Translations under genes and position numbers: made by a program
Part shown: in pieces, positions 1 through 64,000 of the stretch
How the letters are laid out: each line of letters opens with the position of its first letter
Position numbering within the stretch: position 1 is the first letter of the stretch
Source: Auanema rhodensis
Taxonomy: Eukaryota; Animalia; Nematoda
Assembly (NCBI GenBank): GCA_964057225.1
Contig: OZ059896.1
Coordinates: 7,316,001-7,380,000, forward strand
DNA length: 64,000 nucleotides
Reading direction: 5' to 3'
The notes under the pieces: generated by a model
Databases searched by the model: none
The model's input: only the letters and a program-made list of their open reading frames with translations
What the model was told of the DNA's origin: nothing

Positions 1-1069
1 TCGAAAATTCACTTATTTTTCACTTTTTTTCAAAAAAGTGTTGTAAATGCGGTAATTCTCTGATTTCAGAGAATGAAAATGTGTCTAAAACGGTTGAAAT
101 GTCGAAATGGTATTATAAACCCTCGTATATATACTACTAATTATTTTTCAAAAGCAATTACAATATCCATCTGCTATTTCTGAAATTGATTCCCAGGTGA
201 GAATCAAGAAAACAGCTTTGTGCTTCATTGATAATATCAAACATCTGCCATTTGGGAAAATTATCAAACAGATTTTTTTAAAGTAACAATTATTGTCAAC
301 TTATATATATTTTGATGGGAAATATATCATTATATATTATTAACATACGGAAGTTTTCAGATATACTTATATTCCATTTCTCCATCAAATAAGAAAAATA
401 TTTTTGCGAATAACAATAAAGCTCCTGTTTTATAGTTCACTTCCTTTAAAGTATAGTTTTTATAAATATAATTATCTTTTAATTTCATAAACATAAATAA
501 ATCTTGTTTTAAAATTTAATTAATTTTGTTGCAGATAAGTTTACATACATACTTACATAAATAGATTACAAAATCCTAGGAAACATAAGACATGAAAATT
601 AAAATACAGCACTACTGTACACATCTTTGGTATTTGCTTTATATTAAGGAAGATTATTGAAAATAAATATAAAGATGATGACTAGCATAACGTTTTAAAT
701 TAAAACTCGTTTAAAGCTTGAATAATATGAAAGTGCTCATGCGACTGATCTGAGACCATGACAAAAAATAGAAAAAGAAGAAGAATATCACCCGTTTCTT
801 GTATTCTCCAAAAAAGAGACGGATTTTTGAAATTATTTTCTTCAAATAATTGGTACATAATGAAAATGTAACGAATTGTTGATCTTCATGTACATAAATA
901 AATAAATATGAACATTGAAGAGATGAGTTTTTAAAAAATATATATATAACTGCTACTTCAATATATGGCAACTGAGTAATATGCTCATGAGGGAGAAAGA
1001 AGTGAGAATGCATTTTTGACTAGAATAACAATGATTTTGATCATAAAAGTGTTAATTATGAGATGTTAA

Positions 1070-3406
1070 TTATTTGAAAGAAGGACGATTTGTTGAAAAA
1101 TGTGGTCGATGAATAATTCTACGACCTGAAACTAATGGTCTTCGACGAATAGTTAGTTGATCTCGTAAACTTCTTGGAATTGGTAATATATTTATATCCA
1201 ATTGTTTATATGAAGCTACCTGAAATTATTTAAAATTTAGAATAAAATCTTTAAACAACTTGATGAATACCTTAGATAAACATGCGTTCAAAAGTGATTT
1301 AGGATGCATCAAGGAAGCTCGAGAAGCAAGTTCATATTGAGACTGTTGAGCAGTGCTAAAAAGAAAATTATAAACATATCTTATTACTTCATTATGAAAA
1401 AATAATATTTGAAGATGAAGCTCACCTAGAAACCATAGGATATAATGTTTGAGATAAATCAATATCTGTAAATGGTGTTCCAACATATATTCCATTGATA
1501 AAATAGCTTAAACTACGAGTTGGTCCATCAAATAACATTCCAATAACAACACTGAAATATAAGAATTTGAAATAAAAATAAAATAAAAAACAAATCTTAC
1601 TTTTTGGAGTTGCTGAGTGATCGACAAAATGGAAAACTGACTCCTCCATGAAAAGCATATCCATGGTGGTTAATAGCATACGAATTCTTGTCTTCTCCCA
1701 AAATATCAGCAAAAGCTGATGGTAAATATGTCTGTAAAAAGAAAAATATAATATAATACAATATAATATATATATTAAGACGTTATTTTGTTCCTAGACA
1801 ATGATTTTTGATCGAAACAAATAGGAAAATATGCTGTTTCGTCGTTTATTTTTTTAAACAAAAAATTCATTATACGAAAAATGGATTGAAATTTGGGAAG
1901 AAAAACATATAGCATGAAATTATATCGGGATATAGAATATAAAATCGGCTTTTACCGGAATTTTCTTGTTTTTTTCCCAGCTATTTTCTAAAAGATTTTT
2001 GGTTTATAAAACGTAGCATAGTACTTTCACAGAATTGAATTTGAACGGAAATAAACAAATCAAAGATAAAAGAAAAAATGAAAAAGAATTAAATTCATGT
2101 TTCTAATAAATATATGCTGATTAGTCATGGAAAATTTTCATGTGATCCAACACGAGGACGCAAATAATTATGAGAACATATCTATGCTGTTTGGATCAGT
2201 TTCAATAATTGCAAAGATATTTAAGATATGTATATATACATATTCCTATTTCTTTTTTCTTGGAATTGAATAAATATCCAAAAAAACATTTGTTTTTATT
2301 ATTTTTCTTCTGTCTTTTCTAATCCAGTTTCAAGGTACCGGGCCGAAATCTCAGAGAAGCAGGTAATGGGATAAGCTATTCCGGTCAATCGGTCGAACAA
2401 AGAAGTTTGAGCAAATAAGGAAAGATGAGAGAGATAGAAGAGCAGTAATAGAGATGTTAGCAAATGACGAAAGTTTGTATATACTGATGACCTATATGAC
2501 CTTTCGCAATACAAGCAAAAGCAAAGAAAGATATAACATCACTACATGTTATGCTCCATGACTATCAGAACTGAATGTTCTTATTTTCTAATGAAAGAAA
2601 ATAATAGAAGGTTTATACCATCTAAACATTGAAAAGAGAAAGTCAAGCAGATGGTCATGCTGTATCGTTAGCGATTAAGGACCAGTTGAATAACGTAAAG
2701 CAAGAATGAATAGCTTATAAAAGGGAATGGCCATGTGTTCTAGTTCAAAACTGATGACACTTCATCTTAACCACATTCTGTTTAGTTTTCGGGTTTTCTT
2801 TGCAAAGACGAAAGAGGAAAAAAAGAGTCTTTCACACTTGAAGAGCAACGAGAAAGCCATGAATACAGTTCTTCAAAGGGGAAAAAATAAAAAAGTAGCT
2901 TACCCTAGCATTCATGTTTCCAATTCCAAATTGTACTGATGTTCCAAAAATATATCCATGAGCTTTTATCTCCCAATAAGCTGTCACATGTGATGTTAAT
3001 GACTAAAGTAATATAATAAATATTATGACATATATAAGTTATAAAATAAACCTTCATTCCACGGATAGATGCTGTTCCAAAAGCGAACAAAGGATGCAAA
3101 AGGACTCTTGTAACAGTTGGCAGAGCAACTTGAGGTTCTCTCTGAATTCAGATAAGCTTTATTATTAAAATAAATGTTATTGAATACCTTATATCCATCC
3201 ATCCAATGCCAATCATCCTTCAAAAGTTTACTACGATCTGGTATGTCTTTTAAGCCTATCGGGTACACAGTTTCAGTTGGTGACTTCCTGGAGCATCTCT
3301 CATTCACAGGTTTTGGATGATCCATATCAGTAAACGACGATGGTGGTGAAGAATTTGGTGAAGAGGCAGAACTAGAAGAGGAGGATAAGGACGGAAAAAA
3401 AGTCAT
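1070..3406 (-). CDS. SPRY-domain + SOCS-box protein, SPSB3-like (7 exons: 3406-3188, 3141-3052, 3002-2904, 1731-1601, 1551-1426, 1355-1271, 1219-1070)
   Basis: Spliced translation gives DDWHW..VLLHPLFAFGTASIRG..AYWEIKAHGYIFGTSVQFGIG..LGEDKNSYAI..VIGMLFDG..LYPMVSSTAQQS (SPRY, SPSB3-type) followed by SLLNACLSKV..LPIPRSL (SOCS box). All introns are GT-AG with consistent phases; ATG directly follows TTTCAG. Confidence 0.88.
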
Positions 3407-6400
3407 CTGAAAATAACTGAATAATTCTTCCAAACAAGCTAAGAAAAAACAAATAGAAATCATGAAAATAAGTATGAAGGAACAAAAAACCTGAAGGAAT
3501 CAAAACTATGGTCAGTAAATATAATAGCACGTGCTACACCTGATGTTTGATAAGAAAATCAAAAATAGAACAGATAGAAGTAGTAAAATCTAGTAGTCAG
3601 AACAACGTGAATACGCAAACAAAGGAATGATGGTTGATATAGTTAAGATTAAAAGTATAACTTTGCTCAAAATGAAAATTCTGTAAAAACTGACTTAAAT
3701 ATAAGCTCACGAGAGGAGGTTTGGCCTGAGGGAGGGTGGGAGACTTTCAAGCCACCCCAATCAATACACATAGCGCTCTGACAGCCAAAGAAGGCACACT
3801 GAGGATAGAGGGAGAGAGGCTGGGAGGATATGGCTAGATGAATAGATGAAAGGGGAAGTAAGAGAAAGAAATATAGAAAAGAAGAGAGCTAGATGGGAAA
3901 CGAGAAGTAGTGAGAGAGCTGCTAGTAAACCGTGTAGTTTATTGAACAGGATGCTTCTATATATACATACATGGGTATGAGAGGTTGACGGAAGTGTGTG
4001 ATTGTAACAATTCAGTACTACAGGTTTGAGAAGAAAAATAGCAATGAAGCCATTTTTTCTCCATGCAGTTCTCTTTCCTTCCTACACAAATCCTGAGAAG
4101 ATGAATAGATTATAGGAGAGATATAGAACGTATAATAGATATTCATTCATATGTATAGCAGCTTTGTTATGCTAGAAATAATATTTTGACTAACTAAACA
4201 TCAAACTATGATCATTGAGATGAAATTTAGAAAAAAATCTCTTGTTATTAATATTTTTTATTGGAAAATGAGCAGCAAAAAGGTTAAAGAAAAAAATGAG
4301 AAACTTAATCAATATTACGAAAAATTAGAAAAGAGAACGAAATATTGGATTAATCTGTATACATAAGGTACCAAAACATCTATAAAACTAAACGTTCGAA
4401 TAGAAAAAAGTAAATCTTATTGACGAGAAATAATTATGTAAGCTATGACCTCAAAAAGAAAAGGAAGTACATAAGAATTACCATGTAAGCTTAAGGAATT
4501 TTCAATATTTATAGTTAATAAAGCAATAGAGTATACAAAGAACAATGAGGAACTAGTTATATACAAAGTATGCTTGAAACACACAATGTACTATAAGGTT
4601 GAATAATGTTTATGAGCTGTCTAGAGATCCATAGAGTTCATCCATGTTCTCTTACCTCATCTAATCCAACAACTAATGAATGATAAATGATAAATTGAAT
4701 TACATACAATTGAAATACTAAGTTTTAAGAATAGATGTTAGGAATGAAAACTATTTTACAAAATAAGTTGAAAAATCAAAGAATAGAGTGGGAAGACGTT
4801 TAAGAGGATAGGCTAGCAATATGCGAATAGGGTGGGGCACGATAGTAAACGAAGATGTACAGCAAGAAGGTGCCTGTTTGCTCTCAGACGGTCAAAAGAA
4901 GACAGACAGACGTGCAAGACAGAGCTTTCTGACGAGGGCGACCGACCCTTTCCCTCTACCCTCTCTTTCACTCGACATCGTCCTCATCATGAGGTTGGGA
5001 AGATAGGTACAAGAAGGAGAAGACGAGTGCGAAGATGAGCGAGAAAACGAAATGAAGAACAACAAAAAGATTAAATAAAACTGAGAGAGAAAAGAATTCA
5101 ATCGAATAGTTCCATTGACATGCATTTCAAAATATCTTTTTATAGAATTAAACAATTGTCTTTCATGTTGTATTTGTGGAAAAACATATAATCTCTCTTT
5201 TTCAATCTTTGAGTGTATATATTATGATATTATAGGGTTCAAAATCATGATTCTAGCTATGAAACACTGTTGTTACATAGTATTCTTAGATTCAGATATC
5301 TTTAAAGTTATTTTTATAAGTATATGTATATCATTTTACTATTTGAGTTGCATATAGATGTTAGAATAAGAGAGAATGTCGTGAACCTAAGGAGGATATA
5401 TGAATGAAAACTACGGCATATTTCTGTTATTTGAATTACATCATAGACTAAAAACAAAAGTACATTTTTAAATTGATAAATGACAATTATTTTGTTGATA
5501 TCTGTTGAAAGCTTAAAAATGAAATTCATGTTGTGAAACGAAAATCATTGAAAGTAGTACCATTAATGGTCTTCAAAAGTTAATTGTAAGAAAATAATAA
5601 TTGAGATCATATGTAGATGAGAAAATCGAATTTTTCTTGGAATAAAACTTTTTGATTCACATGAGCATGAAAACGAATGTCAAAGAACGATGGACAATGA
5701 AAAGAAGAAAAAAGGAAAAATTTAATGAACGGATGGCAAAATGAACAGCATTCGAGTATCAAACTGATTGTATAGATAGCTTTATATAAATAAAATGTTC
5801 CAATGAAGTATTCTCATATAGTAAAGTACATTCAAAATGAAAGTATTTATCTGGGCTTCATTCAATATACTATGAATAGCTCAGATAGACTCCATAGATG
5901 AGATGTACCCATTATATTTCATAGTACTTAAAGAACAACAAGCAGAAAATAGATAAAAAGATAACTATGAAATTCAGTAGCAACATCATAGGTATTCAAA
6001 CATATACATATTTGAATGATTAAAGATACAAAGATGAAACGTCAAGAAATTAAAGAAGAAGAAATTAAAATTAATAAAATTGAATATTAAGATAGAAAAA
6101 TAAGAAAAGAAGTATAAAGTACATTGAATGTTAAATTAAAAAATGGATATAAATATTTCTAAGAATATTACGATATAGCTTGACAAATTGTCAAAAATAT
6201 GCGTAAAGAATAATCTAAAAATGCCGTAAAGTTCAGAAGCAAGATCTACGAATCTACGTCCTAACTCATTCAGCATATAATCTCAATTGGTCTTGTAAAG
6301 TACATATTTTACTTTGAACTTTTCGTTCAACAAAGTAAAAGCATTGCTTGAAAGCCATGATTCTGATGAGATCAGAAAGAATAAATGAAGACGTCATTGT

Positions 6401-7375
6401 GCACGAAATCCCAGTGATTGTGGATGAATGACCGGATAAAGAGGGTTAGCAGAGGTCAGCAGAGGCTAACTGTCGTCAGTAGCCCAGAAGAGCAGCTGGC
6501 CATTCCCTCAATCAATCCAAACCGCACAACGACTCACACGTCCCATTCTCTTCATCCATTTCTCTTTGACTGTCTCACGGTCTCTCATCTATCATTATGT
6601 TCTACCATACTATCTTGCACACGTTCAGTAATCTACACACGCTAGTGGCTAGACCCCCAAACTGTCCAGATGTACATTCTCAATACTCCTCCATTAAGAT
6701 AATAGAACTGCAGATGGCCGAGACGAAGAAATATTAGATCAAAACCTTTCAATCCAGGTCTCAGTCCACAAATGGCCAGACGGACAGCAGTCATATATGG
6801 GCTCAGTCCTGTAAACCTTTAACTAAGTATTAATAAATGACCTTTCCGTCAATGTTATTCTTCAAAAAAAAAAATAATTATGCTGAATGAGAGCAACATG
6901 CCAGAGAAAATATGTCATCAGAAAATCTGGTGTGATGTACAGCTGATTTCTAGACAACAACAATAAAATTTTCTATAAGGAATTGCAGAGCGTATGAATG
7001 CTTTAAATGGATAATAGAACGAGTTTTGTTAAAAAAAGAACTTCACATATCACATGAGGAAATATAATGATATGATAAACTTATTTAATGAATTATATCA
7101 CAATATTGTATTTATGCCAATATGAAAGAGCATTCTTAGTTGAAACATATGAAACCTATATCTATTCTGGGTGGGAACATCAGCTGGTTAACATCGGTTT
7201 CTACTACTACTTCTACAACTATCTCTAAGAACGGATCTAACGAGTATTACAGTCTTTTTTACTGCCCACAAAAACTCAAATAAATCAGAGTACTGACCAA
7301 AACTGAACAGTTTAAAAGAAGCCAACTGTTCTTCCAGATTTAGTTCTAATTTAGATATTCTATTGAGGGAAAAAG

Positions 7376-7606
7376 TTGCGCGCGCAAACATTCCATTTCA
7401 AAGTTTGATACTATTTAAACGTTTTTATGTTGTACACGATAGTGATACTTCAAAAAATTTCAAAACTATTAGTTGTGAATATTTATTCTCTAATAGTACA
7501 GAATATTTAGTTATTTTCTGTTTTTCTAATAAAAAATATTATCAAACCCCACAAATGTCAAAAGTTCGCGCCCGATATAATCGCATCGCTTATGAAATTG
7601 CGCGTT
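7376..7606 (+). promoter_or_regulatory. CGCG-rich proximal promoter of PrimPol with an E2F/DP-type site
   Basis: TTGCGCGCGCAA palindrome 7376-7387, TTCGCGCC 7565-7572 and TTGCGCG near 7598, in otherwise CpG-poor DNA 125-350 nt upstream of the ATG. Confidence 0.5.
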
Positions 7607-7729
7607 TTAAATATCAAATTGCCATCAATATGTTCGTTTTATTGTATTTAAAAGATTAAGCAACATCTACTGTTTCTTATCCATTGTTATTATGAAAACC
7701 TGCATAGATTGTAAAACTGTTTTAGAGAC

Positions 7730-9586
7730 ATGGATGATGGGGTGGATTGGTTTTACGGTTCATCAGCAAAAAGAAAAAGAAACGGGGATGATTCAGATGA
7801 TTCTTTTGAAAACGAAGGAAGTATTAAGATTTCCAAGGTATTTAATTTTGTTTAAAAAGATATTTCACTTTTTGTAGATATCAACAACTCCAAAACGTGA
7901 TTCATTAGTTGAGCTAAGCTTAGGCTGTTTTGAAACATTTCCTAAGCAGAGACTTGCTGTGGAATTTATGCTTGCATCTGAATCATTGAATAAAAATCTT
8001 CGTGTATTCAGTTATGAGTTATCAGGGAAAGGAGGTTTGTTCTTTTCCATAAAATTGACGGAATATTTATTTTCCAGAGGGTGAACGACGTTATTTAGTG
8101 ACTACTCTTTCACGCTTTTGGGTTTGGTATTCAGGACGAACTGATAAACATATGTATGAACTTCTATATGAAGGACATCCTTGCCGATTGTACTTTGATT
8201 TGGAATTCTCGAAAGAATCTAATCCTGATGCCAATGAAAAAGTTCATTTTATATTCTAAAATCACTTAATATTTTACCTTTCAGGATCTATTCGATCATT
8301 TTTGTAGAACTGTTCAATTAGTATTGAAAGAAATATTTTCAATTGATATTAATCCCAAAAAGGTTTTAATTTACTCATTTGAGCTTTTATTTTGTCTTTT
8401 TTTTCAGAACTTTTTGGTTCTTGATTCTTCTTCGGAAACTAAATACTCTGCTCATGTGATTTGTCATTTTAATGATGGCAGCCTTTTTCCTAATTCGGTT
8501 TTATTCCAATATAAAAGAGAAAATACATTAATTGTTTAGGCATCATTAAAAAGTGTTTGTAATATACTTCTTGAAAAAATTAAAATAGATGTCCCTCATA
8601 AACTCCTTGATCCAACAGGAACTAAGGTAGATCCAAAAAAAATTTTTTTTAATTTCTAGTTAAGGAAGTGCCTATTTTTGATCCTGCTGTTTACACCAAA
8701 AACAGAAACTTTCGTTTATTTTTATCTTCTAAACTAGGTAAAGATAGAGTTTTACGGAGATCAAGCCTTTGTCAATTCTATGGTAACGATGGTTTTATTT
8801 TCCTTAAACACTGAAGAATCTAGGTGAACGACAGCCCAAAGATGAAACTATTTACTATGATTCTCTTTGTGTTCCTGAAAACTTTAAGAAGTATCCCATT
8901 ATATCCATGAGTGATTTTCTTCCTGAGGATCCAGTTACTAAAAGTTTTCTTAAACTTTGTTTCTTCTGCAATGCTCAAGTTTATAGAAATAGGGAATTCC
9001 TCAAAGTTAGAATCTGTTCAAGAAGGATGTGGCCCTAGTCCTTATCCTTTATTAGATGACTTCTTACTTATGATTTTGAGAAAATGGAAATCTACAGCAT
9101 ATTTCCGTCAATGGAAAATTAGTAATATTGATGGAAAACCAGAGACTATAACTTATTATGTATGTATAAAACTCGTTTACAAAGAATATTCATTTTTAGC
9201 CTGCGAATTGTCGATATTGCTTTAATATCAACAGAGAACATAAGAGTAATGGAACATACTGGGTTGTGAACTTCAAAAGGTAAAATCCATTTCATGATTT
9301 AAATTATATTTAACATTTTTTTGTAGTGGCAGCTTTTTTCAAAAATGTTTTGACATTGAATGTAAAGGATTTTCTTCAAACATATTTCCACTTCCCGACA
9401 TAATACAGGCAACGTTTAGTAAGTATAATATTTGGTGGCTCGTTATATATTACTCTTCCAGAAAACGATGAATCTACGAACTCCAATGATTCTTTCGATA
9501 GTGCTAGTGGGAATATTTCATTCTTAGACGACAATAAGGAAATTTATGATTATTTTACAAATTGGGACGAGGTGTTTGAGTCCTAA
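7730..9586 (+). CDS. PRIMPOL: DNA-directed primase/polymerase PrimPol (CCDC111), multi-exon
   Basis: AEP motifs PCRLYFDLEF (DxE), KYSAH (SxH) and FDPAVYTKNRNFRL; PSPYP; UL52-like Zn finger CRYCFNINREHKSN...FQKCFDIECKGF; acidic C-terminal tail; stop TAA ending at 9586. Confidence 0.93.
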
Positions 9587-10247
9587 TTACGCGTCTATTT
9601 TTCTTTGTTTTTTCTTTAATCAGCATATATTAGCAATTAGAAAATATTTTCACATATGCAACTTTTTTTTAAATTTGCTGTTCAAAATTTATTGTCATTT
9701 TACAGTTCTGCCAGCAATTGCCTTGTTTGTTTGACTAGACTGCAATGATAGAAGTTCAAGCAATGTATATATATATATTTTTCAGAAAATAATTTCAAAA
9801 TAAGCAAATTTACAATTGGCCTGTAAAGAAATGTAATCTAAAAAAACATAGAAAATCGATAAATATAGTTATGTGTAATGCTCAAACGCGAATTTCTTCT
9901 GCTGATGTGTATGTGTCTTTCGCTCTCTCACTTCTATGTGTTGTGTTGTGTTGTTCGAGAGGGTGGCAGTTCGATGGCGCTTCTTGATAACTTTACATTT
10001 TGCAGTTTAAATTAATATAATCACTTTCTTTACAATTCGTTTTTTCATTATCTCATATAGTTTATACCTGAAAACACATTTGCTTGCTAAGCAGTGGTTT
10101 TCTATCTTGTTGTTTGTGAGCGATTTACATTCTTCACTCTGCGTCTCTTGTTTAATGTATTTTCTCTTTTTTTATTTGGTATATGTATCTGTTTGTTATA
10201 TGTACAGTTTAGTTTTCATGTGATATTACAATATTGCTTTCAGCAGA

Positions 10248-12763
10248 ATGAGTGGTAATATGTCTGCAGATTTCAATAACTTGAGCAGCGAAGTAAGTTT
10301 TTAAACTGTTCACGTGCCAGGAATATCGATTATCGATACCTCCTCTTAATGATTTTACTTTGTTTTTACATATGCATAACACCAACTACTGAACGATTAC
10401 AACGCAAACATCACATACTATTTTGTACTTATTCAGGACGAAAATGGTACTACTCCTGTAGAAATTGTGGGACCACATGCTGTTCGGGTGGTTCAAGTTG
10501 TTGAGGGAAAAGAACATTCATTTGAACTTGCTACTGCTGCTCTTGAAAAAATATTGTTGAATCCTAAAGTCATTGATAAAAAAGTATGTTGAAATACTAA
10601 GTATTTCTCAATATGATATGATCATTAAGGTAGCGGTTATTGGAGTAGCTGGAGCTTATCGTAAAGGAAAGAGTTTCTTGCTCAATTTCTTTTTGAGATA
10701 TTTGCAATGGAGAGGACAACGTATGTTTTTTTTGTAATATAACAATGATATATTCTGAAAATTAATTAGATCCCGATGATTTGGGCAGTGAGTGGTTATC
10801 TGAGGATAAACCCCTTGTTGGCTTTTCTTGGAGAGGAGGTTCTGAAAGGGATACAAATGGTATCCTCATCTGGAGTTCCCCTTTTATTCTTAAAGATAAA
10901 AATGGGGAAGATGTGAGTTTGAGAAAATACTTCAAAAATTAATTTCACCTTAAGGTTGTTGTACTTCTTATGGATACTCAAGGAGCTTTTGACTCTCAAT
11001 CAACCGTAAAGGACTGTGCTACCATCTTCGCTCTTTCTACAATGATCTCTTCAATCCAGGTAACATTGTTTTCCATGGATCTTTTAATGTTTTTGTATTA
11101 GATTTATAACATTTCCCAAAATATTCAAGAAGATGACCTGCAACATCTTCAATTATTCACAGAGTATGGCCGTTTGGCTCAAGAAGAGAATTCAAGTGCT
11201 GCTTTCCAGGTAGTTTATTTGATTCCTCTTTGAATAATTTTTTCTGTTCAGAAACTTATGTTCTTGGTACGTGATTGGGCTTTCCCTTATGAGGCTGAAT
11301 ATGGATTCAGTGGTGGACAAAGAATATTGGAGAAAAGATTAGAGGTTTTTTTTTAAATTTCTGTTGTCTATATTATAAACTATGTATTAGGTTTCGGAAA
11401 AGCAACATCCTGAGCTCCAACAACTTCGTAGACATATTAAGAGCTGTTTCTCTGAGATCAATAGTTTCTTAATGCCTCACCCTGGATTAAAAATCGCCAC
11501 TAACCCAGCTTTTGATGGCAAACTTACAGGTTAATTTACTTCATATAGTTTGTGTTTATTGTGATGTTCAGAGATTGAAGCTGAATTCAAGCAACAACTT
11601 GCCATTCTTGTACCTCGCCTTCTTGATTCTAACAATATTGTTGTTAAGGAAATCAATAAGCACAAGATCACATGTCGTGAATTATTAGAGTATTTCAAGG
11701 TTTTTATACTCTGAATCACTTTTACTAATTTTATTTTAGGCTTACGTTAAAGTATTCCAAGGAGATGATCTTCCTGAACCAAAAACCATGCTTAGCGTTA
11801 GTATTCTTTATCTTTATTATTTTTGTTTTCACATTTATTTATATTTATATTTACAATACTAATATGATATTTAGGCTACTGCTGAAGCTAACAATCTGGC
11901 CGCTGTTGCCAATGCTCGTGCATTATACGACAAAAAAATGGAAGAGGTATTTGTTATAATTTTAAGTTTGAAACTTGTATCTTATTCTAGGTATGTGGAG
12001 GTGATACCCCATACATGAGCACTAGTGAACTTAACAATGAACATGAAAGATGCAAAGTAAGATTTAGATATTAAATATTAAATTCTGAATTGCTTTAAAG
12101 GTTGAAGCTATCCGAGCCTTCCGTGACGCTCGGAAAATGGGTGGTGTTGACTTCAGTTTAGTTTTCTTGGAGCAATTGGAACAGAACTTAGCTGTAAATT
12201 TATATTTTCTGGTTATGTTGCAACTAAAATATTCAAATTAAGGACTCTTTCGAGAAATATATCAAGGTTAACAACGGAAAGAATTTGTTCAAGTCTATGA
12301 GAACCCCCTCTTGCTTGGTTGTTATTATGATTATAAATTACGTTATGCAAGAGTTCTTCCAATTAATCGGATTGGATGCAATTGCTGGTAATTAATCATT
12401 TAGCATTTTTTATCATTTTCACATCTTTACAGGAATTTTCTCTTCTGTTCTGTTTATCATAATTCTCGCATTATCTGTATGGGCTTACTCTAGATATTCT
12501 GGTAATTTCCGTGAGGCTGGCGGATGGGTATTAACTTCATGTTGAAGATTAAAATTAAGAACAATATTTTAAGATTGATGATGCTGTTACTTCTATCTGG
12601 GTCAATTTTATTTCTCCAAACTCTGGAAAACTTGGTGCTCTTGGAGGGGCTATTCAACTGTCGGACACCATCACCGTAACTTCTTATATATTGATTACTT
12701 AGTTAACAATTTTTGTTTCAGAACAGTGGTAGGACTTCTTTTAACGATCGTAAAGATCAATGA
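10248..12763 (+). CDS. atln-1: Atlastin ER-fusion GTPase (~17 coding exons)
   Basis: P-loop [51 protein letters not shown], two closely spaced C-terminal hydrophobic segments; exon phases are consistent. Confidence 0.95.
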
Positions 12764-13666
12764 TTTGCCTCTGATTTTATTTCTTATTGTGATTTTTTTC
12801 ACTGCCATGGACAATTACAGCTTATTTTTCTCTAACATCAAGTTTCATGTCATTATTACATTTGTTTTACAAGCCTTATCTAGTTAATGTTTTTTGTAAC
12901 TTAGATTCTTCTAGATTCTCCTTATTTTGGCTTGAACCAAAAATTTGTTAAATTTTGTAGAAAAGTTTTACTTTACTGGGTATAACTAAAAATATTTCAA
13001 CCAAAGCCGGTTGTTTCTTTTGCAATGCAATGTCAATTTCAATGTCCGTTGTGCTAATTTTAAAATAGTCAGTTTGATATAAATATGAATATTACTCTAT
13101 GTGCTAATCAAATTGTTAAAACATAACATGTTAAGAGAGACATTTAAGATTTCAAAAGAAACCCAAACTTCTGGAGTTTGAAAGATTATATTCACACAAA
13201 TCTGATTTTCATGTTTCCAATTTCTAATTCACATCATAAATTTATTTTTAATGTAATGTTTTTCAGAACTAAATTGTTAATTTCAATTACCATTCTAACA
13301 CGATTTCTGATTTAACTATCATCTAATCATTTTCAGATTTCAAAGTAATGCTTATATAAGTTTTATTAATTATTTTGGTCAAATAATATGTAAGAAAATG
13401 AAATAATATTTGTTTTTAAGAATAACTATAGTAGAAAATGGATAAATACATGAAATATCACAGGTTCACCGGTCCATATAGGGACGTCAGCTATAGTATG
13501 GCTTGAATTGGCAAGACTTGTTCAAGATGTGACACATAGTATTGCTTTTGTACAACAAAAAAAAATAAAAAGGAAAAGAAGAGGAAACTACGACAAAGAA
13601 AATAAACATTTGACAATACATTAGCTTTTCAGAAATGAGAAGAGTTTTCATGTAAAAATATGTAAA

Positions 13667-16600
13667 CTAGCACATTTTGCAGTGATAATTAAGAAATATT
13701 AAACACACAGCAAACCCGCCAACTGAGAGAGGAATAATGACAAGAAGAACGATGAGCGACGAATTCTGATTCCTGGGTATTGGCTCCTGAAAAAAACAAT
13801 TTTAGAAGTCATTAAGTATAATGTTGTGTTCAAAAGACACAAAATATCTTTAAATATTAATATAGATACTTGCTCTACCACCCTTTCCCTTTTAACTATT
13901 TATTTGCCAAATATATAGATGTTGTTGTATAAATAAATATTTTAAAAATCCCTTTTTTTTATTCTCATGCTAAAGAAAAAAAAACGCTAAACTTCAGATG
14001 TAAATTGATTATTATGAATAAATAATATATAATATTCATTATATATTAAATAATATTTATCTACATATATAACATATGTATGTAGAGTAGGATTGGTGTA
14101 TAAAAAAAAACTTCAAAATCCTTTCTAATCTATTCAATTAATCATTTATTATGTTTTGATGTTCTATATTCTACCCAGTCTTAACAACAACATAATAGGT
14201 ACAGATGTATCCCCTTGTTGTTCATTCAGTTCTCAGACTTCATAACGTAGATTATCTTTGCTAGAGCTCTTGAATTAATAGGTTGTTTAGGCCATTGCCT
14301 TTCTTTTATATATGGAAAAGCCTTCTTTAAGCAGTATTGACTTAGTTGTCTTTTATCCCAAAACTTCAATTCTATTTCATCTTTGAAGTTTTCTTCTAAT
14401 TCAAAAACTTAATTCATTATAAAAATATTCATAGTATTGTATATGTAACTATAGATTTAAGATTTATAATATTATAACATATAATATATTCTTTTTTTTT
14501 TTCAAATGTTTAGAATCATTGATTAATATAACTTATTATTGTATGAATAAGTTATTATAAATACTCAGGAAATAACTACTTATTTATATATTTAATATAA
14601 AGGAAATCACATGAATGTATGCATAATATATCTTAATGACTACATTCTCCCATTTTTTTAACTTCCGAATGCTTAACAGAAAGGAAATATAAAGTTAATC
14701 GAAGAAATATTCTATAAATATACAGTAAGATTCTTAGTTTTCTCACTTCTTATCTTCGTTTTTCTTGTGCTCTAATCATTATTTTCCCATGTCTAGTATT
14801 TATGTGCCCAAAGACAAACTAGGAAGTCAGCTTGACAAAATTTGGAAAACGAGTATTGAGTAGAAAAGAATACTGAGGAGAAAGATATGGAAATATAGAG
14901 AAGGATTTAGAGAAAGTGAGGTTTTGGAACTGCTCTCTAGGCGGATTGACCCAAACACAAGGAATCGAAATGACAAATCGAGATGCTCAAGGGGATAAAT
15001 ATGCTTCGAAATAAAGCTATCCGATGAGAAAACGTTGCTGCAATCAAATCCATATGAGATGTCATATCACAGATTTGAATCTTTCTATACATTCACTGTG
15101 ATTAGAAGCAATGTTTTTCTTTAAAAAATACAAAAAACCTTCATTGATTATCAAAATTTGATTGATATAAGATCGAAATATGATAATAATATATTAAATA
15201 TTCTTAGTAACTTTTTATTATTTAAGAATAGGCAATAAATACAAAAGATTAAAGTATATAAGCTTATCCTAAGCTTGCAATACTTTAATAAAATATCTCA
15301 AGTATTTATAGAAATATGCAACATTAGAGACCATTCGATCATGATGTGTCTCTGAACGGCCATATATACAGAATGTGAGCTTGAAAATGAGTATTACAGC
15401 ATATTCTGGTTGCCGTAAAAACGATCCCCTAGCTACTGCAGCATCCCTTTTCTGAATTCTTTTTTCTCTCTATCTTTTAATCTCTCCTCTTTCTTCCTTC
15501 ATCTTACTATTTCAGCGTTAGAAAATCGAAGGATGAGAGTAAGTCCATTCATCAATGGATACACAGAGCCGTAAGAAAAGAAGAGAGAAAGGACATGATG
15601 TCGTGTTGTCTACTTAGTCTCTACATGAAAGAATTATTAATTGGATATGAGGTTGCGATTCAAAAAATAGTATTCAAATAGCAGAGATTGAGAAAGATGA
15701 TGAGAATATGAAATATCGATGAATGCGAATACTACAACAAGGCATACATTAGTACAAACGAAAGAGCAACTTATGCATAGTTAAATAATCTTTGTGAATT
15801 TCGTGAATAATCTGTTTCTTGATAAGGTTTTTCTAAGAATTCTTGTCTTTACTATATGTTTCAGGAGAGGAAAAGTATATTTCATGTTATTTCTAGATAA
15901 AATCTATCCAGACATGAATAACCTTTAGTTTTCTGGTATATGATGTTCAATATCCTCTCTTTTTTCCATCCCGCCTAAGAAACTTAGTTAAAGCTTCAAA
16001 GAACTTACCGGTCTCGCATGCGGGGGAGAATACGGAATGTCCTGTTTAGAAAACGTGACGTGATCCTTTATATGTTCATGACGATTATCTATAGATGCTC
16101 TCAAATAAGCAAAAGTATTGCAAAATTCTTCATCACATTTGCAGACCTAAGTAAGAAATATCAAATATAAGAAACGAATCTATAACTAACCTCTTGCCAA
16201 CTATCTATTCTTTCCTCACATCGACTATGTGATCCTGCCAGAAATGGTATTTCATTAGACGATCCACAATGTTGTCGTAATTTGGGTGAATCACCTTAAA
16301 TATATTAATTTATTATAATTAAGAATATTCTATGAATTATATCATTTTTATATTATTTAATATGAAAAAAAATTAATAAATAAATAAATAATTTCATAAT
16401 ATTCTGTATCCATGTGTTAATGTGTGTGCATGTGGGCATGTGTACCTATATTAACTATAATAACATTTTTTTTTTCAATTTTCCCTGTGAATGGAAAAAA
16501 AGACAAAAATAGCATTCGATTTCGCGAAATTCAATGCTTTTTACATTCGCCTTTAGTGATCAGGTTGTCGACGACAACTTCCGGCTATATTCACAGCCAG

Positions 16601-19600
16601 AATCACATCTCTTCCTCTATCTATAACATGAGACTTGAGTCAGAGTCTTCCCACCCAAAAATTGAAAAAAGGTTAATCTTATGGTTCAGAATTTAGAAAT
16701 TGTTTATGAAAAGCTTATATAAATATTAAGCTGTTCTTGTGTATTACACACACATAGAAAATCAACAATGTCTTACATTCCCAAACAAAACAGTAAAATT
16801 TTGATGACTATAGATGGTAAAATTGACAAAATATTATATTATATATATACAATAGCATAGTTAAATCTTTTTTTTATCATTTAACTAGATATTAGTCATG
16901 TTATTAAATAGAAAAACAGTCATATTCCTTATTTTGTAGTTCCCCTCTATCTCATCTCTTTCAACGAAGTATTTCCAAAGTCAAAAAAAAAAAAAAGAAT
17001 ATAAATGAAAATAACAATGATACTATTTAGAAAAAGTCAATTCAATTAGACATCAAAATCGTCCACAACCATAAACGATGACAGAAAAGGAAGGAAACAG
17101 AAAATATTTTTTTCATACTTAAAAAAACCCAGCAATTATGATCCTTTTTTTGGTATGTTAGCCTGTTTATAGCTTTTTTTTTTCATAAAATTTTAATTAT
17201 ATTTTATGAATCAGTTACAATATTTTTAGTCTTTTTTCTCTTTTTTTTTGCATTATTCTTCTACGTTTTTTTCGTAGATTATGAAGAAAATACTTTGTTG
17301 ACTTGATAGATACTAAATGAAAAAGAGAGACAGGCAGACACCGACTACTTGGACTCACTGTTCAAAAGCAGCCACATTTCTCCCTTATATTCAATATTTA
17401 ATATTATTTCTTTTCTATCTATAAATATGCAAAATTGTGAAAAATACTTTTATTTTAAATTCAAATAAAAGAATTAAATAATATAATGAGCTGAAGCAAT
17501 TATTTATTTTGAAAATTATTTTTAGTTGCTATAATTGATTATATAAAAGTTTTTTCTTGTTTATTTATTTTGAAAATTTTTAAAAGTTCCTTAATAAACT
17601 TATAAAATAATTATAAATCTACAATGTTAATCATATACATATAGATTTGAAAACTTTAAAGTTTTTCTTTAATAAATTGATTTGAAAAGCAAGTATGATC
17701 ATCATATCTTGAATCATCAATTTCCGAGTCTCAACTCTAGACTTCTAATGGCTAAGAGCTTATCTTAGATTCAATCGCTTATAAAGTACTTCATAAGCTA
17801 TTAAAAATAATTTTCTATAATATCAAGTAAACACACAGAAGATTCAAGATGTTCAACATATGCTTCTTTTCAAATGTCGTTAAGCGTCATTGTAATCATC
17901 TATATACATAAACTATTATAAGATTTATCTTCATTTATCATTCTTTATAAACTTTTTTTATTATTGATTTTATTATTTTTTATTTAAAATTAAAAGAAAA
18001 ATTAAAAATCGTACCGTTTTCATCACGTCGTAACCCAATGAAACAATATTCGCCCTGACAATATAAACTTTCCTTACACGACTCGCGATCACAGAAACAT
18101 TTTATTTGACTGGTAACTGAAATAATAAATAAATAATTAAATTATAAACTATATATATAGTTAATATACATATTTATATAATATAATATTATATTTATAT
18201 AAATGAAAATAATAATATAAACATGTTCTAATGTTAATCTTCCATCTTAATTCTATTCAGAATGATAAAGATAAATTTATATTTTGATTATAAAAATTAA
18301 ATAAAAAAATATAAAATTTTTATAGAATTGTTTACTAAAAATAAAATAATTGTTTAATTCAAAAATTAAAACGTAATAGCGTAATTTCTTAAAATTAAAC
18401 TTCAGTTACTGTTTTTGACCAAAAAAAAAAAAGTAAAGAGAATAAGTTCTCTTAGAATAATAATTCTTGTGTGTAGCGTGATCAATGATATTCAAATTAA
18501 ATTCAAACAAGGATGAATAATGAATTTGTGAAAAACCCAAAATGACTGAAACTAAATTAAAGTCTTTGCATAGTAAAGACTTCATTTCAATATTGATTTT
18601 GATGTTTAAGACAATGAAAATTCATTTATAAAACATCATGAAGAACTAATAATATATAGAATATAGTTATAAACAAACTATATAATCATTTCAATAAGAT
18701 ATTTTAGAATTATACTTATTCTCTTTCATATATATGTACTTTTTTTTACTTGAATGAACAAGAGAATCAAACTTAAATCCCCCACTTCAATAGAAAAATC
18801 TCTTTGTTCAAGCAGTTTTAACTTTCTTCTTCTTCTTCTTCTTCTTCATTTCGTTTTTCAAATTGATTCTAATCAGTTTGAAATGTAAAATAGAATGAGA
18901 AGCAAGTGCTTGAATAGATTAATGATCGACACAATTATCACACATTGTATTTGATGTCATTTGGAGGTTGATATATCTTTTCCAATGTCTTGATAATGTG
19001 ATTTTCAAAATAGATTCTTAGCTAAACAGATGAAAATTAAATTATTTTTTGAATTCATTTTTCATTTTGAGGACAACAGATTGTAAAACTATGAATAGAA
19101 TTCGAAAAAAATATATAATTATAGAAAAACGAATAACAATATAGGACAACGTTCTCTTAACTTCATTTTAATCCAAATGATATAATATTCAAGGAATTTA
19201 AAGTCAACTGATATTTATCTGATATCATTAATTCATTTGAAAATCGGAAAATTTTTCTTCAAATTTCAAACAAGAAATATTTGCCTTTTTTTCAAAAAAC
19301 TTTTTCTGTTGCCTCCCTTTCTTGAATTCAAGTCTGATTTCAAAACTATGTTGACGATGAAAGTATATGCTTTTGGTAAGATACATCATGGATCATATTC
19401 CCACGTAGTATATACGTAGCATCATTTACTTCAGAATTCAAGTTTCCCATATATGTATATAAGCGAGAATCTCCTACGATATGTAGATGAGGTCATGTAA
19501 CCCAAGTAATATCATTGAAAAAAATTGGAAATCTTATTATAAAGGAGATATATTCAATCTATATGTATATAGTTAAATTGAAAATATCATAAATTATATA

Positions 19601-22600
19601 ATTAAAAAGAAATAATAGTAAATGACAGAAGATTCTCTTCTTTATATTTCTCTAACTATATCTCTTCTTTACTTTCATTGTTCACTTTTCTCCTTTTTTT
19701 TCCAATTAAAAAGAGAAAAAAATATTTCTATATGGTATTATTTACTAATATTTAGTTGACTATATTATACATATAATATATATATTATATGTGTATACTA
19801 TATTAGTTGGAAAGAAAAAAAAATACAAAATAAAGCTTCAGATGCTGTGTTGTATCAATTAATATACAACCCAGTTATATAATAATATTCTATAGAAGTA
19901 ATAACATGAGACTTTTGAAGAATATTTTACAAAATTTGTTCATATTCTTCATTTTCAAATAGATGTTATGCTTTGAAAATCTAATACACTTACAGCTTCA
20001 AGGATATATAGATACATATATGTATTTCTTACTTTCTCTCTCTCTCTCTCTCTATACTCTATACGCACTCTCGTTTTATTCCGTTTTCTCTTATATTTTC
20101 ATTCACTATTCCTTTCAGTTTCTATTTTCTGTTATCTAACGTATTCACTTTCTTGCTTCTTCTCTTCAGTATTCTAAGATTAGTCATCAAGTGCTGATGG
20201 CGTGCTCAGCAACGAAGTCCGTTGTCATCCACTCATGAAGTTCGTTCACTTTCTAGCCAAGCTCGTTTAAGAAGTAAAGAAGCGGAGCATCATCAACTAA
20301 TATCCTTCCTCATCTTTACTTCTTCATTCTGTTCTGAGCCTCGTTTTCTCTAGTTCTTGCTTCTTCTCCTAGTTTTCTTCTTTCACTACGCCCTAGCTCG
20401 TTTCTCAACTGCTGCATTGCTAGTTCCTCGAATTATCAGACGACATCTGGATGGACAACGTGGTCATTCAAGAGTTTCCTCAAGGGAATCAGCAGAAGAA
20501 ACATACCAAATATACCCATAGTTACAGCTTTCCTGGTCACATTTGTCTTTGACATCCAGCTTAAGCTGATGCCAATTGGACAACTTTAATTTCTCTTTCT
20601 CTCATTCTCTTAAGCTTTCCTTCCTTGTAACTTCCTCTCTCAATCTTCAGCCACAACATCGAGTGGTATATTGAATTATCTAATGAACAAGCATAAAGTC
20701 GGAATGTTGTGACCCACGATGTACAAAAGTAGTTACAACATCATTGAGTAATCCCATATTTGCTGTTCTGAAGAGTAAAGTAATGCTTCATAATAGAAAT
20801 AACTATCCTTGTTGCTAGGAGTACCTTATATGAATAAAAAAAGAAATAAAATATTCGTTAAAGCGGTGAGACCAAAATTAAAAAAAAAGAAGAAATTCTA
20901 TATGAACAGAGATAGGTAGAAAGCTTGTCATTCAACAAGACAAGAATGAATTAGTTCATATTAATCATGAACATGTAGTAAAAATATGAAAATGCTAAGG
21001 AATATTTGAAGCATCCCCCCATCTATCTAGATGATTTTTAGCAGATTTATATTGTCTTCTCTCTTACAGATCAATCATTACTTAGATATGTATGTAATGA
21101 AGAATAAATGGCTTCCCTTTATATAGTTTCATCAATAACACAGACATTTGAAGTATCAAATAGATGTCTCTTTCATGATATTTAGAAAGAAGAAATTAAT
21201 GATGAAATGAAGACAACACAAGAAAATAAATTGGTTGGCAACAGAGAGGAAGAAGAATATATTATAAGATTAACTGTAATGACACATCGAAAATAGAAAA
21301 GAATAGTAAAAGAAGAAGTGCTTCATATACAGATGATACTTTTACACGAAAGAAACATTAGCCAAACAACAAATTTAGAATATAGTTCTTCTTCATCAAC
21401 TCCCCCCCCCCCATTCTTTCCACTTCATCTTCGCTTTCTTCTTTTTTTCCAAATGGCATATATAGCCTCTGGATTCTTTATTTCAGTTCTTATTTAGGCT
21501 TTTTTCTCATCGTTTGATTGACCACCCTCATAGCATTCATTCATGTTCATGTAGAGAGCAGCTGTCCGACAATAAGCTGAACCGACATATATTCAAGAGA
21601 TGAGGACGACGTTGAATTCAATGTCCTTCTCCTCATCGACATCAACATCATCAGTCTCATCATCGTCATCGTCATAATCGATTTTGACATATGCAGACAT
21701 CATCTTCATCATTCTTATAATCAACATCATTCTAGAAACGTCATGATTTTCATCTTCATTCATCAGAGCCTGCAGGCATGTTCTACGTGTAATGGTTGAC
21801 ATCGAAAGACAAAAGCTGCTATGCCGTTCAGTTTTGACTTTTATGCTTCTGAAGCTTATGCAAAGTAAATGATTTGTTCCCCCTTTCTTTCTCCCTTCTC
21901 CCTCGTTTCTCTCAATATCTCGGTCTTGTTTATGTCGTTTTTCAGATGACAACACGGATGCCAATTGTTGGTACACAAAACCAATCTAAATATACTACAT
22001 GATTATGAATTTTGACTGATGATGAATGGCTATTTAAAGCTGAAAAACTGAAAAAGAAAGAAAATATATCTATTTGAATAATATATATTTCCATATCTTT
22101 TTTTCATAAAATTTTCAAACAATTAAAATGAAATAACTACAAGAAGATACAGCTTTCCGAAATATACTGACTGAGCTTACTTCTTCTGAGAACATGAGAT
22201 TGTTGATGAAACACAAAGCAATCAAGTAATCAATATAAGAATCTTTTTTTGAAAAAAAAACTTTTCTTTTCCTTGCTTGATAGTTATAAAGAATTTAAAA
22301 TTCTTCTTTTCTTCTTTTTGATCTTTCTTTGTTATTTAACAAATGAACAAATTAATTGACTGAAAAGGATAAGAAATAATCTTCTGTTCTTCCGTTTTTT
22401 TATGTTCTTTTTCTTTATAATAAAAACGACAAAAAGAATAAATATATATATATATATATATCAATATAGTATATAGCATATAGCATATATATATTACATA
22501 TACGAACAAAAGATTTACAACATTTGTTCGAAATCTTTCTGTTTGCTTCTTTTAAAAAATGGATAATGATGTTGTTTTGTGATAAGAAATGTTGAGCTCA

Positions 22601-24270
22601 CGAGAATTTGGGTCTCAAGGGGACTAAAGAAGATAATAAGGAGATGAAAAATCATTTGAAAGCTTAGCCAGTTATGATTCATAATAAATTCAATGGTGAT
22701 CCTATGGCTGCTAATGGACATGAGGAAAACTCATATCTTCATAATCTGTGGCTTCATCTTCTCAGCTTTCTTCAATCAGCAACCATCTTTCAACGATAAA
22801 TGTCTCAATCAACTTCTTTATATCTTTCTAAGCTTCTCCTTAGCTATATTATTGACAAAGTTTCTTTTTAAACGTCATGATATGGATGAGAACATCAGCA
22901 TACAGCGTGCGCAATATGTGAGTCAAGCTATATATGGTTTCAAGTTTTTATAAAAGTTTGATTATGAATATACTTGCATCTCTACATCATGCTTGTCAAT
23001 CTTTCATATAACAAGTAGAATTCAAAATTACAAAGGAGAAGCATTAGAAAGCCTTTTTTACTTTGACTTCTTTCATGTATTTCAAATGAGTATCATCAAA
23101 GTTTTATTGTAATTTAATTACAGCATTAATAATTCTTTTTTACTATCCCTTTAACTATATCAAATAAGTTTATATTTGATTTTTCTCGCACAACATGCAT
23201 AAGAAACATCATATTGGCTTATCTATATGCATAGATTTATGAGAGTTGGCCAGTAATTTTTCAAAGTCAAAAAGAAAAAAATGTGCGGAATCTCAACTTT
23301 TCTCTCTCTCTCTCTCTTTTCCCTCTTCTTCTGCTCAAGATTTAGGAGGCGCCCTATAATCAGATAGTCATCGAACACTGGCCTTTCTCTCCCCAGGATG
23401 TACATATATATGGACACACATCGACTCTCTCGACGTGCTGTGCCTCATGTCCCAGGAGGCCATTTCAGCCATTATCGTCGAAGCTTGGCGAACCAAATTG
23501 GGACAGGAAGCCGACTGGATCTGTCCTCTTGCACGCCCTCTCTCTCTCTCTTTCTCTTTTTTCCCCTCTCTCTCTATCTATATTTCTATCTATCTCTCGA
23601 AGGTTTATGCTTCATGTTTCTAAACCTATGCTCGAAATAAGAAAACCGAGGTTTTAAACATTTTCAGAAATTGTGAAACAACATAGGAGGTCCAGCTTAT
23701 GTTGCTTTTCTTTGTTTTTTGTTGTTTCCCTGTTTTAAGCCATTTCTTCTATTTTTCTTCAGCCCCCTCCCTGTTCAATGTTATTGGTCACTCTGTGAAA
23801 ACCCGAGAATTTGAAAAAGAACTCCCACCCAATCGACAGAAAAAATGAATAAAAAAATTGAAATCGAATGAGCGAGAAGCGTAGCATTAGAGAAAGGCTA
23901 AGAGGAATAAAGCCAGTACAAGAGAGTGGAGAGCGTTAAAAGAGGAAGAAACGAAAAATAATACTATATATTGAAAATTGGTTATAATATATATATATAT
24001 ATATATATAAATATATAAATATACAAGCATATGCATGTGTATTGTTAGAAATTCTTTCAATTCTTTTGAGGAAAAGATAAGTACCAAGTAAAAAAATTCC
24101 ATAAAACAAGAATTACATGTGGACTTGATGAGCTTGTTCACACGAAACTCTTATGCTTTTAATGATCTTTCAAGCTTTAAAAGGTTATTATCAACTTCTT
24201 TACTCTCTCCCAATCTTTCTTATATCTCTTTTTGCCATTCTACTTCTTCATTTTTCTCCTCGTGCTTCCC

Positions 24271-24301
<31 letters not shown>

Positions 24302-25253
24302 TGCTTTAGAACATGAAAATGTTTAAATATTTATTGATTTAAAGAAGAACAACAAAAATGGTAATTGTGTCTTCTGACACAATATTTTTTGTCTAAAAAC
24401 GACTTAAAAAGTTGGAAATTGCTTGCAAGAAATGCTTAAATGTACAGCATTGAATGTACTGTTAGAACATCGATGCTTACAAAATAGCTTGAAAGATTCT
24501 GATGTGATTGTACTCACATTAGACATAAAGAATTGTATTTCTTCATACTTTAGCTATCACAACAGGATAAAGTTATATTAATTGAATAAATTATACGTAT
24601 GTTCTAAATATTATCATACATAATAACTTAATTGAAGTCAAATACTTATTTTACTAATAAATCAAAATATAAGTGATATGACATATTTGAAAAAGAATGA
24701 AATAATTATGAGATTATATAGAAAAAAGGATAAATATTATTATCATTATATCTACATATATCTATTTTTCTGTTCAAATACAGACTCAGTAGAAGATTGC
24801 TCAGTTATAGTTTCGTAAATGGGCTTATGTGCATAAATGATCCAGCAAGCAGATATCCTAGTTGAGTCGTCTTTTCAGTAAGCTCTCTTCATCTCTCCTG
24901 ATCACATGGCTTCGTCTGGTTACATCTAATCCATTTCTTTAAGCTAACCAAACTCAACTGAACCAAACAAAACTATTAGCTATATGTGATATTACAGAAA
25001 CGATACAATACTATTATACCATATGATATAGTAATAGATCGAAAGAATGCAAATATCATCAATAGAATAGTGTGAGAGAGAGAAATATAGAGAGAAAGAG
25101 GAAAGAGAAGGGGTTACATACCTTAATTCAGCAAAAAATGCAGTAAATATTCATATTAATTATAAAAATAATCAATAAGATGAAGAAATTTAACCTGCTA
25201 TTTCAGCTTTATGTGTTTTACAATCTTAATAGATTTTCTTATTTCTTCTCTTG

Positions 25254-25307
<54 letters not shown>

Positions 25308-26247
25308 ACCCCTTCAGCAAGAACGATAATTTAAATGCAATATCATTGTACTTGTATAGACAGAATCTATTGCAGAAAATATTCAAATTTTCACATAATA
25401 TATATATTATATTCTCATGTTGAATATCCTCTGATAAATTGAAATTGCAAAAACACACACACTTTCTTCTCACTCTCACTCTCACTCTCCAGCTTTTTTT
25501 TTTCTTATTCAATTACTTATTCTTTTTTTTGCTAAGGTGCCAGTTAATTCAAGCGTTATCTTCAACTTTTTTTCTGTAAATCTCTCATTTTTGCTTTAAC
25601 CTTTTGAACAAAAAGGGAAGGAATACGACAGAGCACCTTCAACTACTTTCATGTAGTTGTCGTCACAAAAAAAAAAGAAATAACCGGCAACAGTGTTTGG
25701 CAAACACGTCGTCTACCTGAACCGCTTATTAGTAAATTTCGTGTCTAAGTCTTTCGTAATAACAATGGAATAATGATCGAATGTTCAGTACTCTTTCTTT
25801 TCTCTTTCATTCATGGTGCCATGCTCATTTCTCCTTTTAGCATTTTCTTTTTCATATTTCTACTCTTAAAATTTTTTATTTTACCAGAAAGAGTAAAAAG
25901 GAGAGCAGTAATAACATCTTAAATCTTAATCAATTGTCTTGATTCAGATTTATATAAATGGCTTTCTGCTTATAAAGAATTTGAATTTTATGATGTATAA
26001 AGCAACAACAAAAAGTATATGCAAAATAAAAAAATCTATAGATAGTTAGAATAATGAATGAAGTAATAACCATATAGTTAAAAAGTTCTAATATAGTAAC
26101 TAATTTATAAACTATATACTAGCTTTTGAAATCAAAATACAATTAAATGGCAATGGAGCCTTCAGAAAACACTTCTTTATATTTTACGCTGACGGCTCAA
26201 TTTTTTTCAATTAAAAAAAATAGATATTCACGATGATGATGATGATA

Positions 26248-26278
<31 letters not shown>

Positions 26279-26642
26279 GATTGAACCAATGAGGGAACAC
26301 ATCGATACACAAAAAAACTTTGGAGAACCCCATAGGACCAGGATTTGACTGAGTCAATCGTCGTCCCCCTGGGTCATAGTTTAGAATAAAGAGAAAGTGT
26401 AAAACTAGAGAGAGAGGGATTGAGAGAGGACGAAAGGAGAAGCCAAAGAAGGAGTTGAAGTCGAAAAAGAGAAGACATCGACTGAGGTGCCAGAGTGCTG
26501 CAGCTAGAAGATGGCTCTGAGAAAGGGACCTAAGGACGAGAATGACGACCGTTGTTGGCTGAATAAACAAATGCCCTGAGGGTATATTTCTAGAAATCTT
26601 TCTTCACAAGAAGAGCACAGAGGAAATCCTTAGCTGTCTAAA

Positions 26643-26702
<60 letters not shown>

Positions 26703-26925
26703 TGCACAGAAAAGCTTAAGTTAACGTCTGACTTATATGGCCATAATGGTAAAAGCCGGATGACAGACTCAATTCATGGTCGGAAGAATATAAGGAAATG
26801 ACTTTAAACAACAGTTGCACAAGACATCTTGTAACAAAGATTTAAAATGAGACATTTGCGTGGACAATTATTTGGTAAGTCTGAAGGGCAAAAAAATGAA
26901 ATAACAATAGTGGATATATTACTCC

Positions 26926-26963
<38 letters not shown>

Positions 26964-27340
26964 ATAGATAAAATTTAAAAAATAAGATCAGAAACATTCT
27001 GTTTTTGATAGTAATCGGAAAACATTGTGCTGCAATGTTATTTCAATGTAAAGAACAATCTGTCCTGCCTGTCGGACATGTACCTTATCCCATGTTGAAA
27101 GGTCAAAACTAAGACAGAAAATGTCTAGACAACTACATTATGAATGAGTGAAGTATCCGTTTCAAACATATTGAACATATGTTATAACAAGTAAAAATGA
27201 GAGCAAAAGAAGAGAATCTGATGGAAGTTTGTGACAGAAATGACAGCAAAATTAAGAAAAAAAGTTCAAAGTAACAAAAGAGAAATGAACTAACCTTGTA
27301 CAAGTGATGCGATTGTCATAAGCCATAAGAATAATATCAT
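13667..27340 (-). CDS. 169-aa single-pass membrane protein with a 10-Cys activin-receptor-like/three-finger ectodomain and no kinase domain (exons 27340-27295, 18116-18015, 16294-16191, 16146-16009, 13786-13667)
   Basis: Translation: MILFLWLMTIASLVQ-VTSQIKCFCDRESCKESLYCQGEYCFIG...QHCG...SRCEE...VCKCDEEFCN...SLIVLLVIIPLSVGGFAVCLIFL-NYHCKMC*. Exon lengths 46+102+104+138+120=510 nt keep the frame; splice sites are canonical. The first (signal-peptide) exon, 9.2 kb away, is the least certain part. Confidence 0.8.
24271..24301. repeat. (CAT)n microsatellite
   Basis: About 10 perfect CAT units. Confidence 0.95.
25257..25305. repeat. (TC)n microsatellite
   Basis: Perfect dinucleotide run. Confidence 0.95.
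26232..26277. repeat. (GAT)n imperfect microsatellite
   Basis: Direct inspection. Confidence 0.9.
26643..26699. repeat. (AG)n microsatellite
   Basis: Near-perfect dinucleotide run; an opposite-polarity (TC)n run lies at 26930-26961. Confidence 0.95.
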
Positions 27341-27744
27341 TACGATGCTTGTGTCTAATCATAAATACATAGAGATGATCCTTAGAACATTAAACGGAAA
27401 CTGCTGTAGCTTGGCGTTCAACTACAAAAAAATAAAATTTTGATTATTTAGATATTTAGACGATATAACTAACTCAAGAAGCCTAGGAGTAACCCAATTA
27501 GGTGGTCTGGAGAATGATTCTGTTAAAAATTGCAGAAATCACCACGATTACGACTGAAGCAGAGCCTGAAGCACGGCAGAAGTAGGGAACAAGCCTTTGA
27601 GAAGAGAGTACTCGGCAAGTATGTCTGAAGGGGCGGAGTCTGATGGCATCTGCTGAGGTCCGCCTAAGACCCCGCCTACTTTTTTGTGCATCACTTGCAA
27701 ATTGTTGCTTTCAAGGGAAAGAACATGAAAAGAGAGAGGGGGTG

Positions 27745-27779
27745 ATATATATATATATATATATATATAGAAAAGTGAA

Positions 27780-27856
<77 letters not shown>

Positions 27857-27877
27857 CTGACCGAGAGAGAGAGAGAG
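27745..27877. repeat. (AT)n followed by long (GA)n tract just upstream of the three-finger receptor gene
   Basis: Direct inspection; explains the spurious RERERE ORF 27643-27894. Confidence 0.95.
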
Positions 27878-30160
27878 TTGAACGATATTTATAGGAAGTC
27901 GAAAAATAGGGAAGGGTGCGATATCAAGAGATACATATGAAGCAGCAAGAGAAAGAGAGAAAGAGAGAAAAAAGTAAAAGAGAAAAAAAGGTATATGAGA
28001 GAAAATACTTCACAAAGAGAGAAAATAAAAGATGAAAGAGGTATGAATGTAAAAACAGACCAACGTCTAAAAGAGAAGAAGGTAATCCAAAAACTATTTT
28101 TTTATAAATTGGCTTGAGATTTGTTGAAGTGATTGTTAAAAGAATATCCTACAAATGAGGAAATAATTAAAAGAAAGAAAATATATTTTAAGTAAACATA
28201 TAACAAATAACTTTCCTGTATTTGTATGAAATAATAGAAAAAAAAAGAGTTTATAATCATCAATTGATATATTATTTTTAAAATCAAAATAATATTTTGA
28301 TCGTATTTTTAAATAATGTAGTTTGTATATAAATGTAGATCTAAAGAAGAAGAAGAAGAAGGAGAATAGTATATGTATATTACTGGAGAGAAATCTTGTA
28401 TTCTTCTTCTTCTTCTTCTTCTTCTTCGTCAAATTATGAATAATGTTTCTTGGCAGATTTCATTGGAGTTTATGGTTAGTTAGCTTCCAAGTTAAGTTTA
28501 AGAAAATGAGATTGTATAATTTGTATGAAGATATATGATATAGTAAGTTAATTAAATGTATTTTTTCAGATGAATACTCACTAAAATTCAGTTAAGATTG
28601 TAGTGTTACTCAAGAGTTCTCAAATTTCTGTAAGCAACATAAATTTTTATTTATATATGTTTTCAACTTTTTCAATCTCAGTTCAATCTATTTAAGTAGA
28701 TTTCTTATTTTATTTCAGACTTCAGTAAATGAAACTAAGTATATTTAAATTCAAAAATGTTTATAATACATAAATAACTTTAAACTTTTAAACGATTAGA
28801 TTTCTTTTCTTTTTTTTTCTTTTAAACTATTCAAACGATTATGGAAGTTTTTTTTTTGGAAAATAAAATTATATATGTCTCATTATACATCTTGAAGTGT
28901 GTGAAACAGTGAAATAGATCTTGAACTCATATTACTGTGAGAATTGCCGTATTTCACTCATTGCTATCTTGGCTGAATGAATAACAAACTAGTGACTAGT
29001 TTCGTGTTTTCTTGTCTATTTACCATAAAAAAAAACTAAAATAAGCAGAAGAAGAAGAAGAAGAAGAAAAAGAAGAAAAAAAATAAAAGAAAAACAGACT
29101 TTTAAAAAATGGTTGATGTTACATCAATACTATATTATATGAATATACTATACTATAGTACTATAGTATATATAATACATTGAATTGTGTCTTAAATTGC
29201 TATGAATTATAAATAAAAGTAATTTTTCTTTAAAGCATTATATGACTTATTTTATAAAAAAAATATATATAAAATATTTATTTTTATGTATATTATAATA
29301 TTTATGTAATTTTAAAATAATCTTTTAATAAATTTTAACGATTCATTTGAAATGTATATGGCTCATTTGTCCTTGTTGTAATAACAACAATAAAAATAAA
29401 AATAAATCTATTTAAAATTTTATTACAATGTTCAGTTAAATATATCAATTCACAGGAAAAAACAACCGAATATCACATTTGAAGGTGGGGTGTTGAGGAG
29501 GGGGGGGGAGGGGAGGAGGAAGATGGAGTAGAAAAAATTGAAATATTAATAAAAAAGAAAAAGATTGAAAGAAATTTATTTCGAACATATATTTTTTATA
29601 TAAAATCTAAATTATTTTTATAATTTAATAACAATATATCTCACAATGTGGAAAATTATTTAAATGATATAACAAATTAAATGTCTCTGAATTCTATAAA
29701 GAATATTGAGATGTATGAAAATGGAAATATTTAAAAAAAAAAAATTAGAAATATAATCTGTCATCAAGTCTTTTAAGTTTTATCCTAAAATATTAAACAA
29801 AATACTATAAACGTCATCACTTTTAGAAAGAACTGACGTTTGAAGATATTGTTGAATCCACAAAAAAAACCAAAATTATTTATAATGAATGAAGGATTCA
29901 AGCATTAAAACATAATTTTATACAAATATAAGACGAAAGAAGAACCATATGGACGAATGAGGGGATAGAAGGAACAGAAGGGGGAGAGGGGGTAGGGGGC
30001 AGTGAGCAATGAGAAATGGTTTTATCACAATTCAATTGGAAATCGATATTTCTTTCATTTTTTTTGTTTTAATCTCATAGAATATGAAATTACAAAAGAA
30101 AGATTATCTGAATGACTCTTTTTATCTTTGATATATGTATATATAATGTTAATGTAACTA

Positions 30161-33100
30161 TTAATTCAAAGTTAAATATAATATCAAACTAATCATAGAT
30201 GATATTAACCAACTAAGATGAATTGTTAATGAGCACGGTTGATTAGTGCTTTCCTGAAAAGAAAAATATTTATATTATGGAAATAATATGTTTGTAATCT
30301 TTCATACCTGTGTTACATCAGCATCTGTACCAAAGCACATAGCTCTTGATCTTTTCGGTCTTGAGTGTAGCTCGCCTATACAGATATCTTCCAAGTTCTT
30401 ATCATTTCTATCTTCCTCCCACGTCATAGTTGTCTTAAATTATGAAGGAAGGTAAATAAAATATCTGAGAATAATATTATTTGAAACTTACATCAGTATT
30501 TTCTAATTTGGGACAAGCTACTTCATCATAACATAAATCAGATTGATCTTCTTGATTAATCCATACCATTAACAAGTTTGTACCATCAACGAATGACGCA
30601 TGCATTTTTCTGGAAAAAAAAATTGTAAAAAACTATTCAAATAGTTCAAATGTTATATGTATAAGTTATAACTTGCTAGCTTTTATATATTTGTTTTAAA
30701 CAAAAAAAATTGAAGTAGAGGGAAAAAAATGTTTGAAAACATACACAGAACACTTCGTTGTAGGACAAGGCTTATCATATCGTCCAAACTCTATAAGACT
30801 GCTTGACTTTGGCCTAGTTCGTGGATTCTAAAAGGTTAATTAAAATTAAAAATAAATAAATATTTTACTAAAATACCTTATTAAACAAATAAAAGAACGA
30901 TGTCTTAGAGCATGGATAACCATCACTTCCATCATGGAATGAAGCTGTATATGCTATAAATAATATAATTTATAAATTCTAACATATAGTTAGAAAATAT
31001 ACCTTGTGTTGTACTAAATGTTGAACTAAGTAATGGAACAAAAGTAATTTTTTGGATTAATAATAAGAATTTATTAATAAAGTAGAATAATGTACTGACA
31101 GCACTATGTAATGGCTGAAATGTTTTGTAAAAATAAATAATTTTAGTTCATTAAGTAACAAACCTTTAAAGATTTTGATGACATAACTACTTTAGGTTGT
31201 TCTTTGCATATAGCTTGATGGTCAGTATATTTGAATCTAAAAGTTTAATTTAAAATAAAATCTGACTCGGTTTAGAGCGTTGTTTTTCGATCACAGAATT
31301 CTGAGACTCTAGGGTATCTTCATTGTCGAATGTAGGGTTCAAACTTGAATTGTTAATACCATACCAACAAGTTATCCAATACACTAATCAACTACAAAAA
31401 TAGTTTGATGTGTTGCCTTTTTACAATTTTTGTTATCACAAAACATTGCTTTTGCAAAATCTGACTCAGTTAAAGAGCTTGTTTTTTCGATCATAGAATT
31501 CTGAGACTCTAGGGTATCCTCATTGTCACGAGCAGGATTCGAACACTTGAACCCGGTAGTACTGTGGCGCTCTCTTGCGATACACCACACTTACTCACTT
31601 CGTATAGAATTTCTTTTCCACTAGCAAGGACATTGCGCGTTGTGATACCCGGTTGATGTTGCCAAACCAATGACTGATATGCTTTCCGTGTTGAAGAGGT
31701 CCCTAAAATATATAATAATAATATAAATTAATAAAAATATTTAACATACACTAAGATAATCTTCATATGAAATATCTTTTTGATTGCTATAGAATACATA
31801 ACCATGTTCATCAAGTAATAGACACCATTTTCGATCATCCTTTAATTATATTTGAATTATTATAAATCCATATATAAACAAGAAAACTACCGATGGACCA
31901 CATCCATGTTCTCCCATAAGATTTACTACATGATCATAAACAAATTCATAGCCAGTAACACCTTTAAACAAAGAAAAATTAATATTTGTATCTTAAGAAG
32001 AAGGTAGAAGAAAAATACCTAAAATGGCATTTCCTGACTTTATAGCTCTTGTTGCTTGGGCTAACATAGTGAGATTTTCATTATTTCCAAATCCAGTCAT
32101 TTGTGTTTCAGATTTATACCATATTTTGGCTAAAATAAAATAAATTCATATGTTTATATATAGTTTAAAACATACAATTATTGCTAACATCAAAAACAAT
32201 ATCCCCAGGCATACGAACTGATCGTCTATAGTAATAATCATCAACTGATTTTCGATTTAAATCAGTAATGAAATGATTATATGATCTAAATAAATATAAT
32301 AATATTATTATTATTATAGTAATAAAGCATACTCTTGAACTAATTCAATGGCAAATATTCGACCAATATGATCTAAGATACTCCAGTTTGGATCAGAATA
32401 ATCGTAATCATCCAAAGTTAAATTATAATATCTGATCATACCAGATGGAGCTGTGAAGAATACCAAATGTATTAAATTACTGAAAGTAGTATATACATAC
32501 TCTAATTCTTTATCATTCGTCTTCTTACTCTTTAAGGAATTGCCAGTTTTGATCCCAACTATCTTGAAGAGCAGATGTAGCTTCAAGATCAATTAATAGC
32601 TTTTCAACAAGATGTTGCCTAGCTTTACACAGCTCAGGTATCTTTCCAGTGCTAATCATCTGTTGTACATAAACAGTAAAAGCATCTTCCTTTGATATAT
32701 TGGTATCAGTATCATTAAGTAAACAATATCTCCAATGTGGATGTACACGAAACTGTTTAGATGATATCCATTCATGCTTTATACGTCCATAATCATAATT
32801 ACGTTCACGTCGACGAATACGATAATCATCTCCTTCAGCTATAGCTAAGCCGATTCTGAAAAGATTTTCGATTATATCAGCATGTCTAGCTTGTAATTTT
32901 GTTTTTTTTTCTTATTTTACAGCTGAAGAATATTTTTAAAATGAAAAAAAAAACTACAATTGTCACATACATGAAATTTGCTCCATTTATACATTCAGAA
33001 TAATAGTTATTAGTCTGTGGATATACACGTAATAAATTTTCTGTGGCAAATAAAACATCCAATTGTTGCTCTTCGGAATTGTCACAATCGAAGATCATTT

Positions 33101-33995
33101 TTCTTGTCTGAAAAAAAATTATTTTACAACACAATAAGAGAAATTATAATTAGCGGATGCATATTAAGCTTCAAATAATCTATAGGGATTAGAAGTTGAA
33201 ATAAGAAATAAAAACTAAATTATTTCAAAGCTTAAGTATCAGGCAAAATACTAAGTAAAAGGCTACAAAAGCATTCTTATTATGATAGATTAATGCGCTA
33301 TTTTTAGGTTAGATATTGAGTTAAACGGACATGTAAAGCAGGAAAAGCTAGAAAATAAGGCAAATGGTACAAGAAAGTTACTGGATAATCAACAATATGA
33401 AACATGCTCATGCAATTTCGTGCAACATGAATAAGCTATAACATCTCCTTTTTTTTTGTTAGAAAAATCATGCAATAATGTCTAATATGAAGAAAAATCA
33501 TCGATGATTTAGGATTTTGAATTTTCTATGGATTGCTTTAATCCATTAGCTAGTAGAAAACAATCAAAAGATTCTACTAACAAGACCTAACGAGCCACAC
33601 ATGGAAATACATACGAGTAGAAATCATAAAGGATAGATAGAAATTAGAAGTCCTACAAGATTTCGGATTTCTGCCACGCATTCGGAATATGAGCCATGCT
33701 CGCAGTTGAAGCTCGCTGAGTTGTCCCCCGATGATAGCTGCGCCAATCGTATCTGTATTGAAGTTTTCAAGAGAGTTTAGAGAAAAATCATCTAAGATAA
33801 TCCATCAGTCTGTCCGATAGCCGGCTACTTTGGGAAATATAGAAAGTAATGGGGATGCCTCATATCAAAATCGTAATGGTATTAATGAATATGAAGTAAG
33901 AATCAAGAGTAAGACACCAGAATCTGTTGAATGGATACATAACAATTCTACAGGTATTCACGACTAATACAAAAAAAAATGCTAGGAAGAGAGCT

Positions 33996-34052
<57 letters not shown>

Positions 34053-37000
34053 AAAGGATAATTTCATTAAGGAGATTAAAAATGAGGGGAATTGGTGAAT
34101 ATTAGAAGCATTAAAATTAGAGAAAATGTGCTTGAGATTTAGTTTTAATTGTTTTTGTTTCAAATAGCTGTGATGCAAAATTATTAGCAGCATTCGCATT
34201 AAAAGTTAAAAGTTGAAGCCAGTGAAAATAAATGGTTTGGTATTAAGCCACTCATATAGTGCGATACAAGGTTCGGTCATTCACATTATTAGTTTTATAA
34301 AAAAAATTGAGAATAAAAACACATAAAATGAGTTTGATATTTGAAGTATATGATAGCACACTCAAAAAAAACTTTTTTTTTGTGAAAAAAATGAAACGAG
34401 CGGTAAAATGGAAAATTTGGAATTTGTTTGAATTATACGTACCTGTTGAGATTGTTGAACTTCTAATTCAAGAATATCCATATTATTATAATTTTGTTTA
34501 TGAAGCTTTGTGATAGGATCCTAAAAGACGAGTTATGATTAAGCATGACAACTTGAAGTTGCACATACAATTGCTCTGAGTTGAGGATGAAGTATGATAA
34601 AGCCATTTTGATCCAACATAAAGAAATAACTCTTAGCACCAACCTTAAATTAAAAATAAAAATATTATATATGAATAAAAAAATAAAATTTACATTTGAT
34701 GGATGAGCTAATTGATTTAATTCAGTTAATGGAATATTAACAGCAGCAACACCCATGAATGTCTCATTAACTATTACAGGAAATGAAACTGTTGTTACAA
34801 ACATTCGAGAACGTGCTTCAGTTTTTTGAAGTCGAATTTTCTGAAATAAATGAATTGAATAGAGAAAAAGTATGAAAAATTATAGAAAATAACAAAAAAT
34901 AAAGAATTATTACCTTTTTAGCTGCCATTTTATTCATAACTGCAAATGATTGGTTAGTGATAGGTACAGGTTCAGCAAATGTTTCTGGACGAGGTATATA
35001 CTGAAAGAAATGAAAGATCTTTATGATTTTCATTAAGAAAAAATTTTACCAATCGTTCACGATAAACTCCACTCCACATTGCACCTTCAATGCCTATATC
35101 TGCTGCATGTTTTCCAATAGGTCGAGACATTGTACGAATATAATGCTGAAATAAGAATAAAATAGGATGAATGAAGTAAGAAGAGTATTGTTTTACCTGA
35201 ACTTTCTCTTCAACATCAGCCATATTTTGTACATGAACCATATATCCTCGATTATAACATGCCATTTGTTTAACTTGTTCAAAGTCAATAGCTTCTTCTC
35301 CGATCAAAAATGAGAAAAATCGTACCTAAAATTGATAATTTAAGAAAAAATAAATAAATTTAAAACAAATAAAAAATGAAATTATGATATACCTTTTTAT
35401 CTTTATTATATAAATCAAAAATTTCCTTATAAGCATTAGGTGCTCCATCAGTAATTAACATAATTACATTTTCACAACCTTGAGCCGGAGCTTTCCGACC
35501 TGCTTTTGTTATCTAAAAATATTAAAAATTATATTAAAAATATAAAAATAATAATAAAATTGAATAAACACACACTTATATACATATGTATGTATATGAA
35601 ATAATGTGTGTTGTATGTGCAAAGATAGAAGAAGAAGAAGGAGAAGGAGTAATAGAAGATAGATGAAGAAATGAAACATTTGAAGGAACTACAGTTCAAT
35701 CACATCCAAATTTCACAAAATAAAAATCGTTGGTGTTCAATTCATCGTATAGATAACACATCAACAAAAAAAGGTAAAAAAACAAATGATACTCAGTCAT
35801 ATATATCATAAAAAATATTTTTTCATACAACTGATTAATCACATTCATAGTTTTAATTGAATTTTTCTTCTTCAAAAAATTCAATTTAATTAACATTTGA
35901 CATATCAACACAAATGACTAATATTTAATATATTATTATTATTATTAATATATAATTTTTATGTTAATTATTTTAATTTTAAGTAAATTTAATACATTTT
36001 AATGATTTGAGCAAGTTATCTTTTCTTTTTCTAATCATATTTTTGTTTGTTTATTTGTTTGTTTGTTTTGAAATTTAAAAGCAACAGAAGCACTATGAAG
36101 CCAAAACAAATAGAGAATTAACTTGATCATACCAGAAACAGTATTATATTTTCTATCAAGCAAATGCAAAAGCAATGAAAAGCAACACAGATAGAATCAC
36201 ACAAATAGAAGACACAACATACTATACATACACATGCAATACGCATCAATTCAACAAGCATAGTGGTACATAAAGCATTAAACTTACGGCATCATAGTAT
36301 GGTCGATCATAAACAAGAAAATGTTCTGGAAGTTCCGTTATGTTCTTTTCTTCCAAAATTGTGCTATTTTGGAGCAGAACAGCAAATTCTTCTTTGTTGT
36401 AGATTGTCCATCGTTTCGGTAGCTGTTATAGATACGAATAGTCTTCAGTATGACAATGGACCAGATATTATATCTCAGAATCAATATGCATTTTTGAAAA
36501 AAAAAATTAATTTTTTTGAATTTAAAGACGTATTTCGAATGATTCTGAGAAATAAATATCATTTTAAGCAAAACATAAGCTATCATATATCATATATATC
36601 AGTTATGATAAACTTTTAAGCGACTGAATTTAAGCAAAGCAACAAAGGTAAGCAAGGTAACATATAGTTTAGCCAGACATTTAAATATAAAGCATAAGCT
36701 CAGAAGGTTCTTAACTCAAGCAAATAAGCTTACTGTAATACATTTAACATATAACATGAAGCTTCAATTATAACACAAATGATAAATGTTATTCTAAATA
36801 AGCTTTTAAAGTAAATTAAAACGAATTGTTATACTACGAATAATGCTGGATAATTTGTTCCTGTTGACATATTATTAAATTATTTAAAAAGAATAGTTTT
36901 GTTATAATAAAAATTATTTTCTTATAGTTTTTATTAATGTTTTAATGTTTTAATATAATTATAATATTATAAATTACTTACATTCAGAAGGGTAGTAAAA

Positions 37001-39045
37001 GCATGTGGTAAAGCTCTTTCATATTCAGCTTTTCCTTCGCTTGAAACATTATTCATTTTATTTCGTAAAGCCTTGAAATAAATTATAAAAATTTAATAAG
37101 AAACTATAATCATACCTTCTTATTTCTCATAGTTGCTTGTAATAATCCATTCTCACCATTACAATCATCCAAAAAGAAAGGTGCTTTTGAAAACTAAATT
37201 GAAAAAATTTTAATTTTTTAAGAAATTTAAAATATAAATTAAATTTGTAAATTTAAGACGTACGGGCATAATATTAAAATAATCATTATGTGATAAAGTT
37301 TCCAAGATAGCTTCAGTTGTTTGTTTAGCAATTTCATATCGTTGACCAAGCATAGATCCAGATAAATCCAACATAATAAGAACATTTTTTGAATTTGTAG
37401 CAGCATTTATATACCTTTAAAAGAAAAAAATATTATTTTAAAGTTTAAAAGAAAGAAAAATTAAATTAATTACCATTCAGTATTTCTACAATCAAATAGA
37501 TCAAGATGTTCCATGTGATTATCCCAGAACCATGAAGCGGCTACAATAAAATTTTAAAAATTGAAGTGAAAAGCAAAAAAAATTGAAAATAGGTTATTCA
37601 AAGAATTTAAAAGAAGAAAATTTCAAAGAATTTAAATAATACCTGGATAGAATCGCATATAACCACTTTCAGAACAAAATAGTTGAAATGCTAGATCTCG
37701 AACTTCTTCTCGATGAGTTCTATATACTGGATCAATTTCAGACCATTCTATTTTTCGAAGTAAAGGAGGATCTAAATAAATTATATAATATATAGTATAT
37801 AATATATTTAAAAATATATAAAAATGATTTGAAATGAATTTAAAACATACTTCGATCATACAGAGGTGTAGGAATATGTACAGCAGAAGCAATAGGTGAT
37901 GTTGGTAAACTATAGAAATTGGCATTAGGAAGCAGAGTGAAATTTCTAAAAAAATAAATAAAAATATTTAAAAAATTTTATTATGAAACCTAGTTTCTTG
38001 AACTCTCTTCTTCATTATTATATGAGAATGTTCATATATAGTTGTACCATCATTACCCTTAATCATATATTAAATATTGAAAAATGAAAATGAATTTTAC
38101 TTGTTTTGCCGACATAAATCGGATAAAATCTTTGGAATCAGGATCATTCACATCTGTATCTGATGATTCTCGAGGTTCTCTAGACTCCAAAGATATTTTT
38201 GCATTCTATAATATTATTTAAATAAATATATTATATTATATATATATAGTTAACATACATAAGCAAATTCTGATCTGCGTTTAAGATATTGTTCGATGAC
38301 ATCTTTACTACGTTTTAGTTCAACTCGAGGGTCAAACTGCTCTGCTTCGACGAATTTTTCATAGAACTGAAAGAAATGTTTATTTATCAATGAAAAATTG
38401 CTATAATCTTATTTATTTTGAAATAATAAATTTATTGTTTCAAGTTACAAATTCATTTTCGTTAAATTTGCCATACTTAGTCAGAAAGCTTTAAAGGAGA
38501 AACGGATAAGTGTTATCCAGTCAAGATATGAACAAATAACCTCTTAAGAGGCAGTCAGAAGCCAAAAAGTTAAGAGGCACTTCCGTCTCTACTGCTGTCA
38601 AGCACTCAATAAGAACTGATTCGCGAAAGAAATTTTAAAAGTATATAAATATAGAATTAAAGCATGACTAAGATGAAATTATTTGAGTTAATAATAATCT
38701 TTATTATAATAGATTATATATTAAAACAATATATTTAATAATTTAAATATATACAAGTTAAGGACATACCTGGGAAATCTTTTGCTCACCAGTAACCCGT
38801 TTAAACGTATCCTGCAGATTTTCGCTCAATACCCGTGTGCATTCATCTATGCTATAACCAAACATTTATTTATCTTTGTTGTAATTCTCTTTTATTTTTT
38901 TTATTTTTTAAATTAAAGTTTTATTATTAAAATAATAAATATAAATAAGTAATTTCGAAGGAAAAATTAGTTAAACGAACCTTTCCCTATTAAAGGCGGC
39001 TGCTCGGAGCAATAGGGTAATGAATAATATAGCATTCAAGAACAT
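30161..39045 (-). CDS. unc-36: Voltage-gated calcium channel alpha2/delta subunit, many exons
   Basis: Signal peptide [22 protein letters not shown]; [45 protein letters not shown]...LITDGAPN, Cache-region [25 protein letters not shown] and YFFMLDQNG; hydrophobic C-terminus. Matches my recollection of C. elegans UNC-36 throughout. Confidence 0.95.
31264..31327 (-). ncRNA. Putative C/D-box snoRNA, copy A (intronic in unc-36)
   Basis: Minus strand: GAC-a-ATGAAGA (C-like)-taccctagagtct-CAGA (D')-attct-GTGATCGA (C'-like)...CCGA (D-like)-GTC terminal stem, then TTTT. Confidence 0.6.
31335..31386 (-). promoter_or_regulatory. tRNA-like Pol III promoter (A box TAGTGTATTGG, degenerate B box GTTTGAACCC) upstream of snoRNA copy A
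   Basis: A box 31386-31376 and B box 31344-31335, 31 nt apart (tRNA-like spacing). Confidence 0.5.
31462..31528 (-). ncRNA. Putative C/D-box snoRNA, copy B (intronic in unc-36)
   Basis: Minus strand: TGAC-a-ATGAGGA (C)-taccctagagtct-CAGA (D')-attct-ATGATCGA (C'-like)...CTGA (D)-GTCA; 4-bp terminal stem, 67 nt, followed by TTTT at 31459-31456. Confidence 0.68.
31535..31587 (-). promoter_or_regulatory. tRNA-like Pol III promoter (A-box-like TGGTGTATCGC, B box GTTCGAATCC) upstream of snoRNA copy B
   Basis: Perfect B box 31544-31535; A-box-like element 31587-31577; 32 nt apart; no complete cloverleaf is evident. Confidence 0.58.
33657..33752 (-). CDS. unc-36: unc-36 internal 96-nt frame-preserving exon ([32 protein letters not shown]), candidate cassette
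   Basis: TACAG/GTAGG boundaries, phase 0 on both sides, long flanking introns, TGCATG motifs downstream. Confidence 0.75.
33998..34051. repeat. (AG)n microsatellite in unc-36 intron
   Basis: Perfect dinucleotide run. Confidence 0.95.
36288..36422 (-). CDS. unc-36: unc-36 internal 135-nt frame-preserving exon inside the VWA domain ([45 protein letters not shown]), candidate cassette
   Basis: AACAG/GTAAGT boundaries, open phase-0 frame between the TTLLN and ITKAG exons, two N-x-T sequons. Confidence 0.7.
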
Positions 39046-40551
39046 TGAAAATGCTCAACCGACCATTTCATAAAACTAACTATTATCAATTTTTCTGAAA
39101 TCATAAAAGCATTTGCAAAAGTAACCAAATAAAATTTGCAAGATATATGTACGAAAATAGAACAAAAGTTGGAAAGGATATGAAGTCGGCGATATCCGAG
39201 GAAGAAGAGGGTGATAAGTGGGGTTCTGATGAAGCAAACATCAATTTGAACAGTTTTCTTTCAAGTGAGAATGCAGAGAATCAATACGTAAGCTATAAAT
39301 AATACTAAGAAATAAATAATATTATTGAATTTATATATAAAATCATGAAGCAGGTGTAATAATTTGTGGAAAAATGAAAAGAAAAATGAGAATGAATGAG
39401 AAGAAGGTAATTCGAGAAGTGCAATCATAACTTAGGTAAAAATTGCAAGAGATGAGAGTCAGAGAGAAAAATTAAAGAGAAAAGAAGAGAAAACGGAAAA
39501 AGGAGAAATAGGAAGGTGGAAATAAATTGAAAATCTAAGGTTTAGAAAGGAGATGGGCATGAGAAAGAGAGAGGGAAAATCTGAACCTAATATAAGAACA
39601 ACAACCAAATGGAAAAATCATCGATTGTATGTATACATACATGAAAATTAAAGAAATTAATAAAACAATAATAAAAATAAAAATAATCTTTTTAAATTCC
39701 AATGATATTATTTTAATTTAAAAAAATAAAAAAGTAAAAGTAAAAAGTAAAAGAAGAAGAAGCCTTATCAAATGAAAACGACAAAAACGAAAATTTTAAG
39801 TTTTTTTTTAAATTAATGAGAAAATTTTAAAAACTTTCAACATTTTTTTCTTAAAAGAGATGTTATTTCTGAATATAATGAAATAAAAACAAATTCTTTA
39901 TGTTTATAAGACTCATAGACTAGGGAAGCAAATGAAAAAAATGAAAATGAAAATCAATCAGCCATGATGACGGTGCTCTATTTCTAGAGCATAGGCTCTC
40001 TTTTCTTTGCGTCCCCTCTTTTCCATCTCTTCTTCTCTCTTTCCCTCTCCCTTTCTGGGAAAACGATTCCATGAATAGTCGATTTATACATATTTGGTAA
40101 CAACATACAGCTTTTCTATACAAGGAGCTCATCCGACCTCTGTCATGTTTTTGTACAGAAGTATTGAATATTTAACTATATTAAGAAGCTAAAGTAAGAA
40201 TAGTAGAGTTGAATATATAATGTTTTGCAAAAATAATATAAAAATAATTGAAATCTGTAATGATCTTCAAATTTTTGTTATGAAATTTAAGCTTAATTAA
40301 CTTTAATTATATTAATATTTATAAAAATATAAAAGATATTATTTATTTATATAATATATTTAATAAATAAATAATATTATAAAAAATTAATGATAGACTT
40401 AAAATTTCCTGTATACTTAAATTAAACTTCTTAAGCCTAATAGATAAATTCAATTTTTTCTCTGAGAGACAAAACTCTGAGAGACGAAGCGAGTAGGGTT
40501 ATATAAAATATTGAGAAGAATGAAAATGAGTGAGAGGGAATGCTGAAGAGA

Positions 40552-40552
40552 A

Positions 40553-40627
<75 letters not shown>
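40552..40627. repeat. (GA)n tract upstream of unc-36
   Basis: Direct inspection. Confidence 0.95.
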
Positions 40628-40629
<2 letters not shown>

Positions 40630-43600
40630 CAAAGAAAAAGGATAAATAGGTAGAAAAGGGGGGATAGAGAGAATGCGGTGAGGGAGAGAAAGCTTATTAC
40701 AACACCCTAGTTACTACAATCCTTATAGCAGTTTCTGATTGAATTGTCCATATAATACATGATGATTCGTAACGAACAAAAAGAAAAATTAAATAAAGTG
40801 AAATATTTAGAAAAATAAGAAGAAAAAGCAAAGTTAACGTCGAAAAGAAAGAAAAGATGGGTGGTTGTAATCCATCTTTAATGCAGGATCGAAAGCAATT
40901 GAGACATATTGCTCTAAGCTATAATTATGAAATGAGCCTTTTGTGGCTTGTACGACGTTGGGGATTATTCAAATTTAAAGATAACTAAGCAACTTAGCAA
41001 ATACTTTAGACACATATATTTGAGTATGAAAAGCATTTGGAAATCGCTAATAGCTTAAGACAAAATGAAATCTTTTCAGGTTTTATTTCTAATCGATGGT
41101 AAAATTAGTAGAAAAAATAAGATTATGAATAAAAAAATTGAAAATATTTCAAAAAAAATATAATTCTTTGGCAATATTAACGTTTAACACCTGGCGAAGT
41201 TGGAAATTATGAATAGTGGATAGAAATAGAAATACTTCTAGTAAATGGAGATATAATAATCAATAAAATGCTATTCATGATAGAGGAAGCTTGAATATCA
41301 AACGTACTATTATCATTTTAATTAAAAAAAAAAATAATAAAAACTGAATGAAATAATATGTTTGGGGGAAAAATAAATAAAATGACGTAATTGTATTGTT
41401 TATTCGTTATAGTAGATGTACGAATGGAGACGCAGAACATTCCAATATTCGGATATGTTCAGGAATGTTGTAAGTAGAGACAGGAAATATCAATCTCAGA
41501 TCAGATAGTATTAGAGGAGTAGAGCTAAGACAGCAAGACAAGAGAAGAGGAGGAGGGGGTTGAAGAGAAACAAAAGAGCAAATCGATTCGACTTGTGTCT
41601 AACGGATGGAAACTTGGCAGGGAGTAGATCGAGAAGCACAGTGAACTTGAAGTAGCATGAAGGTCAGAGCATTAAATATGAAGATTATTTGAAGACAATA
41701 ACTGGCTGAATCAGTATTTCATTCGAAGCAGTAGTGAAGCATAACTCCGTTTTACTAATTTTCAAATCATTTTATTATGAAAAACAAAATTGAAAACTTG
41801 ATGGTCATGTTCAAAAGCATTAGTATATATCAGAAGTCAGAACAAGTAAGCTGAAAGAATATCTATAATAAGCATCAGATTTCGGTTGTAGTTTAAGTCA
41901 GCTCCAGATATATAGCTTGAGACTATAGAACAACATAGAGATAATCATGTCGAAGCAAATACATAAATATCTTGATAATAGAAAATATTGAAAATCGCTG
42001 AAAATGTGTTATGAAGTCAAATTGAAAACAATACACGACTTAGTTTTCACTATTACTTAAGTTAGATGAAGAAATCTTCAGCTCTTTAGCCTACTAAATT
42101 CAAATAACTTGAAGATAATGAGTTGGAAAATGGATAAAGTGACAGGTAGGTTAAAAACTAGAAAAGCCATCGATTTTGTTAAGGAAATGCGAGTATAAGC
42201 CCGACTAGGGTATACGCTGACTTGAGCCTGACAGAAGAAGACGAAGAGATGAAGAAGAAGACGGAGGAGGAGGGGGAAGAAGAAAGGGGGACTATGGCTA
42301 GCCGGCTGGTTGGTTGGCTGCTGTTGGCGCCAGGAGGGAAAAGCCGCTGTAGAGGGAGACGGGGAATCGATATGAGGCTGGGGCATGATGGGGCTGCGAT
42401 GGATGGCTGAAGGGGAAGAGAAAGGGGTAAATCGAGATGCAGAACACTAGCAACTGGAGTTTGATGGAGGAAGAGAGAATGGAAAAGAGAAAGAGAGTTT
42501 GAAAGAAGGTTAGGCAGTTAAGGAAAAGAGAGAGAGAGAGAGAAAAAATAAGAGAGAACGGAAAAAAAAGAGAAAAGTTTTTTTTAATTTTTAAAAATGA
42601 TTGTTTGATATGTTGAAATATAAATTGGAATTTCAAAAATTCTTATATGGTTAAAATAGTTTTAGAAATAATAAGATGAAAATTATAATATATTCTCCTC
42701 ATCTTATAGTTTGTGAAAAATTTCAAGCGAATTTGAACATCTTTCCTCGTGGTCCCAGTGGATTAAGTAGAAGATAAATAATGAGAAAATATTACCAAAT
42801 AGGATTCTTAGCCTTCATAAGCACAACCTTTAAAATAAAAAAATATTAAATATTTCCAATATTATAGATGATTCTGAAAAATAAATATAAAGCTTGCCAA
42901 AATGAACGCTAATGTACTCAATGATTGAAAAAGCTTGAAGCTTTCAATTAAATAATGTGACATAGGAAAAAAAATTAAAATTGTAATTCTGAATCCAGAC
43001 ATAGCTTCAAATTGCTATATTATATAAAGTTTTCAATTAAAATTCTATTGAGATAACAAGTCAATTCATAAATTTATTGTAAAATCAAAACGTTTGAGAT
43101 GACAACGAAGAGCATTAGTAAAATCAGAAGTTTCTTTACCACAATGTTTCGGACATTTTCTGTGATTGTATAGGTTTTGAGTTTCGACAACAAAAAAACG
43201 AAAAACTGTTTGAGGAGCTCTTCAGAAAGCTATCGTTCCAGTGAGTGTTCTCAGACTATAGAGAGATACTAGCAGATTTAGATGATTTTACTCTTAGTTA
43301 CCAAACGTAGGGCAGTTAATAGAATATAGCAAAATATTAATTTAAATAAATTAGAAATTATTTTTTTCTTGAAATTGAAAAAAATGAAATAAACTTGAGA
43401 TTGTCTCGAACAATCATATAGTATACTCTCTCTTTAACTTAATATACTGATAATGATAATAAATAGATACTTTAATTTTAATTTCTTTTTTCAATAAAGA
43501 ACAAAATTTATAAAAATTTATATTTATATATATTAAAATATAAACAATGATGTAAACAACTGCGTTTAGGCTATTTTTCTATTCTTACTCCTCTTCTGCT

Positions 43601-46600
43601 TCTTTATTCATTTCTCTACTCACAGAAAGCATAAAGTCACATAGATTTAACTGGTTGCTCGTAATGTGACAAGAAAAAATAATATATTATTTATTATTAT
43701 TTTTAAAAATACATGAAACGCTTTATAGTTTAAAGAAGACAAGTATACTAAAAAGATCATTACTTTTCTATTACATTAGCATAAAAGTGAATTTACGTGA
43801 AACGTAACACGTTCATATCTGCTCGCAACGCTATGATCTGAAAATTATTTTTTCAAAAAGCTTGATTCAAATCACAGAACATATTAAAATTTATATTTAT
43901 TTAATTATTTTTTATTTTTATTAAAGAACATTGAATATATTTATATAAATTGTATTGTTAGATTACATTCTTAATCTATGTAAGTAGTTAAGATAAGCGA
44001 TAAGAAAGTACTTTAAAATTCATCTAATCCTGTATTAAAATAATGAAAAACATTATTAACCTAATTCACGTATATCGCATTTTACTTTACAATCTTTCCA
44101 ACTTTATCTTCTTTTTACTCTATAGCCTTAGGACAATTGTAATAGATCCGTATCCAAATTGCGTCTGCTGCTTTGCTGTCTGGACCCAGAGCATACTCCC
44201 AAAACAAAGTTGGAACTCCGGAAGCTGAAAGGAAATGGAAAAAAAGCGAATGAGAGTAAGATATAGGCTTGTCCACAAAAGGGTGTCCATTCAGCCGGAT
44301 AACAACTTTTAGTTGCCATATTTTCAGATTGAAGCATACAACAATATATCAAAAGAAAATAGTCTTTCTTCTTCCCGAAAAAAAATCGTAATGCTTTTTC
44401 TTTTACATTCTGTTTGAAATAAAAATAGCTTTAAATCTCAAATTTAATATAAAATTTGAGTTAATTTCTTTTAATATTTTCAGATAGATCACATATATGC
44501 TAATAATAAATAAATGTTTTAATAGTAACAGGATAAAAAACAAATCGTAAAGTCAAAAGCTAGATCGCATGTGAAATTTCTTTGAAACAGAAATTTGATG
44601 TAATTGGTACTAATTGGAAGTTAACTAGTCTTGACACTATGCTCGATGGAATGACAGGAAAATGAACAAAAGCAGATACAGATGTATTGTAAAAGCTAAA
44701 ATTTAAATTTTCTTTAAGAAGACCTTTAGTCTGGAGCTTAGGCCGAATTGGTCAATGTTATTCAATAGTTGCAGAAAGTTCTCTAATGGATTTTTAACAA
44801 TTGTCAAAAATTCTGAAATAATTTAACATTCACGTTTTTCAATTTTTTATTATCTGTTTGTAATATACATAAATATATTATATAGAGCAAATATTAAATG
44901 ATATGAAAGAAGAAAACGGTTTTTATTAGAAATAATTTCTGCTGTTTTTCTCTTAATAGCTCTTCGTCGAATTCTCCGATGCCGTCCTACTTTGATGCCG
45001 TAAATACAACATGTGGTCCAGAAGAGGAAAAGTCAACATTCATAGCTATCAGGAAGTGTAACAATGAAGAGAAACAGACATTGAAAGGACAGATGAATAA
45101 AGAAAATGATAGAGGGATTAGAAGTGATAAAGAGAAGAGAAGGAATATATAAAAGATATGAAAGACAGGAGTGAACGTGAGAACAATATGTATTGAAAAA
45201 AACGAAACATTATAAAAAGTTTGAAGAAATTAAATAGAAAAAAGCTAAAACTGATATTTAGAAACCTTAATAAATTTTATAAAATGTATCCTTTATTGAA
45301 ATAATTTACAATCACAAATTGAAAAGAAACAAATTTAGGTTTATAGTGAAGGGTGGGAGGTTGGGAGTTGGTAGAACAACTGCATAAACATCTGTAGTTT
45401 TCTTTTTTTCAGAACCCTTTTTTACAGAAAAAGACAGTATACTCTAATACAGTATCTCAGAAAAAAAGTTCCTGCAAATTCGAACAGATAATTTATATAA
45501 GAACATTTGATTTCTGGTTGTATCATTATGTCCATTTCTTTCAGTTTTCTTCGTTATTCCTTTGAAGTTCGATGTCATCATTTTGAAATCCATGGCTATT
45601 ATTCTTTATCAATGACAAGATTGATAGATCTTGTTTTCACACAAAAAAATCTTTGACATAATAATGATATTCGTCTTTAAATATGAAATATTTGAACATT
45701 CATTTGGAGATTATTCTATAAAATTAAAAATATTGATTTCTTAATCATTGATTATCAATTGATGTTTATATAGTGACTATTCTAAAATATATCAAAACGT
45801 ATTTAAATATGTATATCTTAATTTATTAAATGAATATATATATATATATATATATTATTTTATTAATTTTACTAATTTAAACAAAATGATATATTTTGGG
45901 CATAAATCACATATTAGCTATATTAATTTTTTTGGCTGAATGCTTGTGATGAACTTTGATTTGGTGTGTAGATAATAGGCGTAAGTATTTATTGCATCAT
46001 CAAATGTGATGTTTGATGTTAGTATGCCTATTTGCATATATATATCTTGAGTATAAGAAAACTTTTAAACTACAGTATGGATAAGTGTTATAACAGAATC
46101 TTTTTTAAAGTTTTCATATATTCAAAAAAAAATTAATGAAACGTTGTTAAACTTTCACTTCCACTTGTTTCAGCAACTGAATCTGTCTTTGTAAGGATAC
46201 AGTAAACCATGATTTCTTGGAAAAATCACAAAATAAGATCAAATTTTCAATATTTATAACTGAGGGTTTGTACTAAATATTTGCATATAAAGAAACAGAC
46301 GTACAACTTGTCAATTTATAATGATGTTTTCGCCTCAAAACATGAAAAAGATTTAAAGTTAGTTGTATTATAATCAATCTATTTTCAGTTTGTTATTTAT
46401 TTTTTAAATATTTTTATGTGACTATAATTGATCATTTGATCTATTCATCTACAGTCGATTATACTTAATCAAAACATTAAACTATGCGTATGTTTGACGT
46501 CAAAAGATCAGTTACTTGTGCTCCAGTTCATTCTTGCTATACAACATCGATGTCATCATCATAGTCATCATCGTAATCTTCATAACTTGAGCGCTATTAA

Positions 46601-49600
46601 TTGGACCATATTCTTCTCCAGGTCGAATAACCATTAAATTCAAATCAAAGGTTTGAATATCTAAAGATTTATTTTCCTTTATAAACTTATAATATTATAT
46701 TTATAATATAAAATAGTAGTAAATATGAATATATGTATATAATGTATATTTAATAATTAAATTCAACCGATTCTTAGTGACATATTAGAGAAAAATAAGT
46801 TTGTGCACGTGGACTTCACGTGCTATATTTATCATTATTTCTGAATATTCTCTATTCGGCAATTGAGATTAAATGATTTTTCTTTGTAAATATTCTCGTT
46901 TGATTCTTGAAATATTAGCAGAGCTGTTTAAATTCTATTTCAATTATTTTTTTTAATGAGTTATGTTATATTCTCTTCTTCCTTTAATGATATTTTAATT
47001 TAGAAGTATTTTAATTAAATTATAATTTTATATAATGTTTCTTGGCTATTTGTCATAATTAAAGAAGAAAATCTTGTACATATAATTGTCCAAATATTTA
47101 AATAATGATGCAACTTGTTTAATATATTCATATTAAAACTTAGAAAATATATTCAATTTGTTGTATTATCTTTCGGATCAATCTCCGAGAATTCCATTCG
47201 GATTTCATCTAAAAGAATAGAACTGATATATTGACCATCACGATCAGATTAACAATTTTGATGTTTATAAACAACTTTACAACTTACTAAGATCAATGAT
47301 CACTGTAATTTTATCATTTTTTGAGTATTCCAACTCTTTTTTTCGATTGCAAAACTGGAAAATTCATTTTGACTAAGTTGAAAGAAGACATCGTAATGTT
47401 CTTTATAATTAAAAACACAATAATGAACATCACAGTTTATACTTTAAGATTACTCCTTATCTGAATAATCATCTAAAATGGAGTAGTATAATATGATAGA
47501 TAAATATCATCTTTGAATATATTAAAGGATGTTTTGAATTCAGTTTTATCATCATTGACATAGCGTTTTATTTTACTTGCGCTCAGTATGCAAGGCATAT
47601 TTATAAAATTTGTGTTTATAAAAGCGATGTTCATTCAAATTAAATCTTTTGCTATACAGATTATATATATATATATATATATATGATTTATTGTATTTAT
47701 GAAATATATATTTATATGATAACATTAGAGAATGAAATTTCATTAGCTGACATTCTTATCAATTAACAATAAGCTAACTCAATCAAAGACGTACATATTA
47801 ACTTCGTTCATAATGATACAACGGTGAGAAATTCAAGATCAAAATGTGTTCTTAGTCTATACATATAAACGTAGTTCATTGAAATGATGGCCTTCAGAAA
47901 CAAGTATCTCTTTCATGTTTAGATGGGTATCTGAAAGATTTACAAATATTTATTTTATTTCAACTTGCTGTGAAACTTTAACAAATCAGATCATCAATTC
48001 TAAATATAAAATATTATAACCAAAAATAATATATATATATATATGTATATATAGAAATATGAAATTTCTCACGAATCATTATATAATTTTTATATATTTT
48101 AAATAATTTCTGAGTTATTTTATTCAAATTTAGTAACATTTCAGGTACAAATAGAGCCTTATTCGAAATATGCATATCCGTTTCATTAAATATATGAATA
48201 TATAATCTATATTTGGAATCGTATTCATTTCCATTCAACAATCGTCTATTCATCCAAATGATTAGCTTTTCCTTAGTCTGAAAACGAATGTAATGATAGA
48301 TCGAAGAACATAATTATTCATTAATATTTTGAACAACACAACATATTTCTGCTTGCTTATTTATGAAAAGTGAGACGATGATGAGAAAAAATTGCACAAA
48401 GTTTTGTGCTAGATATGTGATAATAATTTCTCTTGAGAATAGGAATAAACAGTAAATCTATTATGGCCTACGATTTTCATCGTTAAGTATTTAAGTCTTT
48501 TAAATTTGTATTCATCCATTGTAGCTTATATAATCTCTTATCAAAAAAAGAAATGACGTGAAACTCAAATGGCATTTGTCTTTTTTGGAATAAGCCAAAT
48601 GATTGCATTTTGTGCTCAAATATTATCTTGATATCTTTAATTTGCGTCTCTATATATCCTTCCCAATATCAACGCGTTTTCATGGTAACAGATTTAGCCT
48701 AAAATCCTCTGTGTCTAGACTTCTTCTCTTTAAGAAATGAAGACATCAAATCTTTATCATTTAATATCTTTGCAATCAAGAGTGTTTAGTTTTTGACCAT
48801 AATGCAGTTCAAACAGACGTGTTAAACGACTCTTAGCAACACTATTCGGAAATTAATGAAGAAACCAATGGAGCAAGAAATCAGTGATATCATTCTTATC
48901 AATATAACCATTTTCGGTACAGAGTTTGAATATAATTTCTCTCACTGCTTCATCATTTCAACTTATCCTAACGAATGAAGAGCTGTTTTATTTTTCATTC
49001 ACAAGCAAATTCCTACTACAAGTCCAGAAGATTAAATGTTCAACATAATAGGAACTACATTCCGTATCTATTCTTATAGGAAGTTCTTGGGAATTACTTC
49101 TTGACTGATCTCATAATGATGTCAAGTGTTTTAAATGTCCATTTATCTTGTCTTGACAATCAAATAGCGAAAATATGATATAAAGATCAGAGTTGAACAA
49201 GGAGGACAAGAAATCGGAAACCTATCATCAAATTTGAAAATCGAAAAACCATTTTTTGATTCCAAAATAACCAATCACACCGCATTTGATAATCATGTTC
49301 AATGGTAACGTAGCTGAATATAGTTAAAAATCAAAGCATCTATTGATAAAAAAAATCTTTTAAGAAGATAGCACAAAGCTATTTATATATTTTCATTGAA
49401 GAAAGATCGAACAAACGATGCGCTATTACTGATCTGTGACGTAAGCATTAATAGTCTCGAAACATTTGTGTCACTGCTAAATCGACTTTTAAGATCAAAT
49501 TATTTCATGTTCAAAAGTAGAATCTTATCAGTCCTCTCACATGCGAAGCACATGTTTTAGATATATTCTGAACCCTGGCTCAAAATATAGCAATATAATT

Positions 49601-50397
49601 TAGGTATTTAATATTAAGCCTTCAATATTGCAAATTTAACACCCAATAGGATAATGATAATCATTTTAATTTTCAATCTCTGATACAATTTACTTTTCAT
49701 AAGAATTATTTTGAAAAGCTTAAGTCATACCTTTACAAATTCGAGGAGAAACAAAAAGATTCAGAAAAGGTTTGACAAGTATTTTTAGAAAAGGAATTAT
49801 TTACCGTTTTCATCATACAAGGCGGAAAAATTATTTTCCATACAATTTTAGAAAGTAAAATATGAGGAGAAAATGAGCACACAAATTCTCAATAAAAATG
49901 TCAACAATATCATAATTTAGTAGGTCTCATGAGCCTCCTTTCAAACTATCCTCACTCAACTAAAATAAAAAAAATAGAGATTAATGCACTTGAATGTTTT
50001 TGATGATTTGAGCTGAAATTGTATTATTATTATCGCGTAGTCCATACACAATAACAACTACATTAAATAGTTTTATCTATTTAAATAAATTTAAACTTTT
50101 GTTACAAGAAAATTCAAACATTAATATTCATGCTCTTAGACAATATATTCGTAACATCGCATCCACCGACAAATTTGTCCTCCTCGTTTTCACCAACTCC
50201 CGCCTTTTCCGCTATGAACTCCACCCCTTTCTACAGTCTCGATACTCTCTCACCCTATGTATGTCTAACATGAATCTTCCGTTCTCCCCTCTCTTTGTAT
50301 TTCTCTGTACTCTCTTTCATTTACACACTTTGTCGCTATTTTTCAGCCTGACTCTCTCAATCGCGTATGCTGTTTGCTCGGCCGCCTGACCCACCTG

Positions 50398-53300
50398 ATG
50401 TTTCGATCCTCGCCACTGATCTTTTCATCTGCTCTGACTACGTATGGGCTTGGTTCACCGTCCTCCTTCCCTTTCTCAGATCATAACTGCCTATACACAA
50501 ATTCTCTGCTTCTGATGCAACAGCAGAGTCAACTTAACTCACCTAGCTGTTCACCAATATCTCCAAGTACATCACGCAGCTCCACATCAATAAAGGTAGG
50601 AACATAAGTTTTTGAAATATATTTTATCGTTCTACCTCATATTCTTGCTATTCATATCTCCTATATTTTCCAGTCGTTCATTCTTAGTCTTTATGTTAGT
50701 ATACTGACGTGCAACGCGAAAATTTCTGTAGTTCTATTATCATATCTTCACAAATGCAAAGCAGGGTCCGTACCTTTGATTACATATGAAGTAGAAGTTG
50801 TAGCTATACAAATGCAGAGGATGTTGAATATTGATTAGCTTTGTAGTGTTTCCATGGTAATTTAGAATCTTGTCAGTTTCGTGTTTTGAATTAAGCCTCA
50901 AAATATCTTAGTACTTCAATTTGTCAGTCAATTATTTTCTTATTTTTATCAATATGTATGCGCTTTTTATACATTTATATTCATTTTCATAATTTTCTTG
51001 TTTACTTACTTCGAAATGTATTCATTCTATCTACCCGGAAAAAATCTTACATCTCCGAATTAGAAATTGAAAGTGCAGTTACAATTTATGGTCTGCTTAC
51101 CAGAGCTAAGCATATTGTATAGCCTCAAGCATATATAAAAATCAATTTGGCTTACTCCCACCAATATCCATAGTGATAAGATATAATGATTTTGTCATTC
51201 ACATTAATAAATTAATAATTCTCACGTGTTCCATTGTCAACGTTTCATTCTGTACTTGCAATCTACAGCGAAATGATTGAAAATACTCACACATTATTGA
51301 TTTTGTCTTGTCTCGTTATGATTTCGAACTCACCTGTATTTTGCGCGAATTGTTCGTTCTCAAATTAAATCTATCAGACTGCCAAAATCACCATCTGCTT
51401 GCTTGTCTTTTATAAGATAGCCTAAGTTCATGTAAGTGCTGACATATTGACCTTTTATGACAAACAATATGTAGACAAGTATTCTTCAAAGGCAAATGTA
51501 TGTTTTTCTAATGCTCATTACAACTATTTTACTTCTTACGCTACAATATCAATGAAACTTTAATTTTCCTGAAGTACAATAAAATACTTCTAGGAATCGT
51601 TACTATCTAGTTTTTTTCTGTGCTTGTTTGTTTATGTAAAGGTGTTACGCGTTACAATTGTTCTTTGTCAATTCTGACCTTTAACAGTGTTCTGCGTGTC
51701 CCACTAAGACCAGGAGTGAAATAGCAAGAAATTTCTGAAGGTGTTTGTAGTCTTCGGAAACTCATCACAAGCATGGTGAACTTTTGCTCTTTCGATCTAT
51801 AGCTATCTTTCTCGCTCAAATTCGCATTGGTTATCATGATGATTTGTGATTTCTGATAATCATTGCATTTTATAACAAAATAACTAAGCGAAATATTGTG
51901 GAGCATAAAGTAGAACTAATTTCCGCCATACAATTTAACATAATCTCAATATGATTATATTTCATATAGGGCGAGCGCTGTGTAGGTTGTGGGAGTGATT
52001 CTACTATTCGTGTACACTATGGAGCACCATCTTGCCACGGATGTAAAGCTTTCTTTCGGTAAGCAACCCAATTGAAAAACAAAATGAACATAACAATAAA
52101 AGAGAATAAAGAAAATATTTACTAATTTCAACAATTATAGGAGAAGCGTTTTTGAAGGACGCGTCTATGTCTGTAGTGCTGATAACCTATGCAACATTAC
52201 AAACGGTTGGTAAAACTTAAGAAACAAATTATTAATAATAATAATAGTATTATAACAAACAAAATAAACTATTTTATATAAAAAAATATTGTACTGTTAG
52301 CGGAAAAATGATTTTTTTGAATTTTAGAGTCCAGGAATCGCTGTCGAGCATGTCGGCTGAGAAACTGCCTCGAAGGCGGCATGAACCCAAAACATGTCCG
52401 CGAAGAAAGAACTAAAGTAGAAAAACTTCTGCATGGCATGACCAACGGTGTCTCAGCAGTTAATGATGTGATCACACCTTCCGAGCATGAGCACTTTATG
52501 GAATCTGTTGGCCCCACTACTAGTAACTCTACTACAGGTACGTGAGTATTTCCAAATGAGGATTTTCTTGTTTTTTTTCTATTAAAAGTCACGCATATAT
52601 ATCTTATGATCCTTAAAATAGTAGTCTGTTAGGCTGGGATATGAACTCAAAAGAATTGGTATATGCATAGAGTTCATACTACTATATAGAGTCTGAACTG
52701 ATTATTAGGGATTACTACGTGAGAGATATGATTTTATAATTGTTGGTGTGATCTTTGGTCTAGCATATCTTTCTTGGATTTTTTTTGTTCATGGAAGAGT
52801 AACAACATGCAAAGCTCTGAGATTCCTCCTTGGAGCTTCATTAAATTCTGAGGAATGGTTGCTTTTGGTCATCCTATTCCTGCCTCTCGGTATTCTAGCG
52901 ATGATTCTTTTGGAACTGACGAGTATGAAAGTGAAACTAGTTTAGGGTCCCAAGTTAAGTTTTATAAACAATCAAGTATCCTTTAAGCAGTCTTATAAAG
53001 AAAAATTTTCTGAATCCTAAATTTAAAACTGGATCATAAATTTTATTTCAGATGAATGTCAATTGACAACTTTTTTATGTACACTGGAACATCAAACTGA
53101 ACATTTGGTTGATGATGATAGAAGTGGTTCGACCTCAAATAGTGAATGGAGCAGACATGTATCTTTAACTCTTGGGATTCAGAATCCACAACTGGTAATA
53201 CATCGAACGCCTGTAAGCTTATCAGCTATTTTTTGTTCAAAGTGATTTTCTTCTACTATAATTTTAGCTAAACTGGAGATGTGAACGAGGCATATGCTCA

Positions 53301-54150
53301 AACGATTTATTCAGCCAGTGGTATCGAGCCTTTGTGCTGCATGCAGATTGGGCGTTGGGAATTCCCGATTTTAGAATAATACCTTTAGAAGACCAAGTTG
53401 GTTTCTGTTGTTCTTTGACGAATCTATTTATTAACTTATAGACACAACTATTCAAACAAAATTTTATGGCATTCGGCTGGATAACTTATTCATATAAATG
53501 CTATGATAACAATTTAGAAGAAGTTGGGATACCAATGGGAAATGGATCCTACATTCCGTACAATCAGGAAGATTTGAGATTAATAGAACCTAAGTAAGAA
53601 CAAAGTTGTATATAACGTTAATCGTATCATTTGAGGTGGGTGAATACTTATGGACCAGTATGCCAAAAACTCATTGAAATGACGGTAAAGCCAATGAAGG
53701 AGATGAAAATGAACTTGGAAGAGTATTGCCTTCTAAAGGCTATTGCTTTATTTCAACAAGGTAATTCGTCAAAATATATTTTTCATAAATGTCTGAAATT
53801 TCCAAGAATTTCTAGATTGTCCATTATCGACTACTGGCTTGAACATTTGTAAAAAAGTTAGCGAACGGCTGTTGGAATCCTTAGCAAAGTCAATAGCAAG
53901 AAATCATCCCAATCTTTCTCATATTCAGCAATCCATGAGAGCTATGAAAATATTACTACTTATTCCTTGTTTTAATGTACGTTTCGTCATAATTATTATC
54001 TTCTAAGTTTTAATATTTCAGCATATTGGAACTTTTGAATCATCGATGATTCTTACATTATCAGCATCTGATAGGAATGAACTAAGTGGGGTACCCCTCG
54101 AACTGATGAGTTCTCATACTGCACATTTGGCTAATCATCAAAGTCATTAA
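50398..54150 (+). CDS. Nematode nuclear hormone receptor (supplementary/HNF4-derived class)
   Basis: C4 zinc fingers CVGC...HYGAPSCHGCKAFFRRSV...YVCSADNLCNI...RNRCRACRLRNCL.GGM; ligand-binding-domain motifs ADWALGIPDF..IPLEDQ and EEYCLLKAIALF. The first coding exon 50398-50595 joins 51970 in phase 0. Confidence 0.9.
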
Positions 54151-54368
54151 GTGTATATTGATTATATTGTGATATTCTCTCCCTGTTCCATTGTATTCGG
54201 GTAACTTAGATTATGATATTCATATCGTTGATATACATGAACATTAATCAGTTGTTTGTTGAAAGAGTTTAATCATGAGATCATAATAAATATGAATAAA
54301 ACGGAATTTAAAACTTGAACCTGGGTTCAAAATCAGTGAAATTGTTAATTTAAATTATCCGTAAGAAA

Positions 54369-54815
54369 CTATTCTCTTCTTGATTCCTGGAACTCACGCC
54401 TCAGGTAATCAGCCAAACTCCTGGACGAATCAACAATCTTCAAATAGGCAGACTCTGCCTTCAAAATCCATGTCCTACATTAATACGAAAACAAATCAAA
54501 ACCTGGAGTATAGCTTGATCCTGTTTAAGAACAATATCCTTCTCTCTTCTATACCTCGCATCAACTTCATTTCTACGCCTCTCTAGTTCCTATTTTTCAA
54601 TTATATTGCACTATTGTATTAACAGGCATACCGAAATTTGTTCTTCTAATGAAGTTCTCTCACGTTCCAAAGTAACCAAATTTTGGTCAGTAATTTTCTT
54701 TTCCTGTTTCAATTTTTCAAGGTCTAAACTCGACACAAGAATAAGCTTAATCAAAAAACCACTCACAACTCACTATCTCATCAGTATGAATCTCGGAACC
54801 AACACGTGATGACAT
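54369..54815 (-). CDS. ssna-1: SSNA1/NA14/DIP13 microtubule-binding coiled-coil protein, 105 aa (exons 54815-54767, 54723-54632, 54589-54503, 54458-54369)
   Basis: Translation: MSSRVGSEIHTDEIVSYLEKLKQEKKITDQNLVTLERERTSLEEQISELERRRNEVDARYRREKDIVLKQDQAILQAESAYLKIVDSSRSLADYLRREFQESRRE*. AESAYLKIVDSS matches the SSNA1 signature (TEAAYLKILESS); 318 nt in total. Confidence 0.88.
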
Positions 54816-54948
54816 CTCTCCTGTACTATTAAACATACAGAAAAGAACTACTGCTTTACATAGTATTTTGGTATTAACCTTCGAAATTAACAGTAAAATA
54901 TTATGTATGTAACATTTATGCCACATAACAAACAAATCAACAACGTTT

Positions 54949-55514
54949 TTACTTCTTTCCGGCTTGAACCTTGGACTTGGCAGTACCACGAACCTTCTTT
55001 TGACGGTTCTTTCTTTCCTTGCGCTGCTTGCGTCCTCCTCTCTCTACCTTGGTACCGAGTCCAAGCTAAACCAAAAATAAGTAAATGAATTTTAATATAA
55101 AAACGTACGCGGACGAGTCTGAAGTTTGGCTCAAACTTCTTAGCGTAATCAAGGGTGTCGTAGATCAGGGCGAATCCCTTAGTCTTTCCACCTCCAATTT
55201 GGGACTTGAATCCGAAGGGGACAACCAAGTCAGAGGCTACCTTGTAGAGCTTGGAAATTTTCTCCTTGATTTCAGTCTTTGGGACAGTGGCGCGTCCGGG
55301 GTGGAGCACCTCGACTACCTACAGAACAGAATAAAATAATTGAGACATTCGCAATGGTTAAATAACTAAAACAAAAAAAAAATTTTTCAAAATACAAACC
55401 ATTTGCTTTCTGTAAAGAAGGCGGTTGGTAAGGACCTTTCTCGTTCTGATAGTAACGACGTCGCCCTATAATAATACAGTTAGAAAAAGAAATACTAAAG
55501 AAAAGGCTTACCAT
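54949..55514 (-). CDS. rps-24: 40S ribosomal protein S24 (eS24)
   Basis: ATG-only first coding exon, then [22 protein letters not shown] / [14 protein letters not shown]...[13 protein letters not shown] / [19 protein letters not shown]. Confidence 0.97.
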
Positions 55515-56790
55515 GGTTGGAGCTTCACAGGAAACCCTAAAAAATAAAAATATTATTCAAGAAATAGGCTAACTCGCGAAAAAACCGTAATAACTAATGA
55601 ATATTTTAAACAAAATAATACACACACTCTTCATGCTTTAGTTGGTCTACTTTTCATGAAATATATACTCAAAAATCAAAGAAACTTCAAAAATAAAAAT
55701 TATTTTAATTTAGGAAAAGAGAAAACGGTGAACATATCTCTATTTTTCAGAAAACCCTTTCATTTGCGTCGAATACTCCGCTAGGGTCTCGCGGCGAATT
55801 ATTTTGCACCCTATTCAGACCTTTATTCGCATGGCGCGATACATTGGAAGACGGACAGTTTGAATTTTCAGACAAATTTATAATTTAAAAAATGCGGTCT
55901 GTAGTATGAAATATAGGGTTACAACAAGAATAATTCCTTGGTTTTTAGTAAATATTTTTGAGTATTATATGTATATATATTTACATATGCGTAAGTGTGT
56001 TTGCATGTGTATTGTGTCAATTTATATTCACTTATTTCCAAATTATTCAAGATTTGAACGAGTTAAAAAAGTTTGAAAGTATATGCTTTGTATTGCGAAG
56101 AAGTGTAAAGCAACGTTTGAAGTATTTGGTGTGATAAAAGTTACTTGGTTTTTTTATTTAGTTTGGAAGTAAAATAAGATGCCGTTCAATCTGGTCTTGA
56201 GATAAGGCCAGTAAGACAATCGTTTACAGTATTTTCATAACATGCCCTTTTAAAATTAAGAGAGATCAGATGTTCATTGGCGCTCCTCCCATCAGTTAGA
56301 CACTGGGCAAAAAAAAGAAACCACGATTTCTCGGTTAGCACGTGGTGTGGGGCAGTGTCACTACCTTTCCTCTTTGAGACAGCCGTCCGGTCTACGATGA
56401 GATGAAACTACGTTTATCTTTCAAAATCGTTAACAGCTCTTGTTACGTTTTATCAATTAGTTTATCACAGTGTGTATAAGGTTTCAATTATGGAAAAGGC
56501 TAAAAGGCTATATAAAACCTTTCGAAAACTTAGATAGCATCATTTTCTGTCAAATCATGAGTTTTCTCTAATCAACATCGTGTCTTAAACGCGCGCGTAT
56601 TTTTCAAGTTTTGTCGTGTACCTTCCTAACTCTTATTTCCACTCTGCATTCTATATTTTGTTTCTCTCGTTTTAAGTAAAGAAATAAGGCCAAGGTAAGA
56701 TTACTGCTGATTATGAAACTTTTCTTTCTCTGTATCTTCAGTGTTGTTTGTCTTTTGCCTGTTTTCTAGTTGATATATTTAACATTTCAG

Positions 56791-59700
56791 ATGACATTTT
56801 TGAGGGCTCCTCTACATATTCAGCGTCAGCTGACAAGAAATTGTCAGGCCTTTCATGGAAGAGGAACCCCTACAATTGGTATTAGAAGAGAAACTATTAA
56901 TGCTTGGGAGCGAAGAGCTCCTCTTGCTCCTGTACATGTTAAAAAATTGACCAAGGCTGGAGTTAGAATCCTAATTCAGCCAAGTAATCGTAGGGCTTAT
57001 CCAATTCAGGTATGATGCTGAAAGTAGCTAACATATGACTATCTTTCCAGGATTATGTTTCTGCTGGGGCTACTGTTAGGGAAGATTTATCAGATGCTCA
57101 TCTTATCATTTCTGTGAAACAGGTTGATATCGTCATATTATTTTTTCTATTGTTTTCCTAGGTGCCTGTTGACCAGCTGATTCCAAATAAGGCATATGCT
57201 TTCTTTTCGCATACTATTAAGGCTCAGCAAGATAACATGGAAATGCTTGACACTATTCTTCAAAGAGTTAAGATATTCAAATGAACAAAAAATATAACGA
57301 TTTTTTTAAAGAAAATTCGTCTTATTGATTATGAGAAAATTGTTGATAAGCGGGGCAAACGTTTGGTAATGTTTGGAAAGTGGGCTGGTAATGCAGGCTT
57401 TATCGATATCCTTCATGGTTTAGGATTAAGGTTCATTACTCTTTAGGGTAGTGTATTATTTGATAAATTTTAGACTTCTTGCCCTTGGTCATCATACTCC
57501 TTTCTTGCATATGGGTTTGGCCCACAATTACAGTGATTCTCACATGGCTATTAATGCTTTGCGTGACATTGGATATGAGATTGCTTTAGATAAGATGCCA
57601 AGGTTTTAAAACAAGTTTTTTAAATAATGGTTATGTTATATTAGATCTCTTGGACCTCTTGTCTTCGTTTTCACTGGCTCCGGAAATGTTTCCAAAGGTG
57701 CTCAAGAGCTGTTTCAACATCTTCCCCATGAGTTCGTTGATGTAGCAACTTTACCCAAGGTAGCTCAAAAAGGACGTCAGTTATGGATTTAACTTCTAAT
57801 TAAAATAAATACTTTAGAACTCAATAAGGTGTACGGTTGTGTAGTTACTCGTGCTGATCATATGGTTCCTAAAAATGGTATGTTGCTTTCGCTTTTGGAA
57901 ATGTATTTGATAAATTTCAGGAGGTGTATTTAATAAGGAAGAATTTGAAGCTCATCCTGAGAATTATACTTCCAAATTTGCCACAGAGGTTATTTAGATT
58001 TGAATGTATAATAAACGTTCAGCCTGTTTAGATTGCTCCATATGCGTCTGTAATTATCAATGGAGTCTATTGGGATGCTAGAACACCACGTTTGCTGACT
58101 ATTCCTGATGCTAAAAAACTGCTGACTCCTGTCCATAAGGTTTTGCATCTTATGTCTATTGTATTGTTATCTTTTTTTAGTACGATATGCCAGGATGCCC
58201 CTCTTTGCCTCATCGTCTTATCGCCCTTTGTGATATTTCTGCTGATCCAGGAGGTTCTGTCGAATTCATGACTGATTGCACCACTATTGACAAACCATTT
58301 ATGATCTATGATGCTGACTTCAATACCAGCTCAGAACGGTTAATACTGATTAAGACTGAACTTCTGATTTCATGTTTTATAGATTTGACACTCCTAATGG
58401 ATGCCTTGTATGCAGTATTGATAACATGCCTGCCCAGATGCCAATTGAGGCTACGGAGCAATTTGGAGACCTTCTCTATCCTTATGTGATGGATATGGTA
58501 TGAAATCAACAGTATCGTCAGTTAACAAATTGAAAAATTCAGCTCAATTGTGCTGCTGATATTCCATTCGACCGTACTGCTTGTCGGGATGAAGTCAAGG
58601 GTGCTATTATTACTAGTGATGGAGCACTTACTGATAACTACAAATACATTGCTGATTTGAGAAAATCAAAAGCTCTGTAAGTATATCAAGTTTTACGATA
58701 GAGGGAGGGGCTAGCTTTTTTTGCTAGTTGTTGTTCACTTTTTTTGCGCCTTACGTTTTTGTTTATGACGCTATTGGAGCGCCTGTAGTTCACTTTCGTG
58801 TTTTCTTTAAATATTATCTTTCTTGTTTCTCCAGTGCGTCCACTCATAAATCGCGGGTAATGGGATCAGATGAGAAGAAAGTTCTGCTTTTGGGAGCTGG
58901 AATGGTTAGCGGACCGTTCGCTGATTTTTATGCCAAACAACAAAAGGTTTTTATACAAAGATATTTAAAAAATATTGTTTATGTTCTAGGTCAGTCTAAC
59001 CGTTGCTACCGAAACCCGTCAAGATGGACAAAAGTTAATGGTTGGAGATAATATCTCTTCAGTTGTTGTTGATGTTAACCGTGAGCATGATGTGCTTGAG
59101 AAACTTATCGGAGAACATGACTTATGTGTTTCTCTACTACCATTCACATATCATCCAATGGTTGCTAAGCTTTGTATCAAGAACAAAACGAATATGGTGA
59201 CCAGTAGCTACGTTTCCCCTGAACTCCAAGAGCTTGATCAAGCGTATATTTTAATGTTTTTTATGCTTTAATTTAAAATCTTATTGTAGCGCAAAAGATG
59301 CTGAGGTCACAATTATGAATGAATCTGGGCTAGATCCTGGAATTGATCATATGCTTGCAATGGAATGCTTTGATTCTGTTCGCGAACACGGAGGAAGAGT
59401 AGGGGAATGTTAAAAACCCTAAACAAATATTATTCTAGGTTACTTCATTTGTATCGTTCTGTGGTGGACTTCCTGCACCTGAATCTTCCGATAATCCATT
59501 AAGATACAAGTTCAGCTGGAGTCCAAAGGGAGTTTTAACAGCTCTTCTGAATCCTGCTAAATATCTTCAAGATGGAAAGGTGTAGTGCAAACATATTTTG
59601 GCGGAAATTTATACAACTTTTTAAGATTGTTGAAATTGGGGCTGGTAAAGTTGTTGATCACCTTTATCCCATTGATTTCATGCCTGGATTTAACTTAATT

Positions 59701-60626
59701 GGATATGCTAACCGAGATTCCACTAAATATTCCGATATTTATGGATTGGGATCAGAATGTAGAACTCTTCTTCGTGGAACTTTACGTTACGATGTATTAT
59801 AATCAAAATCCTAAAAGCTTATCGTTTCTGCCTATTTAGGGATTTGTGGAAACTGTTAAGGCTTTAGATTCTGTTGGGCTTCTCAGCACTCAGCCTTCTG
59901 AAGTATTCAATTCTGTTCAAGGACCCGATTTGACTTGGGTATTTTTTAAATTTTGTATTTTACTATTGTTTTAATTCAGAAACAACTGATGGCTTCCCTT
60001 CTCAATCAGAGACTTGACATCTTCCCAGACTCTTTAAAAAATATTGCCGCTGAAAGAATTGGAAAACAAAACATGATTGGTTTCAATTCATTAAAGGAAT
60101 TAGGCTTGTTCAGCGATGTAGTTGTTGATAGACAAGGATGTGCTCTCGATACTCTAGCACCTTATTTAGCAAAGGTATGCAATCATATATTTGCCATTAA
60201 TTATAATTTATTTGTTAAGGTTCTTGCTTTCAAAGAAAGAGAGCGTGATTTAGTTGTTCTTAATCATGATGTTGGAGTTCAACTTCAGAGTATGTACTTC
60301 AGATTTTTTAGTCTGCAAATCTTTTGTTTTTAGGTGGAGACCGTGAACGTCATAGAATTAGTCTTGTAGCATATGGAGAAGAAAATGGCTTTTCTGCCAT
60401 GTCTAAAACAGTAGGATATACCTGCGCCATCATATCCAATATGGTGCTTCAAGGTTAGTTTTTCAGATTTTAAGTTCAGTGTAAACTAATCACACTTATT
60501 TGTTCAGGAGAAATTCAACGGCCAGGAGTTCTTCGTCCAGTTGAAAAAGCTGTTTACCGATCCGCTTTGAAGAGACTTGAAGACTTTGGAATTTACGCTA
60601 CCAGAACCGTTCTTCCATCGCAATAG
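56791..60626 (+). CDS. aass-1: Bifunctional alpha-aminoadipic semialdehyde synthase (lysine-ketoglutarate reductase / saccharopine dehydrogenase), mitochondrial
   Basis: [52 protein letters not shown] (LKR); [57 protein letters not shown] (SDH); Arg-rich, acid-free N-terminal presequence. Confidence 0.97.
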
Positions 60627-60997
60627 AGTTGAGATTAATAATGCATGACAAAATGTAAATCTATTGTTCAATATATTTATATTGTAGCTATATAAGTAGT
60701 TATGGTGACATACTAAGCAATTTATGTTTAAAGCTATTAAAATAGTAGCTAGCATAATTTTGAATTCTCAGGAAAAAAAATTAAGTAACCTGGGTTGTTA
60801 TCTTATTTGGTAATATTACTGTTTTCTCAAAAATACGGTTTTTCTTTGTTTTTTCTGTCGTACAGAAGTAATAAATGTTTAGACATTATTGAATTTCTTT
60901 TTTTGTGTACATTCGATGTGATCTCTTAAACTGAGGGGCAGCTGTCTTAAAGCTTTTCACGAAATCAATCGATATTATACGCTGCTCTTATCTACAA

Positions 60998-61705
60998 ATG
61001 GCTTTTCCTCCTACTGCTGGTAGAGGAGTTACTCAAGTTATAGAAAGATGTGAAAACGCCAAAACATCTGGATTTTTAGGTGAGTGTCTCCAAAAAAAAA
61101 GTTATTGTATATTTTTGTAGATTTATCCAACTGCTCGTTGATGTATATTGCTGATGCTATATACTTAGTGCTGAAAGGCTATGAAATTAATAAGGTATGT
61201 TGTTGATATGATTGTTGTTTCATAACTATCATTTTAAAGATCAGCGTCAGACAAAACAGTTTGAAAAAATTCCCCAGAAAGTTTCTTGAAAAATTCCCTA
61301 ATGCAGCAAGTTAGTAACTCCATAGATTATTTTCCACTGTTGAATACTGATTGCAGTTTTTAACATGGAAGGTAACGAAATCTCTGAATTACCTGATGAG
61401 CTGAGTAATTGGTCTGAGATGAAAGGACTTAATATGGCTCAAAATAAAATAGAAAAATTTCCTAACAGTATATACAACTTCAGCAAGTTACTGTTTCTGG
61501 ACATTTCCGGTAACCAAATTGAAGGTATATATTTTTTTTGTAATTTAAAAATATATTTCATTCAGATATTGATGTTGAACGGTTATATGAAGCCTGTCCT
61601 AATCTGACTCAACTTAATGTGTCGGGAAATTCTTTAAAAGAAGAAACAAAAATAGCTCTGAATGAGTCTGCCAAGAAGCCAGAAAAGTTAAAAATTATTA
61701 TATGA
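60998..61705 (+). CDS. Small leucine-rich-repeat protein, LRRC20-like
   Basis: AGRGVTQVIERCENAKTSGFLDLSNCSLMYIADAIYLVL... followed by LxxLxLxxNxL-type repeats; five exons with consistent phases. Confidence 0.82.
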
Positions 61706-61925
61706 AAATTAATTGTGTAACTTTATTTATGTAAGTGAATCCACATCATTTTTTAAAGAAAGACTTATAATATTGCTTATTAAAAAATATTCTGTAATGA
61801 GTAATAAATATATTCCAAAGAATACTGTAATTGATTTGAATGAGACTAAGTTTCCTTTTATTCAACAATTTAATTTGAATTTGAATTTTAAATGCTATTA
61901 GTTGACATAGGGTTTTCACGTAAAT

Positions 61926-61933
61926 TCACGTGA
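61926..61933. promoter_or_regulatory. TCACGTGA extended E-box (HLH-30/TFEB-type) ~50 nt upstream of the VTD-like gene
   Basis: TTCACGTGAA palindrome flanked by TCACGTAA and CATGTG variants within 61915-61940. Confidence 0.35.
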
Positions 61934-61979
61934 ACATGTGGAAGCCCATCTGTAAATTATTTTACTCTCATTATTTTGA

Positions 61980-63446
61980 ATGTGTTTGACTAACAATGTT
62001 GAACGTTTTTTTCCTGAAATATATGCTAAATTAGAACAGGTAGAATTCCAAACAAACTTTTCTTCTTTTTTTTTAACCCCTAGTACTTATTCTTCTTTAT
62101 ATTTTATTATTGATTGTATTTCTGTGATTAGCTATTTATTAATTGAAGAACGGAGTTATTGTATGGCGCTTACCAATAGAAATATCTCAAAGTCGGTTTG
62201 GAGGACGTGAAGATCCGTCAAATGCCTGTACTCTTATTGTTATAAAATTAGCTGAACTAATTCATAGAAATAATATAAGGCTCAGTCATCACAATTGTTT
62301 ATTTATGGTATGAATATCATTTGATTTCTCAGTACATTTACTTATCGAACTACTAATATTAAGATTTTCAGAGAACAATCGAGAATCGAAGCTATTTAAT
62401 CCAACAAAACAGAATTGCCTCCGATTATAACAATGAAACATCGGTGGTAATTTAATTGTTTATCAGAGATGATGCTTACATTACTCATATTATAGAGATG
62501 CTGCCCTATCCTGTTGACCAGTTTCATTGAAGCGATTGTCAATGGAAATAAGAGTCATGAATCAGCTCTAAAGAAACGTATGAAATCCATTAGTTCGGGA
62601 CTTGTTGATCCTTATTTCACAATACCTGATGCTCTTGTCGCTGTAAACAATCCCTTTAGAGTAACTGAAAAAACATTACTCAACTTTATTTTCCTTCTTT
62701 ATAGGAGATCGATTTTTCATCTGTAGTGGGTCCTATTAGCCAAAACCTACCTAGTTACTTACGTTGTATTATTCATCAGTAAGATTTTATTTATATATTA
62801 GAAATTACAAATGTCATCTCAGTCCGAAACTTGAGTACGAAGAAAAGATATACATCATTATGATTGCTTTCCAAAGATCAGTACTGTTTGTGTATGAACG
62901 TTCCTCTGATACTATTACTTTACTAGACACACATTTGCATGGAATTGGGCATGGTAGTCTTAATTAATATTTATGTTAACATATAATTATGAATATATCC
63001 TTATAGGTGGTCTTATTGCTTCGTGCCATTTAAACAATTTACGTTTTTTTGGACAATGGGTTTCTTCAAACATTTTCCAAGAATCGTTATATCTTTCTCG
63101 CAGAGAAAAGTATCAGGTAATCAGCTAATAGTTAAAGGTATTTATACCTAATTAAAAGCTCCAGGTAGTATACGAGCTCTCCGTTTTAAATTTTTGTGGC
63201 GATGTGAACTTATCCGACTGCTCTCCTTCGCCATCTCGTATTGGTCTATGCTCAAAGTTTTCAATTTTTCCCGAATTGGATTCTTCAAGCGAGTCGTCTT
63301 CATATGAATCCTCTCCCGAAAAGCAATACTTTGACTTTAACACGGGCTCATTTACTCCGGTATGTAGGAGGAAACGGCCCATAGAAAATGCTAAAACGGC
63401 AACATCGACGTACGAGTTCAAGTCGGAAAAAAGAATGAAATTCTAG
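61980..63446 (+). CDS. Uncharacterised protein with papain-like, herpes-tegument-type (VTD-like) Cys/Asp-x-His motifs; 8 exons
   Basis: Spliced: MCLTNNVERFFPEIYAKLEQ/NGVIVWRLPIEISQSRFGGREDPSNACTLIVIKLAE.../..FIEAIVNGNKSH..YFTIPDAL../..IYIIMIAFQRSVLFVY..TITLLDTHLHGIGH/GGLIASC../VVYELSVLNF...RRKRP...KRMKF*. GT-AG introns preserve the frame. The gene is well supported; the function is inferred. Confidence 0.75.
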
Positions 63447-63606
63447 GTTATTATCTTTCAATATAAAATTCAGGAATGCATCTGTGTTTGTTTCATATTT
63501 TGTTACAAAAATAATTGTATGAAAAATCATTATTACAATAAAAAAATGATAAAACGTATTAGATTATTATCACAGAGTTCTTAGTTAGTTCTAATATTAA
63601 AATTAA

Positions 63607-64000
63607 CTAAAAAGGTCGAACACTTTGTGAGTCTAGCTTTACCATCTCATCGAACTTCGCTGTGAAACCATATGTTTTCCAAGTTAGCCCAAGGGAAATT
63701 CTTTGAGTGATTGGTCCGACGTAAGGGGAAATCCATTGAAGAATAGCGCGATATATGAATAAATAATGAAGAGAAGATCCCACACCGCATTTACGTTGAA
63801 GTCGAACAAATGTGGAAGCGAGTAAAACTACGTTATCGTCAATAGGAGTACCTGAAATTAAATTTCTTAGATTGGTATACAAAAAACATGAATATACCAC
63901 GTAAGAAGTGGCATAAAACCGCTTCAATAGCAACGAGCGTTCCACTACGTGTACAACCATCTAGACATTGCACAATAGTTGGTGAATTCGATAACCGAGC
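63607..64000 (-). CDS. 3' end of a degenerate protein-tyrosine-phosphatase-domain gene (runs off the window; exons >64000-63898 and 63851-63607)
   Basis: PTIVQCLDGCTRSGTLVAIE (P-loop) and VRLQRKCGVGSSLHYLFIYRAIL (Q-loop region); stop at 63607. Confidence 0.85.

Follow-up and report, generated by a model that had tools for sequence, protein, structure and literature searches.

Box C/D snoRNAs have a C box (RUGAUGA) close to the 5' end and a D box (CUGA) close to the 3' end, joined by a short terminal stem, and accumulate as stable RNAs, ~60-100 nt long, in association with fibrillarin, Nop56/58 and Snu13; a guide of ~10 nt or more lies directly upstream of D or D', with the target nucleotide opposite guide position 5. 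The UM2 snoRNA loci of C. elegans, reportedly described by Deng in 2006, are the closest known counterpart of the genes considered here. In this class, A and B boxes stand ~33 bp apart in a leader upstream of the snoRNA, and transcription begins ~70 nt ahead of the mature 5' end, at a point ~9 nt before the motif (PMC2527325). This layout is an experimentally shown promoter in C. elegans, where T4 is enough for termination (PMC2527325). UM2 loci, e.g. CeN37 and CeN55, are mainly C/D snoRNAs and often lie in sense-strand introns of unrelated hosts (PMC2527325; PMC1474057); the intronic ones are expressed independently of their host genes, and 52 Pol III-bound TFIIIC sites fall at C. elegans snoRNA starts.

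Two tandem units of comparable layout lie in one intron of an unc-36-like gene of the nematode Auanema rhodensis (a 181-Mb, 30%-GC genome), in a window of 64 kb, by which we mean the whole stretch of DNA analyzed. Both are on the host sense strand, and each runs from an A box through 30-31 nt to a B box, a short stem, a C box, the guide CUAGAGUCU, D', C', a D box, the closing stem and TTTT (Table 1). We give a probability of roughly 70% to the reading that these are two tandem-duplicated snoRNA genes of the ceN44 family, with a SNORD52-type D' guide, each forming a self-contained UM2-type Pol III unit. Like UM2 loci, both copies combine a matching A/B gap (31 nt in unit B, 30 nt in unit A) with a ~70-nt leader and a T4 run just past the 3' stem; unlike them, the two units share an intron in tandem, the A box of unit B begins 12 nt past the 5' splice site, which puts the predicted start right at the exon border, and the genes are known here from sequence. 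The yeast snR52 gene, the Pol III snoRNAs of Drosophila and the dicistronic tRNA-snoRNA genes of plants (reviewed in PMC2527325) likewise have a type-2 Pol III promoter ahead of a C/D snoRNA in a single primary transcript, although the plant genes contain a real, functional tRNA that is cut by RNase Z, whereas the Auanema leader lacks a tRNA fold. The C. elegans mir-1829 family (PMC12487709) resembles the Auanema units in being intronic and host-independent, with upstream A/B boxes and T runs right after the RNA; its product, in contrast, is a Dicer-dependent miRNA hairpin (PMC12487709) and not a C/D snoRNA.

Table 1. Coordinates of the snoRNA-bearing intron and of the elements of both units, counted from the first letter of the window.
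Feature	Position	Strand	Basis or remark
Host intron, 362 nt, alpha2-delta (unc-36-like) gene	31237-31598	-	GT..AG reading and spliced RNA contigs
Unit B predicted Pol III primary transcript (leader + snoRNA + T4), ~143 nt	31456-31598	-	Predicted from UM2 geometry
Unit B A-box-like element TGGTGTATCGC	31577-31587	-	Starts 12 nt into intron; 31 nt upstream of B box
Unit B B box TGTTCGAATCC	31535-31545	-	Window motif scan; 1 mismatch to GGTTCGAANCC
snoRNA B, box C/D, ceN44-like	31461-31528	-	Rfam ceN44 50.6 bits, E 3.8e-10; SNORD52 21.7 bits
Unit B 5' stem TGAC	31528-31525	-	Sequence reading
Unit B C box ATGAGGA	31523-31517	-	Sequence reading
Unit B D' guide CTAGAGTCT (= CUAGAGUCU)	31504-31512	-	rRNA complementarity; also in copy A and ceN44 consensus
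Unit B D' CAGA	31503-31500	-	Sequence reading
Unit B C' ATGATCG	31494-31488	-	Sequence reading
Unit B D box CTGA	31469-31466	-	Sequence reading
Unit B 3' stem GTCA	31465-31462	-	Pairs as UGAC/GUCA terminal stem
Unit B T4, candidate Pol III terminator	31456-31459	-	2 nt past snoRNA B 3' stem
Unit A predicted Pol III primary transcript, ~142 nt	31257-31398	-	Predicted from UM2 geometry; sequence aligned with unit B
Unit A A-box-like element TAGTGTATTGG	31376-31386	-	Sequence reading
Unit A degenerate B box AGTTTGAACCC	31335-31345	-	T replaces conserved C of GTTCGA; 2 mismatches
snoRNA A, 3-bp stem	31262-31328	-	Rfam ceN44 39.6 bits, E 5e-7
Unit A C box ATGAAGA	31323-31317	-	Sequence reading
Unit A guide	31312-31304	-	Identical to copy B guide
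Unit A D'	31303-31300	-	Sequence reading
Unit A D box CCGA	31270-31267	-	Sequence reading
Unit A T4 run, after snoRNA A	31257-31260	-	2 nt past stem

To characterize the host intron, we compared the genomic reading with RNA contigs. Spliced contigs from four runs carry the joint 31236/31599 and skip exactly 31237-31598, with GT at 31598 and AG at 31237 in the minus-strand reading, which bears out the 362-nt intron of the unc-36 gene proposed in the initial annotation; six neighboring introns measure 47-57 nt, versus 362 nt for the one that bears the snoRNAs. The unspliced intron is present in a separate low-depth contig, and contigs cover it throughout, including the spacer and both exon/intron junctions, at ~9-20% of mRNA depth, the RNA data consisting of assembled contigs, from which transcript starts and ends are not readable. 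Among the introns of the neighborhood, only this one is represented by an unspliced contig.

Alignment of the two units shows that every element described in the initial annotation is in its place in the minus-strand reading. Relative to unit B, the elements of unit A are displaced downstream by exactly 200 nt for the C box, D' and B box, by 201 nt for the A box and by 199 nt for the D box. From the stem to C' the copies share 93% identity (38/41); this falls to 67% in the D-guide segment and to a near-random level in those parts of the leader that are not boxes. These values match the earlier observation that the segment before D' is invariant, while the D-guide segment and the leader have diverged. 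Box C/D ends are present in both copies, with the C box, D box and stem reading AUGAGGA/CUGA/UGAC-GUCA in copy B and AUGAAGA/CCGA/GAC-GUC in copy A. Both C boxes are non-canonical, D' reads CAGA and each terminal stem has just 3-4 bp; the K-turn GA dinucleotides are kept in both copies, whose C boxes deviate at base 5, and in copy A base 2 of the D box deviates as well.

Rfam searches place both copies near ceN44 (RF01634), a Caenorhabditis family whose catalogue label is "snoRNA C/D possible". At gathering thresholds the 64-kb window contains no Rfam match; in E-value mode ceN44 matches copy B with 50.6 bits and copy A with 39.6 bits, both under the gathering score of 70 bits, and SNORD52 (RF00276) matches weakly (21.7 and 18.8 bits, against a gathering score of 45). 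By model score, then, both copies are significant relatives of ceN44 outside its curated cut-off. They align with it over the full length and share the D' guide block CCUAGAGUCUC, which is invariant between the copies and equal to the ceN44 consensus, as well as a similar 3' end (GCUCU...CUGAGUCAG) and an unusual C box; they differ in a shorter C-box region and in the D-guide end. SNORD52 has the guide core CUAGAGUCUC in common with them, directly ahead of D', although the human gene is released from a Pol II host intron, whereas the Auanema units have tRNA-like promoter boxes. The literature searched gave no genomic location for C. elegans ceN44. Together, the family match and the box architecture support two box C/D snoRNA genes, and the Infernal/Rfam check on snoRNA identity came out in favor of both copies.

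The two genes do not appear equally sound. Copy B is the stronger gene; in copy A the B box is weakened, the D box reads CCGA and the stem is shorter, which makes it a weaker or decaying paralogue, and the initial annotation was right to call its B and D boxes degenerate. A stricter version of this view, in which only copy B works and copy A is a decaying duplicate, is compatible with our explanation of copy B and seems to us a serious, if less probable, option. It is favored by the ceN44 score of copy A, 11 bits under that of copy B, by the T in place of the conserved B-box C, the 3-bp stem and the different D-guide segment, by the A-C contact (not U-U or G-U) that its CCGA D box makes opposite the AUGAAGA C box, and by a ceN40 pair elsewhere in the genome whose second copy is truncated. 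However, the 41-nt block from stem to C' remains 93% identical amid randomized flanks, which points either to continued selection on copy A or to recent gene conversion limited to the block.

To examine the leaders, we searched for tRNA features in them and their surroundings. ARAGORN reports 0 tRNA genes in the 64-kb window, the Rfam tRNA model gives no match at E up to 10 in 31100-31750, and the predicted leader folds are hairpins with no cloverleaf (z -0.8 and +1.3). Because neither ARAGORN nor the Rfam tRNA model detects a tRNA, tRNA-likeness is confined to the promoter boxes and does not extend to the fold; of the pseudo-tRNA promoter first proposed, the A and B boxes stand and the tRNA structure does not. 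On either strand of the 64-kb window, where 0.85 such sites would be expected, no sequence other than the unit B B box comes within 1 mismatch of GGTTCGAANCC; the 3' end of this box lies 6 nt ahead of the snoRNA B stem. The A boxes agree with the textbook consensus only in part, and T4 runs such as those that follow each stem by 2 nt are frequent in 30%-GC DNA. The A/B-box leader combined with T4 supports assignment to the nematode UM2-type Pol III layout, and the published class (PMC2527325) fits the C. elegans precedent of Pol III snoRNAs with tRNA-like boxes that the initial annotation had invoked.

On the UM2-type reading, TFIIIC would bind the A and B boxes within the ~70-nt leader, and Pol III would start ~10 nt before the A box (at the exon/intron border in unit B), run through leader and snoRNA and stop at the T4 just past the 3' stem. 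The leader would be trimmed off after snoRNP formation to leave a mature RNA of ~67 nt, whose D' guide CUAGAGUCU would place a 2'-O-methyl group on 18S U1295, with LSU U2503 as an alternative or additional target. It is conceivable as well, though improbable in our judgment, that occupancy by TFIIIC and Pol III at a distance of 12 nt from the 5' splice site would slow splicing of the neuronal channel gene.

Independent transcription by Pol III and a discrete small RNA are what we infer from this architecture; on the other hand, both snoRNAs might be real but cut from the spliced host intron, by Pol II transcription, splicing and exonuclease trimming, with the boxes and T runs being relics or chance. 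An unspliced host transcript that carries both snoRNAs does exist, in the RNA contigs that span the intron, and the continuity of the intron contig with both exons is the pattern expected from unspliced pre-mRNA; the commonness of T4 runs, the imperfect A boxes and the degenerate B box of copy A are in keeping with the same idea. We nevertheless consider it unlikely. A B box of the quality seen in unit B occurs once in the 64-kb window, exactly at the place that UM2 geometry predicts; the A/B spacing and the T4 right after the stem are kept in both copies; the leader layout recurs at several other snoRNA families of the Auanema genome; and the same layout is an experimental promoter in C. elegans (PMC2527325). 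Two snoRNAs per intron, the second ending only ~25 nt from the 3' splice site, are also a poor fit to splicing-dependent release.

The recurrence of the UM2-type layout was examined across the genome. A pattern made up of a B box and a subsequent C box gave 12 matches, versus 4 in controls, and a stricter version gave 3 versus 0. Among these matches are tandem groups of sn2903 (three units), sn1502 (three) and ceN40 (two) and a single ceN47, all with a B-box leader and a T run and with 31-32 nt between the A-box GG and GTTCGA; in the sn1502 array, as in the unc-36-like intron, the snoRNAs are conserved and the leaders diverged. Outside Auanema, a 128-aa exon search of relatives, made exon by exon and not with the joined protein, returned four fragments only, the best from Oesophagostomum (68% identity). 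In one distant relative (L011) the orthologous intron is missing, the exons being fused at that position, and the contigs of two others (L012, L013) end short of it. The contigs of the three relatives fetched contain no ceN44-like RNA, a search of metagenomes for the guide pattern yielded three matches that lack both snoRNA-like context and an Rfam match, and a literature search found no useful link between unc-36 and a snoRNA.

To identify candidate targets, we compared both guides with the rRNA of the same genome. The D' guide CUAGAGUCU is a perfect 9-bp complement to 18S 1291-1299 (10 bp if the first D' nucleotide is counted), a length at the low end for C/D guides; the chance of finding a random 9-mer in the rDNA unit is ~2%. 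In this register U1295 lies opposite guide position 5, so that the D' guide of both copies predicts Um1295 in 18S. The nematode 18S complement proposed in the initial annotation was verified in the organism's own rDNA (GAGACUCUAG, 18S 1290-1299). The same guide has an 8-bp fit to LSU 2500-2507, where the conserved SNORD52-type site GACUCUAG is present in the genome and the target would be U2503. We take this nucleotide to be the equivalent of human 28S U3904, which human SNORD52 guides. A free-energy duplex scan did not single out the 18S site, 12/40 shuffled guides being as good, and its ranking is dominated by bulged and G-U-rich duplexes. For the D guide, our search of the rRNA yielded no duplex of at least 10 pairs with at most 1 mismatch, except G-U-rich ones; a SNORD36-like 18S site was rejected as its target, as it needs 2 mismatches, one of them beside the target base. 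Instead of binding rRNA, the conserved GCUC may form base pairs with GAGU in the D-box region. The literature search turned up no RiboMeth-seq map for C. elegans.

The 18S site at U1295 and the LSU site at U2503, which lies beside the E site, share GACUCUAG, and the 8-9-nt core of the guide fits both. It is conceivable, but improbable in our judgment, that the ceN44-type guide is a shortened descendant of SNORD52 and that the pair methylates both subunits, or that the guide was retargeted from LSU to SSU in nematodes. Searching the genome for a true SNORD52, with its longer LSU guide, gave pattern matches at control level (9 vs 15); the only match to include a C box (L017) lacks Rfam support and was rejected.

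Given their tRNA-type A/B leaders and T runs, a combination also found in tRNA-derived SINEs, the units might be such elements, or another kind of dispersed repeat with a mere resemblance to snoRNAs. The single-locus status of the pair dismisses this reading: a DNA search of the 181-Mb genome with the 346-nt pair as query and a search with the ceN44 model, best candidates scored, returned only the unc-36-like intron and its two copies in place of the hundreds of dispersed copies that the initial annotation had named as the alternative. The snoRNA core in common with a Caenorhabditis snoRNA family also argues against it.

The UM2-type layout is already well described in C. elegans, and the locus introduces no new mechanism. 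Its two units add two unannotated snoRNA genes to the genome of a non-model nematode and offer two concrete candidate methylation sites, 18S U1295 and LSU U2503. They suggest that UM2 units expand by local tandem duplication, in which the snoRNA is kept and the leader drifts except in its A and B boxes. Considered with the further loci detected in this genome, they also suggest that snoRNA production from tRNA-type (UM2) promoters extends beyond Caenorhabditis.

The host intron begins with GTGAGT at 31598 and ends with TTTTAG at 31237 (minus-strand reading) and carries two units on the host sense strand, unit B (31456–31598) upstream and unit A (31257–31398) downstream. Read on the minus strand, each unit bears out the order of elements proposed in the initial annotation, from a tRNA-like leader through a C/D snoRNA to a T4 run. 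The reported 200-nt spacing is exact for the block from the C box to C′; leaders and D boxes lie 199–201 nt apart because of small indels. Between the units, identity is 93% over the 41-nt stem-to-C′ block and 67% over the D-guide segment; outside the A and B boxes the leaders are randomised. This matches the earlier reading of an invariant pre-D′ segment against a diverged leader and pre-D segment. Copy A, described there as degenerate in its B and D boxes, is indeed the weaker one and may no longer work: its B box reads AGTTTGAACCC, its D box CCGA and its C box AUGAAGA, and its stem is 3 bp long.

Features of unit B, in window coordinates
Feature	Sequence	Position	Strand	Basis
A box	TGGTGTATCGC	31587-31577	minus	sequence reading
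B box	TGTTCGAATCC	31545-31535	minus	sequence reading
5′ stem	UGAC	31528-31525	minus	sequence reading
C box	AUGAGGA	31523-31517	minus	sequence reading
Guide	CUAGAGUCU	31512-31504	minus	sequence reading
D′	CAGA	31503-31500	minus	sequence reading
C′	AUGAUCG	31494-31488	minus	sequence reading
D	CUGA	31469-31466	minus	sequence reading
3′ stem	GUCA	31465-31462	minus	sequence reading
Candidate terminator	UUUU	31459-31456	minus	sequence reading

In a scan of the window at gathering scores, no Rfam family reaches threshold. In E-value mode, ceN44, a Caenorhabditis box C/D family, aligns end to end with both snoRNAs, at 50.6 bits (E 3.8e-10) for snoRNA B and 39.6 bits (E 5e-7) for snoRNA A, and the block CCUAGAGUCUC is the same in both copies and the ceN44 consensus; SNORD52 and SNORD36 give weak Rfam matches to both snoRNA parts. 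The B-box consensus with at most one mismatch occurs on the two strands of the window only in unit B, ending 6 nt upstream of the snoRNA B stem (~0.85 such sites are expected by chance in 64 kb). A search of the 181-Mb assembly, scoring its best candidates, recovers the 346-nt unit pair at a single locus, and the genome's matches to the ceN44 model are snoRNAs A and B only; within that scope, a tRNA-derived SINE is ruled out.

In UM2, the C. elegans Pol III promoter motif that precedes snoRNAs, two sub-motifs resembling A and B boxes are separated by 33 bp. The transcript begins 70 bp before the mature 5′ end and 9 bp before the motif, expression requires both boxes, and transcripts terminate at the first TTTT (Li et al. 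2008, PMC2527325). UM2 loci inside introns reach much higher expression than their hosts and do so independently of host expression (He et al. 2006, PMC1474057), and 52 Pol III-bound TFIIIC sites coincide with C. elegans snoRNA starts (Stutzman et al. 2020, PMC6950938). Both window units share this geometry, with A/B gaps of 30–31 nt, leaders of ~70 nt, and a T4 run that begins two nt past the stem; the predicted start of unit B would fall on the exon/intron border, and a Pol III unit placed flush against the 5′ splice site might influence splicing of the host. Sequence and geometry together mark units A and B as predicted UM2-type Pol III snoRNA genes of a ceN44-like family, and the initial annotation is right in its essentials. 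The wording "pseudo-tRNA" fails structurally: ARAGORN found no tRNA, the Rfam tRNA model gave no match, and the predicted folds, of ordinary energy, contain no cloverleaf. The leader is a promoter-like relic and not, in structure, a pseudo-tRNA.

RNA contigs from four public runs (one study) place the splice joint at 31236/31599 (GT..AG, minus strand). Six neighbouring introns, spliced out in the same contigs, measure 47–57 nt, which confirms both the 362-nt size and how far it stands out from its neighbours. By similarity, the host exons form part of a calcium-channel alpha2-delta-type gene, an assignment made to type only (nematodes have a second alpha2-delta gene besides unc-36), from searches with single exons. 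A VWA exon has matches among the Pfam VWA families and the solved chains of alpha2-delta-1; for another exon, the best relatives at protein level are fragments from strongylid nematodes. The nearest relatives compared are distant; in one of them, a nematode represented by a contig from an ENA metagenome assembly (L011:2355-2500), the alpha2-delta exons flanking the snoRNA-intron position are fused, and thus the intron is not universal. Long CT/GA dinucleotide microsatellites at 33990–34070 and 27700–27860, in introns or intergenic DNA, translate as LSLSLS in minus-strand frames.

The only runs with the intron are assembled RNA contigs, and these reveal no small RNA and no Pol III initiation. 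In four of four it forms a separate contig, at roughly 9–20% of the depth of the mRNA contig, and the six short introns nearby have no such contig in these runs. The intron contig crosses exon junctions in two runs, as expected of unspliced pre-mRNA; in two (X3 and X4) it stops at 31266, no more than 4 nt from the snoRNA A 3′ end and short of the downstream exon, although this end may reflect low depth only. RNA carrying the intron therefore exists, the small RNA and the Pol III start being predictions.

Targets were sought in A. rhodensis' own rDNA. The 9-nt stretch that adjoins D′ on its upstream side is a perfect complement of 18S 1291–1299 (AGACUCUAG), placing guide position 5 opposite U1295. 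The 18S complement proposed in the initial annotation is real: its 10-mer GAGACUCUAG lies at 18S 1290–1299, counting the first D′ base as paired. A random or shuffled 9-mer has about a 2% chance of being present anywhere in the rDNA unit. Because of the weak SNORD52 resemblance we also inspected the LSU, where GACUCUAG lies at 2500–2507, inside the conserved context targeted by human SNORD52 (28S U3904); the duplex has 8 bp (guide positions 2–9) opposite U2503, which may be another candidate target of the D′ guide. The 18S pairing, with nine contiguous pairs, a 2-nt mismatch, and two further pairs, is the better fit. A duplex-energy scan was uninformative, with 12 of 40 shuffled guides matching the real guide's energy or better, and the D guides have no convincing rRNA partner.

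The same layout recurs elsewhere in the genome: a B box with a C box following within 4–25 nt is seen at 3 places versus 0 in two kinds of control, and a looser pattern 12 times versus 4 in control. Among the matches are sn2903 and sn1502-like arrays of three tandem units each, a ceN40 pair, and a single ceN47, all of them loci with B-box leaders and T runs. In the sn2903 array (L008:944-1600; G000:C6 near 11895164, minus strand), three box C/D genes spaced ~235–241 nt apart score 54–61 bits, above the gathering score, each carrying a T run and a leader whose B box is GTTCGAAC; the leaders of copies 2 and 3 are near-identical and that of copy 1 is different. The sn1502-like array (L029:1430-2480; G000:C4 near 8602685, plus strand) holds three C/D snoRNAs whose RNA parts are almost the same and whose tRNA-like leaders have diverged; the B box of the third is degenerate (GTACGAACCCC). 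This array resembles the window units in that the snoRNA was kept while the leader drifted after duplication. In the ceN40 pair (L034:1195-1600; G000:C6 near 7289667, minus strand), the first copy has a tRNA-like leader (58 bits); the second, ~200 nt further, retains only the 3′ half, lacks leader and C box (31 bits), and is likely a dead duplicate. Leaders elsewhere measure 31–32 nt from the A-box GG to GTTCGA, like those of the window units. Two other loci, L026 (G000:C1 near 15490155) and L033 (G000:C6 near 3943497), present a clear A box (GAGTGGTAA and AAGTGGTAT types) and B box, with a C box, a D box, and a run of T behind them; because they have this layout yet match nothing in Rfam at E 0.001, they are candidates for unannotated members of this snoRNA class. 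Separately, L031:404-2934 (G000:C5 near 9084786) contains at least 11 arrayed tRNA genes that share one model score and have a mostly 157-nt period. The two intronic units of the window would be additions to an already known gene class.

What the first reader, a model, noticed from the sequence alone, without database searches (positions are those of the whole stretch)
61980..63446. Intron-rich host gene encoding a herpesvirus-tegument-type (VTD-like) cysteine protease
Seen after splicing: Gln exactly 13 residues before Cys (SQSRFGGREDPSNAC, Cys codon 62227-62229) followed by a hydrophobic helix; a helix FIEAIVNGNKSH; hydrophobic strands ending in LLDTH (Asp 62926, His 62932); then GGLI, a last strand YELSVL, a Ser-rich tail and a bipartite-NLS-like end (RRKRP...KRMKF). 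Established: herpesviral large-tegument deubiquitinases use a Gln ~13 residues before the catalytic Cys and an unusual Asp-x-His motif, and related viral-tegument-like DUBs (VTDs) occur in some eukaryotes, often in transposons. Inference: a domesticated, possibly nuclear, deubiquitinase or UBL protease outside the standard USP/UCH/OTU/MJD classes. Seven introns and no flanking transposon features argue for a long-resident host gene.
Basis: partly seen in the sequence, partly recalled or inferred. Interest (0 to 1): 0.8.

Follow-up and report, generated by a model that had tools for sequence, protein, structure and literature searches.

The report
Nematode herpes-tegument-type deubiquitinase gene
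This is a real, spliced roundworm gene of an already described enzyme family related to a herpesvirus protein; it likely cuts ubiquitin chains, probably during sperm formation, so it is an ordinary new member of a known but still untested nematode group.

Summary
All seven introns appear as splice joints in transcript contigs of four runs (one study). They give one 351-aa frame with Gln34, Cys47, Asp213 and His215 at the stated codons. These residues are invariant in the homologs that cover them (28, 29, 30 and 30 of 30 aligned). The predicted fold of a 38%-identical homolog matches VTD and herpesviral M48 structures best. But this is known ground: the homologs include C. elegans ZC317.6, C14C11.1 and C18G1.9, three of the five stand-alone nematode VTD genes named by Erven et al. 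2022. The host is Auanema-like (clade V), inside the published range. No nematode member has a published assay in the library I searched, so activity, K48 preference and a male-germline role are inferred from Drosophila ms(3)76Ca. Small additions: a second invariant His (D-x-H-x-H), loss of an acidic residue kept in 30 of 30 homologs, and intact homologs in clade IV nematodes, which the paper says lack VTDs. The nuclear signal is weak and transposon ancestry was not tested. This scan noted VTD-like genes before on other DNA. Verdict: new member of a known kind.

The parts
61980..62039 (+). Exon 1 (aa 1-20), N-terminal leader; ATG at 61980 inferred
   Evidence: contigs cover 61984-62037 and join to exon 2
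62149..62307 (+). Exon 2 (aa 21-73): Trp26, Gln34 (62188-62190, predicted oxyanion hole), Cys47 (62227-62229, predicted nucleophile) and the following helix
   Evidence: 40 database hits with this exon alone
62372..62446 (+). Exon 3 (aa 74-98): variable insertion; the matching stretch is low-confidence loop in the homolog model
62496..62660 (+). Exon 4 (aa 99-153): long helix with invariant Gly115-Asn116; Asn114 (62541-62543) replaces Asp/Glu of 30 of 30 homologs; conserved F-T-I-P-x-A segment
62705..62778 (+). Exon 5 (aa 154-178): invariant Glu154, strand and helix
62823..62953 (+). Exon 6 (aa 178-222): strands with invariant Arg196 and the D-x-H-x-H motif, Asp213 (62926), His215 (62932), His217 (62938)
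   Evidence: aligns to the D-P-H motif of 8ADB
63007..63116 (+). Exon 7 (aa 222-258): invariant Gly222, strand and helix
63165..63446 (+). Exon 8 (aa 259-351, stop 63444-63446): last core strand with conserved Glu262, then a Ser-rich tail with two basic clusters (from 63366 and 63429)
62040..63164 (+). Seven GT..AG introns: 62040-62148, 62308-62371, 62447-62495, 62661-62704, 62779-62822, 62954-63006, 63117-63164
63447..63474 (+). Start of the 3' UTR as far as contigs reach
   Evidence: table 8

Best explanation
The locus is a spliced, single-domain nematode gene of the invertebrate VTD (viral tegument-like deubiquitinase) subfamily, and its product is likely an active cysteine deubiquitinase that probably trims K48-type ubiquitin chains in the male germ line. 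Shown: the gene structure, the frame, the conserved Gln/Cys/Asp-x-His set, and homology to the C. elegans genes filed as VTDs. Predicted on a homolog: the papain-like VTD fold. Inferred from solved VTDs: the ubiquitin tail enters the cleft, His215 held by Asp213 activates Cys47, Gln34 stabilises the oxyanion, and the isopeptide bond after Gly76 is cut. Inferred from Drosophila ms(3)76Ca: K48 over K63/K11 preference, no NEDD8 or SUMO activity, and a role in spermatid differentiation, which would protect substrates from the proteasome or recycle ubiquitin. My odds: family membership 0.97, active on ubiquitin 0.8, K48 preference 0.6, male-germline role 0.6.
For: Splicing and frame. Exon 2 alone finds 40 proteins at E<=0.001 among 1.84 billion; 27 of the 40 were looked up and all 19 that carry an organism name are nematodes. 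The spliced model matches them over the whole domain (best 40% over 294 aa, Heterorhabditis) and matches C. elegans ZC317.6, C14C11.1 and C18G1.9 at 27-28%, E about 1e-27, named as VTDs in PMC9741609. Among 30 aligned homologs Gln is kept in 28 of 28 that cover it, Cys 29 of 29, Asp 30 of 30, His 30 of 30; the D-x-H lies outside the first search query. A 13-sequence profile finds one PDB sequence among 177,635 at E<=10, the VTD 8ADB (E 0.0093), with Cys and D-x-H aligned. AlphaFold2 model of homolog P0004 (pLDDT 82.7): all 6 Foldseek matches at E<=0.001 are VTDs or M48; VIA-align Z 17.3 (8ADD, rmsd 3.0, 192 aligned), 16.4 (2J7Q, 3.5, 199), 13.4 (8ADB, 3.8, 184), ahead of AvrPphB at 11.4. The model departs from only 3 of 73 conserved positions, like other lone homologs. 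Weak support for binding: P0004 with a ubiquitin scored 0.49 against a best control of 0.13 (runs agree in >=90% of contacts, partner pLDDT >=82); the mark was reached by 51 of 78 solved and 2 of 108 mismatched pairs, but at 0.60 or under by only 5 of the 78 and by all 4 mismatches that passed, and like complexes are solved. Drosophila member: K48-preferring, no NEDD8/SUMO probe reaction (PMC9741609); male-specific sterile alleles (PMC3567030). C. elegans C09H10.9 is a spermatogenesis-specific FBF target (PMC6325917).
Against: No nematode VTD assay was found; VTD linkage preference varies by subfamily (K48, K6, K63). The fold and the complex are of a homolog (37.5% identity over 285 aa), not of this protein, and the Cys-His distance could not be measured. 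The PDB profile hit is marginal: E 0.0093, 0.16 and 0.5 with three alignments, and in the third an unrelated repeat protein ranked first. No member reaches Pfam PF04843 (0 of 37). This copy has Asn114 where 30 of 30 homologs have Asp/Glu and Gln195 where 26 of 30 have Glu. Three database models (P0024, P0031, P0036) lack the D-x-H segment and were left out of the count; I read them as incomplete gene models. A direct sequence link to the Drosophila protein was not made here. Sex-specific expression was not testable.
Confidence: 0.75

Rival explanations
1. An active VTD-fold protease with a different preference: another chain type (K6, K11, K63), NEDD8 or another ubiquitin-like modifier, with the second His and the lost acidic residues reshaping the site.
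For: Helitron VTDs also cleave NEDD8, and bacterial, fungal and protist VTDs are K6- or K63-specific (PMC9741609). His217 is invariant in 30 of 30 homologs but absent from the D-P-H-G of 8ADB. Asn114 and Gln195 depart from conserved acidic positions. UFSP and ATG4 also use D-x-H.
Against: The paper clusters nematode with insect VTDs (supplement text) and the insect enzyme prefers K48. UfSP structures score far lower (Z 6.3-6.6, rmsd 5.2-5.3) than VTDs. I could not map positions 114 or 195 onto the ubiquitin-binding acidic residues of solved VTDs.
Confidence: 0.16
2. A weakly active or non-catalytic ubiquitin-binding protein, like the insect iVTDs.
For: Inactive, testis-expressed VTDs exist in insects; this copy has a long branch (1.59) and three departures at conserved sites.
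Against: iVTDs lack active-site residues; here all four are present and invariant across the subfamily, and the number of departures is within the range of other homologs (0-13).
Confidence: 0.06
3. A piece of a Helitron or another mobile element, or a recent viral insertion, and not a resident host gene.
For: Most non-viral VTDs sit in Helitrons; the homolog model matches herpesviral and giant-virus proteins.
Against: Seven short introns of the same kind as those of the neighbours; flanked within 275 bp and about 70 bp by an LRR gene and a tyrosine-phosphatase-like gene; no long repeat brackets the gene; none of the 7 stop-free frames of 130 aa or more in the window looks transposon-like (six scanned, the seventh is rps-24); relatives across nematode clades.
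Confidence: 0.02

Closest known systems
Nematode stand-alone VTDs: C. elegans ZC317.6, C14C11.1, C18G1.9, C09H10.9, Y53F4B.36 (Erven et al. 2022, PMC9741609)
   Same: Single VTD domain, all catalytic residues, no transposon context; 27-28% identity to the three I retrieved, same Gln-Cys spacing of 13 and D-x-H-x-H.
   Different: In the tree it lies nearer Heterorhabditis, Ancylostoma and Pristionchus proteins than the ZC317.6 group, without starred support. C09H10.9 and Y53F4B.36 were not retrieved, so the C. elegans ortholog is undetermined. Asn114 in place of Asp/Glu.
Drosophila ms(3)76Ca / CG14101 (Dm-VTD)
   Same: Same invertebrate subfamily according to the paper; the ESM Atlas puts a homolog next to arthropod clusters (scores 0.94-0.96) of which 11-73% of members carry PF04843.
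Herpesviral large-tegument deubiquitinases (MCMV M48, PDB 2J7Q; UL36, BPLF1; Pfam PF04843) and zebrafish Helitron DrT1-VTD2 (8ADD)
   Same: Same predicted fold (Z 16.4 and 17.3), Cys plus D-x-H, upstream Gln.
   Different: Only 9-13% structural sequence identity; those are domains of very large viral or transposon proteins, this is a 351-aa spliced host gene; below Pfam detection.
Waddlia Wc-VTD1 (8ADB/8ADC)
   Same: Only PDB sequence hit of the first profile; fold Z 13.4, 21% identity.
   Different: K6-specific bacterial enzyme with D-P-H-G, no second His.

Membership tests
VTD deubiquitinases | Catalytic Cys followed far downstream by an invariant Asp-x-His motif | tested here: met
   Cys47, Asp213-x-His215; 29 of 29, 30 of 30, 30 of 30 homologs; aligned to the Cys and D-P-H of 8ADB
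VTD deubiquitinases | Conserved oxyanion Gln upstream of the Cys | tested here: met
   Gln34, 13 residues before Cys in all 28 homologs where the pattern was found. The conserved Gln of herpesviral enzymes is stated in PMC8123002; the spacing of 13 in M48 is recalled, not from a call.
VTD deubiquitinases | Papain-like alpha-beta-alpha fold superposable on M48 and DrT1-VTD2 | tested here: met
   On homolog P0004, not on the window protein: Z 17.3/16.4/13.4, Foldseek E 5.6e-7 to 1.5e-4
VTD deubiquitinases | Mirror-image triad geometry with Cys and His juxtaposed | not testable with these tools
   The structure tools return no coordinates or residue-level superposition
VTD deubiquitinases | Match to the Pfam herpes tegument model PF04843 | tested here: inconclusive
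   0 of 37 alignment members and 0 of 6 exons hit it; the published nematode member ZC317.6 was among the 37, so the model misses this subfamily. ESM Atlas neighbours carry it in 11-73% of members.
VTD deubiquitinases | Binds and cleaves ubiquitin | tested here: inconclusive
   Weak predicted-complex support on a homolog (0.49 against 0.13); cleavage needs an assay
Invertebrate (insect/nematode) VTD subfamily | Sequence homology to the named C. elegans members | tested here: met
   ZC317.6, C14C11.1, C18G1.9 at E about 1e-27
Invertebrate (insect/nematode) VTD subfamily | Single-domain gene outside a transposon | tested here: met
Invertebrate (insect/nematode) VTD subfamily | K48 preference | not testable with these tools
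   Shown only for the Drosophila protein
Invertebrate (insect/nematode) VTD subfamily | Male-germline expression | not testable with these tools
   Runs are unlabelled contigs; depth cannot rank expression
Insect inactive VTDs (iVTD) | Loss of one or more active-site residues | tested here: not met
   All four residues present
Helitron-encoded VTD | Domain inside a RepHel open reading frame | tested here: not met
   351-aa stand-alone transcript between host genes
UFSP/ATG4 (other D-x-H proteases) | Fold closest to UFSP or ATG4 | tested here: not met
   UfSP chains score Z 6.3-6.6 at rmsd 5.2-5.3 against 13-17 for VTDs

The most novel reading that the evidence does not exclude
Nematode VTDs are a mechanistically distinct branch: the second invariant His of D-x-H-x-H acts in catalysis or binds a metal, and the enzyme has its own chain or modifier preference. 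The family spans clades III, IV and V as an old sperm-differentiation deubiquitinase, and in this Auanema-like species it is a handle on how ubiquitin directs sperm cell remodelling.
Probability: 0.12. Interest if true: 0.55.

Novelty: new member of a known kind. Interest (0 to 1): 0.25.

Why it matters
VTDs were defined as a deubiquitinase class only in 2022, and the nematode branch rests on sequence prediction; I found no assay or mutant study of a nematode member. This gene adds a transcript-verified member from a free-living nematode, with no paralog in this window, that could be assayed. The analysis also corrects the published range (intact homologs in clade IV) and flags a subfamily-wide second His. 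None of this changes what VTDs are, so the interest is modest.

Tried and rejected
Word-index protein search with exon 2 found nothing (5 candidates, none at E<=0.01). Pfam on six exons and PDB sequence search with exon 2 gave no hit. P0035, a 4381-aa dockerin protein in the hit list, is a chance match: the matched stretch has no Cys. The VopV hit is a repeat artefact. No whole genome is held, so copy number and synteny could not be tested; within the window the profile finds no paralog. The homolog alignment was too divergent for locus scans of bacterial and viral contigs, so those collections are untested. I could not map the ubiquitin-tail-binding acidic pair of DrT1-VTD2 and Wc-VTD1 onto this protein: three profile alignments to 8ADB skipped that region, and the paper's Fig. 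1a alignment is an image I could not see. The run search listed no holder on record as RNA. Contig depths differ between runs but cannot rank expression, so nothing is concluded on sex bias. No contig bridges 61763-61983, which says nothing for or against an operon. No Rfam family in 54000-64000. An alternative acceptor at 62083 or 62131 for intron 1 was considered and dropped: both give stops, and the contigs use 62148. The tree does not place the protein in any starred clade, so orthology is left open.

Full report
Observation. I rebuilt the gene from the sequence. Eight exons between 61980 and 63446 join through seven GT..AG introns of 44-109 nt into a 351-aa frame. Four public runs of one study hold about 40-48% of the locus words. 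Laid on the window, one contig per run skips all seven introns at exactly these positions with no listed differing letters, and the intron interiors and upstream gap examined are uncovered. The library type is not on record, but such precise GT..AG joints are what spliced RNA gives. Only one of six frames of the spliced transcript is open. The ATG itself lies four bases upstream of the longest contig and is inferred.

Host and surroundings. Upstream on the same strand are a lysine-ketoglutarate reductase/saccharopine dehydrogenase gene ending at 60626 and a 177-aa leucine-rich-repeat gene at 60998-61705; downstream, convergent, is a tyrosine-phosphatase-like gene. One exon of the dehydrogenase is 92% identical to an Auanema protein and 80% or less to the other 15 hits, so the host is an Auanema-like rhabditid (Rhabditina), clade V in the usual scheme (recalled). 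No long repeat brackets the gene, and no transposon family was hit by the long frames or the frames flanking the gene.

Homologs. Exon 2 alone retrieved 40 proteins at E<=0.001 from 1.84 billion. I looked up 27; the 19 with an organism name are all nematodes. One long dockerin protein is a chance match. A profile of 13 of them returned 22 proteins, among them C. elegans ZC317.6, whose cluster also holds C14C11.1 and C18G1.9. The spliced model matches these at 27-28% and Heterorhabditis at 40% over 294 aa. In an alignment with 30 full-length or near-full-length homologs (short fragments and three models that lack the D-x-H segment were left out), Gln34 is kept in 28 of 28, Cys47 in 29 of 29, Asp213 and His215 in 30 of 30. 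Gln and Cys were part of the first query, so their conservation is partly by selection; the D-x-H was not. His217 is also invariant, as are Gly115, Asn116, Pro142, Ala144, Glu154, Arg196 and Gly222.

Fold and substrate. A spliced sequence cannot be handed to the folding tool, so I folded homolog P0004 (37.5% identity over 285 aa): pLDDT 82.7, pTM 0.81. All six Foldseek matches at E<=0.001 are VTDs or M48. Against 48,161 solved chains the top three are DrT1-VTD2 (Z 17.3), M48 (16.4) and Wc-VTD1 (13.4), followed by AvrPphB (11.4), the relative that the VTD paper also reports. By sequence, the first profile finds only Wc-VTD1 in the PDB (E 0.0093) with Cys and D-x-H in register; two other profiles scored it lower (0.16, 0.5). 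A predicted complex of P0004 with a ubiquitin taken from a viral contig gave weak support: 0.49 against a best control of 0.13, runs agreeing in at least 90% of contacts, partner pLDDT at least 82. The mark was reached by 51 of 78 solved and 2 of 108 mismatched pairs, but at 0.60 or under by only 5 of the 78 and by all 4 mismatches that passed; similar complexes are solved, so the pass may be from likeness.

How it likely works. By analogy with solved VTDs, whose Cys, Asp and His mutants are dead (PMC9741609), His215 positioned by Asp213 activates Cys47, which attacks the bond after the last Gly of ubiquitin; Gln34 would form the oxyanion hole, as the conserved Gln does in herpesviral enzymes (PMC8123002). 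The only assayed invertebrate member prefers K48 chains and ignores NEDD8 and SUMO probes, its loss blocks spermatid differentiation (PMC3567030), and one C. elegans member is a spermatogenesis-specific FBF target (PMC6325917). I therefore commit to a K48-preferring male-germline deubiquitinase at about 0.75 for the enzyme reading overall, with chain type and tissue as the softest steps. Against it: no nematode enzyme has been assayed in the papers I could find; specificity differs between VTD subfamilies; and this copy has Asn114 and Gln195 where homologs are acidic, at positions I could not map onto the ubiquitin interface. The basic tail may direct it to the nucleus, but the pattern is weak (9 of 24 homolog tails; 6.6% of shuffles).

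Comparison with what is known. Erven et al. 2022 describe exactly this kind of gene: single-domain, non-transposon VTDs, five in C. elegans, present in almost all clade III and V genomes. The finding is a new member of that group, inside the published range. Two details go slightly beyond the text I read. First, the paper says other nematode clades lack VTDs, yet Panagrolaimus, Panagrellus and Steinernema proteins carry the full Gln/Cys/D-x-H-x-H set and a Ditylenchus fragment matches over 172 aa; these are Tylenchina (Panagrolaimus not looked up), that is clade IV (recalled). Contamination or mislabelling of four independent entries seems unlikely but was not tested. Second, the D-x-H-x-H motif is subfamily-wide while Wc-VTD1 has D-P-H-G; the paper's alignment figure, which I could not see, may already show this.

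What I read. PMC9741609: abstract, parts 1-5 of 9 of the text, keyword passages, the text of supplement 1 and passages of supplement 3; figures and the source-data archive were not visible and may bear on the clade range and the second His. PMC6325917: one passage and section 23. PMC3567030, PMC8123002, PMC10643670: keyword passages only. Searches for later work: C. elegans gene names (3 papers), VTD + deubiquitinase + nematode from 2023 (0), Auanema + deubiquitin (0). Earlier notes of this scan describe VTD-like genes in other genomes and none near this locus; they are unchecked and not counted as support.

Verdict. New member of a known kind; interest 0.25.

Noticed in passing
proteins P0017, P0066, P0030, P0019: Clade IV nematodes (Panagrolaimus, Panagrellus, Steinernema; a Ditylenchus fragment) have VTD homologs, three with the complete catalytic set, although PMC9741609 says clades other than III and V lack them.
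   Followed up: partly
window 62926-62940: D-x-H-x-H: a second His (His217) is invariant in 30 of 30 nematode homologs but absent from Wc-VTD1; role unknown.
   Followed up: partly
protein P0001: The Heterorhabditis homolog is annotated as nucleoporin NUP35: a Nup35 RRM protein joined to a VTD domain, probably two adjacent genes merged into one model. No NUP35 match in this window.
   Followed up: partly
proteins P0061, P0068, P0069, P0053: Database names such as 'ACT domain-containing protein', 'Movement protein', 'FERM domain-containing protein' and 'Glutathione synthetase' on these VTD homologs are not backed by any Pfam hit for the two that were scanned (P0061, P0053) and look like automatic mislabels.
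   Followed up: partly
fold search of model m6b39526a91ae: Uncharacterised proteins of giant viruses (Yasminevirus, Catovirus, Tupanvirus, Indivirus) match the VTD fold at E 7e-5 to 2e-3; I did not see giant viruses mentioned in the parts of the VTD paper that I read.
   Followed up: no
window 56791-61705 and 61980-63446, + strand: The dehydrogenase, LRR and VTD genes lie head to tail with gaps of 371 and 274 bp between coding regions, a spacing compatible with a nematode operon; no spliced-leader evidence either way.
   Followed up: partly
window 63515-64000, - strand: A spliced tyrosine-phosphatase-like gene (PF00102, E 1.6e-6) whose active-site motif reads VQCLDGCTRSG, converging on the VTD gene with about 40 bp between the contig ends.
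   Followed up: partly
window 61915-61934: A short near-palindrome with two TCACGT cores about 50 bp upstream of the ATG, a possible promoter element.
   Followed up: no
window 54890-55318, - strand: Ribosomal protein S24e gene (PF01282, E 3e-26).
   Followed up: yes
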